64,000 bases of DNA from Octopus sinensis (lineage: Eukaryota). The notes under the pieces are model-generated. The model did not search any database and was not told where the DNA came from. It saw nothing but the letters and a program-made list of their open reading frames with translations. How positions within the stretch are numbered: position 1 is the first letter of the stretch; every line of letters begins with the position of its first letter. Where the stretch lies: assembly GCF_006345805.1 (NCBI RefSeq), contig NC_042997.1, forward strand, positions 188,976,001 to 189,040,000, in the 5' to 3' direction. The translations under genes were made by a program, and so were the position numbers. Shown here in pieces: positions 1 to 64,000 of the stretch.

Positions 1-1
1 C

Positions 2-2730
2 TTTAAACCGGAAAATCCTACCCACTCGACCCTCCATTTCATCACCACCAATGGGCCACCTGTATTCTCACGCCCCCGGCGCCTAGCGCCAGACCGGCTT
101 AAAACGGCCAGAGCCGAGTTTGAGCACATGCTTCAACTTGGCATTATACGCCCCTCCACCAGCCCATGGGCATCTCCCCTTCATTTGGCGCGAAGGGCGA
201 GTCTGATTTTCGCCCGGTTGGAGACTATCGACGCCTCAATGCCGTCACAATAGCCGATCGCTATCCGATTAGAAATCTCCGGGACTTTACAGCAAATCTC
301 CATGGTTGTACCATTTTTTCGAAGGTCGATCTGATACGCGCTTACCACCAAATACCGGTCAACCCAGCCGACGTTCCAAAAACTGCAATCACTACCCCGT
401 TTGGGTGTTTTGAGTTTTTGTACATGAGTTTCGGTTTGCGGAATGCTACTAGCACCTTCCAGCGTTTCATTGATGAGGTTGTCCGCGGTCTTGATTTTGT
501 GTTTGCCTATGTCGATGACATACTCATTGCGAGCGACACACGAGAAAATCATCTCCGGCACCTTTCTCAACTCTTCCAGCGTCTTCGCGCGTATAGCATA
601 CGCATAAACCCCGACAAGTGTGTTTTCGGACGCTCTTCCATAGATTTTCTAGGGCATCATATTGATTCGACTGGAATCAGCCCCCTCTCGTCAAAAGTCG
701 ATGCCATTCAACGCATCGCACCCCCACTTCCTTGCGCCAGCTCAGGCATTATAGGGATGGTCAATTTCTACCGACGCTTCATTCCCGGTTGTGCAGATAA
801 GCTGCTACCTCTCACCAGGCTGTTAAAGGACTCTCCTAGAAAGGACAGTCAAGTCACCCTCTCTGTTGAGGCAGTGACAGCCTTTGAGTCCATTAAGAAG
901 GAGCTGGCTTCTGTTTCTTTGCTTGCACATCCAGTTCCTGGTGCTTCTCTCTCTTTGACTGTGGACGCATCGGACACTGCCATTGGCGCTGTGTTACAAC
1001 ACACAGTGGATGACCATGTTCGACCTCTAGCCTTCTTTTCCCGTCAACTGCAACCAGCTGAACGACGATACAGCACCTTTGATCGTGAGCTCCTAGCGAT
1101 CTATCTATCGGTTCGTCATTTCCAGCATCAACTTGAAGGGCGAGATTTTGTGATCTATACGGATCACAAGCCCCTTACGTTTGCCCTGTTTTCAAAAACG
1201 GACAAACTCTCACCCCGTGCTTTTCGGCACCTGGATTTTATCTCTCAATTTACTAGCAACATTCGACACATACCTGGAAAAGAGAACGTTCCTGCTGACG
1301 CTCTCTCTCGCCTTCCAGTTTGCGCCCTTTCGTCTCCTGCTGCTATCGACTTAGCTGCCATATCGCAGAGAGCAGCCACCTTTGGCGTCGTTAGATTTAA
1401 TTTCTCCCAAGTTCTCCTGTTGCCAGTTTTCCTACCTTCCGCTTCCGTCAGCCGAAGGCACCATTCTTTGTGACACTTCAACTGGATCTCCCAGGCCACT
1501 GGTGCCTGAGACCCATCAACGCTCAGTGTTTGAAGCACTGCACTCCTTATCACATCCTGGCATCGCTGCCACCCTCAAACTAATCACTGCTCGGTTTTTC
1601 TGGCCGAATATGCGTCGCACAATTACTTGTTGGACACGCACCTGCTCCAAGTGTCAACGATCCAAGATTCAACGGCACGTTCGTGCCCCGCTTGGACAAT
1701 TCCCCCCACGGATGCCCGTTTTCGCCATGTCCACATCGATCTGGTTGGACCATGGCCTGTGAGTCGCGGGTTCTCTTATCTATTAACTTGTGTCGATCGT
1801 TTCTCCCGCTGGCCAGAAGCCATTCCGATAGCAGACATTTCTGCTGAGACTGTTGCGCGAGCTTTCGTTTCAAACTGGATTTCTCGCTTCGGAGTCCCGT
1901 CCCGATTGACAACTGATCGTGGACGACAGTTTGAGGCCTCGCTATTTCGCGAATTGTCGCGAATTTTGGGTATGCACCATATCCACACCACAAGCTACCA
2001 TCCAGCGTCTAATGGATTGGTTGAGCGGTTCCATAGACAGCTCAAGGCCGCTCTTCGTGCCTCTTCGGACCCACAGTCCTGGATCGAATTTCTGCCCATT
2101 GTGCTTCTCGGCTGTCGGACTGCTGTCAAGGCAGACCTGGGGTTTTCTGCTGCAGAGCTGCTGTATGGTACCACACTGGCATTGCCCGGTACGATGTTGG
2201 TGCCAGACACTTCCCCGCCCCATGATCCGGCGACCTATGTCACCAGACTGCGGGAATATTTTTCAAACCTTCCGCCCATGCTTCCCAGAAAGCAATCTCC
2301 ACCGTCCCATCTTCCACCGGATATGAACACCTGGTCGCATGTTTTTGTTCGGGACGATTCTGTGAAGGGCCCACTTGTTTCTCCCTATAAAGGACCTTTT
2401 CGTGTGCTTTCTCGCACACCAAAGGTTTTCACGATTGAGATAAATGGTCGTTCGGAGACCGTTTCCGTGGACCGTTTAAAAAAGGCACATTTTGAGACGT
2501 CTTCATCTTTTGATGACAACCTTGACACCACCCACCTATGCACCTTTAACAACACTTTCACCTGCACAAACGCCTTCACCTGCACAAACGCCTTCACCTG
2601 CACAATCACTTCACCGGCTCCTACAACACCACCCTCGCCGTCAACGGGTGCCCCGAGCACACCGTATGTTACAAAATCGGGCAGAACAGTGCATTGGCCC
2701 AAGAAACTTTCAAAAACAATTTACATTTAA
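2..2730 (+). pseudogene. pol: Gypsy pol polyprotein (RT, RNase H, integrase) split over several frames by small indels
   Basis: Frame 2 gives ...LGIIRPSTSPWASPLHL. ORF 166-1473 has DYRRLN, YVDD, DAS and YTDHKPL. ORF 1382-1762 has the HHCC zinc finger (HSLSHPG...CSKC). ORF 1627-2730 has the rve core ([23 protein letters not shown]), a PYKGPF motif and terminal TKSGR. Frameshifts near 190, 730-750, 1370 and 1705. Confidence 0.95.
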
Positions 2731-2857
2731 CTTTCTTAAAATGTTTCTTATTGTATAATAGTATGTACCAAGTCTTCTGGGGGATCGGCAAGCCTTCTGT
2801 TTCTGCAGCACCACCACAATATTCTGGTTGCCGTACTTCGCACTCGGAGGGGAGCCC

Positions 2858-3201
2858 TGTAGTGATGCTACAGTGTAGGGTTCGGCGCGCATGCGCAGAA
2901 TGGGACTACTTCCGGGTGGCCACCGGAAGTCTTCCCCATGCGCATGTGCGGGAAAACATCTCTCGAGCCCGCGAACCTCAAATCTCTCTCTTCGGCTCAA
3001 GACAGCACTGCGATCGGTCACGGTTTTCCTGGCTCTGACAGCCACACACCAACTTCAACCAACTTCAACCAACCTCAACGACCAACACCAGCAGTATATC
3101 AGAGGCTGTCTATTCCCCCATCAGACAACGTACAACCATGAATCAATAAACCAAGTTGTCTGTTCACCTTTAACCTGAGTTTCGTCTGTTTGTTTTCTAC
3201 A
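2858..3201 (+). repeat. 3' LTR (344 bp) of the Gypsy element
   Basis: Starts TGTAG after the PPT, ends CTACA (5-bp terminal inverted repeat), AATAAA at 3145-3150; composition changes to AT-rich host DNA afterwards. Confidence 0.88.
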
Positions 3202-4660
3202 AGAATTTTTGTATGTGACTAGAAAGGATCTCGACACCCTGCCAGTGCTTCGATGATAGATCCTTTCACGTTACACGTTCATGCTTTCTCCAAGGGCATC
3301 AAAAGTGCGATTGAAGATAATTACCCTTCCTTTTATCTTTTACTTGTTTTCGTCAGCGAACTGCGGCCATGCTGGGGCACCGCCTTGACTGTTTAGTCGA
3401 ACACATCGACCGCTGTACTGTACTGTACTTATTTTTTAAAACCCTGGTACTAATTCCATCGACTTCTTTTTGCCGAACGGCTAAGTTACGGAACTTACCA
3501 TTACTTTATAATACCTTGCCTCGACGGGCAGGTTGATAAATCCAAAAGCATGCGAAATTAAAGTTAGATGTGGGAGAATATTTTTGTGCTTGGTTTGGCG
3601 TACACAAATTGTTAGTAGTAAATGCTGAGACAGATAGAATGATGTTGTAAGAGCTAGAGAGAATTGTTAGGTGTTGTCTCAAGTTGCTGATAGTTAACTT
3701 CATTTCTCCCTCTGACCGAGGTTGGTCAGCCAGATCTCGTTGAGTCGTCACGATGTGACTGACTGCTGGTTGAATAGTCGGTCACCCGGCTGGTAAATGA
3801 ATGATTTTTGCTTGGGATGTGCTGGCTTATATTAAGATCCAGAAGGATAGATGTATCATCGAGAACGATAGATTTAGTTGGTGTCCATGTTATCTATTCT
3901 AGCTTTTGGTGAAGACATTATTTTGGCCAGCTAAAGGCATCTGGAAAATGTAAAAACTGCTGTCAGAGAAAAACCATTGTTCCATCGTGGGAAAAGTTCT
4001 GTAGCAGTGTTAATTCAAATTTGGCTATGGTGGATCGAATCTACTTCATACATGCAAGATTCGCTACACACTATATATATGTATACACACACACACACAC
4101 ACATATAACAGCATGTGTATGCCTTTGCGTTTACCCCAACCCCAACAAAAAACGCCGGTTAGCAAACACTGGTTGGACATAAGTACAACAATTTCTTTCA
4201 GTTCCTGTCTACCAAATACACAAACCTTTGTGTATTTGTGGAAGGCACCTGCCAAAGATGCCAAGTAGTGGAACTGAACCCGAAACATTGTGTTTAGGAA
4301 GCAAACTTTTTACCACACAGCCACGCCTGCACCTATTTCTGTTTAGTAAAGATAATGAAATGCTAAGTTTGCCATAAATTTATAGTTTTAGGAGATTCTA
4401 TTATAACTAACCTGAATTTGATTACAAACTGGGCCAATTTAGACAAGTTATCTAGAATATTCTGAAGAGTAACTAACCGGCCAGTAAAATCTTTTACGAC
4501 TCACCGCGAGAAGAAAGATATTCAGCTGATGATCCAAAACACGACAGCAATGATTGATGAGTTCCAACATTGTATCTAGCCATTGATAATATCATTGATC
4601 TCAGTATGGACGCAGTATCATGACCGAATGGTTAAAAAGTTCGCCTTGTAAAGAGTGTTT

Positions 4661-5053
4661 GGATGTTTTCGGTTTGAACGGCAGTTTTTTCTAGCGGTCT
4701 CATATGAAATTGTCACCTATAATTATGACCCTAGTATCGATCTATTGCATTTCAATCTATTTTAGGGTTAGGGATGGAGGAAGGGTATCTTTTTTTTTTC
4801 AGAAATGTAAATAAACCCAATCTATTTTTTAAACGAGGGACATTTCATACGGCACAGAATGTTTTCACCTCAATAGACGTCATTGATTGGTTGAAATTGA
4901 AGAAAAAAAAATCTTACAAACCATAGAATTTTCTCAATAAAGCCAAGAGAAAAAAGATGTTTTATAAACACATTCTACCAGTATACGAAGTTTAAAAGTG
5001 TTTAGTTACATGGAAATTATTTTAAAAAACTGCCGGTCAAACCGAAAAGATCC
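4661..5053. mobile_element. MITE with GG-initiated TIRs and 8-bp TSD (Merlin-like), copy 1
   Basis: TIRs GGAT(G/C)TTTTCGGTTTGA(A/C)CGGCAGTTTTTT; TSD GAGTGTTT on both sides; homologous copy at 20004-20413. Confidence 0.85.
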
Positions 5054-6570
5054 GAGTGTTTTTTTTTTAACAATAGTCTCTGGTCGATCCAAGTTCTTGT
5101 GAGTGAAAGTTGATAGACGGAAACTGTGGGAGCTCGTCAAATGAATTGTATCTGTAATCCAAAATACACTGTGTCGTACTGATTACATTAAGGGTACAAG
5201 CGTCTGTGGAATGCTTTGCCACTTACATGCTAATTCATTGAGTAAGTAATTCAGTTAATCAGTGGAAAGCGACAGAGATCTATTTTTCTTAACTAATTCT
5301 ATATCTGAAAACATCTGTTAATAAAAATAAACATGCAGCAGTTCAGTTTGTGAAGAACTTCAGGAGACACAGACACTCTTCTAAAAGCACTCGACAGCAA
5401 CTGTTTCTGCTAATATAAACAATATATGTGCATTCCCACAGTGCAGTAAAACTTGTTAGAAGATTTATTTTAAGAAAGTAACACATCACAAGTACGAGCT
5501 TCTGATAAGTGGTATCATTGTAGTCTAAATGTTTTTACGGATATTTCTATTTAACCAAATCCGTTTGATTGGAACCTCATTTTTTGGAATTGATATCTTA
5601 GAACCGTAGTTCATCAGGCAGTTATATAAGGGTAGGTACAGTTATAATTCTTTTTTTTTAGATGTTTTGAAGAGGACGGAAGTCTATTTCAAAAAGCTAT
5701 TACTGTCGTCACTACGAACGACAAAACATTGAGGGAGTTTACAAAACTGATTCGAAGCAAGACTCCAGCTTGCATAATATTCTGAGAGAGAAAAAAAAAA
5801 GCCCCAAAACAAAAAACACAAACGCAAAACAAACAAAACCAACAAACAAACCAATACTAAAACCCTTGAAGAACATTTTTGTCGTGTAATTTCATTCATG
5901 TCTCGTAATGTAAATCAATTGCAGTAGTTTATCTTATCGACTCTGGAAAGATGAAAGTTAACATCGGCTAGATTTGAATTCAGAAGTGAAGGACTTATAA
6001 TTAAATACTGCTAGGAATTTTGTCCCTCGCTTCACCAACAACGATTCCGCCATTCCACCCCATTTATTAAAATCATATTTTTAAAATTCTTTCTTTTTTT
6101 TTTTTTGAGAGATCCAAATTTTATTAGAACATTTAAATACAAACAAACACGAAAGACAGATAAGAAAAGAAAAAGTGGTGGTGGGGTTGTAAAACAACGC
6201 AAGATGGATGTGGAGAGGGCGATGGACCGCACCCCCAAAACAAATGATGTGCTTAGCCGCTCACACCGGTAATGACCGCGATGTTGTCGCGGATAACGGT
6301 CAGCGACACTCACTGCAGCAATTTACTCCACTTCGCGGGGCACATTTCTCCGAGGTGCTAGAGTACATTTAAATTTACAATTAGAACACCCACCCATATA
6401 AACATACTCTTACACGCGCACAAAATATATTTTCTGTCAGTGATATTTCTACTTTAGTCCTATACCGCACATCATCGTCGTTATCTCATAGTAAGATTGT
6501 TGTTGCTTGTCTCCAAGTTGGCTCTGATTTAGTAGATTTATGTTCATTGTGTTCATGGTATACCAGTCAT

Positions 6571-6996
6571 AGGAGGCCGCTACGTTCTGAGTTCAAATTC
6601 CGTCGAGGTCGACTTTGCCTTTCATCCTTTCGGGTTCGATTAAATAAGTACCAGTTACGCACTGGGGTCGATGTAATCGACTTAATCCGAGTGTCTGTCC
6701 TCGTTTGTCCCCTCTATGTTTAGCCCCTTGTGGGTAGTAAAGAAACAGGTATACCAGTCATAGAAGGCGGAGAACTGGCAGTAACGTTAGCACGCCGGGC
6801 GAAATGCGTAGCCGTATTTCGTCTGCCGTCGCGTTCTGAGTTCAAATTCCACCGAGGTCGACTTTGCCTTTCATCGTTTCGGGGTCGATAAATTAAGTAC
6901 CAGTTACGCACTGGGGTCGATGTAATCGGCTTAATCCGTTTGTCTGTCCTTGTTTGTCCTCTCTGTGTTTAGCCTCTTGTGGGTAGTAAAGAAATA
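6571..6996 (+). mobile_element. Two tandem copies of SINE family B (one 5'-truncated, one full-length)
   Basis: Shared body GTTCAAATTCC..GAGGTCGACTTTGCCTTTCATC..GTACCAG..TGGGGTCGAT; B-box-like GTTCAAATTCC; GGTATACCAGTCAT present before, between and after the copies. Confidence 0.85.
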
Positions 6997-8376
6997 GGTA
7001 TACCAGTCATGACCATACCGTCCCTTTTGAAGTCCAGTACTACTTTACCTAGTTGTACTTTCCATGTCCGTCGTTAAGGGGTTGCATTGGATAGCACTGT
7101 CCCCTCACTATTCATTGGTGTAGCTTCAGATTTATAGTGATACATTTATTTCTAAACTCCACTTAAGCAGTAGTACTAATTAGTGTCAACCCAGAATGAT
7201 CTTAAGCACCCTCAGGCACCAAAGTCTGGCGACGGGCCTGGCTCATTCCTTATTAAGACAGAGGGGGTAGTATATGCGGGAGATTTTGCCTGTTTTTTTC
7301 TAACAGGTCGGTCTACTACGTAGAGGCTACTTCAATGGCCCATGGGACCAATACCAGTGGTGGTATTGTGTTTGTATGAGATATATTAGTAGTTAGGTTC
7401 CATGTCAATCTTTATTGAGCAAACCTCTGATCGAAGTCGTCCCAACCATGACTGTCCTTTTTTTTTAAAGGTTCCTTCCTCGGACTACATTATCTGATGT
7501 GTCCTTTTTTTGCATTAAAGCAGTTTTGTGTGAGTAAATGTTATGCGAGTTATTATATGTACCTTGCCTTGTCTCGAGCCCTCTACTTCTGAGGGAGTAG
7601 GTACACAGCTGTGACACACGGCGTCTTCTGTATGTAATCTTGAAGGATTACATACTTCTTACAGGTTTGACCCAAATCGATATAAGAAGAAAAAGAAGTA
7701 ATTTTTAGCATTGAACTGGTACTTTGTGTATCGACTCAAAGTGGTGAAAAGCAAAAAAAAAAAAAAAAAAAAAGGTTAACCTCAATCAGATTTGAATTGA
7801 ACGCACCGAGAGACAGAACGAATATTGGAAGGTATGTTACCCGATGCTCTAACAACTTTAGTGAACTCGCATGTAGATATATCTCAGTGTTGTTTTGCTG
7901 CTTAGCCAGAGGTCAACTCTGAACGAGCATGTACAGTCTGTCGAACGATTAATATGATTAGTGGGAAACGCGATACACGGGTCCTGTTGTTCTGGATGTG
8001 TTTTATTTCTACAGGGGAAAAAATTTATCATATGGCGTGCCGTGTGATAGCCTTTCATTATCCAGTCTATTTTGTATATCAGTTATTTCTCTTTCTAGCA
8101 GGGCAAGCTACAGTTTAGATTCTAAAAGAGTTTCTAAATCTTAGAAGCTCTCTTTGACTCGTTGTATACCGGTTGTTGTTGTGTAGCCTTAGTTCGGCCC
8201 TTATCGAGTCTTTTCTATATCTACTACTACATTATCCAATGCGTGATTTCCTTTTTTAAAGTCAACAGGGTCTGATTTAATGGTGATGGGTGAGATTTGG
8301 TTACTCATGCTTGCTGGTCGAGTGACCTCAAGAGGTTCCGTCGTTGGCTTCTTGTATGGCAGTAGTAGTAGTGTTA

Positions 8377-8607
8377 AGGCGGCGAGCTGGCAGAAACGTT
8401 AGCACGCCAGGCGAAATGCGTAGCCGTATTTCGTCTGCTTTACGTTCTGAGTTCAAATTCCGCCGAGGTCGACTTTGCCTTTTATCCTTTCGGGGTCGAT
8501 AAATTAAGTACCAGTTACGCACTGGGGTCGATATAATCGACTTAATCCGTTTGTCTGTTCTTGTTTGTCCCTTCTATGTTTATCCCCTTGTGGGCAATAA
8601 ATAAATA
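8377..8607 (+). mobile_element. Full-length SINE family B with 16-bp TSD
   Basis: Same body as 6764-6996; flanked by AGTAGTAGTAGTGTTA at 8361-8376 and 8608-8623. Confidence 0.9.
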
Positions 8608-8929
8608 AGTAGTAGTAGTGTTAGTAGTAGCTGTAGTTTAGCCCCAGACAGGCCTTGATCGAGTACATATATATGTAGTAAATGACCGTATACTGTCGGA
8701 GATAAAAACCTGTTATAGTCGTGCTGTGTTAAAAATGTTTCGTCTCCCTCCGATATATATGGTGTTTTTAATACTATATTATCAGAGGGAGACGAAAAAT
8801 CGCCTCGCCAGAGCACCAAGTGCATTTCGACCTTTTTTGGCTTTGTCAATGACGTGTACTCGCAGCCACATGCCTTGACGAAATTTGTTACCTTCCCTAT
8901 ATATTTGTTAACTTCCTTGAATAGAATAG

Positions 8930-9210
8930 TGCTGATTTTGTAGTGTTTACATATTTTCCAATGTAAATACTGTCCTAACCTATTGTGGTGATTTTGTATT
9001 CGTTTGGTGTCAGCACAGGACATTCCGAGACCAGATGGTCTATTGCTTCGCCAAATGTATCGCAGAATCTGCATTTAGGGTCAGAACCGTTTTGAAGAAC
9101 GTTAGCCCGATATTTTTCTGTGAGCAAGCTTTGATCTTGTGTTGCCAATATGAAACCTTCAGTTTCTGCTTTCAGTACTGGATAAGTGCCTGTTCATTGC
9201 TATTGTGGAG
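8930..9210 (-). pseudogene. Fragment of an RLE-type non-LTR retrotransposon ORF (R4/Dong-like), zinc-knuckle region
   Basis: Across frames reads LKAETEGFILATQDQSLL...DPKCRFCDTFGETIDHLVSECPVL...HNRLGQYLHWKICKHYKI, the CCHC plus RH(N/D) signature. Confidence 0.8.
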
Positions 9211-10134
9211 ATTTTATAGCACTGGAGTCGATGTCATCGACTTAATCCCTTCCCCCAAATTTGAGACCTTGTGCTTCCAGTAGAAAGGGTCGTCGTCGTC
9301 ATCATCATCGTCGTCGTCGTCATCATCATCATCATCGTTGTTGTTGTTGTATGCCCGTTGCAAAACGTCGTAGATCGTCTCATGCACAGCTTCGAGTGTT
9401 CGTTTAAGTTAGTAACCAATATGAAAAGTTTGATCCGTTCGATTATGTTCCTTTGTATAAATTTGTGGCTTTGTGCCAATATCACTTATTTTGCTGGTAA
9501 ATAATTATTTGACGGCGAAACACCCACAGCAGTAGAGTGTCAGCCTAAAGATATAATATTCGGTGTTTATCCTTCCAGATTCGAATTTCGACAGTGTATA
9601 TTTTTACTTTTCCTTCCATCCTTCCGTATCTCTAATATACACTATTCGATACAGTCGACTGTACATAGTGCTCCTTCAAAAAACGAAAACCAAAATGGAT
9701 TCATACTGAGTGGAATATCCATTGCATTATCAGAGAAAATTATTTGCGTTGCCGATTTGACGTAATAAAAATCTTTTACGATAGTCCGAGCAAAACTTGT
9801 TCCGATTTCCATGAATGTTATGCAAGGGAGAAAACTCCATCTTTGGATGCGTTTTTATGCTCTCCCTTGTAAAGAAAAATGCGCAAAACTTGAAATGATC
9901 CGAAAGTATTTTGAATAACGTTCTGTATTTCTTTTGATCAGTGTTTCTTGACCTTTTCTTTTTTGCATCCTCCACTTTATAAACTCACCTTCTTGATTCC
10001 CGTCCCCTGTGTATGATTAAAAAAAAAAGTACTCTTGTTTACAACTCATTTGCATAAAAATGTAATTTTTATTTAAAAATTAAATGTGCTATTCATAGTG
10101 TTTTGCATCTGTGCTATTCTGTACTACAGAGTAC

Positions 10135-10610
10135 ATCATCATCATCATCATCGTTTAACGTCCGCTTTCCATGCTAGCATGGGTTGGACGATTTGACTGA
10201 GGTCTGGCGAATCAGATGGCTGCACCAGGCTCCAATCTGATCTGGCAGAGTTTCTACAGCTGGATGCCCTTCCTAACGCCAACCACTCCAAGAGTGTAGT
10301 GGGTGCTTTTACATGCCACCGGCATGAGGGCCAGTCAGGCAGTACTGGCAATGGTCACGCTCAAATGGTGCTTTTTACGTGCCACCTGCACAGGAGCCAG
10401 TCCAGTGGTACTGGCAACGACCTCGCTCAAATGTTTTTCACATGCCACCAGCACAGGTGCCAGTAAGGCGACACAGGTAACGATCACGCTCGAATGGTGC
10501 ATTTTACGTGCCATCAGCATGGAGGCCAGCTTGTTGCTCTGACAACATTCACGCCCGTATGGTACTCTTAGCGCTCCACTAGCATGGATGCCAGTCATCG
10601 AATTTGATTT
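10135..10610 (-). mobile_element. Family C repeat: RTE-type LINE 3' end or RTE-tailed SINE ending in (ATG)n
   Basis: (CAT)n followed by GTTTAACGTCCGCTTTCCATGCTAGCATGGGTTGGACG...GGATGCCCTTCCTAACGCCAACC. Further copies at ~17790-18225, 26445, 37230, 38590-38925, 41170, 53395, 56213-56550, 57510 and 58440. Confidence 0.8.
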
Positions 10611-11794
10611 TGATAGATTTTAGCTAACACAGTATGTAGTAGATAGATGTAAATACCTTTTCTCTATATGCAGTATCTTTATGAAAAGAAAAATATGGAT
10701 CAGGTGGACTAGTTTCAAGTTTGTGTTGGGACTTAATCGGCATCTGAGTACCCTCTGTAATTATCTACGCTGATACCTCTTATAAACTTATGAATTAAGT
10801 AATTCAGATAGACTAGTTTTCTTCTTATAACATATTTTGGCAGCTAGCTTGATTATTAACTTATTGGTAGGTTTATATAGTTGTTACATCTGTCTTCTAT
10901 CAGACAGTGTTGAATAAAATTTTTAGCTGTATTCAGTGTTACAAAATAAGACTGAGACAAGACACTGTTAATGCACCAATAATTTATTACTCCATAAAAT
11001 AGCATATTACAACATATGTTGTAATATGCAATTTACCTGATTTACTTAAGCCATAAATAATATTGGGTCTATAAGCATTGTCTCTGTGGGCAGTTAAAGG
11101 AGGTCAGTTGCTGATAAATATATATATATATATTTTCTTTAGTTTCTATAAATATACACTGTGCTCATTAAACAATATTTCTCACTCACCAGATAAAGTA
11201 CTTTTTTTGTTGATCTTACCTTTGTGGAACAATATACTATATGTAGTTTACACCCCCCACTAAAGTTTATTTTTATTTTTGTGGAAAAAAGTGTGTAAAT
11301 TACATGGGTTTTTACGGTATATATAAATGCACTCAGACTCACACAAATATATGTATATGTGTGTGTGTGTGTCTGTGTTTCAAAAAACCAAAATGACAGT
11401 GCCATGTAGGACTAATAAGCTTTGAAACACAAACAATCCTACACCATAACCAGTTGCAGAAAGTGAAATTATCAAAATGCAAATATTCTTGCAAACTCTT
11501 CCAATTTTGACTTTGCTGCCAGGTCAAATGCTGGCTTAACTAGCCGTCTTCATGTTCAGGTTACTCGAAGTAACTTAAGTCTCACATATGCAACTTATAA
11601 ATTGACTGTATAAAAGACATTAAGGAGTGAATATAAATATTCATACTCATTAAATTGAATAAAATTTTTTGTACTTACTATTGGGTTGTCCAGAAAGTTC
11701 GTGCTGATTTTTACAGGAAAGAAAAAAGTCAATAAATTGAAATTTTTACCATTAAGACTATTCTACAGAGACCTGAATAACTGTGCTCTAAATA

Positions 11795-12657
11795 CAGGAT
11801 GTTTAAAAAAATTTGATATCATTTGAGTTGTAAATATCACAGAAACTACAGAGTCAAAGTAAATGAAACTAAACAAACTTAATGATTCATTCCTCCAAAT
11901 CTGAATGAGAAATTTGATGGTATGTGGATTTCACGAATGTTCAATATGCGCACCACCTGAGACATGGCACACGCCAAGTCGGTAGTCCAGCTCCTCCTAA
12001 ACTCACTGCAGCATGTCTTGGGTAACAGTCTCCAGCGTAGTAGTGATTCTCTACTCGAGTCCCTCTAGACTTGCAGGAAGAGTGGGGACATAGACCAGAC
12101 CTTTCACATAGCCCCATGTTTGCGCTTTTGCTTGTCCTCTGCCGTTTTGGCCTGAATGAGCTGCAGCTTGTAGGGTTTCATTAGCAAGCATTTTCTCAGG
12201 ACATGCCAAACTGTCATTGTAGGAATCTGGGTTTCCAGACTTGTTCTTATTATGGACTTTTTGGGGCTTCGCAAGAGTTTTTGGTAAACCCACTCGACCA
12301 TCTCTTCCAATGTTAGTGGTCATCCAGATTCTTTTGCTCTGCACAGACAGCCTTCCTCTTTGAATTTTTTGTGCCATGTCCAAATCTGCATTGCCGTTGG
12401 TGACCTTTAAGAGTACTCTCTCACAAATGCACGCTACACAGTCTTGTTCGACTGTGTTTGAGCATACTCCAGCACACAAAACACCTTTTCTCTTTTGGTG
12501 AATGCCATTTTTATACCTGAAAAGATAAAAATATCAAACATTAAACATAAAATTTTGACCTGTTTCTACACATATTGTTAAAATTTGAAGTCATTTGAAG
12601 ATAAACTGGCAAAGTTATTAGATTGTGAAATGATATCAAATTTTTTGAAACACCCTG
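11795..12657 (-). mobile_element. Internally deleted Tc1/mariner-superfamily DNA transposon
   Basis: 30-bp TIRs CAGG(A/G)TGTTT(A/C)AAAAAATTTGATATCATTT; minus-strand transposase remnants RSPKKS...TVWHVLRK.L.MKPYKLQL fused to WGYVKGLVY; catalytic core missing. Confidence 0.85.
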
Positions 12658-12779
12658 ATACACCTATTTATTTAAGGAAATTTCATTTCTCCAAAACACT
12701 AAGTATAGAACAGTGTTTCCTTGGATATAAACATTCCTTTATGAGGTTAACATATCCTCTAAGCAACTTTATATATATA

Positions 12780-14935
12780 CAGTAGTGCCCTGGTATTCGC
12801 GGGGGCTACGTTCCTCGACCACCTGCAAATAGTGAAAATCTCCAAATATTGGACGTGGTCCATAAAAATGACTATAAATATCAAAATATGATGTTATATA
12901 TATATATATATATATATATTTAATAATAATTTAATAAAAAATAAAGTAAAATGTACAAAATGAATGATATTGATTTAAGACGATGATGATGAAAATAATG
13001 AAATAACTGCACAGCAAAGAAGATTTAATGCTCTTCAAGTGATACCTCTTCTTTAGGTATTTTAGGGGTTGCCGTATCTTCCTGCAGGGCTTTCTTGGTG
13101 GGCTTGAGGAATATTGTGATGGGAAGTGGCTGTCATTGTTTCTTCATGATGGTGAGGAGAATTTTATATGTCTACATGGCAGCATTGGTAGCATTTCTCA
13201 ATTGGAGAGAGAAAACCATATAGGGATCCCGTATCTGCCTTACCTTGTAATTCTTATTGGACAGATGTTAGATTTCCAGGCTCACCTCATCCTCCTCTTC
13301 CTCTGGATCTGGCACTTCCTCCTCCTCTTCACTGGCAGGCTTAGTTAACTCTAACAAATCCTTGTCTGTCAGGGTTTCAGAGTGGGCATTGATGAGGTCA
13401 TTGACCTCATCTTGTGTTGATGTCATCAAAACCTTTGCCACCAAGTACCTTTGCCAGTTTCATCGCATTGTTGACAGCCTCGTGCTGAATATCTTCAGGT
13501 GAGAAGCCTTCGTAATCCTGGACACACTCCGGCCGCATCTTCTTCGGGCATGTGATGAGGGTTTCTTTTTACATGTTTTTAAGAGCCGTGTAGATGACAG
13601 ACAGGCACATTGCGATCGTGAAGTTATGCCAGTACTTCCTTAACTTGAAATTCTCATCTGAATCCATTGCGTCCACAAAGTGTTGGAGAGTTCTGAGTGC
13701 AAAGTGCCTTGAAGGCATGGATTACACCTTGATTCATAGGCTGGATGAGGGAGGTATTGTTGGCCTGGAGAAACTGAACTTGGACTCCCTCATGATTCAA
13801 ATCCAAAGAGTGACTACCAGTATTATCCATAACAAGTGACACCTTGAATTCCATGCATACATTTTGGAGGTATTCTTTGGCTTGAAGGATGAAGTATTGG
13901 TGGAACCAATTCAAAGTTAGACTTTTGGTAATCCAGGCCTTGGCGTTGTGCATCCAGTGGACAGGCAGCAGGTTTTTATTCTTATTTTTGAAGGCCCTTG
14001 GGTTTGTGGGCTTGTAGATAAATCTTGGTTTCATCATGAAGCCAGCAGTATTGCCACACATAATTAGCATCACTCTTTCTTAAATCCTGGGGCTCTGGCT
14101 TCATCCTTCATGATGTACATTCTGGAAGGCTTCTCCTTCCAGAACAAGCCAGTCTTATCCATATTGAAAACCTATTTCCCTTGTCCATGATGATCTGCCT
14201 GAAAGTCTCAAGGTACTTCTTGGTGATTTCTTTGTCTCTCCATGCAGGGAAACACACTTTATTATTTTAAACCGTTTCTGGAAACAGTCAAACCATTCCT
14301 TGTTGGCTTGAAAATCTTTGGGCTCTGGTGCTGTTAATGGTCTTGGTTGCAGTTCTTCCGTACCTTCTGTTCCATCTCCTCTTGCGAATAATGTTACCAT
14401 TCAAGGGGATGTTTTTCTCCTTGAGGTCACTGATCCACAATGCCAAGGCAGATTCCATCCTGATGAAGTGCTTATTTCTCACTATTGTTATCTTTTTGAC
14501 ACTTTCACAGAAACCTACTGCTACGGTGGTCCTGATTGTCACCTCATTCTTCTTTATGTAGCGTATGGTGCTTTTGTTGACAACATGATAGCAACCTTCT
14601 GCAGCATAACTTTACCTTCCCAGAACATATCCAACAGTTGTACTTTCTCATGGAGCGTCATAACGTTTTTCTGGTGCTTAGGTTCACTGCCAGAAGCCTT
14701 AGAAGGTGTAGGGCATTTGGGTGGCATCATAGGGCTTTAATAACACACTGCAAAAAACACAGCACTCAACAAAATATTCGAGATAGGTACTGGATGTGGT
14801 TTACTCCTCCCAAAAACCTACAAAATCTTCCTTTCGTCTAATGTACACATCCCACCTATGGGAGATTGAGCAGAAATTAAGAATAATCATGGTTTCGAAA
14901 AATTTAGTCTATACTACCACTAGATACAGTAATCT
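12780..14935 (-). mobile_element. Decayed Tigger/pogo DNA transposon (CENP-B-like HTH plus DDE_1 transposase pseudogene, ~14730 to 13025)
   Basis: TA|CAGTAGTGCCC..TATTCGCGGGG end at 12780; peptides MPPK..., MESALALWI, FQANKEWF, WMHNAKAWIT, LVMDNTGSH, NTSLIQPMNQGVI; many stops and frameshifts; other TIR not found. Confidence 0.9.
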
Positions 14936-14949
14936 ATACTATAATAATG

Positions 14950-14980
<31 letters not shown>

Positions 14981-15300
14981 TAATAAGAGATAGATAGATA
15001 GAGAGAGAGAGGGACCAGCAAGTAGCCTAATTTCAATAAGGCTATATTGGTTAATGACCTAAAAATTGGTTTTCAGCTAGGAATTTAATGGAGTGTTAGT
15101 TAACAGTCTGATTATGTAACTCTGTGTTCATCAGAAGTAGCCATTATGGAATAAAATATGGTGACTGAATTCCTCATGCAAAACTGATTAGCAAGACTGG
15201 CTGTAATTGATATATAATCCTGTACACTTCGATTAATATACCCACTCTATTGACAGGTATATGGTTGCATTTTTTCCTAACTCATGGACTCTTAGACGAC

Positions 15301-15468
<168 letters not shown>

Positions 15469-15676
15469 CAATAAGAAAATGGAAGGGATCAATGGGTGGT
15501 TCATCAACTTTTAGACATTATATTATGTTAACTTATTTATTTATTTACTAAACTGACAATTACAAGAATAAACATACATTTATAACATTTGCTTTACATA
15601 TAAAATATAAAATATATTAATATATAAAGATACCAGTAATTATTACAATATAACATACATGAATATAAATTGGGAA

Positions 15677-15806
15677 AATAGCTTACAGCTGTTTCAGCCA
15701 ATAGGCAAAAATACCTCATTTTACCTTTATTACTCAAGTAGATTGAAGTAATAGGTCGATGAAATTGAGGTACTAGGGTGTTTCTCTAGGCTTTGTCAGA
15801 GATTAT
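15677..15806 (-). ncRNA. Degenerate type I hammerhead ribozyme (Penelope-like) with long stem II
   Basis: Minus strand: CTGACAA-AGCC...GGCT-GAAA-CAGCTG-TA; palindromic stem III; core deviates from CUGANGA and stem I is weak. Confidence 0.5.
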
Positions 15807-16214
15807 ATAGTACATAATATTAAGTTATATATATATATATATATTTGTATACACAGGGTGTTCATAAATTACCTTTACAATTTGAAAAATATGGATAAAA
15901 AAGAAATGAAGATAAATTAGCAGCCCCATCATATTTCACTCTGAAGACATCGCATGGAGGGTCACTCTCCTTTTTTACTCTATAAGAACTGTCATGGTGT
16001 GACAGTAATTTCCTAGTATTTGTTATTATGCTGGTATCGTGATCACTGATTGTGGTAAATTTATTCCTGAAGTTTAAGTTTTAATCAAATATACTGATAA
16101 AAACAGTAGATACTATATTGAATTACGTATTGAAATAAGATGATGTGGTGTTTTTGAGGTTGTAAAACTACATTCTGGTGCCATTGCTCTACTTTTGTTC
16201 TTGTCTAATTTTAA

Positions 16215-16436
16215 CCCTTTCATTACCAACCCGGCTGAAACCGGCTCTGGCTCTGTAGTCCAATTGTCTTGTTTTCATCAGTTTTGAATTAAAATCTTTC
16301 ACCAAACCTTAGTCACAATTTATGTTCCTAACACTAGCTTAATGATAACTAAGTTATTTTACTAAATTCTTTGTTATATTTAAAATTAATTGAAAGAAAC
16401 ACAGTGCATCTCAAAATAAATACAGTAACGAAAGGG
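16215..16436. mobile_element. piggyBac-type MITE
   Basis: TTAA|CCCTTTCATTAC ... GTAACGAAAGGG|TTAA; a decayed element with similar ends lies at ~49915-50128. Confidence 0.85.
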
Positions 16437-18887
16437 TTAAGGTTAATTACATTGCAACTGTACTTGATAAATATTCTCAACTCAATTTTGGCAAGTTTGA
16501 TTTGCCTATGTTTGGGTTTGAAAAGGGAATTGACCTTTGAGTCTTTAAAAGTTATGTAAAGTTTGTGCAAAAGTGGTGAACAATTGTCTACTTCTATTTT
16601 TAACTGGAAAGTTACCTCTTTTTGCTTCTGAATTTATGGTATTGCAAGTAGTGGAATTGTCTTTTTGTGTATTTTAGTCATGTTATTTGTCAAGAGTTTA
16701 GAGCAATCATTGGCAACCTGCTGCTCATGGGACTTTCTGAATGGCACACCAAACCAAAAAATTACTTAAAATTTTTTATTAGTGTGGGCTTCCAGATGAT
16801 GGTCCATGTATCATCATGTGGCCCACTTCTTGAAAAAAAATGCCCAGGTGTGGCTGTGTGGTAAGAAGCTTGCTTCTCAACCACACAGTCTTGGACAAGT
16901 GTCTTTTACTCTAGCCTTGGGCCAACCAAAACCTTGTGAGTGAATTTGGTAGATGGAAACTGAAAGAAGCCCATCGTCAAAATGGCTGAGAAAGTAAAAG
17001 GTAAAGAGCATATAGCAGTGTTTCATTCATAGATATTCTTTGCCGCAGGTACAAGAAATTATTTGAAGGGTTTCATGTAATTAGACAAGGTATTTTAAAA
17101 GAAGTTAAGGTTGTGTTGAAATCCTTTTCCATCAGTTTCTTAAGGTTTAATTCAAAGTTTCTAAGGTGATGGGGAGAGACTTTTGTATTCTAAATCCATA
17201 CTTACTTGGGATAACCCAGAAGGGTTTCTGTTGCATGAATTTAAGTATGCTTCCCCGCTTTTTTTTTTTTTAAATAAGTGTATGGTATACAGTTTCTCAT
17301 ATAGTATTTGGGTGCTCTTCAATGAATAATCCCTAGGGTACTTCTTCATTTTCATTTGTTTGTTCTTGATTTTTAGATGGGGTTTGACAGGATTAGATCA
17401 GGTGTACAACATAACAATCTAACCAGCAATAATGATACTTCTGGTCTGCCATATATTTGTCTATCTGACCTGCTTCTACTGAAATGACAAGACTAACCAA
17501 ATATGTCAGCTTTAGTAAATGAAGCTCTCTGCTACTTTTGTGGATAGCAACTCTGTTCTTGAAACTGCAGCCAAAATATTTCCCCAAGTTTTTGACATGT
17601 TGATTTGTCAATGTCAAAACATTGGATAGGTATGTTCAATTTTTCCAGTGCTCTCAAATAATGGATATGGAAGTGGAACCTTTTCACTACTTTCTCTTCG
17701 GCACAAGGGATGTTTTGTATTCTTCTCCCATCTTGTATTTTATATCTGTATATATATATATATATATATGTATGTATATGAACTAAATTCAATGACTGGC
17801 ACCTGTGCCAGTGGAGCACTAACAGCCCCATCTGAGCGGGATCACTGCCAGAGCAGCTGTCTGGCTTCCGTGCTGGTGGCACGTAAAAAGCACCATTTGA
17901 GCGAGATCGTTACCAGCATCGCCTTACTGACACTTGTGCCGGTGGCAGATGAACAAAACATTCGAGCGAGGTTGTTGCTAGTGTCACTGTACTAACTCCT
18001 GTGCAGGTGGCACATAAAAAAACCCATTTGAGCGTAGCCATTGCCAGTACCAGTGGCATGTAAAAGCACCCACTACACTCTCAGAGTGGTTGGCGTTAGG
18101 AAGAGCATCCAGCTGTAGAAACTCTGCCAGATCAAGATTGGAGCTTGGTGCAGCCATCTGGTTTGCCATTCCTCAGTCAAATCTTTCAACCCATGGAAAG
18201 TGGACGTTAAATGATGATGATGATGGTAATAGTTTAATGCTCAACTTTGTCCATGGGATGAGTTTCTCAAGTCTTTGTAAGATTTGCCTATTATCAGTGA
18301 TTGCTGACATTGTTACAATCAGATCATCTTATTGGTGACTGCTTTGCATATTAGTATTTGCCTGAACTCCATCTTGGAACCTCACCTCTGCTGACTTGAC
18401 CTGCAAATTCATGGTGAGGGTAAAAAAGGATGACTGAGATAGTGCAGCCGTTCTCTAACTTGTATCACTCTGGTGTTCTGCTTACAGAATTATCTCTCTT
18501 CCAGAAGTTGTAATGATAATCCAGAAGGTAACTGATCTTGCTGGGAACATGGTGTCCTCAAAGAGCCTCCTGTACAAATTTATGTGGTAAGAACATATAG
18601 TTGATTGTGATGTCCAATCACAAAACTACCAGATCTACTTTGCCTTTGTTTGCTTCTTTTAAGAGCTGTGTAACCACCCATCTGTATACTCTAAGAAACC
18701 TGGTGTTTCAGTGGTATTACCTTTCTGTATCTTTGGCTATAGTAGTCGTACCACCTTTCTGTACTGAGGATATAGTAGAAGATACTTGCCCACAGTGCCA
18801 TGTAATTGGACTAAACTTGAAACCATGTTTTAGCAGAGAATTATTTAACCATACAAGCAAGCCTGTTTATATGTGTATATGTGTGTG

Positions 18888-18924
<37 letters not shown>

Positions 18925-19063
18925 GAGATAATGGTGTCACGGAAACCCAAAGTTATCAGGTAATGCTGAATAAGTGCTATAGACAGACCATAGTTAAGTT
19001 CCAGATTCGGTAATATTGTGAATCTATACAGCCTTGGTTTTTTATCTTATTATGCAAAAAATT

Positions 19064-19100
<37 letters not shown>

Positions 19101-19469
19101 CACACACACACACATATACGCATGTACATAAATATATATGTATGTATATTGATAGATCGACTGACACAATATATATATATATATATATATAAAAACACAT
19201 ACACACATATATACAACCATAGAAACCATGCCAAATCAGACAATAGGGCTTAACACAGCCCTCTGACTTGCCAGCTCCTGTCAAATTGTCCAACTCATGC
19301 CAGCTTGGAAAACAGATCCTAAATGATGATGATGTATATTACTTTATAGGTACACCTTCACTGGTATCAACTTACATTTCCAAATAATTTTCTCCCACCT
19401 TTATTTACTTCTGTTTCCATATGCATTTGTTTTAGTAGCATGCAAATAACAAAATTTACAATACTTGGT

Positions 19470-19802
19470 TGGTTGATGGAGCACTCCGTCGGTTGCAACA
19501 ACTAGGGTCCCAGCCAATGCGATGAACGGAACAGCTTGCTTGTGAAATTAACATGTAAGTGGTTGAGCACTCCACAAACATGTGTACTGTTAATATAGTT
19601 CTTGGGGAGGTTCAGTGTGACACACAGTGTGTGACAAGGCTGGCCCTTTAAAATACAGGTACTAATTTTTGCCAGTGGAGTGGACTGGAGCAATGTGAAA
19701 TAAAGTGTCTTGCTCAAGGACACAACGCACCACCAGGAATTGAACTCACGACCTTACGATCATGAGCGGAATGCCCTTAACCACTAAGCCACGCACCTTC
19801 AC
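19470..19802 (-). mobile_element. tRNA-derived SINE family D
   Basis: Minus-strand head GAAGGTGCGTGGCTTAGTGGTT...GAGTTCAATTCC (A/B boxes) then CCTTGAGCAAGACACTT; relatives at 20830-21440, 32634-32970, 37948-38278, 39345-39560 and 49060-49312. Confidence 0.8.
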
Positions 19803-20003
19803 AATAATTACTGACTGATACTAAACTCACAAGAATTTGGTTGGCCTGAGGCTATAGTAGAAGACTCTTGCCCAAAGTGCCATGTAGTATGACTGATTCT
19901 GGAATCATGTTGGGAAGCAAACTTCTTACCACACAGCCATATCAGCACCAATGTGAAGTTCATAAATTTGGACAAGTTCATATATCTTGATCATAGGAAT
20001 TTA

Positions 20004-20413
20004 GGATCTTTTCGGTTTGAACGGCAGTTTTTTCTAGTGGTGTCATATGAAATTGTCACCCATAATTATGACCCTAGTATCGATCTATTGCATTTCAATC
20101 TGTTTTAGGGTTAGGGGTGGGGGGAAGGGTATCTTTTTTTCTTCACAAATATAAATAAACCCAGTCTGTTTCTTAAACAAGGGACATATTCATACAGCAC
20201 AGAATGTTTTTTACCCCAATAGACGTCAGTGATTGGTTGAAATTGAAGAAATTGAAGAAAAAAACAACAAATATCTTATAAACTATAGAATTTTCTCAGT
20301 AAAGCCAAGAGAAAAAGATATTTTATAAATACATTCTACCAGTATACGAAGTTTAAAATTTTTTAGTTACCTAGAAATTATGTTAAAAACTGGCATTCAA
20401 ACCAAAATGATCC
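20004..20413. mobile_element. Merlin-like MITE, copy 2
   Basis: Same TIRs and body as 4661-5053; different 8-bp TSD, GGAATTTA, on both sides. Confidence 0.85.
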
Positions 20414-20919
20414 GGAATTTATATAAATTTATGAATTTCACAACCAATGTATGCACATATTGAGGAGTATGAGAAGTTTGTAAAAACAGTGGAATTTTAA
20501 AGTAATCACTACTAACTAAATACAATTTACGTGTCTCGAAAATGTGTAGAGCTTTTTACTGTTCCCATCCTCTTATTGTTGTGAACAAGGGAATTCAGCC
20601 TTTCTGAAACTGTAATATTAAATTGAATAAAATTGATCTCTTACATGAACACAAGACCAGACATTTTATGAGTAGGATCAGTTCTAGATGGATACTTTAT
20701 TTTATCAACTTTGGAAAGATGAGAAGCAAAGTTGATCTTGGTCAGATTTGAACTTAGAACATAAAGAGCCAGAACAAATGTCACAAGGCATTTTTTTTTC
20801 AATGTGGTAATGATTCTGTCAGTTTATGTGAAGGCACGTGGCTTGATGGTTAGAGTGTTGGACTCATGATCATAAGATAGTGGTTTTGATTCTTGTTGCA
20901 TTGTATTCTTGAGCAAAAA

Positions 20920-21305
20920 GGCGTAGGAGTGGCTGTGTGGTAAGTAGCTTGCTTACGAACCACATGGTTCTGGGTTCAGTCCCACTGCGTGGCGCCTTGG
21001 GCAAGTGTCTTCTACTATAGTCTTGGGCTGACCAAAGCCCTGTGAGTGGATTTGGTAGACGGAAACTGAAAAGAAGCCGCCATATATATGTATGTGTGTG
21101 TATATGTTTGTCTCCCCACCCAACATCGCTTGACAACCAATGCTGGTGTGTTTACGTCCCCGTAACTTAGCGGTTCGGCAAAAAGAGACCGATAGAATAA
21201 GTACTAGGCTTACAAAGAATAAGTCCTGGGGTCGATTTGCTCAACTAAAAGGCGATGCTCCAGCATGGCTACAGTCAAATGACTGAAACAAGTAAAAGAG
21301 AGTAA
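20920..21305 (+). mobile_element. tRNA-derived SINE family A (CORE-like CCTTGGGCAAGT), nested in a family D SINE
   Basis: Head GGCGTAGGAGTGGCTGTGTGGTAAG...GGTTCAGTCCC, internal (TA/TG)n, tail AAGTAAAAGAG; the host SINE resumes at GAGCAGAACATTTC. Confidence 0.9.
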
Positions 21306-21539
21306 GAGCAGAACATTTCATTCCACATTTCTCCAGTCCACTCAGCTGGAAAAAAGGAGTAAACCTGTGACGGACCAGCATCCTGTCCAGGTGGGGAATG
21401 TATGTGCCATAGAAATTGGGAAACCGGCCCTTATGAGTTGGTATGCCTTGAAAAGGTAACTTTATCTTTTCTGTCAGTTCAACATCTTAAATAAATAACA
21501 AGTAATACACGTCTGTTATCTATTTTATGGTATCTTTAG

Positions 21540-21932
21540 CTTTTAGCTTTTACTTGTTTCAATTATTGTACTGCAGCCATGCTGGAGCACTGCCTTGAAT
21601 AATTCTAAGTCAAACAAATCAACCCCAGTACTTTTTGTTTTTCTTTTAAGCCTAGTACTTATTCTTTTGGTGTCTTTTTGCTGAACTGTTAATTAAGGGG
21701 ATGTCAACAAACCAACACTGGTTGTCAAGCAGTGGCAGGGGACAAACAGAAACAAACACACACAAAATACGACAGGCTTCTTTCAGTTTTCGTGTACCAA
21801 ATCTACTCACAAGTCTTTGGTCGGCCTGGGGCTATATAAAAAACACTTGCCCAAGGTGCCATACAGTGGGGTTGAACCCAGATCCATGTGGATGGGAAAC
21901 AAACTTCTTACCATACAGTCATGACTGCACCC
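21540..21932 (-). mobile_element. SINE family A, older inverted copy
   Basis: Reverse complement of the family A sequence, with more mismatches. Confidence 0.8.
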
Positions 21933-22189
21933 CTATCTTACTATTTTCACTATATTCTTCACACATGGTATGTCTGTAGAAAAAGTTGAGGACATCTGCA
22001 CTAAATAGTTTTTTTTTTACTTCCTTTTTTTTTAATATATTGGATATCCAGCTGAATTGATAACTGGTTTTCAGTATGTTGCTGATAACCTGTTTTCTCT
22101 ATGTCACGTTGTTTCTATGAAGGAGACATTTAGCTGTCATTACCTGAGGAAACAATGAAAAATAGAGCCTTTTATTATAAGGTATTCAA

Positions 22190-22878
22190 AGGATGCTGGT
22201 GAGTGTCCATGATCTTTGCAGATTTCCAAGACTGCTCTCCGGCTATCTATCTGCGGCTTTATATAGCTATGGTATGACCTCACCTGGAATTTGCATCACC
22301 GGTCTGGAACCCCTATCTTGCCCAGGATATTAATCATGTGGAAGCCGTTCAGTGACGTGCAACCAAGAGAATACCTTCCATCAGGCATTTGCCATATTCT
22401 GCACGCCTTACTTCTCTGGGCATGGACACATTGAAACTTCGATGTCTGGCAGCTGACTTGGCAGACACCCATAAAATTATTAACCATCTTACAAACAATA
22501 ACTCTGAGCACCTTTTCAAACTCCACCAGTCTAACACCTGTTTACAAAGTCAGAAAACAGCACAGCTCCCATGACTTTCAGAAACATTTTTTTCACGCTA
22601 AGAGTTGCTGAAGCATGGAACAGACTGCCCGCATCAGTTGTTAGTTGTCGGAGCACTGCATCCTTCAAAACTTCCATGCTTCCTGAGATTCGCCAACACT
22701 ACACCTGATTTTCTCCCCTCCATACACATGCAAGCATGTATCTGACTCATGCACTGTTCGCTTTCCAGACATTTGTACATTACTGCATATACTTTATACG
22801 CACTTTTGACAAGTTGTGGTGCACCTGAGCACTGTATACAATAATTTCATTATTATTATTACCATTATTATTATTATC
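22190..22878 (+). mobile_element. CR1/L2-group LINE 3' fragment with (ATT)n tail
   Basis: PHLEFASPVWNPYLAQDINHVEAVQ*RATKRIP...LPYSARLTSLGMDTL...RVAEAWNRLP; in-frame stops; ends in ATT repeats. Confidence 0.88.
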
Positions 22879-23101
22879 AATGGAATTGGCAGACAAATAT
22901 TGTAAATTTTTTCACAAAATGCTATGGTAAACGAAGGGGAACTCTGGTTCTTAGGGTGCTCATGATTGGGAAAGTATTTGCTTTTTTAAAAAGTTTAAGT
23001 GTACGTTAGGGGCTACAATTTCATTGTTATGCATATTTTTTCTTTTAAGAACAGTTTATTTATAATAATAATAATAATAATAATAATGGAATTATTGTAT
23101 A

Positions 23102-23487
23102 GGCGCAGGAGTGGCTGTGTGGTAAGTAGCTTGTTTACCAACCACATGGTTCCGGGCAAGTGTCTTCTACTATAGTCTCGGGCCGACCAAAGCCTTGTGA
23201 GTGGATTTGGTAGACGGAAACTGAAAGAAGCCCGTCGTATATATGTATATATATATACATGTGTGTGTGTTTGTGTGTCTGTGTTTGTCCCCCTAGCATT
23301 GCTTGACAACCGATGCTGGTGTGTTTATGTCCCCGTTACTTAGCGGTTCGGCAAAAGTGACCGATAGAATAAGTACTGGGCTTACAAAAGAATAAGTCCC
23401 GGGGTCGATTACTCGATTGAAGGCGGTGCTCCAGCATGGCCGCAGTCAAATGACTGAAACAAGTAAAAGAGTAAAGAGTAAAAGAGT
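23102..23487 (+). mobile_element. SINE family A
   Basis: Near-consensus copy with a short deletion in the head. Confidence 0.9.
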
Positions 23488-24099
23488 GCTCAGGTGCACC
23501 ACAACTTGTTCATTCTTCGTTATGAAACAAAAATAAGGGTTTCATCTTTGAAGACAATTTTCTATTTCTGTATGATTAAAATTTACTGGATCGATTAATA
23601 AAGAGCATAACGTACACCTTTTCATCAAAACTTGGAAGAAGTTCGTTAAAAAAAAAAAAAAAAGCAGTAAGTAAAGGGACATAACTCATTTACATATTCG
23701 TGTGGAGTTATACATTGTGGATACTAAATTTTCACTGCTAATAAAATATTTAGTTTAAAATCTTTTACAACCAGCCTTTCCCTTTGCCTATGAAAGGCTT
23801 TTAAAATTTTTAATACCTTACACGTCATTATCTATAGCTTATCTGCTTTAAGATCCAACATTCCAAAATTATATGTATGTAAGTGTGCACATACGCGCAT
23901 TCACATAATCACTCACATACATATGCATAATTAGTATGTTTAAATTTTATTGAATATCAATAAAAATTCGGTGAAAGTATTATCTATCAATAAATAAATA
24001 ACAAAAATAACAATCAATTGATTGTACGATGATACATATTCAATATAAAATAATTTTCTGGAAAAATTAAATTGTCAACGTACTAAGCGGCTTTGATAG

Positions 24100-24150
24100 T
24101 CAGTGCGCATGCGTAGCCCACGTAGCAGTAGAGACAATATGGCTGCCGCA
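24100..24150 (+). promoter_or_regulatory. Probable housekeeping core promoter (NRF1-like and YY1-like motifs)
   Basis: TGCGCATGCGT at 24104-24114 and CAATATGGCTGCC at 24135-24147 in a repeat-free, locally CpG-richer patch upstream of a strong splice donor. Confidence 0.6.
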
Positions 24151-24480
24151 ACGACAGCATTTATCATTGCGGTACATTTGATATATTTAGCTTAAAATGA
24201 CTGTTATATTTTATCTATGAAGTTGTCAGGATCTTCTTGAGTGTATTAAATTTTTTTTCATTTATTCGATTTTATTTAAACTTTCGCTTTTGGGGGGGAA
24301 GCCGATAGTTTATCTCAGCTGACAACACCGTTTTTCTCGCCGTCTTTCATTAAACAAAATACTAAACCAGAAGTTCCAATATTGGCAAACTTTTTACTCT
24401 TACACGCGAGTAAAAAGGAGACGATAATTAATCAATTAGAGAGAAAACAATCTACACATACTAGGGAAATCGTCTATCAG
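24125..24480 (+). other. Candidate non-coding first exon (5' UTR) of the Sec16-like gene; start approximate
   Basis: Consensus donor CAG|GTAAGT at 24480/24481. The Sec16 ATG lies 1 nt after a splice acceptor, so an upstream UTR exon is expected; linking this exon to it is inference. Confidence 0.5.
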
Positions 24481-25079
24481 GTAAGTATATTATGTCTACA
24501 TCTCTGTCCGTTTGTTGTTATACGTGTAGGTGTGTAAAAGCGAACTGCCAAAGCCAACAGGTCGCCAATTTAAAAATACAATTCAAATTATTTTATACAT
24601 TGCAATATATTTCTCGTATTCTTGTCATATTTTCATTTATATATGTATCCGGAGATGTATGAATAATATCATTTCACCCCCCCCCCCACATGTTCTAATT
24701 TAATAATATAACAAATTACTGTTAATCTGTGTTAAAGCGCTATCTTCCACGTTGACATCTAGAAAGTCGTATCAGTGAATTATTCTCAGCTGTTAAGGAC
24801 CTGAACGATTTCGTCGAATTCTTCATCCGTTTTAAAAAAAAAATTGATATAAAAAAGGTGTGGTCGCAGTAAACACTGAAATAACGATCCTGTTTTTATT
24901 CACCATATGTGCATCTTGTGAATGTTATATTTTTTTTAAAGCTTAACTCATTTTTGAAAATAAATTTCCAGCTATGGCCTTAAATCAGTGTTTAACAACG
25001 TGTGGGTGTGTATGTTTATGTATATATGTATACACACTCATACACGCTCTTTCTCTCTCTTTTACACACACACACTCTT

Positions 25080-25110
<31 letters not shown>

Positions 25111-25431
25111 TATTTAGATATATTAAAAAGCAAAAAATCAAGCACAAAATAAAATTGTTTACATCTGTCAAAACTTATAAGCTCAATGTCAGATTACTTA
25201 ATCTTCTTATATATTAGATAATTTCACACTTCTGTGGTGTATTCAGTTTTAAGTAGCATGTCCGATTTAGTTTCATCTTGATTCCATTAAGATTTGGCCC
25301 TGGATGAAACTGTTACGAAAAATAAATAAATATATCAAAATTATAATTTCCCGATCTCCTTTTCCTACGGAGCGTAAGAGATGTCACTACTCCTTACTAT
25401 ATATATATTCTTCTGTGTGATGTATACACAA

Positions 25432-25476
<45 letters not shown>

Positions 25477-26384
25477 TTATTTTCAGATCTGCTGGTTGTG
25501 ATTCAACCCTGAACGAGTGATCAAAGTCATTCTAGCCATTATCATCCTGTCTTTTTCAATTCACAGCTACCTAGGTTTACATTACCTAATTTATCCTTAT
25601 ATTTTTCTTTAAAGATGGAAAGGAGATTTGTCTGCTATTTCAAGCAAATTGAGCGATCAAGTCGAGGCGTCTTCTGATAGTGGTTTGCATTTGTTATCGC
25701 TTAGTCTCCGCTTAGTATTGTAATCAAGGCAGACGTATCATCAAAGCCTTGACCAGCTGCTTCTCTTTTATTTTCTTTTACCTTTTTCACTCGTAGTAGT
25801 GTCTGGAAGTACATTACCCGATGCATATTTCCTTATTGTTAAGAGAGCAGAGTGTGAGATTTGAAGGATTTCTACCAACTCGTGCGATCACATAGACGCT
25901 CCTTAGTTGGCTCAGCATTGATAATTCAGTTGTACCGACTGACTATAAAGCATATTGCTAATAACGATCATTATCGATACCGACTGTGTGGATTTATCAA
26001 CGTGTCACGTTGTTAACCTAAATTTTCCATATTTTCTTTAAAAAACAAAGGAAGTTTGTGTGTACGTGTATGTATGTATGTATGTATGTATGTATGTATG
26101 TATATATATATATATATAACATTAGTTATCTGCATTATATTGTAGTTTCGTATTAATCTCCTTCACAAATTAAATTTCAGTGGTGGAAAAATAAATATAT
26201 AAATGCATTGAATCATTTATAGATAATTAGAATTGGGTTTACTTTTCAAAGAAATAAATAAGCCCTCTTTCACTTTTATCTCAAAATTGGTCAACTGAGG
26301 CAATTAGATGGTCTTTCAGATACAGTCAGTCATACCGTAGTGATTTGTCACTTCGGTTGTCATCAATCAAAATATTGTCTGGAG

Positions 26385-26439
<55 letters not shown>

Positions 26440-26444
26440 ATGTA

Positions 26445-27110
26445 CATCATCGTCGTCGTTTAACGTCCGCTTTCCAAGCTGGCATGGGTTGGACGGTTTG
26501 ACTGAGGGCTGGCAAGCCAGAAGGCTGTACCAGGCTTCAATCTGATCTGGCAACGTTTCTACAGCTGGATGCCCTTCCTTACCCCCAACTGCTCCGAGAG
26601 TGTAGTGGGTGCTTTTTGCGTGTCACTGGCACAAGGGCCATTCAGTGGCAATGATCACGCTCAAATGGTGCTTTTTACATGCTACCAGCAGAGGATGAGT
26701 CAGGCGGCACTGGCATCGACCACGCACGAATGGTGCTTTTTATGTCCCACTGGCACAGGTACCAATCAGGTGGTACTGTCATAGGTCATGACAATGACTC
26801 AACTTGACTCAACAGGTCTTCACAAGTGCAGTTTATTGTTCAGTGATTGAAAGGTACTCTTAAATGGGCTGGTTATGCTGCACTGGCATAGGCCATTGTT
26901 ACGAACTCTCTTGGCTTGCTGGGTCTTCTCAAGCACAGCATATCTCCAAAGGTCATGGTCACTTGTCATCGCCTCTGTGAGGCCCAATGTTCAACGGTCG
27001 TGCTTCACCACCTCATCCCAGGTCTTCTTGAGTCTACCTCTTCCATAGGTTCCCTCTACTGCTAGAGTGTGACACTTTTTCACACAGCTGTCCTCATCCA
27101 TATGCAAAAC
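26445..27110 (-). mobile_element. RTE-clade LINE 3' end (ORF C-terminus plus family C 3' UTR)
   Basis: Minus strand MDEDSCVKKCHTLAVEGTYGRGRLKKTWDEVVKHD (RTE-type GR..KTW end) is continuous with the family C sequence, showing that family C is this LINE's 3' region. Confidence 0.82.
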
Positions 27111-27370
27111 CCCAAATAGGAATTAGTATACAGATAAAAAAAATTCAAAAAGCTTGTTAATGCTGATAAAGCGGTGACCACCTACATGGATTTTATATGT
27201 GTGTGCATATATTTATGTATATATATTTATACACACACACGGCTTGGAAGCAAATGGGTGTGGCAACAGTAAGGGCATCCAGCCATAAAAAAACTCTGTT
27301 CCTATGTACTCTTGTCTAAACCATGTGAGCATAGAAAAGTAGATATTAAAATACTAACGGTGTTGATAAG

Positions 27371-27401
<31 letters not shown>

Positions 27402-27406
<5 letters not shown>

Positions 27407-28065
27407 GAGGCGTAATGGCCCAGTGGTTAGGGCAGCGGACTCGCGGTTTCGATTCCCAGACCGGGTGTTGTGTGTATTTATTGAGCGAAAACACCTAAAG
27501 CTCCACGAGGCTCCGGCAGGGGTTGGTGGCGGTCCCTGCTGTACTCTTTCGCCACAACTTTCTCTCACTCTTTCTTCTGTTGGCCTGCTCGCTTAGCCAG
27601 CGGGGTGGCGTTATTTGAAGGCTAAAACAATGCAAAGCGCATTGTGACCAGCGATGTGTAGCAACATCTGATAGTCTGGTCGGAAAAAAGAAAAAAAAAG
27701 AAATATATATATATATATATTATATATATATATATATATATGTGGAGGCGTAATGGCCCAGTGGTTAGGGCAGCGGACTCGCGGTTTCGATTCCCAGACC
27801 GGGTGTTGTGTGTATTTATTGAGCGAAAACACCTAAAGCTCCACGAGGCTCCGGCAGGGGTTGGTGGCGGTCCCTGCTGTACTCTTTCGCCACAACTTTC
27901 TCTCACTCTTTCTTCTGTTGGCCTGCTCGCTTAGCCAGCGGGGTGGCGTTATTTGAAGGCTAAAACAATGCAAAGCGCATTGTGACCAGCGATGTGTAGC
28001 AACATCTGATAGTCTGGTCGGAAAAAAGAAAAAAAAAGAAATATATATATATATATATATATATA
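27402..28065 (+). repeat. Tandem duplication (period 338 bp) of a tRNA-derived SINE plus (TA)n
   Basis: Units beginning ATGTGGAGGCGTAATGGCCCAGTGGTTAGGGCAGCGGACTCGCGG at 27402 and 27740 appear identical by eye; related heads at 48048 (+) and ~35400 (-). Confidence 0.92.
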
Positions 28066-28299
28066 TGTGACAACTATTCGGTTGCCATAATAAAACTGAG
28101 TTTCGGATGTCGGGGCGCAAATCTGCTCCGGCATCTTGTCAGTTATTAAGACAAAAAAAATGCTATAAAAATGACCGTTAAACAAAGGGAAATTATTATG
28201 TAAATGACTGTTATTACGACAAACAAAAGAGTTATTAGAATGACTGTTAAACAAAGGGAAAAACCCGAAGGGGAGAAAGTAAAAAATGCTCACAAAATT

Positions 28300-28665
28300 C
28301 GTGTATGCGTGCATGTACATACATACAGATGTGCACATGCACACCCACGTACATGTGCCTATATGCACATGCTCACTCACACTCGCGTGAAACACATGCA
28401 CACCCACCCACATGCCTATATGTGTACACATACATGCAACCATGCACATATACATATCTGCACATGCGCACAATTATATTCATATGCATGTCTAAATATG
28501 CATATGCTATATCATTTGCTCACTCATACTCGCGTGAAACACATGCATGCATACACACACGCCTATATACATATATATGCAACCATACACGTGCACATAT
28601 ACATACCCGCACACACACACGTATATATATACCCATACATATATGTCTATATATGCACATGCACA
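28300..28665. repeat. Cryptic alternating purine-pyrimidine low-complexity tract
   Basis: Degenerate CA/TA/TG/CG alternation; GCTCACTCA.ACTCGCGTGAAACACATGCA occurs twice. Confidence 0.8.
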
Positions 28666-28751
28666 AAAAAATGCAGGGTGAAAGTTAATATACAGAATAA
28701 AATATGTTAAAATATATAAAGCAATAAAAATATGTAAAAAAAAAATCTATA

Positions 28752-29142
28752 GGCGCAGGAGTGGCTGTGTGGTAAGTAGCTTGCTAACCAACCACATGGT
28801 TCCGGGTTCAGTCCCACTGCGTGGCATCTTGGGCAAGTGTCTTCTGCTATAGCCCCGGGCCGACCAATGCCTTGTGAGTGGATTTGGTAGACGGAAACTG
28901 AAAGAAGCCCGTCGTATATATGTATATATATATACGTGTGTGTGTGTTTGTCCTGCTAGCATTGCTTGACAACCAATGCTGGTGTGTTTACGTCCCCGTC
29001 ACTTAGCGGTTCGGCAAAAGAGATCGATAGAATAAGTACTGGGCTTACAAAGAATAAGTCCCGGGGTCGATTTGCTCGACTAAAGGCGGTGCTCCAGCAT
29101 GGCCGCAGTCAAATGACTGAAACAAGTAAAAGAGTAAAGAGT
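28752..29142 (+). mobile_element. SINE family A, full-length
   Basis: Near-consensus head, core and AAAGAGT tail. Other copies at 31716-32098, 34390-34800, 38941-39305, 39600-40140 (-), 42995-43298, 55380-55739 (-) and 62030-62463. Confidence 0.92.
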
Positions 29143-29199
29143 ATAGAGATAAAATGCTTGAACGTGCACACAATATAAAAAACAGGTTCTTGGGGAGAC

Positions 29200-29420
29200 C
29201 AAAAACATAACAAATATTTAGCCATATGTGGACATGTTCCAAAAAGTTCAGTTCTTGAATTTTGACATGTAGTGGGGGTCTAAGCTGCTTTTCCAGATGA
29301 GCCTCTTTCCACTGCTGTTGGTGTAAGGCTTCCACTTGGCTAAGATCTTCCAATGGATGTTGTAATTGACACCTTTTTCTTTTAAGGACCCTATATGACT
29401 GGATAATTTGGTTGTATGTC
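29200..29420 (-). pseudogene. Penelope-like element GIY-YIG endonuclease C-terminal fragment
   Basis: TTKLSSHIGSLKEKGVNYNIHWKILAKWKPY...NSRTEL..GTCPHMAKYLL resembles the recalled T.LS.YIW.LK...I.W.I...LNKR.EL..KC.H end of PLE ORFs. Confidence 0.75.
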
Positions 29421-29599
29421 CAACCCATGTTAGCATGGAAAAACGGACATTAAATGATGATGATGATGAGATATATACATGTGTGTGTGTGTATGGTTTG
29501 GTAAATTCCTGGAATTAAAATTTTAACCATTGTGTCACTCCTATAGCAATCTCAGCTAAAGATTCTAATTAACTTGATTTCGAGCCGGGTCGTCTGCTG

Positions 29600-30238
29600 C
29601 TGGAGAGGACTGACCAGGTAAAGGACCTGGGTATCTTGGTGGATTCTTCCTTTTCGCCTTTGGCCCAGTGCATCCATGCTGCCATATTCGTACCACTCTA
29701 TGTCATGCTGGTGAGACCCATATTGGAGTACGGGATTCAAGCCTCTTCTCCTTATCTCCTCAAAGATATACAGCATCTCGAAAGAGTCCAGAAGCTGGCT
29801 ATCCGAATGGTTCTTGGTTTAAGCATTTGTCTTATGAAGAAAGGCTGAAGACGCTCGATCTTTATTCTCTAGAAAAACGCCGATGCCGTGGTGATCTCAT
29901 TCTTGCTTACAACATCATAAGCGGAAGGTGTAACCTCTCGAAAGAGCTATTCTTCACTCCTGCTCCAGAACGTCGGCTGCGGGGTCACTCCGAAAAGCTC
30001 TATCTGCGACGATTTCATCTCAATCGAAGGAGAGGGGCTTTCTCCGTCCGGGTTGCGGATCCGTGGAATAAGCTGCCAGACGAGATAGTAAAGATGCCGA
30101 CAACCGCTCGGTTCAAAGTCTCCCTTGACCACAAGAGGCCTGAACTCTTTACATGAACACCATCCTGTACATAACTCCATGTCCCCCTACATGGCCTTGC
30201 TTTTTGAGCCAAATAATTAACTAACTAACTAACTAACT
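29600..30238 (+). mobile_element. CR1/L2-group LINE 3' fragment with (TAAC)n tail
   Basis: KDLGILVD...LYVMLVRPILEYG...LERVQKLA...LSYEERLKTLDLYSLEKRRCRGDLI...FSVRVADPWNKLP; internal deletion and frameshift. Confidence 0.9.
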
Positions 30239-33200
30239 GTATAGCTTATCCAAATGATTGGTAACTAAATTAAAGGCAGAGAACTATTAGGGTATTTGTT
30301 TCTATAGATCTTGGCCATTGATTGTTTTAATTTTACAAGTATCCCTTTTTTTCACTCTTTATTCTTATTACATTCTGGCACATTGTCTTTTTAATTTTTT
30401 TTTTTTTGACATTTTATTGACAGTAAGATGTTATATACACATACCCAACACTATTATCACCATCTTTGTATTTTTATAAATTTATTTCTAAAAAAGTTTG
30501 CAGCCAGATTAGATCAAAAATTCTCATACTCTTTTATATAACTTTCTTAGATTTCTTATCATAGCTATGTGAATTATATGCTCATAACTTAAAGCTAAAA
30601 ATAACTTGAATTTATAGTTTTCTTTTAATTATAAATAGAAAACGCTTCTAAACATTCTTGATATTCATGTTTGCTTGTTAGGTATTGTCAGTTTTTATCT
30701 AAAAATTACAGTGAGAATCATTGTATGAATAATATGCTAGAGCTTAGTGATAAAGGCATTTCTGCACGAATGAAATTAGTTGATTCTTGTTTAAAGTTTT
30801 GTATTGCTTATCTTTTTCATATCTGGCTGTTGCCTTAAACTTCACTATTGATTTAGACTTTTGTGTACAACAATAGATTTTTGGGCTTCTGTTGTATTTA
30901 TTTTGACAACATAACCTGGAGCTGAATTAAATTTGATTTTGATAGCAGTGTGATGTTTATAGACAATTTGGTGATTTCTATCTTTGAACTGCTTTTGGCT
31001 GTGATAGTTTCAAAACATTGTTTTATACAATCCTCACTTTGCTCAAAGCTTTGGAAGATGTGTCTAATGTCAATAAAAAGCCATTTTCATTCTGCAGTGA
31101 GGCTTGTATGTAAAAAAAATGGCTTTGTTTGAAAGTCAAGTTGTTTACTTAGTATGTTTGTTAAAGAAACTCTACCAAATGTTTGAGAACTACAGGATTA
31201 ACAGTAAGAATTTCAAGCTTGCAAGGCAGAAGTAGAAAGAAGATATATATTTTGCAACAATTACTAACTTAATATCATCACATAATACCCTAGTTCCATA
31301 CTCCTAAGGGTTGGACACTTTGACAGGATGCAGTGTGTTCCTCTGTCTGTTTTGGCATGGTTTTTATGGCTTCATGTCTTTCCTACTGCCAACCACTTTA
31401 CAGAGAGTAGTGGGTACTTTTTTGTGGTATGAACACTAGTGAGGTCACCATGCTGCTTGCAAGACTAACATTCCCTTTGCCAAAGTGGGGCTACAGTAGA
31501 AAGGAACTTGACTATTTGCTTGGAAATAAAGGATTAAATTATCAGAGAAGGGACCAGAATGGAACAGTTTCTTACATGGCTACTTACGTTATAGAAAAGA
31601 AGGTTGGAATAAGCGGAGTGGAACTGTGGATAATAGTGTAAGTAGAAAGTAGTGAATATATAACGTACAAACAAAATTGGAATTACTGTAATAGATTTTT
31701 AAAAAATACCTACATGGTGCAGGCATGGCTGTGTGGTTAGAAGCCTGCTTCCCTACCACATGGTTCTGGTTTCAGTCCCACTGTGTGGCACCCTGGGTAA
31801 GTGTCTTCTATTATAGCCTTGGGTTGGCCAAAGCCTTGTGAGCAGATTTGGTAGATGGAAACTGAAAGAAGCCTGTCGTGTATATATCTGTGTGTGTCTG
31901 TGCTTGTCTCCCATCACCACTTGACAACCAGTGCTGGTGTCTTTATGTCCCTTGTAACTTAGCGGTTCAGCAAAATATACTGATAGATAAGTACTAGGCT
32001 TAAAAAAAAGAAAAGAACTGGAGTTAGTCAATTCAGTTGACTAAAAATTTTTCAAGCATGGCTGAAGTCTAGACAGAAACAAGTAAAAGATAAAAGATGG
32101 TTACATTATAAATTTATTTTGATATCAAAAGAAATCCTTTTTTCCTATAAAGTAATTTTTATTATTAATAATGACTTGAAGGTGGTGAGTGGCAGAAATG
32201 AATCATCTTGTGGTATTCAGTTGCGACCCTTTGTTCTAACTTCATATCCTACCTAAGTTGACTCTTTTTTTATCCTTCTGGGACCAATAAAACTAGGACT
32301 ATCAGGTACTGGAGTTGATTAAAAGTGACTTGTATTTTTGTACCAAATCATTACCCATAATGAATGTTCTTGTTGGCTCTGATGCTTGTTGTCATGTGTT
32401 TAAAAAATATTTCATTGTAAGAAATTTAACCTTATAGAAATTCTATTTCTGATCTGGATTGTTGAAATATATTCAAGTGTGGTCCACAGCAGATTAATGT
32501 GCCCGTAATGAAGTAATGCTTACATCCAAGGAAGAGCCACTCCGCAAATTGACATTCAATCACTAACAAATACCACCCCTACTTCTGGTCCACAGACATA
32601 CTGTCTTTTCTATCATTATTAATGGCCTCTTTTGAAGGTGCATGGCTCAGTGGTTAGCGTGTCAAGCTTACAATTGTGAGGTTGTGAGCTCAAATCCCTG
32701 ACCGAGCTGCGTGCTGGGTTCTTGAGCAAGACACTTTATTTCACACTGCTCCAGTTCACTAAATATTAGAAATGAGTTGCAACGTCACAGGTGCCAAGCT
32801 GTATTGGCCTTTACCTTTCCCTTGCCTTTCCACTGGTGGCGTGGAGAGGGGAGGCTGGTATGCATGGGCGACTGCTGGTCTTCCATAAACAACCTTGTCC
32901 GGACTTGTGCCTGTGAGGGTAACTTTCTGGGTGCAATCCCATGGTCAGTGTTGTGACCGAAGGGGGTCTCAGAATGGCCTCTACTCTTCAGAGCTGATTA
33001 ATCTCAAAGCACCCGCCACCTCATATTACCCTTGTTGTATCCAGCACTCCTGGCCCTGCACTAACCACTTTTCTCAGTTCCTTCTCTCTAGAACATCTGT
33101 CCACTAGAATCTCCCCCTTGCTCATGCTTTCCTGCAGGTGTTGACCTGGAAAAGTTTGAATGGAATATTAGCTGCATTAACCTTATCTGTCTCTGAAGGT

Positions 33201-33629
33201 CTGCCAGGGTCATTGCTCCTGCCTTCAGACTCAGTAAGTAAAGTAAAAAAAAACCAAAAAAAAACCCAGAAACAAAATATGACACTTTTCCTTTCAAAAC
33301 CGAAAACCAAAAGTTTTCTAATCAACTATCTTCCAGATATTTTAAAGCAATTTCAAGATATTGTTTTTTTTTCTTTACTAAATATTAAATTTATAAGCAA
33401 AAGAACATATAGCTTATAGATGCTATATTTTTGATATTTTATTCTCATAATTGGGTGTAAGTTAAGGTCAACTTTTGCAAGATTGGAGCTCAACAATTAA
33501 AAAAAAATCCCCAAACTGGAATTAAAAATTGAATTGTAATAGAGTTTCTGGAAATACTGAATCTATTTTTGTTTTATTGAAACAGTTGCAAATATCATGG
33601 AAATTTATGATGTTCCATATTTATGTATA

Positions 33630-34027
33630 TCTTTATATATAAATGTGAGGTTGTGTGCTGTCTGTCTCCTATGATTTAGATTCCTAACTACTCCCACATT
33701 TTGCGGTGCAGTTTAACCAAAACCGGGTATCTTATAGTCGTGATTCATATTGAGCCCTTCTGGGTATTAGCACGCGTCTACGATGAGTCTACGATTTAAA
33801 AAAAAATTTACCATCAATTTTCCCCATTTTTAATGCATTTTTGGCATATATAAGGGAAGTAACTCTCTAAAAATTTATTATTAAATCTCAGAACGTAAAA
33901 AGCTACAGTAACACCACCCCCCTTTGTGGTTAGCCATATTGAGATGGCTATTATACTTTACATCTCTAAAAATGCTTATATAGTTATTTCCCTTACAAAC
34001 CCAAGCAACGCCGGGCGATACTGCTAG
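33630..34027 (+). mobile_element. Non-autonomous Helitron (398 bp)
   Basis: A|TC start, subterminal GC-rich CCCAAGCAACGCCGGG, CTAG|T end, no TSD. Confidence 0.82.
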
Positions 34028-34169
34028 TTAATATATACATAATGAACATATTGTAGATCTCTGAATAGAGTCCACTCTGTGAGTGAAGGTCACTAATAAG
34101 TAGCAGTATAGGAGAGCAAAAGGAACTCATTGTGTTCAGAATAATTGGAGATGGAAATTTTGTGCTGAT

Positions 34170-34553
34170 AAAAATATAGTAATGAATTTAGCAATAGATT
34201 TCTTTCAGGGCTCAACTCTCATCCTTTTCCTATTTATTATAGCCCTTTTGACTATAACTGAGGGTCTATGTATTGGCTGCCTGTGGAATTTCTATAGAAT
34301 TAGAGAAGAAATTCCATATGTGGGGGAAAAAAAAATTCTAAAATCAAGTGGATTTGAAGTAAACTTAACAAAGGGCAAAATTTTAGTAAGTAGGAGTGGC
34401 TGTGTGGTAAGTAGCTTGTTTATAAACCATATGGTTCCAGATTCAGTCCCACTGCGAAGCACCTTGGGCAAGTGTCTTCTACTACAGCCTCGGGCTGACC
34501 AAAACCTTGTGAGTGGATTTGGTAGATGGAAACTGAAAGAAGCCCATCATATG

Positions 34554-34584
<31 letters not shown>

Positions 34585-35755
34585 ATATACGTTTGTGTCT
34601 GTGTTTGTTCTCCCAACATTGCTTGACAACTGATGGTGGTGTGTTTATGTCCCTGTAACTTAGTGATTTGGCAAAAGAGGCTGATAGCATAAGTACTAGA
34701 GTAACAAAGAATAAGTCCTGGGGTCGATTTGCTCAACTAAAGGCAGTGCTCCAGTATGGCCACAGTCAAATGACTGAAACTAGTAAAAGAGTAAAAAAGA
34801 GAGCAAAGAGACAAGACAAATCCTTGCTGCTCTCAGAGAAATGGCTGTACTTGGTATGCAGAAAAGGAGTAAGTGGAAATTCTATATGTTGTACTCAAGA
34901 GGTGTAGTGGGATCACAGGCTGAGTCACATAGAACATTAACTTCCTCTCTGAGCAGATGTATAGGATTAGTCAGCAGTGAGAGTATATGAGAAAGAGATA
35001 CTTTCAAATGACTGGAAGGCTCCCTTGAAATAGTTGATGACTTTTGATACCTAGGTGGCCTAATTAGCAGAGGAGGTAGAATGTTCTGAAAGCATAATAG
35101 CCAGAATAAGGTTGGGTTGGCAAAAGTTCAGGAGGGCTATTACTTTTACTTGTAACAAAGTGTTTCTCTTTCAGATGAAGGGCTTATTGTACAATGTTGT
35201 TGTTGTTTGTTCCTTCTCGAACCATGCCTGGCTCATAAGGGCTGGTTTCCCAGTTTCCTTGGCGTATAGGTTCCCCCACCTGGACGGAGCCGCGTGGAGC
35301 TTAGGTGTTTTCACTCATAAACACACACATCACCCGGTCTGAGATTCGAACCCGCGATCCCTCGACTGCAAGTCCGCTGCTCTAACCACTAGGCCATGTA
35401 CAATGCTTGTGTATGAAATACGATGCTACGTGGTGGCAAAATCTAGGCCTTGAATCTGAAGAGTTTGTGAAAGTAAGAAATAAATGATATATGCTACATG
35501 ATATGTAATGCTAGTGAACATGGTCAACAAAGCACAAATGAGTTGAGAGGAAAAGATAGATAGAATAGGAACTGGATGTGCAAGAGAGAAGAGTGCCCTG
35601 GTATGGACAATTGTATAATGAAGTGCTTGGAGTTTGTGGAAGAGGAACCTGGGAGAATATGGAATGAATTGATAAAGATTGCGGCTAGTGGCAACACATG
35701 TCCTTAGAAAAGACATGCTCCCATTACTAGCTCTGCAAAACAGATGTTAAAATGG
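34170..35755 (+). mobile_element. Heavily decayed RTE-type LINE interrupted by two SINEs
   Basis: QGSTL..FLFII, VNLTKGKILVS, F*YLG, ARIRLGWQKFR remnants; SINE A at 34390-34800 and a minus-strand tRNA-SINE at ~35195-35400. Confidence 0.7.
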
Positions 35756-37879
35756 TGGTTGTAATTGAAATTATGATGCATATTTGCATTTACATGTCTT
35801 ACACACTGTCCTGTTCAAATTCCATCTGCTAGCCTCTCTCACTTTGTGATTCTCTCATCTGTCACACACAACCTCTCTACTATAACTACCAGGTCTCCTA
35901 TATAACAATGTCATTGCGGGCTTATTCCTCCCCTCTTACCATTATCCTTTTAGCAGTTATCATTCTACTCTCCCAACACACTGCCTGTGTAATGAGGGAT
36001 GGTATTGGATCTGACTATTAATGGTTCCTGTCACCCTTCTTTGTTGTTAGTTATCACTCTCTTTCTCTCCTACTATTCCCCCCCCCTTATTTCTCATCAT
36101 TGACACCCACTGCACCTATCTTTATTGCTACCCCCCCCAGCACACTCGCTCCCCATCGCTCTCATTTCCATTACTCCCTCTTCCTTTACCTCCTTCCTGC
36201 CATACATCCTCCACCATGCCATCCAAACTGTTCTGTTTAATCTTCTTAAAACTATCATGTAACTGCCTATAACTATCTCTCTTCTATTACTACCTCCTTT
36301 TTTTTTTACCCTCGATCATTGTGAATGTCTCTTCTGTTTCACTTTGCCTTTGGATCTCTCTGCTACTCACTTCTTGTTTATATTGTTTTGAACAAGTGGA
36401 GATAATTTGTTTTGCTGAGGACAAGACAACTTCTTTGTTGCTGGCTCAGTGATAAAACAAACCCATAGTACTCCATAAAAGGATTGGCATTAGGAAGGAC
36501 AGCTGGAATAAGGAGTGGTTGGAGATCACGCGGGGTCGTTAGCCTCAAATCGCCAGGCCTGGTCGGCGTTTGTGAGAGATGCAGCATTGAGGATGAATGA
36601 AGCCACCTCAACCCACCCCGGGTGAATGCTGTCAAGTCAGTCATTAGGAAGGACGTCCATCTGTATAAACCACACCAAAAGCAACTGTACAAATGAGATG
36701 TAGTCCCTGACCTTTTTAAGGAAGGCGGTAGTAATTTCAAATAAGAACACTATCTCATCCAACCTATGATAGCATTGAAAATGAGTGGAAGATGATGGTA
36801 GTGATGATGAATATACACAATGAGATTGAATGTCTATCTATAAACTGATAAGTTGAAAGGTTTAAATACCAGTCCTGACTATGCAAGCAAGGAAAAAGTA
36901 AACATTAAAATGACTAGTAGTGCTGATGGTATTACTAGTAAGGTATAACGAAGAAAAGAAACTGAAGTTAGGTGTTAAAACAGTTTTTCAATATTTGATA
37001 GTATAGATTATTGGGTGTGGCCTTGTGTCAATTTTTTTTTTTAGTTATAGAATGGTGAGTTGGCAGATGTAAGAAATTGTGGAGTGTTGGACGAATGCTT
37101 TGTAATATTTAATTTTGTCATAAGTTAAATCCCACCAGAGATTTACTTTGCTTTTTTTCTTCTTATCTCATTTGTACAAATAAATGAATAAATTTGGAAT
37201 ACATTGAGGTTGATCTTATTTACTATGCCATCATCATTTAATGTTCATTGTCCATGCTGGTATGGGTTGGACGGTTTGACCAGAGCTGGCAAGTTAAGGA
37301 GCTGCACCAGACTCCAGTCTGATTTATCATGGTTTCTACAGCTGGATGCCATTCCCAATGCCAACCACTTTACAGACTGCAGGGTGCTTTTATGTAACAC
37401 CACATGGGTGCTTTTACGTGGCACTGTAAAAGTTAAATTGAATCAGTCATCAATTTATACCCATTTTTTTTTATTCTTGTATGGGTTGTACTGATCTTCT
37501 CCAGCATACTTGTTGCAATTATGATTTCTCTCCTGTGGTTCAGGCCCCTGGGATTAGCCTCAACCACTTTGTATGTTTTCTGCACTGTTTCTTCAATTTG
37601 GATTGCTTGGTACTTTTACTTAACTGCCATCTTCCACACACATTAGATATATTCAATTTGTTTAATCTTAGTACTTGTTTAATTAAATTTGTTATGCCTC
37701 AGTTCTTGTTTAATCCCATTTACTTTTGTCTCTCTATATTCTGAATGAAAATTCTAGCTGGTTTCTTATTTTTTTCTGGGTTAACGAACCAAACTTGACC
37801 CCGTTGGCTGTCCTTTACATAAATAATTTGGCTTTGAGCCCAGATCAAATATATATAACTCATGCATTAGTTATATATA

Positions 37880-37935
<56 letters not shown>

Positions 37936-38283
37936 TATATATATATAACTGGCACTCCATCAGTTACAATGATGAGATGAAGGTTCCAGGTGAACCGATC
38001 AATGGAACAGCCTGCTTGTGAAATTAATGTGCAAGCGGCAGAGTACTCCGCAGACACATGTACTCTTAACATAGTTCTCAGGGAGATTCAGTGTGACACA
38101 GAGTGTGATAAGGCTGACTCTTTGAAATACAGGTACTACTCACTGTTGCCTGCTGAGTGGGCTAAAGCAATGTGAAATAAAGTGTCTTGCTCAAGGACAA
38201 ACATGCTACCAGATATCAAACTTATGACTTTATGATTGTAAGCTAAATACCCTAAACACTAAACCAGGCCCCTTCACCACATA

Positions 38284-38499
38284 CAAGGTTGGCCTGACAG
38301 TAAACCAAAATTCCATAAATATTTTATATTCAATTTTATTTATTCATTCCAATTATGAATGTTCACAAGAAGGACATCAGTTTGAACAATTTTCTTGATG
38401 TTTCATATTTAGATGCTTTTATTAAATACATTCAGTTGTTAAACATGAACCTTGGAATTAAATGGTTTTGATTTACCGTCAGGTGACTTTTGGCCAAAC

Positions 38500-38502
<3 letters not shown>
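38284..38502. mobile_element. Tc1/mariner-type MITE
   Basis: TA-flanked imperfect TIRs CA(A/G)G(G/T)TTGGCC...TGAC(A/G)GTAAA.CAAAA. Confidence 0.6.
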
Positions 38503-38555
<53 letters not shown>

Positions 38556-39806
38556 ATGTATATATATATATATATATATAAATATAAAATGGAAATTGTA
38601 GTTGTGATACCTGTGCCGGTGGCACGTAAAAAGCACTATCTGAACATGGCTGATGCCAGTGCCGCCTTGACTGGCTTCTGTGCTGGTGGCACGTAAAAAG
38701 CACCAGCCGATCGTGGCCGCTGCCAGCCTCCCCTGGCACCTGTGCTGGTGGCACGTAAAATGCACCCACTACACTCATGGAGTGGTTGGCGTTAGTAAGG
38801 GCATCCAGCTGTAGAAACACTACCAGATCAGACTGGAGCCTGGTGCAGCCTCCTGGCTTCCCAGACCCCGGACGAACCGTCCAACCCATGCTAGCATGGA
38901 AAACGGACGTTAAACGATGATGATGATATATATATATATAGGCACAGGAGTGGCTTGCTTCCCAACCACATGGTTCTAGGTTCAATTCTACTGTGGTACC
39001 TTGGGAAAGTGTCTTCTACTATAGCCTTGCGCCGATCAAAGCCTTGTGAATGGATGTTAGATGGAAACTGAAGGAAGCCCATTGTATATGTTATATGTGT
39101 GTATATTTATATATGTATATGTGTGTGTGTGTGTGAGACTGTTCCCACCATCACTTGACACTGGTGTTGGTTTGTTTACTTTTCCGTAATGTAGCGGTCT
39201 GGCAAAAGTGACCCGATAGAATAAGTACCAGGCTTTAAAGAAGAAAGTCCTGGGGGTCAATTCAGTTGACTTAAATTCTTCAAGGTGGTGCCCCAGCATG
39301 GCTGGAATCTATGTGTGTGTGTGTGTGTGTGTGTTTGTGTGTGTGAAGGCACATGGCTTAGTGATTAGAGTGTTGGACTCATGATAATAAGATTGTGGTT
39401 TCAATTCCTGGACTGGATGGCACATTGTGTTCTTGAGCAAAACATGGTATTCCTCAGTTCACACGGCTGGCAAAAATGAGTAATCATGTGATAGACTGAC
39501 ACCCTGTCCAAGGGATAAATATATACACCACGGAAACTGTGAAAGTCCTATAAGCCCATATAATTCTCGAAGGATCTTTATCCTTTCTTTGTATTATATT
39601 CTTTTTTTCTTTTGTTTGTTTTGGTCATTTTGACTGTGGCCATGCTGAAGCACTGCCTTTAGTCGAACAAATCGACCCCCAGGACTTATTCTTTGTAAGC
39701 CTAGTACTTATTTTATCTGTCTCTTTTGCTGAGCCACTAAGTTATGGGGACGTAAACACACCAACATCAGTTATCAAGCAATGGTGGTGGGAACAAGCAC
39801 AGACAC

Positions 39807-39846
<40 letters not shown>

Positions 39847-41629
39847 TTCTTTACTACCCACAAGGGGATAAACAAGGATAAACAAAGGGATTAAGTCGAT
39901 TACATCGACCCCAGTGTGAAACTAGAACTTTATTTATCGACTCCGAAAAGGATGGAAGGCAAAGTCGACCTCGGGGACATGCTGCTTTCAGTTTCTGTCT
40001 ACCAAATCTATTCACAAGGCTTTGGTTGGCCCAAGGCTATAGCAGAAGATGCTTGCCCAAGGTGTCACACAGTGGGACTAGACCCAGAACCATGTGGTTG
40101 GGAAGCAAGCTTCTTACCACACAGACAGCCATGCCTGTGTGCACTCACACACACACACAGGTAAATTTGAAAAATTAGACTGAATCAGTTAAATCAGTAG
40201 AAACAAATAATAGTCAGATTTGAGCTCTAGCTAATGCTAAATATTTTTGTTTTAAATGTTAGATATGACATGCATTTCAATTTAATTTTGTTTGAGCTAT
40301 AACTAAAATATGTATAAATATTGAAGATTATAGCTGGGAAAATAACAAGTTTAGCAATTTTTTGTATCAATAACCATCATTGTTTATCAGTTTTTCTCTG
40401 CTTGCATAAGTAGGCTGGGTCTAGGGCCATTTCATTTTGCATCACCTCATCAGGTGCTGTTTTTGTTTAGTTAAAGGTCGGTCCTGCTTGTGCAGACTTT
40501 TGATCAAATGCTTTGCTGACGTGACCATCTTGTTGTTTTGTATATAAAATGTTACATTGTCTCATGTATTTTTCATTAAGAAACTAGTGTTAAATTTGAG
40601 GGATATTTAGCTGCTATGTCTAGCAGGGCAAGCAAATCTGTAAATGCTCCTTTGTTATGCATTATCTTATCAGTGATGTTCTCAGGTGTAACATAATGAT
40701 TTCTATCATGTCTTTGGATATTTTTTGCACAGCTGTCTGCCGTTTTTCTTGAAGCATGCATAATTTTTTCGCAGTCCATATTAGTATAGTTGTCTCCCCT
40801 TTATACATTAATACCTTCTGTACTTGGACACTTTCTGAATTTGCTTGAACTTTATCATTTCCCTTTGCCATCCAAGAGTGATTTCGTTTTTACTCTTTTC
40901 ATTAAATTATCACTGACTTTTTTTCAGTGTTTAGCCAATGTAAAAGAAGTCAGTAATTATACTGGATTATTGTTCAGTCCCAGATCAACTTTGAATAAAC
41001 AGATTTACAATCAAAGGCATACCAATTATATGATCATTCTGCCTTTTTTCAGGTGTACTAGTATCTATATCTAGGATTACATTATTTTCACATCTACTTC
41101 CTTCTTTCTTTGAAACTCTGGATGTTATTTGTGAGAGATTTGATTGCTATTTCTAGTAGACAGAGTGACCATGTAAAAACACCCTCTACACTCTTGGAGT
41201 GGTTGGCATGAGGAAGGGCATCCAATTGTAGGAACCTTACCAAATCAGAATGGAACCTGGTGCAGCTCCCTGACTTACCAGTTTTCACTCAAACTGTCCA
41301 ACCCATGCCAGCATGGGAAATGGATGTTAAATGATGATTATATATATATATAAACATGAAAATATTGATTTCTAACTTTTGCAAAAGCTGCAAATTTGTA
41401 GGTGAGGCATTAATTGAAAGACTATATAACTTGTACTTATTCTGTTTAGATTGCTGTGATGGAAGAGAAAGCTTGCTCTGTTGTGACTTGCTTGTAATTA
41501 AATGCTGCTGGGTATTTAGTGTAACACTTTATCAATTATGTCATTTCATAGCCTTCATATACAACTTTAAAGTATAAAAGAAACATTTTATGTATTTGAT
41601 CTGAGACTGTGTGGTGAAGCTAAAACAAT

Positions 41630-41870
41630 TACAGCATGGAACACATATATTAGCTATTCAAAAACACATACTGACTGTTAACTCCACTTAAATATTTATT
41701 ATTTGGTGCTAACAATTTTTGTTGCACCAACTGCAATTGGTCATTGATGTGATTCCACTGCAACCAAGTTTCAGTTGGTATGATGAAAATTTTGACACCA
41801 AATTAATAAATGCTTAAGTGAAGTTAATGGTGTGTTATTTTGAATGGCTAATTTGTCTTCCATGTTGTAG
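41630..41870. mobile_element. Old foldback/MITE element; partial second copy at ~43330-43480
   Basis: ~70-bp imperfect inverted arms (ACAGCATGGAA...TTAGCTATTCAAAA...CACTTAA..ATTTAT). Confidence 0.6.
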
Positions 41871-42792
41871 TACTACCCAAGAGACAAAAGAATCAACCCA
41901 ATACTGAGGGAACTATCAGGTTCCCTCAATTTATATAAATTACTTAAGAACTAGATGGGTATCAAAATAATAAAGCATGAAACAACTTGATTGGTTAATG
42001 TAGGAAACTGCTCTACAAGAACAAGCATATTAATAGTATATGTCCTTATGGTCAGAGAGGATCTCCAGGAGCTACATTATCTATTTCAACTTTGTCTTTT
42101 GTCCTCCTGGGGCCAATAAAAGAAATACCAGCTCATGACAGTTGATTGGCATACGTTTAAGAATGTTGAAGTTGTTGCCTAAAGTATTTGTCCTGGCTCT
42201 TTGCGTTCTGAGTTCAAATCCTACCATTACTGACTTTGTAGTGGACTTCATCCATTCAGTGCCTGACTTAACACTACAACCTGGCACTTTGGATGTCTTT
42301 AGCAGAGTGGACTCTGCTTCTTTAGCAGAGTGGACTCTGCTGCAAGCATTATAATTAGATGTCTGGCTTGAGGATATATTCCTCTCTTCCACAGTCCTCA
42401 GAGACCCTGTAAAGAGTCATGGGCACTGCATGTCCGCCCTGACAAGATACAAAACAAAACGACAGTAAAATGCCTTTGTATTATTCTCATATGATTTTGT
42501 GCATACAGATCATCTTAATGTAATACTCTTCTCAACTCACACACTCTCCCTCTTTCTCTCTTATATATATACACAGGTAAATGCTCTTAGATAAACAACA
42601 GGATAAGGAGGGATTCATATATGAACAGATTTTGTAGATTTATATAGACTTAGCTTTCTGAATGCTCAGTTATTCTAATTGTTAATCTTCCGTGGATTAA
42701 TCTGGGTGATTATATAATCTGATTGACATGATTGTTTTCTCTATTGTCTGTAAGAATATGTGTATGTATGTGTGTGTGTGTGTATATATATA

Positions 42793-42833
<41 letters not shown>

Positions 42834-44294
42834 AGAATGAGATTGACCGGTTTGATATCAAGTTATCATAAATGTTTGTGCATAACTGTTGCATTTGTGG
42901 AGTGCAAGTCTGATTACGAATGTATTTTATTGAAAAAAAAAAGAAAAAAATTTCACATTTTTTTTGGGAATGGTTTTAAAAAAAAAATTTGATAGGTGTA
43001 GGTGTGGCTGTGTGGTAAGTTGCTTGCTAACCAACCACATGGTTCCAGGTTCAGTCCCAGTGCTCTGCACCTTGGGCAAGTGTCTTCTACTATAGCCTCG
43101 GGTCGACCAAAGCCTTGTGAGTGGATTTGGTAGACGGCAACTGAAAGAAGCCCGTCGTATATATATGTGTGTTTGTGTGTCTGTGTTTGTCCCCCACCAT
43201 CGCTTGACAACCGATGTTGGTGTGTTCACGTCCCTGTAACTTAGTGGTTTGGCAAAACTGCAGTCAAATGACTGAAACAAATAAAAGAGAGAAAAAGAAT
43301 ATCAATTTTGGATGTGTACTTACCAGGCAAGTGATTTGATCTGATTGTGTATTGAAACTAAAACAATTACAGTGTGGAAGATACATATTAGCCATACAAA
43401 AACACCCAAAGTCTTTCAGCTTCACTTAAATATATATCAGTAATAACTTTTTGATGCCAAATAATAAATGTAAATAGTCATTTTAATGTTATTGATATAA
43501 GTGTTTTAACTACTATGAAACCATCTCTCAGTTAAAATTCGTGGTGAGAGCCTCCAATGAATTTTAACTGAGAGATGAACATTTATTCTATCATAAGTTC
43601 TTATCTCAGCCTACCATTATAACATCTCATTATGAGTGAAGTTTACTGAGTGAGGTTTCTCAGCAAGTAATTAGCGGTCTGAACTCTTAGTGAGAAAGGA
43701 GGCTGTTCCATCAGCTGTACGTGATCATCTTAAATCCACTCGACCTCTTCTTTGTCAACTATCTGTCTCTTTTGTTTGATTATCTGATTACAAGTATCAT
43801 CAGATGTTTTTCATCTACATCTCATTGAGGACATCTATATCAGCTTTTCTCTCTTTAAAGTTCTCTCTCTCTCGGTAACATTGATTCCACAAATCTTTCC
43901 AGTTGAAAAAAATTTGATTAACAAATTTTATCTATGTAATTATTGATGTAGACAAGTTAAGGAAATTTCTTTCTGTCATCACTTTTCTTGTAATGTATTA
44001 GTGGTAATTTAAGACTAAGTTGGCTTAAAAGCTTGGATTTTCCATTAAATTTTTTTCTGTATCATCAACTAGGAAATTGAAGCATAAATTCAAATGTGTT
44101 AAAATTTTCGATTTTTTTCCATTTCTAGTATTTAGTTTAAGTTGCAATTAGTTAAAAAAAAACTTTTAAACGAATCCATTAAAAATATTTTAATTTAATT
44201 AGTCACATTTAATTTTATGAAGTGAATGCTTGAAAGTATAAAGATAAAATTTGAAGGTTAAAATATTTTTAATTCTCTTCATATCTTTTTCAGA

Positions 44295-47200
44295 ATGTCT
44301 CAGCCAGTAGCACCTTGGAATCCAGATAATTACGGGAACCAGTCTGGCAGTGTTGGACCAGTGACATTTTATAATCCTGCTGAATTTCAAAATAATGTTC
44401 CAAGCAACCAGTTTGCTGGTACTTCATTCCAACCATTGTCTGAAGGTAATACAGTGTCTACTATTACAGACCAACCAATAACTACTGCCGAATGTAATAT
44501 TAGTAATCAACAAGCTCAGTTACAAACTGTAGCTCCTACAATATTTCAACCATCTAATTGTAACAATGTTCAGCCTGCTAACCAGGTGCCGCCTGATAAA
44601 GATTCTTTGAACCAGCTAAATGCATCTACAGATAGCAATAATACTGTTAATGGCACGTGGGACCCAAACCCTGCATGGGGAGACCATCCGAGTTCTTTCT
44701 TTGGTAACCAGTTCACTGGAATGGGGCAGTATCATGAACACAATGTTAGTTCCGTAAACAGTGTTGGAAATGATTCCCATGGAAATAATATTTCTGGTCA
44801 TGAACAAATTTCAACAGGTACAATTCAGTATTTTGACCAAAATCAGAACTTACCAGCTGGAATGAATCAGGATTTATCAGGTGGACAAATGTGGCCAAAT
44901 ATACTATCACCAAACACACAACAGTGGCCTAGTGATACTTCTAATAATGTTCTTCCGCAGACCTATTTTTCATCAGATTCTAGTAATTCACAACCAACTA
45001 TCCAGGCTAACTATTCTGCATATCAGAGCCCTTCACCCATGTTGTTATCTTCACCTGTTCAAGACCCCAGTTCATCTCTTCAAACTCCAGGACAAAAAAT
45101 AATAACTACAACAGAATCAAGATATTTTTCTCAAGCACCTGATAATAACCAAGCTGTTCATTCTCAGAATAGCTGGCCTCAAGTTTCTAATATAGCTGTT
45201 AGTAAACCTCTAGAAGCATGTGAGCAGCAAACAACTGCTGCTGCATTTTTTAATCAGAGTAATACTGGTTTAGATAACTCTCTGTGGGAGCCCACAAAAA
45301 ACTTGTCAAATTCTAATCCACCAGTTGGGATTTTTCAACCACAAAATTATCCAGTTTTAGTGAAAAATGACTCCTATCCAGAACCGAATTCTGTACCTGT
45401 TACAGCAACTCCCTCAAACCAGACAGTTGCCGATAATTTAAGTACATCAGTTGCACAAGCTTTTTCTGTTGGTAACAACTCACAGTCTATTGGGAACAGT
45501 ATACAAAATAGTGCTGCTAGTGTTGCAGAAGTTAGTAATAAATTTAATGAAATTTCACTAAACGCATTGCCTGAGGAATCTGTTCCAACATCAACTGAGG
45601 CTGCTAGTTTTGTTCAACAAAACCAGCAGCAACATTTGCCTTTGGATTCCATAACGAATGTCAACTTGCATGATTCATTCATCACCGAAAACAAAAGCTC
45701 AAACTCAAATGACTGCAGTCAGTACATGAAACATGGCTTACCACAGTCCACAGAGACTCCTGACCAGGAGTTCATTAATAATTGTAAAGAACATGCTAAT
45801 ACTTCTAGTCAGGTTCATCCAATTACAAATGCAATTGTACTTGATAGCTTTAATACAGAGAATTCAAATTTTCAAAATGAACATTTTTCTTTTCCTCAGC
45901 TTGCACCGTCCTCTACAATTAAGGAGACTTCAAATCAAGATGTGATACCAAAACCAGCTGAACAGCATCATAATTATGACCCCCAGAATGAAATAGTGGC
46001 AGCCCCAACTCCGCCTTTGGAGGATTTGGATCAGCTCAAAGAAAGTATGAAACAGATTCCTAATACTTCCAATATTAATAATACATTTGAATCAGTTGCT
46101 AACTCTAAGAAAGAAATGGCATCACAATTTGGCTCAGAGCAAACTGCATCTTTGAGAAAGGACCATATGCTAAACGTTTTTGCAAGTGAAATTCAGCCAA
46201 GAGAATCTAGCCCATTCCAGCCACCTCCTCCAAGGCAAAATTCTGTAGAAGGAAATCGTCCACAATCCATCTCCAGAGGAAGTTCTCAAGAGAGTAGTCG
46301 AAGTTTGCGAGGCAGTGTTCATGGAGAACCCAGTTCTAAAGGAAACCAGAGCCTTAGAGGAAGTGCAACTAAAAGTGATCCATCTCTTCAAGACTGTTGG
46401 TCAAATTCTGGTGTTCAGTCATTTTTACGGCAAGGATCACAGGAGAGCATTCGATCTGTAGAATCCAATGCATCACGACCCTCTATGGAACAGATTGAAG
46501 AACGTGCTAAAGACACAAAGGGTCTTATGCCACCACCAAAAAATGTAAACCGACATGATCAAACCTCTGCAGCAATCAGGGCCAATGCAGTTGATGCAGC
46601 TCGTTTACAAGACTGCATGTCACCTATGACCACATTATGGGATAATCCCCAGATATCATCAAGTGGCATAATGCTTGTGCCCAGCATACCTGTGGTCAGT
46701 TCTGAAAGTTCTACAGCTTTTTCTCTTGTGGCTAAAGGATCTAGTACTAGTTCAGAAAACAAAAATATCACTGCAGAAACTTCTATTGCAAGTAAGCGCT
46801 CTTTGGATGTCACTAATGATACAACTAACAACAGCAGTGACAAATTGGACAGTTCCCAACCTTTGACATCAACTCCAAATTCTTCAAAAACTGCTACTAG
46901 TAATCATGATAGTTCTCCAATAAAACCAGAGTTTAAAAGCCCCCCGCAACAATATGAAGAAGGCCATACAAAAAAAGACTTTCCTGGATCTCGTGACCCT
47001 CACAGTTCTTGGAGTGTTCAGGATGCAAGATTTCCACAGAACTCACAAGATCGTCATGATTTCAGAGGTTCTCGTGACTCTTTGGATATCCGGGATTCAA
47101 AAGGTTATCGAGATCATGACTTCCATGGTTCTAGAGAATCTTTAGATATGCGAGATTCTAGACATTCTCGTGAGTACCGAGATCGCGAGCCAGTGGATTT

Positions 47201-47409
47201 TAGAGGTTCAAAAGCAAGAGACAGGGATTACCGTCATCCTCGAGATTATGATTATGATTATCGAATGCGTTATCACAAGAATCCACGATATGACGCTTAC
47301 TATGATCGACCTGTGAGTCGACCTGAATTTGAACGTTATGGAGAATACAACAATTACTACCGTGATGAAGAACATCATGAATCATATGAAAGGCCACGTT
47401 CTAGGCAGG
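44295..47409 (+). CDS. SEC16: Giant first coding exon of a Sec16-like COPII/ER-exit-site scaffold gene (N-terminal disordered region plus Arg-rich region)
   Basis: 1039-codon S/N/Q/P-rich ORF; acceptor TCTTTTTCAG|A-ATG at 44293/44294; donor CAG G|GTTAGT at 47409/47410 (phase 1). SPMTTLWDNP...IMLVPSIP resembles the recalled SEC16A TTLW...VLLAPAAP motif, and the R/D/Y-rich end RPRSRQG resembles the region preceding the central conserved domain, which is not in the window. Confidence 0.78.
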
Positions 47410-47444
47410 GTTAGTATTGACATTTTTACCCTTTTTTTAATATA

Positions 47445-47839
47445 CTAGCAGTATCGCCCGGCGTTGCTCGGGTTTGTTTCAACCCTTTAGAATTGGAATT
47501 TTTGAAAAGTAAAAATTTTGCATTATGTAGCTTGTTATTCTCTTTAAGCGAACATTTTTCTGGTTGAAATACACCGAAAAATGGCGACACAGCAGTAAAA
47601 AAAATCGTAAAAAATAGGGATTTTCATAGAAAAAAAACACCTTTTTGATGTAAATAATTTTTGGTGTTAACATGGTCTGATTTGAATTTTTTCTTCTATG
47701 GAAGGAAGAGCAAGCCTTCTTCTATCATACTCTCATTTTTGGTCAACTTGCGCTGCAGGGTCTCGGAGGAGGTAGCGTTAGTTGAAGGCTACCAAACCTG
47801 CCATACACAGACAACTTCAGCTTTATATGTATAGAGAGA
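47445..47839 (-). mobile_element. Non-autonomous Helitron, 35 nt into the intron after the large exon
   Basis: Minus strand A|TCTCTCTATACATATAAAG ... CCCGAGCAACGCCGGGCGATACTGCTAG|T; 3' end nearly identical to 34000-34027. Confidence 0.85.
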
Positions 47840-48047
47840 TTATTGTAAACTTATGCACAGACATATAAACATATCATGTGCATATACAACAGTGTGTATA
47901 AGCATATACACATATAAAACAAATAGTAGCGTTAATGAATGTTGGGTTTAGAGTATTTAGATAATTTTTCAAATTTTGGTACCTATTTTACTTGATGACT
48001 TGTTTTCAGATCAGTTCCATGGCAGGGAATGATCCACACATTTGTAG

Positions 48048-48356
48048 GTGGAGGCACATGGCCTAGTGGTTAGAGCAGCGGACTCGCAGTTGAGGGATCA
48101 CGGGTTCGAATCTCAAACTGGACGATGTGTGTTTTTATGAGTGAAACACCTAAGCTCCACACAGCTCCAGCAGAAGGTAATGGCGAAACTTCTGCTGACT
48201 CTTTTGCCGCAACTTTCTCTCACTCTTTCCTCCTGCATCTTGCAGCTCACCTGCGATGGACCGGCGTCCTGTCCAGGTGGGGAACCTATTTACGCCAAGA
48301 AACCAGGAAAACGGCCCTTATGAGCCAGGCATGGCTCGAAAAGAAACAAACAACAG
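48048..48356 (+). mobile_element. tRNA-derived SINE with (AAC)n tail
   Basis: GTGGAGGCACATGGCCTAGTGGTTAGAGCAGCGGACTCGC...GGTTCGAATCT A/B boxes; inverted relative at 35195-35400. Confidence 0.82.
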
Positions 48357-50594
48357 AACACATTTGTAGCTATCATTTGTTGTTATGCTTTATTGGATAA
48401 AACAAACAAAGAGGTTCCTCTTAAAGTGATTAACCTCATCTATTTGGTGACATGCAAGAAAGTAGATTCCATCTTTGTTCATGTCTGAAATAGAACCACT
48501 TATGTAAAATGAAAGAGGTGTGCATGTATATGTGCCTACTATGAGGTGAGCTGAGTTCTTTCATTTCTGGCAGCTTCTTCCTATGTTTATAATTATTTAA
48601 TTTTAGCCATTAAGACTAAGATCATGCTGGAGAACTACTTTTCTTTTTTCAGTTTATCTTAGCTATCTTGGTCAAGACCATGCTGGAATATTGATTTTAA
48701 TGTAGACAGTTCTAATGTTGTTGTATCATCTCTGCTCTATGTCCTGATTAAAATCTTCCCAGGTGATTGGTCTGACTCACTGGAAAGAAATGCATCTTGG
48801 CTTCCTTAAAAGTCATAGGGGAAACTTTAGGAGTGGCATACATAAATATGGACCTTAAAAGACCAAAGTATTGCAGTATAGATTCTTTCGTGTGAACGTG
48901 AAGAAAGCTTAGAAATGTGACTATTTTACATCCTTTTCGATCATTTAAGTGCCTAATAAACCTATTTGCTTGATATTTTTTTTTACATGTGAATGTCATA
49001 TTTGACTTTGTCAAAAGGTTTTGGTAAAATCAAGTTAGTCAACTCTTAAAAAAAAATAAATAAATGCGCCCTTTTAAAGCCTAGCCAGGCTCATGGTCCT
49101 GGTTCCCCGGTTTCAATGGAGTATGTGTTCCCCAGCTTGACAGGACACCAATCCATTGCAGCGTTACTCATTTTTGCGGGCTGAGTGGACTGGAGCAATG
49201 TGAAATGAAGTGTTTTGCTCAAGAACACAATGCGTCACCCAGTCCAAGAATTGAAACCATAATCTTACAATCATCATGCAGACACCCTAACCACTAAGCC
49301 ACGTGCCTTCACAGTCAACTCTTAAACATGGGTAATAAACCTTTTCACAAATTAGTTTTATTTTGAAGCTACGTCAAGCAGTTTTTTTCTGTATTATGTA
49401 TTGTTGAAATGGTTGTTTTTCTGAAAGAAGCTTATCCTTCTGTCTTAAATTCTTTCTGAAACTTCTTAAAAGTGATGGTATAAACAGCATGAGTTTAATA
49501 GTTGCCTGCTTGTGGTTGACTATCATCACTTAATAAATTGATATTGCTACTTTTTACTGCATAATTGCATGTGGTTTGTTTAAATAGTTTTGCTGAAATA
49601 TTCCAGCTAGACTGGCTCTGTTACATTTTAGGAGCCAAGTTTTCATCAAAACATTTTACTTCAGTTATTTATCATATTTTGTATAAAGAGCATTACTGTC
49701 GGTATTCTTTACACACTCAATGTTCAGTTTGTTGCTCATTTTTATTTAACTATAGTTAAATTTAGTCTGATTTTCGAAGCAAGTTTACTTGTATATGAAT
49801 CCTGCTAGTGGAGAATTGGTTCAGTCTTTTTTTTAATTTGTGTCAAAATTGGTGTATTGGGTGGTATTGAATATAGTACCATCATAGTACCCTGTATTGA
49901 GGTGAACCTCCAGGTTACCCCTTTAGCATTCAGATTACTCTATCAAATGTAATGGTTATTTATTCACATTGTTTTGAATTAGTCATGTAGTAACTTGTAG
50001 CTTTGAGATTTTGAAGATGTGGTTGCATATTTTTAGATAGGTTTGAGAGGCCAGATCCGGCCAATTTGAATATAAAACAGGCCGAATATTTTGGCCGGAT
50101 ATGGCTGGTTTAAATGCTTAAGAGTTAAATATCTCTTAAAAGCTATTATATTTCTGGCAAGTTGAGATCACCTTAAAGGATGTTAATACATGTGCCAGCA
50201 TCCCCAAGTACCTTCTATTTAATTAGTTGTATATTATCAAAACAGTAACCATAAATGAACAGCAGTGTCCGGGGGCCAATACATGAGAAATAGTATAATG
50301 TTGTTCTGTTCAACATGAACTATGATTGACTCAGTGGCTGTATTGGAATGAGAAATGAGCATTTCATCAACCAGGTGTTCATGGAGAGGCTAGCTCTAAG
50401 ATTATTAGATTATTATTTCAGTTCATTTGCTTATGGACTTCTTGGGTTTTAAAAAGAATTAAGGTTTCGCTGCTGATGTGTGTAGACTTATGTTCTGGTT
50501 AAATATATAATGAGCTACATGATAAAATTAGTATTTATCTCTTCTGTAAGTGTTGAAGTTGTTGAATCACCTCTGGTCAGCTGTAGAAAAGAAA

Positions 50595-51012
50595 GGCTGC
50601 GAGCTGGCAGAACCGTTAGCACGCTGGACGAAATGCTTAGTGGTATTTCACCTGCCGCTACGTTCTGAGTTCAAATTCTGCCGAGGTCAACTTTGCCTTT
50701 CATCCTTTCGGGGTCGATTAAATAAATACCAGTTATGCACTGGGGTTGATATAATCGACTTAATCCTTTTGTCTGTCCTTGTTGGTCCTCTCTGTGTTTA
50801 GCCCATTGTGGGTAGTAAAGAAATAGGTATTTTGACTGTCTTTATGTTCTGAATTCGAATTCCGCTGAGGTCAACTTTGCCTTTCATCTTTTCGGGGTCG
50901 ATAAATTAAGTACCAGTTATGCATTGAGGTCGATGTAATTGACTTAATCCCTTTGTCTGTCCTTGTTTGTCTCCTCTGTGTGTAGCCCCTTGTGGGCAGT
51001 GAAGAAATAAGA
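50595..51012 (+). mobile_element. SINE family B with tandemly reiterated body
   Basis: Full head and body, then the body restarts directly after the tail at GGTATTT (50826-50832). Confidence 0.85.
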
Positions 51013-51020
51013 AAAGAAAA

Positions 51021-53349
51021 TCTCTTATGATAAAAGGCAGATTTTCTCTGCCTCCCAAATCGTTCGTTTTTTATACAATTGTACAATATAGAATGTCTTC
51101 AATTGGAATTTACCTATGATTTTTCCAAGTAGATTCCATTGGGTCATGGCATGTAAAGTTTTTTCAATTTGACCCCCAATTAAGCAAAAATTCGAGAAAA
51201 CTCGATATTTTACGATTTGCCTCTCTCATTTCAAGTGCTTCACTCCTTCCATTACCACTACACTTTCTCCTCCTTTCTCTTTGCAAGTGTGCAACAATTA
51301 AAGTGAAAGTATTTATATAACAGGGATGAGCCATTAATACTGGTCATCCTTTTTGCTAGAGGAAGATCCGCTATGGTCTTATATGCTACACCACTGGTTT
51401 TCAATTCATATTAATCAAATTAATATTCAATTTTTCACCCTTATTATGTGTGTGTGTGTATTAGCAATTCATATAAAATTGCATCAATGACTTGAACTTG
51501 AATAAGTGGTTTCACATAAATGGGGATAAATTAAAAAGGTTTGTTGTTATTATTATTACTGTTTGACTATTGTAATCACGTTTGTTGGTTCCTCGTCAGG
51601 GAAACGTTGTTGTGTTGCATTGGGGCTTTGGTTATTGTTTCAAAATTGAATTGTGTCCCTGTTTGGGGAAATTGACAATATTTTCACTGTCATAACGGAA
51701 GCATTTTTGTTAAAATGCCTTCGATAGAAGAAAGTCCAAAAATGAATTTTGCTGCAGCCGTACACTTCTATACAAGAGGGAGGACAAGATCCAATTGATC
51801 GAAATTGCAAGAGACGGGCCTACAATTCCAATCTGTTATATATTTTGAGTATTGTTATCACTAGCGATATCAAGATATAACTTTGTATTTTATGTGTAGA
51901 TGTATAGATATATAGATGTACATGTAATATGTACACATATATATATACACATATATACATGGATAATATATCTACCCAGACACACACACACACACACACA
52001 CATACATAGGGGCAGGTGTGGCTGTGTGGTAACAAACTACGTTCGAAGATACTGTACTTGATATGGGCGGTAGTGCCTTGCTGGTCTACCTTCAACAAAC
52101 CAAGAAGGCACAAACACTCTGTCTTCACATTTGCTGCATGAGACATGTTTTAATGTTGACGAGCTTGCCGAGTACATAGCCAACAATGAGCCAAAGCTCC
52201 TTCCAGAACAGAAGTTCGCTTACAACTCCGTTGTTAATTCAGTCCGGGCCAAAGCTGTGGGGATTTTCTTCCTGGACGCTCCTGGGGGCACTGGGAAAAC
52301 TTTTCTCAACAAATTAATATTGGCTGAGATTAGGCGAACACAAGGCATTGCCCTAGCTGTGGCATAATCTGGAATTGCGGCTACTTTATTGCCAGGTGGC
52401 AGGACAGCTCACTCCACTTTCAAGCTTCCGCTTGACTTAGCGAAGACTGAGACACCAACTTGCAACAGCAGTAACAGCTCCGATCAGGCAGAAGTCTTCA
52501 GACGATGCAAGCTTATCGTTTGGGATGAATGCACGATGGCCCACAGAGGTGCTCTTGAGGCACTAGATAGATCTCTCAGAGACATCAAACACTCTTCCGC
52601 TCCCATGGGAGGCATAACACTTCTTCTTTGAGGGGACTTCCAACAAACACTTCCCGTTATTCCCAAAGGGACTACAGCTGATGCAGTAAGTGCGTGTCTT
52701 AAGTCATCCACATTGTGGCCACTGGTGAAGACTCTCAAATTTCACACCAATATGCGTGCTCATATGCGATGTAATATCACATCAGCAGCATTTTCTCACA
52801 CCCTCCTCGCACTTGGCGAAGGCAAAATACCAGGGGATGAAAATGGTAATATTGCCATTGATTCCATTTGTACCGTTGTTAAAACGCCTTCTGATCTCAG
52901 AGATGCAGTGTTCCCAGATCTACAAGCTAATTATCAGAATATGGATTGGATTGGCCAAAGGGCTATTCTGGCCCCGAGGAATAAAACTGTTCACCATATT
53001 AATGATGAAATGCTAAAACTCATTCCTGGGGATGTCTATGTATATGAGTCTATCGATACAACTCCTGACCCAGAGGACGTCATCAACTATCCAATAGAGG
53101 TACTCAATTCCTTTGAGCCTCCTGGACTACCACCACACATTCTCAAACTTAAAGTTGGTGCCCCTATAATGCTCATTAGAAATTTGGTTCCCCCAAAACA
53201 ATGCAATGGCACACGTTTGATCGTTAAGTCCTTATCTCCCATCGTAAACTTATATCAATATTTGCCTGAATAATCATCATAATTCAGTGCAATCATTAAC
53301 AGTACTTTCAAGCAGTTCAGCCCCGAGCATCGCCGGGCAATTCTGCTAG
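51021..53349 (+). mobile_element. Internally deleted Helitron carrying a PIF1-like helicase remnant
   Basis: A|TCTCTTATGATAAAAG 5' end (inferred by similarity to the other Helitron starts); CCCGAGCATCGCCGGG...CTAG|T 3' end. Confidence 0.8.
52131..53273 (+). pseudogene. Helitron PIF1-family helicase pseudogene fragment
   Basis: FFLDAPGGTGKTFL (Walker A), GGRTAHSTFKLP, IVWDECTM, GDFQQTLPV, LKVGAPIMLIRNL...CNGTRL; premature stops near 52365 and 52629; truncated. Confidence 0.93.
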
Positions 53350-53983
53350 TGTTTGATAAAAAGCATTCCCATCATGACAATCCTTATTTTAGTATCATCA
53401 TTATCCTTTAACGTCTGTTTTCCATGCTGGCATGGGTTGGACTGTTTGACCAGAGCTGGTAAGCTGTGCCAGGTTCCAGTCTAATTTGGCTTAGTTTCTA
53501 TGGCTGGATGCCCTCCTAACACCAACCAAATTATAGTGTGTGCTAGGTACTTTTAATGTGGCACCACGCAAGTATATCTATAACTAAATTCTTCAATGTG
53601 TCCTCCTTTTTTTAAAGATGTAAACATGTAACCTGAAGGAGATTTGACTGCTATTTCTAGCAGGCCAAGTAAACATATAGAGGGTACCTCATTAGCATGT
53701 AAATGTTAATATAATTTCATGTGCTGTCAGGTTTTGTGTTTTGTTCCATTATTGTTTTAGGTGTTGATGAGGTAATTCTGAAAATGCTGCTTATCAATTT
53801 TAGTCTGTGACTTTATTAAGTTTGTTTTGGAGAATATTTACGTGTTTGTTTTCGGTGTATGATATTTTGTGGAGAACCAAAGAACAGTCTGGTTTTAAAT
53901 GTTACATTTGTGTGTTCGCTGTTATAGTGGTGCATCTCCTTCAAAAGTGCTTATCTGTCTTCTGTTTTTCTTTCCTTATTTAG

Positions 53984-54001
53984 CCATTTCATTCCAGGTA
54001 G
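53984..54001 (+). CDS. Candidate 18-nt frame-preserving microexon of the Sec16-like gene (would add A-I-S-F-Q-V)
   Basis: Long polypyrimidine tract TCTGTCTTCTGTTTTTCTTTCCTTATTTAG|, donor TAG|GTATGT; open in phase 1, matching the upstream exon. Confidence 0.4.
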   Translation, partial: PFHSR

Positions 54002-55335
54002 GTATGTGAATAAACATTTTTTTTAGTGAGTATTTGTAGAGGATAGGTGTCATCTAGATCAAGTAGAGATTTAATTGGAAAAAAAATTTTTTTTTCATAA
54101 CTTTTTTTCTGCCTTTGGCATTATTTATTGCATGGGATATTTTGTTATATTGTAGTACTTCTCCCAATATCTCGTGTCTGTGGAAATTAGTCAGTAAGAA
54201 ATAATTTCATTTTTTTTTAGTTAGATGTCTTGCAAACAACTTGCACATGCAAGTGCTACCAGTCAAAAACTCTGCATACCTGAAGCCAGCAAGTGTATGG
54301 GGTCATCAGGAGGGGCCTACCTCTCTATGGCATCAATGAGCACTGCCCCCCCCCCTCACTGATATGAGGCCCCGCTTGCTAGATCAGCTGGTTATCAAAT
54401 AAAGCTCAATATCCTTCTAGCCATCGCTCATTGTCTCTTTTTAACCAAATCTAGTGGCTAGCCTTTTGCACTGTAGATTGGATATTGGTCATGGTGGTAT
54501 TGACTTTACGATGAGTTAGGCCTAGCGATAACAACAGTTGTCTCACACTGTGTCCAACAAACCCTCTACATGTTAAAAGTGGTTGGAGCAGGGCTAGTGA
54601 GATAACTTATGATTTCTTTTGAATCAGGCAGGGTGAGGAAAGATATTGGTTGTACTAGAAGGTTTTGTTGTTGTTTCACATATGCAGAAAAAATTTTCTT
54701 CATTGTTTTTGCAGTGTTATTTTTTGTTTGTATAATAAGCAAATATGATTTCTGAAATTTTTTTCTCTATTTTGTCATCAACAATCTCGATTGCAGTTCT
54801 GTAGTTAGATTTTATGGCAAAGACTTGTCAAATTGTTGGATCAGTTTTGCTTAAGCTGATACATTATGTATATATATGTATGAATATGTGCATTTATATC
54901 TAGTTTATTTGACAATCAGTTGAAAGTCTATGGAATCATTTCTGAATGACAGCTTTGTTTAGGGGTAGGAGAAAGTGGTGTGCATGCACATGCGCGCACA
55001 CACACACACACACACTAGTAGGACTGCAGCATTTTTACTAGATGTTTATTCTGAGTTCTGCATTGCCACTTTTCAAAACAAATTTTCACAGTTTAGGAGC
55101 TGAAATGTTTTGAAAAGTGGCAGTGTACACACACATACATTATAATCATCTACATCATTGTTTTAACATCTACTTTTCCGTGTTTGCATGGGTCAGACAG
55201 AATTTGCTGAAGCAGATTCTCTATGGCTTATTACCCTCCGACTAGGCATGTTTAGGTAGATAGGAAATGAATGACAGTGTTTGTATGACAATGGCACTAG
55301 ATGAGGCAACAAACACACATTCACACACACACAAC

Positions 55336-55366
<31 letters not shown>

Positions 55367-57085
55367 GTGTGTATACATTCTTTTATTCTTTTATTGTTGT
55401 TTCAGTCATTTGATTGCGGCCATGCTAGAGCACCTCCTTTAGTTGAGCAAATCAACACCAGAACTTATTCTTTGTAAACTAGTACTTATTCTATCGGACA
55501 CTTTTGCCGAACCGCTAAGGTATGGGGACGTAAACACGCCAGCATCGGTTGTCAGACACACACACACACATACACACATACAATGGGTTTCTTTCAGTCT
55601 CCGTCCACCAAATCCACTCACAAGGATTTGGTCGGTCCAAAACTATAGTAGAAGACACTTGCCCAAGGTGCCACACAGTGGGACTGAACCCAGAACCATG
55701 TAGTTGGTAAGCAAGCTACTTACCACACAGCCACTCCTGGGACTATAGAAGACACTCGCCCAAGGTGCTGCGCAGTGGGACTGAACCAAAGTCATATGAT
55801 TGGGAAGCAGACATTTTGCCACACTGTCATTCCTGCATGTTGATATGTATATAATGGAAATAGGTATGTATTGTTCAAACTGTGATGGTGGGATGATGAA
55901 ACTGGAAGAAGATTGATGAATAAAAGAAATGGCTTAGAGAATTGCAGAAGGGGTAGCACATGAAGTGTCTAAGGGAGCCAAAAAAGGTTGCAAAGAGAAC
56001 AGGTTCAGAGGGAAATGTTCAAAGATTGTATGGATCCAGAGGAAGGTCTGGGAGAAGTATTTTTAAGATTATGAAGGTGTTAGCAAAAAGAGAGATGCAC
56101 TGTGACAGAATGAACTGCTTGAAGGAAGAAGTGGGATAAACTGCTGTGGATCCAGATAGAATTAAGCAATGGTTGAAATGATAGTGGAGAGAGTGCTGAA
56201 TGAGGTGGCAATCATCATCATCATCATTTAATGTCCGTTTTCCATGCTAGCATGGGTTGGACGGTTCGACCGAGGTCTGGGAAGCCAGGAGGCTGCGCCA
56301 GGCTCCAGTCTGATCTGGCGGTGTTTCTACAGCTGGATGCCCTTCCTAACGCCAACCACTCAGTGAGTGTAGTGGGTGCTTTTTACGTGCCACTGGCACA
56401 GGGGCCAGAGGAGGCTGGCAAACGACCACGATCGGTTGGTGCTTTTTACGTGTCACCGACACGGATGCCAGTCAGGTGGCGCTGGCATCAGCTACGTTCG
56501 GATGGTGCTTTTTCGTGTCACCGACACGGGTATCTTAACTACAATTTCCATAGGACTTGTAGAGGAGATGACTGAGAAAGAGGTTGTGGAAGTGAGAAGG
56601 GTAATGAAGACTGGAGGGCCAACAGGAATTAGGGGAGAGATGTTAACCCTTCAACTACAAAATTAAATTTCATGGTTAAACTGAATGACTTCTAAGTTCT
56701 ACAAATGTTCTAACAAGAATTAGGGGCCCAACACTCCTGAGTAGTCCTGTGGTGTATTTCTGTCTTCTGTGCAATTGAGAATTACTGAGTCTGTGTTTGG
56801 TTTGTCCTTCTTTTTGGCAGGTATCGTTTTTTTTTCTCTTGCTGGATTTTTATGTTTTCCTCCTCACCTGGCAAGCCAGGTGGGGGATAGTCAGCTCAGT
56901 TTAGCTGTTAATGACCTGACCATGCTGCAGATTGTACTGGTCTACATGCTACAAGTAACACTGTTGAGCGATCGGACTTAAATATATACACGCATGCACA
57001 CATACACACACACTACTGCACCCCTACCCACCCCGACATCTGTGAAGAAACACGTATGTACACACATATACTTAGATATTTATGC

Positions 57086-57130
<45 letters not shown>

Positions 57131-59300
57131 CATAAGCATGGTTGTGTTTAAAGAAGTTTACTTCAGGATCATGTGGTTAGGGTTCGGTCTTATTGCCTGA
57201 ACAGCAATACTTTGTGAGTATAATTGGGTGATAGAAGTAGAAGAAATTTATCTGTATGTATGCATGTGTGAGTTCATATTTTTCTTGTCTTTATGGCTTC
57301 GTGGACTGTAAACAAAACAACAGTTTCACTGTTACACGAGGTGTCATATACCTGCAGTTAACCACGAAAGTACACTTGGGTTTCTTGACATGTTGCATGT
57401 CTTTGTAAACAAAAAGGTTCATAACTGTGTCTGGGCTGTGTATTGCTTAGTTGACTAGAGTATCAATATTTTGCTTGGGAACAGGTGAGGGCTGATAACA
57501 AGAAGGGCATCATCATCATCGTTTAACATCTGTTTTCCATGCTAGCATGGATTGGAAGGTTTAACCGGGGTCAGGGAAGCCAGGAGGCTGCACCAGGCTC
57601 AGTTTGATCTGGCAGTGTTTCTACAGCTGGATGCCCTTCCTAATGCTAACCACTCTGTGAGTGTAGTGGGTGCTTTTTAAGTGCCACCGGGGAGGCTGGC
57701 ACTGGCCATGATTGGTTGGTGCTTTTTGTGTGCCACTGGCACTGAAGCCAGTCAAGGCGGTGCTGGCATCAGCCACATTCAGATGGTGCTTTTTACTTGC
57801 CACTGGCATGGGTATCACAACTACAATTTCCATTTAATTTTTATTTTGATGTTGATGTACTTGACTCATTAGGTCTCCACAAGCACAGCAGGTCGCCCTA
57901 CAATTCGAGGTAAGCACAGCAGGCCGTCCTGCAATCTGGATGGGCTGGGGCTGGTTATGTGAAGCTGGGGCATCAAGTTGTAGAAAATATACTTCAACAA
58001 ATACTGATTCCTGCAAGCATGGAAACATGAACATCAAATTGCTGATGATGATGTCATCCATCATCACACTCCTTTAATGTCTATTTTTTCATACAGGCTT
58101 GGGTTGGACTATGAGATGTATATGTATATATATATATATGTATGTGTGTGTTCATTTTCAATCTGTTTTTCTAGGTGTGCATGGTTATTCGAATGTATTA
58201 TTAAGGCATCGTTTTACATCCAAATGCTCTTCCTGTCAATAACCCTCACCTGTTCTTTGAAGCTGCAAAGACAGTGGACCAGTTTTAATCAAGGAAATGA
58301 CAAAAAAACATCACCTATTGTGGTTCCCTGATTTCCAGAGAACCACTGCAAATATACACAAACACAGCTGCATGTAAGCACAGATACTCATATGCATATA
58401 CACACATATATGCGTACATTCACATATATATGCATACACTGTAAAGTGGTTGGCATTAGGAAGTACATTCAGCCCTAGAAACCACGACAAATCAGACTGG
58501 GGTCTAGTGCAGCTCCCCTGCTTGCCAGCTCTGGTAAAACCGTCCAACCCATACCAGTATGAAGAATAGACATTAAATAAGGACAATGATGATGACACGC
58601 ACACATACACACAAAGAATTTCTTTCATTTTCTATCTACCAAAGAATAGAAAAAATGACTTGAAAGGCAAGAGAAAGAGAACAAAAATTGTATGATACCA
58701 AAATAGATGTCTATTCGCTTGGCTGGTATATATATGTGTTTGTGTATATAGCTGATCAACAACCTTATTGACTCAATGGGAGTGTGATGTACTGTTCTGA
58801 TATACAAATAAACCTTTTAAGTGCAGTCTTCTCTTGAATACTGTGTTAATACTCTGTTTAATTTGTGGTTATAGTCCTACAGCAGGACACCTTGAACACG
58901 TGTCTTCTACTATAGACTAGGCTGTGCAAAGCCTTCTGGGTGAATTTAGTAGGAATTTAGTAGTGAATTTAGTAGTGAATTTAAAAGGAAGCGTGGTATA
59001 CATACATATATGCGTGTGTTTACGTTTGTGCTATCATGTTGTTTAGGTGCTAGTGTTGTTCGTACTACTCCTCTCAATTACTTCTCCTCTTGTTTCATAT
59101 CTTTGAAGTTGTGTGTAATCAAAAGATAGGTAAGGGTTAGTGTCTGGAAGGGCATCCAATAAAGAAAAAATAGCTGAATAACATGCTGGCATGGAAAAAT
59201 GGATATTGTATATGTTAATATATACAATTACATAAGCATATATATATATATGGTGAGAGAGAGAGAGGCAAATTATGTGGATAAACAAATTTGATATATT

Positions 59301-59472
59301 AAATATAATAGTTTGGGTATGAAATACAAAATATGTATACATGTAAGAGAAAGCTCAATTGTTATATTTATACTTAAATATTCGTCTGAAACTCTCCACT
59401 CTTTTGCATTCTCTCGCTTTGCATGTATACATATATACATATTTTGTATTTCATACCCAAACTATTATATTT
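59301..59472. repeat. Perfect 39-bp inverted repeat (foldback)
   Basis: AAATATAATAGTTTGGGTATGAAATACAAAATATGTATA (59301-59339) is the exact reverse complement of 59434-59472. Confidence 0.9.
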
Positions 59473-59814
59473 CAGCTCAACTTGATCCCGAATTGCCTTT
59501 CTTTACCCTGTGGACTCGATTCCCTGTAAAGAGATTGGAGTCTAAGTTTGGATCTTTTGAGCACTTCTGTCTTCTGTACTGAGAATCTCTGGATCTCGTG
59601 GACGATATATATATATATAATATATATACACATATATGAGTGAGTGGACAAATGAAAGAAAAGGGTACGCAACATGCATTATTTAAAAACAACATCACCT
59701 ATTGCTGATTTGGTAATCCAAAGCCTGAAAGTGACAGGCTCCTGTTAGGGGCCTGTGAAACTTTAGGATGCATAGAACTGAATCAAACTATTTTAAATAA
59801 TATGTGTGTGTATG

Positions 59815-60672
59815 TGTAGTCTGATCAGTTAGTATCTGGACTGTTGCTATTGTAATGAACCTAAAACACACAGAGTGAAGCCGCTTGGCACAGAATGACC
59901 TTGAACTCTGCTGTGCACGCACACCAAGTTTTAATGTTCTAGCTCACTTCCACTGTTTACAGCAATGCTTTGAAGGAAGGTGTGTAGCATATGATTGATG
60001 TGTTGACCATGACAAAGAGAGTTGAGCAGGAAATCTACATCAAATTTTGCCAAAAGCTTGGCAATACTTGCTCAGAGGCCTATGCAATGTTTTCAAAAAG
60101 TTTTCCTTGTTCTCGATATAAAATAGGTGATCTTGTGCAACTGAAACCTGAGTGTCTTTTTGGTCAGCTGAAAGCAGCTTTGGCACAAACTTGGCAGACA
60201 TGCATCTCATACCCAAATCTTCAGTGATAATGGACTGAACTGAATTGTAACTAAGCTGCACATCCTCTGATAACTCACGGATGGTGATTTGATGATTTCC
60301 TTTCATAGTTGCATGCACATCTGTGATGTTTTTTTCAGTTCTACTGGTTGCGGGTCTTCCAGCACATACGTCAACATAGACGTTCTTTGGCCATCTTTGA
60401 AACATCTGAACTACTTGTACATTTGTGTGCGGCTCATACACTCCTCTCCATACACTTTCTCCAACTTTGCGTAGGCCTCTGAGCAGGTGTTGTCATGGTC
60501 AATGCGATGATCATATACTGCACACCTTCCTTCCAGGCACTGCTGTAAACAGTAGAAGTGAGCTAGAATTTTAAAACTTAGTTCCAGGTCAATCTTTGCC
60601 AAGCAGCTTCACTCTATATGTTTTAGCTTCATTACTATGGCAACAATCTGGGTACTTATTGATCAGAACTTG
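59815..60672 (-). mobile_element. Mariner-derived foldback element built from two inverted 5' ends
   Basis: ~250-bp imperfect inverted arms both reaching the transposase ATG region; minus-strand N-terminal remnants VYGEECMSRTQ...GRPATSRT...AKFVPKLLS. Confidence 0.85.
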
Positions 60673-60748
<76 letters not shown>

Positions 60749-61843
60749 GGTTCTGACAGAGCTGTGTGATTAAGGATCTTGCTTCCCAACCATGTGGTCT
60801 CTGTATTCTGCTATGGGGTAGCTGGGATATGTGTTTTCTGCCACAGCCTTGCATATTAGGACTATTCCTCCTGATAACAGCTACCCACTAGGACAATTAC
60901 CCACTTTGGTTAATTACACCTTCTCCAATATATTAAGAAGTTTTAAATCATCTGTTGTCCTCAGGGGTAATTGGCCCTGGGTGGGGTTATTGTCCATGGG
61001 AAGTAAATGTCCTATACACCAATCGTAGGCTAACCAACCAAAGCCTTGTGAGTTGATATGGTTGATGGAAACTGGAATGTTGTGACAGTCATGTTCTTTC
61101 AAATTTCACTTGATTTCTACTCTTTATAACTCTGCTTTCACACTCTCACAAACCTACCTACCTACCTACCCAGTCATCCTTTGGTTCTCCTTTTTCTCCC
61201 TTTATCCGTCTTCTTATACCTTGTCTGTATGTCCTGATACCAAATCTCCATCATCCATTTTCTCTTTTCTGTGGTGGTAGCCATGTGTCTCCTCCATAGT
61301 AGTTCCTACCCCTCTTTTGTGATTTAGCCTCTCAGCACTGGCACAAAGCCATATCAAGGGGGCTTGTTTTCCAAGGTACTTGGTAACCTCATTAGTGCTG
61401 GTGGCACAAAAAAAAAAAAGGACTGAGTGGTTAGCATTGAGAAAGACGTGCCATAGAAACTTACCGAAGCAGACACTGGAAACCAAAATAACCCTCAGGC
61501 TAGTCAGATCCTGTTGACCCATCCAGTGCATTCCAGCATAGAATAGGAACATTAAATAATGATATATATATAAATATATATATATAATATAAATAATATA
61601 TAAATATATGCATATATACATACATATATGTACATACCTACATCTATATGTATATATACATGCATATATGGGTATAGGACATCAAAAAAACGTTGGACAC
61701 AATGAGAAACAAAAACATTGAAAGCGAACTTTTTTTCGAACAATGAAAAAGGCAAACAGAGAAACGTAAAGAATATTCCCCTTCATCAGTTGTCCCTGTT
61801 TCATCTACTCCGCATTTCAAAGGCATATATATACATATATATA

Positions 61844-61984
61844 TAGTTGTGGCCAAAAGTTTGGAATATTTTTTAAAAATTAAAATTGTTATGCCCAATA
61901 TATGTTTCAACCAAATATAACTTAGGGCATTTAATATCAAAATTCTAATTTTCAGACTTATGTTCCAAACTTTTGGCCACAACA

Positions 61985-61985
<1 letters not shown>
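61844..61985. mobile_element. Short Tc1-type MITE within (TA)n
   Basis: TIRs GTTGTGGCCAAAAGTTTGGAA / TTCCAAACTTTTGGCCACAAC. Confidence 0.8.
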
Positions 61986-62031
<46 letters not shown>

Positions 62032-62202
62032 CGTAGGAGTGGCTGTGTGGTAAGTAGCTTGCTTATGAACCACATGGTTCCGGGTTCAGTCCCACTGCGT
62101 GGCACCTTGGGCAAGTGTCTTCTACTATAGCCTCGGGCCGACCAAAGCCTTGTGAGTGGATTTGGTAGACGGAAACTGAAAGAAGCCTGTCGTATATATG
62201 TG

Positions 62203-62243
<41 letters not shown>

Positions 62244-62517
62244 TATATGTGTGTGTGTGTGTTTGTGTGTCTGTGTTTGTCCCCCCCCTCCCAGCATCGC
62301 TTGACAACCGATGCTGGTGTGTTTACACCCCCGTAACTTAGCGGTTCGGCAAAAGAGACTGATAGAATAAGTCCTGGGGGTCGATTTGCTCGACAAAAGG
62401 CGGTGCTCCAGCATGGCGACAGTCAAATGACTGAAACAAGTAGAAGAGTAAAAGAGAAAGAGTATATATATATATCATCACCATCATCGTTTAATGTCTG
62501 CTCTCCATGCTAGCATG

Positions 62518-62562
<45 letters not shown>

Positions 62563-62722
62563 TATTGGCAGGGCTGGCCTGCTAGGTAGCCGGCCAGAAT
62601 GCTAGAAATAGATCATCAACGATCAAACTACAAGGGAAATTCTCTAGAGGAAGAATTCAGCGAACACCAGAACCAAATTTGGCGGGCAGGACATATGAAA
62701 AATTAAATAAAAAAAAGACTTA

Positions 62723-62798
62723 AATGCATACCTCGGTTTCGGTCTTAACAAAAGAATTACTTGCATAATTCAAGTGTCCGTGACTTCTTCAGTACATT
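62723..62798 (-). ncRNA. Type I hammerhead ribozyme, unit 1
   Basis: Minus strand AATGTA-CTGAAGA-AGTC[...]GACC-GAAA-CCGAGG-TA-TGCATT: 6-bp stem I, intact CUGANGA/GAAA/UH core. Confidence 0.82.
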
Positions 62799-63268
62799 CG
62801 GTCCTCGAGATGCAAACCGCAAGACTAACCCCAGCTCTCTGTGTCAAGACAGACACGTGCTTAGTCTTACTGATTACATCGGGAATAAAATTTCAAATGT
62901 CTTGGTTCCGGCGCGCTAAGAGACTCCTGAAGCGAAGGGCTGCAGTGAATAATTCACTGCGGGTAAAGCTTACTACTAGGGAACGTATTTATTTAAATAT
63001 TTAAAAATTGAGGGAGATAAATTAATATTAATTTTAATATCAATTTAAAACCAGTAGTCCAGCATTCAAAAAATCTGAGGAGTCAGAGAAAATTCAAATA
63101 TATGTGTATATTGGCAGGGCTGGCCTGCTAGGTAGCCGGCCAGAATGCTAGAAATAGATCATCAACGATCAAACTACAAGGGAAATTCTCTAGAGGAAGA
63201 ATTCAGCGAACACCAGAACAAATTTGGCGGGCAGGACATATGAAAAATAAATAAAAAAAACAGACTTA

Positions 63269-63344
63269 AATGCATACCTCGGTTTCGGTCTTAACAAAAG
63301 AATTACTTGCATAATTCAAGTGTCCGTGACTTCTTCAGTACATT
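63269..63344 (-). ncRNA. Type I hammerhead ribozyme, unit 2
   Basis: Identical to unit 1, 546 bp away. Confidence 0.82.
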
Positions 63345-63807
63345 CGGTCCTCGAGATGCAAACCGCAAGACTAACCCCAGCTCCCTGTGTCAAGACAGAC
63401 ACGTGCTTAGTCTTACTGATTACATCGGGAATAAAATTTCAAATGTCTTGGTTCCGGCGCGCTAAGAGACTCCTGAAGCGAAGGGCTGCAGTGAATAATT
63501 CACTGCGGGTAAGCTTACTACTAGGGAACGTATTTATTTAAATATTAAAAATTGAGGGAGATAAATTAATATTAATTTTAATATCAATTTAAAACCAGTA
63601 GTCCAGCATTCAAAAAATCTGAGGAGTCAGAGAAAATTCAAATATGTGTATATTGCAGGGCTGGCCTGCTAGGTAGCGGCCAGAATGCTAGAAATAGATC
63701 ATCAACGATCAAACTACAAGGGAAATTCTCTAGAGGAAGAATTCAGCGAACACCAGAACCAAATTTGGCGGGCAGGACATATGAAAAATTAATAAAAAAC
63801 AGACTTA

Positions 63808-63883
63808 AATGCATACCTCGGTTTCGGTCTTAACAAAAGAATTACTTGCATAATTCAAGTGTCCGTGACTTCTTCAGTACATT
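63808..63883 (-). ncRNA. Type I hammerhead ribozyme, unit 3
   Basis: Identical to unit 1, 539 bp from unit 2. Confidence 0.82.
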
Positions 63884-64000
63884 CGGTCCTTGAGATGCAA
63901 ACCGCAAGACTAACCCCAGCTCTCTGTGTCAAGACAGACACGTGCTTAGTCTTACTGATTACATCGGGAATAAAATTTCAAATGTCTTGGTTCCGGCACA

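What the first reader, a model, noticed from the sequence alone, without database searches (positions are those of the whole stretch)
62723..62798. Unusual hammerhead architecture: GA-centred quasi-palindromic stem III and long GNRA-capped stem II
Seen: stem III is only CCGAGG, too short to close a stable hairpin. Two copies could pair intermolecularly (C-G, C-G, tandem G.A/A.G, G-C, G-C). Stem II begins with an A.C apposition, then GTC/GAC, and extends to a GAATTAT-GCAA-GTAATTC hairpin with a GNRA tetraloop. Known: minimal Penelope-type and newt hammerheads cleave as double hammerheads through palindromic stem III. Inferred: activity may need two adjacent units, which would give the tandem arrangement a functional role, and the GCAA arm may form a tertiary contact.
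Basis: partly seen in the sequence, partly recalled or inferred. Interest (0 to 1): 0.75.

Follow-up and report, generated by a model that had tools for sequence, protein, structure and literature searches.

The report
Paired hammerhead in Penelope-type retrozyme
This is a predicted self-cutting RNA (hammerhead) carried once in each 546-base unit of a protein-free jumping repeat with hundreds of genomic copies; its short third arm likely pairs with the next unit's arm through two G·A pairs, and its long second arm likely docks through an inner loop rather than its GCAA tip, so it is a modest variation on a known kind of element.

Summary
The motif is real and lies on the minus strand: a type I hammerhead (cut predicted at 62729|62728), one per 546-bp unit of a 4.75-unit array. 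The family is dispersed (443 exact motif matches). It inserts in (TA)n with Penelope-type paired ends (44 of 50 two-armed insertions end once at each of two fixed sites), so it is a non-LTR retrozyme. The scan has reported this element kind before on other DNA of this genome. CCGAGG is the usual short self-complementary helix III. Sister families use CAAUUG, CUCGAG or covarying 8-mers, and the tandem-G·A duplex is computed as stable as CAAUUG (-6.6 vs -6.4 kcal/mol). A double hammerhead is favoured over two monomers by about 5 kcal/mol, but cleavage is untested and related invertebrate ribozymes cut as monomers. A·C sits at 10.1-11.1 (G-C in 6 of 112 copies). The GCAA contact is not supported: sister families change that loop but keep U1.7-A-A and adenines 3' of the first internal loop of helix II. 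That is the canonical docking geometry, with precedent in the CChMVd(-) hammerhead. New member of a known kind.

The parts
62716..62803 (-). Type I hammerhead, copy 1, with helix I extension
   Evidence: Sequence; descriptor vs shuffles; covariation on 55 distinct copies
62786..62792 (-). Core C3-A9 (CUGAAGA; N7 is A or U among copies)
62782..62785 (-). 5' strand of basal helix II; A62785 at position 10.1 faces C62741
   Evidence: 10.1/11.1 is A.C in 101, G-C in 6, A-U in 4, other in 1 of 112 copies; U-A to C-G change at 62783/62743 in 13 of 55 rows
62779..62781 (-). 5' side (ACG) of internal loop 2
   Evidence: docking role inferred
62754..62771 (-). Distal 7-bp hairpin with GCAA loop (62764-62761; GUAA in subfamily B)
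   Evidence: no two-sided change in its 7 pairs
62745..62746 (-). 3' side (AA; AAA in subfamily B) of internal loop 2; A62745 is the predicted partner of U1.7
   Evidence: AA kept at this place in families C, D, E and in L080; contact inferred from PMC2632901
62730..62740 (-). GAAA plus helix III A-CCGAGG-U (CCGAGG = 62736-62731)
   Evidence: 107 of 112 copies CCGAGG, 2 CCUAGG, 3 other; energies
62728..62729 (-). Predicted cleavage site, after GUA
   Evidence: Hammerhead consensus (established knowledge); not observed in reads (contigs only)
62720..62722 (-). U1.7-A-A, 3' side of internal loop 1
   Evidence: UAA in 108 of 112 A/B, 11 of 11 C and 9 of 9 D copies, and in E and L080
62560..63105 (-). 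Repeat unit 1 (546 bp); its end at 62560 is the array's 3' end (site E1)
63106..63649 (-). Repeat unit 2 with hammerhead copy 2 (C3 at 63338)
63648..64000 (-). Repeat unit 3 (part) with hammerhead copy 3 (C3 at 63877); the array runs on to G000:C1:189041141, 4.75 units and 5 hammerheads in all, 5'-truncated
62520..62559 (.). (TA)n microsatellite at the 3' junction (insertion target)
   Evidence: 122 of 143 family 3' flanks TA-rich vs 8.7% background
62986..63001 (-). Second fixed 3' end of the family (site E2, unit position 105-125); internal in this array
   Evidence: 79 of 154 arms end here and 64 of 154 at E1
63058..63152 (-). Predicted 10-bp helix (63152-63143 with 63067-63058) enclosing site E1 across the unit junction; candidate signal for the reverse transcriptase
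   Evidence: Predicted; G-U to A-U change in subfamily B; role inferred

Best explanation
The motif is a type I hammerhead in each 546-bp unit of a dispersed, protein-free tandem repeat (a non-LTR retrozyme) that is likely mobilised by Penelope-like element enzymes and likely cuts best when two neighbouring units of one transcript pair their CCGAGG arms through tandem G·A pairs into a double hammerhead. Steps: (1) shown: intact core, covarying helices I and II, one copy per unit, Penelope-type insertion ends in (TA)n. (2) Inferred: read-through transcription of an array gives RNA with two or more ribozymes. (3) Inferred: helix III of units n and n+1 pair (A-U, C-G, C-G, G·A, A·G, G-C, G-C, U-A) with swapped helix I strands, all nested. 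(4) Inferred: the active fold is held by the canonical loop 1-loop 2 contact between U1.7 (62722) and the 3' adenine of the first internal loop of helix II (62745); the GCAA hairpin is a free arm that mainly stabilises helix II. (5) Inferred: cleavage after GUA releases 546-nt monomers that may be circularised, and in a lone monomer the ribozyme is largely switched off. (6) Inferred: a Penelope-type RT-endonuclease nicks (TA)n and starts reverse transcription at one of two internal sites about 120 nt apart.
For: Motif far above chance. Two-sided changes in the helix I extension (C-G to A-U, 20 of 55 rows), helix I (11 of 55) and basal helix II (13 of 55); 92% of cells paired vs 34-40% for slid controls. 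443 exact motif matches vs 1 control; 487 vs 0 for a second motif. 143 of 154 arms end at two fixed sites; 44 of 50 head-to-head insertions have one end of each kind and none has two of the same; 122 of 143 flanks are TA-rich. This matches the PLE 'tail' made by two RT start sites (PMC11167929). Sister families: CAAUUG in 11 of 11 (C); CUGAUCGG 5, CUAAUUAG 3, CUGAUUAG 1 of 9 (D), where the inner change keeps complementarity that only a dimer can use. Duplex energy -6.6 kcal/mol for CCGAGG vs -6.4 for CAAUUG and -4.7 for a CCAAGG control; double hammerhead -162.7 vs two monomers -157.5. 5'CGAG3'/3'GAGC5' is a frequent, stabilising tandem mismatch (PMC2724281). U1.7-A-A and the loop-2 adenines are kept while helix I sequence and the terminal loop turn over. 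The same contact through an internal loop of a GNRA-capped stem II is shown for CChMVd(-) (PMC2632901). An EN+ PLE with intact 781-aa RT/GIY-YIG ORFs and (TA)n flanks is in the genome.
Against: No cleavage, transcript end or circle was observed. The unconstrained fold of two units (-166.1; ensemble -180.2) beats the constrained double hammerhead (-162.7; ensemble -173.8), so the active fold is not the predicted ground state. Monomeric coral and mussel retrozymes self-cleave (kobs about 0.8 and 0.1 per min), and an axolotl ribozyme with 2 bp plus a tetraloop reaches 22% as a monomer. Eight of nine predicted Xenopus dimer retrozymes did not cleave. A Poseidon hammerhead needed protein and was dispensable for insertion in vitro. 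CCGAGG invariance between subfamilies only about 87% alike is weak evidence. The covariation reflects a few events on a tree, and two of the five shuffle measures were not exceeded. 5' ends are not enriched at the cut site (3 observed, 1.8 expected, P=0.27). Units within an arm are not more alike than the nearest unit elsewhere (median 1.0% vs 0.84%; lower in 9, higher in 14 of 26 arms), so a circular template is not supported here. No PLE with a terminal repeat homologous to this unit was found among 42 PLE loci compared.
Confidence: 0.6

Rival explanations
1. Same element, but the ribozyme cleaves adequately as a monomer (2-bp helix III with a CGAG tetraloop, helped by the loop-loop contact). 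Dimer pairing is optional, and the tandem layout only reflects how Penelope-type enzymes insert.
For: Coral and mussel monomers cleave efficiently. The monomer helix III penalty is only +1.8 kcal/mol, lower than for CAAUUG or CUCGAG. Helix I (6 bp plus extension) and the docking nucleotides are intact. Only 8 of 69 insertions in the less biased set hold two or more same-strand ribozymes.
Against: Self-complementarity is kept in all sister families seen and covaries at positions that cannot pair in a monomer. A·C at 10.1-11.1 should weaken the monomer (inference; U·U is described as the best tolerated mismatch there).
Confidence: 0.22
2. The ribozyme is slow or protein-dependent and cleavage is incidental to mobility. 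Uncleaved multimeric transcripts are the templates, and the fold is kept mainly as a binding or processing signal for the Penelope protein.
For: Poseidon hammerhead cleavage needs protein and is dispensable for insertion in vitro. Arms with up to 5 intact ribozymes show that reverse transcription crossed intact cut sites. No excess of 5' ends at the cut. No sign of copying from one circle. The active fold is not the ground state.
Against: Reading across the site is equally expected from a ligated circle. Core, NUH triplet and docking nucleotides are kept across diverged sister families, which suggests selection on catalysis at some step.
Confidence: 0.13
3. The GCAA tetraloop makes a tertiary contact that the ribozyme needs, for example with a receptor elsewhere in the unit or in the partner ribozyme.
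For: The loop changes from GCAA to GUAA between subfamilies, staying GNRA, and 3 copies have a C-G closing pair. The hairpin is the best-formed part of the domain (pair probability about 0.65).
Against: It lies about 20 nt from the core, beyond the canonical docking distance. Sister families have a 6-nt loop (C, E) or a non-GNRA loop (D). No two-sided change in its stem. A few copies read AUAA. GCAA to GUAA is a single event.
Confidence: 0.05

Closest known systems
Metazoan non-LTR retrozymes (coral, mussel, axolotl: PMC7229834; vertebrate survey: bioRxiv 10.64898/2026.07.22.740005)
   Same: Non-coding tandem units with one type I hammerhead each, dispersed as monomers to multimers, low GC; short helix III (2 bp plus tetraloop, as in axolotl HHR_Amex2); weak base of helix II (U·U in Amex2, A·C here).
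   Different: Unit 546 bp (170-400 nt in PMC7229834, but within the 51-972 bp of the 2026 survey); 45-nt stem II with two internal loops; helix III self-pairs through tandem G·A; RNA and circles not shown here.
Penelope-like elements and their pLTR hammerheads (PMC4209133; Craig et al. 10.1101/2021.04.23.441226; PMC11167929)
   Same: Partial tandems, inverted 5'-truncated arm, optional tail on one end, AT-rich or (TA)n target, palindromic helix III, an extra A after A9.
   Different: No ORF; tail about 120 nt rather than 30-40; ribozyme is canonical-sized with docking nucleotides rather than minimal; no homologous autonomous partner found.
Chrysanthemum chlorotic mottle viroid (-) hammerhead (PMC2632901)
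   Same: Stem II is a hairpin capped by a GNRA tetraloop, and the tertiary contact with loop 1 U1 is made by the 3' A of an internal loop.
   Different: A viroid ribozyme; PMC6466107 lists CChMVd among the efficient single-hammerhead catalysts. Here the ribozyme is genomic, type I, with a short helix III, and the contact is only inferred.
Newt and ASBVd(+) double hammerheads (as described in PMC6155905, PMC6466107)
   Same: Unstable helix III of two base pairs or fewer, extended by pairing of two tandem copies.
   Different: Those were shown to cleave as dimers; this one is untested.

Membership tests
Type I hammerhead ribozyme | Core CUGANGA, GAAA and NUH around three helices, helix I open | tested here: met
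   core columns invariant in 55 of 55 distinct copies, though these were picked by a core pattern; nearly invariant in 102 blast-picked copies
Type I hammerhead ribozyme | Helices supported by covariation | tested here: met
   Two-sided changes in helix I, its extension and basal helix II; none in the middle helix, distal hairpin or helix III
Type I hammerhead ribozyme | G10.1-C11.1 pair | tested here: not met
   A·C in 101 of 112 copies, G-C in 6; mismatches at this pair occur in natural hammerheads, so this does not exclude membership
Type I hammerhead ribozyme | Loop 1 U / loop 2 3' A tertiary motif | tested here: inconclusive
   Nucleotides present at canonical spacing and conserved across sister families; the contact itself was not tested
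Type I hammerhead ribozyme | Self-cleavage | not testable with these tools
   Only assembled contigs were available
Double hammerhead | Short, self-complementary helix III in tandem copies | tested here: met
   5 of 5 ribozymes of this array read CCGAGG
Double hammerhead | Dimer cleaves faster than monomer | not testable with these tools
   Energy model favours the dimer by about 5 kcal/mol; needs kinetics
Non-LTR retrozyme | Tandem non-coding units, each with a type I hammerhead, dispersed in the genome | tested here: met
   longest ATG ORF inside the array 71 aa
Non-LTR retrozyme | Linear and circular monomer RNA | not testable with these tools
   No run on record as RNA; contigs cannot show ends or circles; genomic proxy inconclusive
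Non-autonomous Penelope-like element | Inverted 5'-truncated arm with a tail on one end only (two RT start sites) | tested here: met
   44 of 50 two-armed insertions; the other 6 have one end at neither site
Non-autonomous Penelope-like element | AT-rich or microsatellite target | tested here: met
   122 of 143 flanks vs 8.7% background
Non-autonomous Penelope-like element | Homology to the pLTR of an autonomous PLE | tested here: inconclusive
   No match to PLE termini in 42 loci drawn from the best 147 of 5029 GIY-YIG candidates; most PLE families were not examined

The most novel reading that the evidence does not exclude
This genome holds a clade of retrozyme hammerheads that keep the canonical loop-loop docking through an internal loop while carrying a free 30-40-nt arm on helix II. 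This family has replaced the Watson-Crick palindrome by a tandem G·A junction of equal strength that works as a tuned dimer switch: on in tandem transcripts, off in lone copies and circles. The sister families (CAAUUG, CUCGAG, covarying 8-mers, CCGAGG, one natural CCUAGG locus) would then be a natural allelic series for testing why animal hammerheads dimerise.
Probability: 0.3. Interest if true: 0.55.

Novelty: new member of a known kind. Interest (0 to 1): 0.36.

Why it matters
Whether animal genomic hammerheads must pair up to cut, and whether cutting matters for their spread by Penelope enzymes, is still open. This young family gives a clean test set: an intact five-ribozyme array, two subfamilies with natural compensatory changes, natural G-C and CCUAGG variants, and sister families with different palindromes. 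It also shows that hammerheads with a long helix II escape Rfam. None of this changes the class of the element.

Tried and rejected
Rfam: no hammerhead hit. RNA evidence: no RNA holder listed; 14 holders are only guessed to be RNA, and all are contigs. Eight of 24 listed runs were laid; they show pieces of the unit, some crossing the cut site, and a unit-to-unit joint that genomic tandems also give, so they say nothing on cleavage, strand or circles. Looking for shorter-armed hammerheads with the same helix III gave 4 matches vs 5 control. Autonomous partner: none of 20 subfamily-B loci plus 20 further loci had the unit joined to an RT ORF; 6 nearby ORFs had no Pfam hit; PLE termini were not homologous; the hammerhead in L080 belongs to a separate insertion, not to the neighbouring PLE fragment. 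5' ends at the cut site: no sharp excess; a broad excess at unit positions 360-400 (16 vs 7.0) and a gap at 320-359 (0 vs 6.0) come from windows chosen after seeing the data and fit RT stalling at the folded domain as well. Rolling-circle test: not supported, and weak because mutation after insertion blurs it. The alternative register (extra A62785 bulged, G62784-C62741, bulged C) was considered; A-to-G copies give a perfect 4-bp helix only in the A·C register, so that register is preferred. Lünse et al. (Penelope hammerhead dimers) is not held; I saw only its title in a reference list. The supplement of PMC7229834 could not be read and one of PMC4209133's files was not searched; they may show similar helix III or helix II variants.

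Full report
Observation. The features lie on the minus strand: helix I 5' strand 62798-62793, core CUGAAGA 62792-62786, a 45-nt stem II 62785-62741, GAAA 62740-62737, CCGAGG 62736-62731, U62730, A62729, then the 3' strand of helix I 62728-62723. My type I descriptor matches three times in the window, once per repeat unit, against 0.005 per shuffled window. Rfam misses it. Folded alone, the 91-nt region is not unusually stable (z -0.64); the whole unit is (z -3.9).

Context. The ribozyme sits in a 546-bp unit. The array has 4.75 units and five ribozymes (G000:C1:189038560-189041141), is 5'-truncated and ends in (TA)n at window 62560. The longest ATG ORF inside it is 71 aa. The unit is dispersed: 156 matches from the 40 scored of 1308 candidates, 443 exact matches to a ribozyme motif with 1 control match, and 487 vs 0 for a second motif. 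Fetched copies fall into a young subfamily A (about 93-100% like the window) and a subfamily B (about 87%). That the host is an octopus is an inference from genome size and from earlier notes; no call names it.

How it moves. I mapped 101 insertions (154 arms). They came from the top 30 loci and the first listed places, so they are not a random sample. 143 of 154 arms end at one of two sites: unit position 540-546 (64) or 105-125 (79). Of 50 head-to-head two-armed insertions, 44 have one end of each kind, 6 have one end at neither site and none has two of the same. 122 of 143 flanks are TA-rich against 8.7% of background. This is the Penelope 'tail' pattern, which arises from two internal RT start sites (PMC11167929, parts 1-2 of 4 read; Craig et al., passages); here the tail is about 120 nt. 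EN+ Penelope-like elements with intact 781-aa RT/GIY-YIG ORFs and (TA)n flanks exist in the genome (the clade label Neptune-like is my reading of a cysteine linker). Their termini did not match the unit, so the helper is not identified. The element fits the non-LTR retrozymes (PMC7229834, passages and first third of results; bioRxiv 10.64898/2026.07.22.740005, parts 1-3 of 5). The scan has noted this kind of element repeatedly in this genome; a sequence look-up for this ribozyme returned nothing.

Helix III. A helix III of 1-2 bp with a small palindromic loop is the rule for metazoan type I hammerheads (PMC4209133, parts 1-2 of 4). Here 107 of 112 copies read CCGAGG, 2 read the perfect palindrome CCUAGG (both arms of one locus) and 3 differ otherwise; 95 of the 100 places listed read CCGAGG. 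Sister non-coding families were found through a weak match in L117 (E 5e-5) and searched. They use CAAUUG (family C, 11 of 11; also family E) or 8-mers (family D: CUGAUCGG 5, CUAAUUAG 3, CUGAUUAG 1); other motifs in PLE-neighbouring loci use CUCGAG, CAUAUG or CAUG. In D the inner positions change while staying complementary, which matters only if two copies pair. The computed self-duplex of A-CCGAGG-U is -6.6 kcal/mol, like CAAUUG (-6.4) and better than a CCAAGG control (-4.7), though one other control of mine, CCAGGG, scores the same -6.6 through G-U pairs. 5'CGAG3'/3'GAGC5' is the third most frequent tandem mismatch in an RNA structure database and contributes -0.7 to -1.7 kcal/mol (PMC2724281, passages). 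In a two-unit transcript the constrained double hammerhead (-162.7) beats two monomers (-157.5) but not the free fold (-166.1). In a hypothetical circular monomer helix I is formed with probability about 0.03. The dimer is therefore plausible and would be intramolecular. Against a strict need: coral and mussel monomers cleave, an axolotl ribozyme with 2 bp plus a tetraloop cleaves 22% alone, and 8 of 9 predicted Xenopus dimers did not cleave at all. Only 8 of 69 insertions in the less biased set hold two or more same-strand ribozymes, so on the dimer model most copies would be silent.

Helix II. The A·C apposition is position 10.1-11.1: 6 of 112 copies have G-C there, giving a perfect 4-bp helix, and the neighbouring U-A pair is C-G in 13 of 55 distinct rows. 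Families C and D have U·U at this place, a natural mismatch already reported (PMC3088659, passages; PMC7229834). After these four positions comes an internal loop (ACG/AA), a 4-bp helix, a 3x3 pyrimidine loop and the GCAA hairpin. Helix I is 6 bp, then a CG/UAA loop, then an extension with a C-G to A-U change in 20 of 55 rows. That is the canonical 6+4 geometry, in which loop 1 U pairs with the 3' A of loop 2 (PMC2632901, passages; PMC11875169, passages). U1.7-A-A is kept in 108 of 112 A/B, 11 of 11 C and 9 of 9 D copies, and in E and L080, although helix I sequence has turned over completely. An AA is kept 3' of the first internal loop. The terminal loop differs: GCAA or GUAA here, a 6-nt loop in C and E, non-GNRA in D. 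CChMVd(-) has the same plan, a GNRA-capped stem II docking through its internal loop. I therefore place the tertiary contact at 62745/62722, not at GCAA; this is inferred. The covariation counts reflect few events on a tree, the rows were picked by an intact-core pattern, two of five shuffle measures were not exceeded, and the GCAA stem shows no two-sided change.

Tests that did not support the fuller model. 5' ends are not enriched at the cut (3 observed vs 1.8 expected, P=0.27). Units within an arm are no closer to each other than to the nearest unit elsewhere (median 1.0% vs 0.84%; 14 shared vs 69 single private variants), so copying round one RNA circle, proposed in earlier notes for similar elements, is not supported for this family, though the test is weak. 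Public runs offered only contigs.

What is in print. Searches for hammerhead ribozyme plus octopus and retrozyme plus cephalopod listed no description of this family. A search on double hammerhead, tandem G, stem III and mismatch found no paper. The exact helix III string was not found in the supplements of PMC3088659 or the searchable file of PMC4209133. Lünse et al. and the supplement of PMC7229834 could not be seen and may bear on novelty. Reviews read as passages only: PMC6765202, PMC6155905, PMC6466107, PMC2837043.

Verdict. Real motif, known class. Each 'unusual' trait has a precedent or is shared with sister families; what is particular is the tandem G·A version of the dimer junction combined with internal-loop docking. 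New member of a known kind, interest 0.36.

Noticed in passing
L117:230-650 and L117:6920-7610; L109:6270-7370; L080:2300-2900; L119-L146: At least four further non-coding hammerhead families related in plan to this one (long stem II, U1.7-A-A, palindromic helix III, (TA)n flanks, inverted arms); two gave 1460 and 2550 first-look candidates.
   Followed up: partly
L107:2532-4874, L108-L111, L113, L118: Young EN+ Penelope-like family with intact 781-aa RT/GIY-YIG ORFs, an upstream ORF and (TA)n flanks; several copies carry a U3-A8 variant hammerhead with a CAUG helix III.
   Followed up: partly
L059 (G000:C2:55776532-55777580): Both arms of one insertion carry the perfect palindrome CCUAGG in helix III, a natural variant for testing.
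   Followed up: partly
window 62823-62867 (minus), unit positions 239-283: A hairpin upstream of the ribozyme has a G-C to A-U compensatory change between subfamilies, so structure is conserved outside the ribozyme too.
   Followed up: no
G000 loci L147, L153, L051, L169, L172: In several two-armed insertions both arms stop at the same 5' position (398/398, 482/482, 56/56, 59/59, 381/381), which suggests fold-back or template switching.
   Followed up: no
family-wide, unit positions 320-400: 5' truncation points are in excess at 360-400 and absent at 320-359 (post hoc windows), possibly RT stalling at the ribozyme fold.
   Followed up: partly
window 124-2730: LTR-retrotransposon pol fragments (RT, RNase H, integrase core) in two open frames.
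   Followed up: partly
window 44262-47414: A 1050-codon open frame with no Pfam match; possibly a large exon.
   Followed up: partly
window 62030-62460: A SINE-like repeat next to the array (class judged by eye); its 3' part is matched by hundreds of contigs at very high summed depth in the four runs.
   Followed up: no
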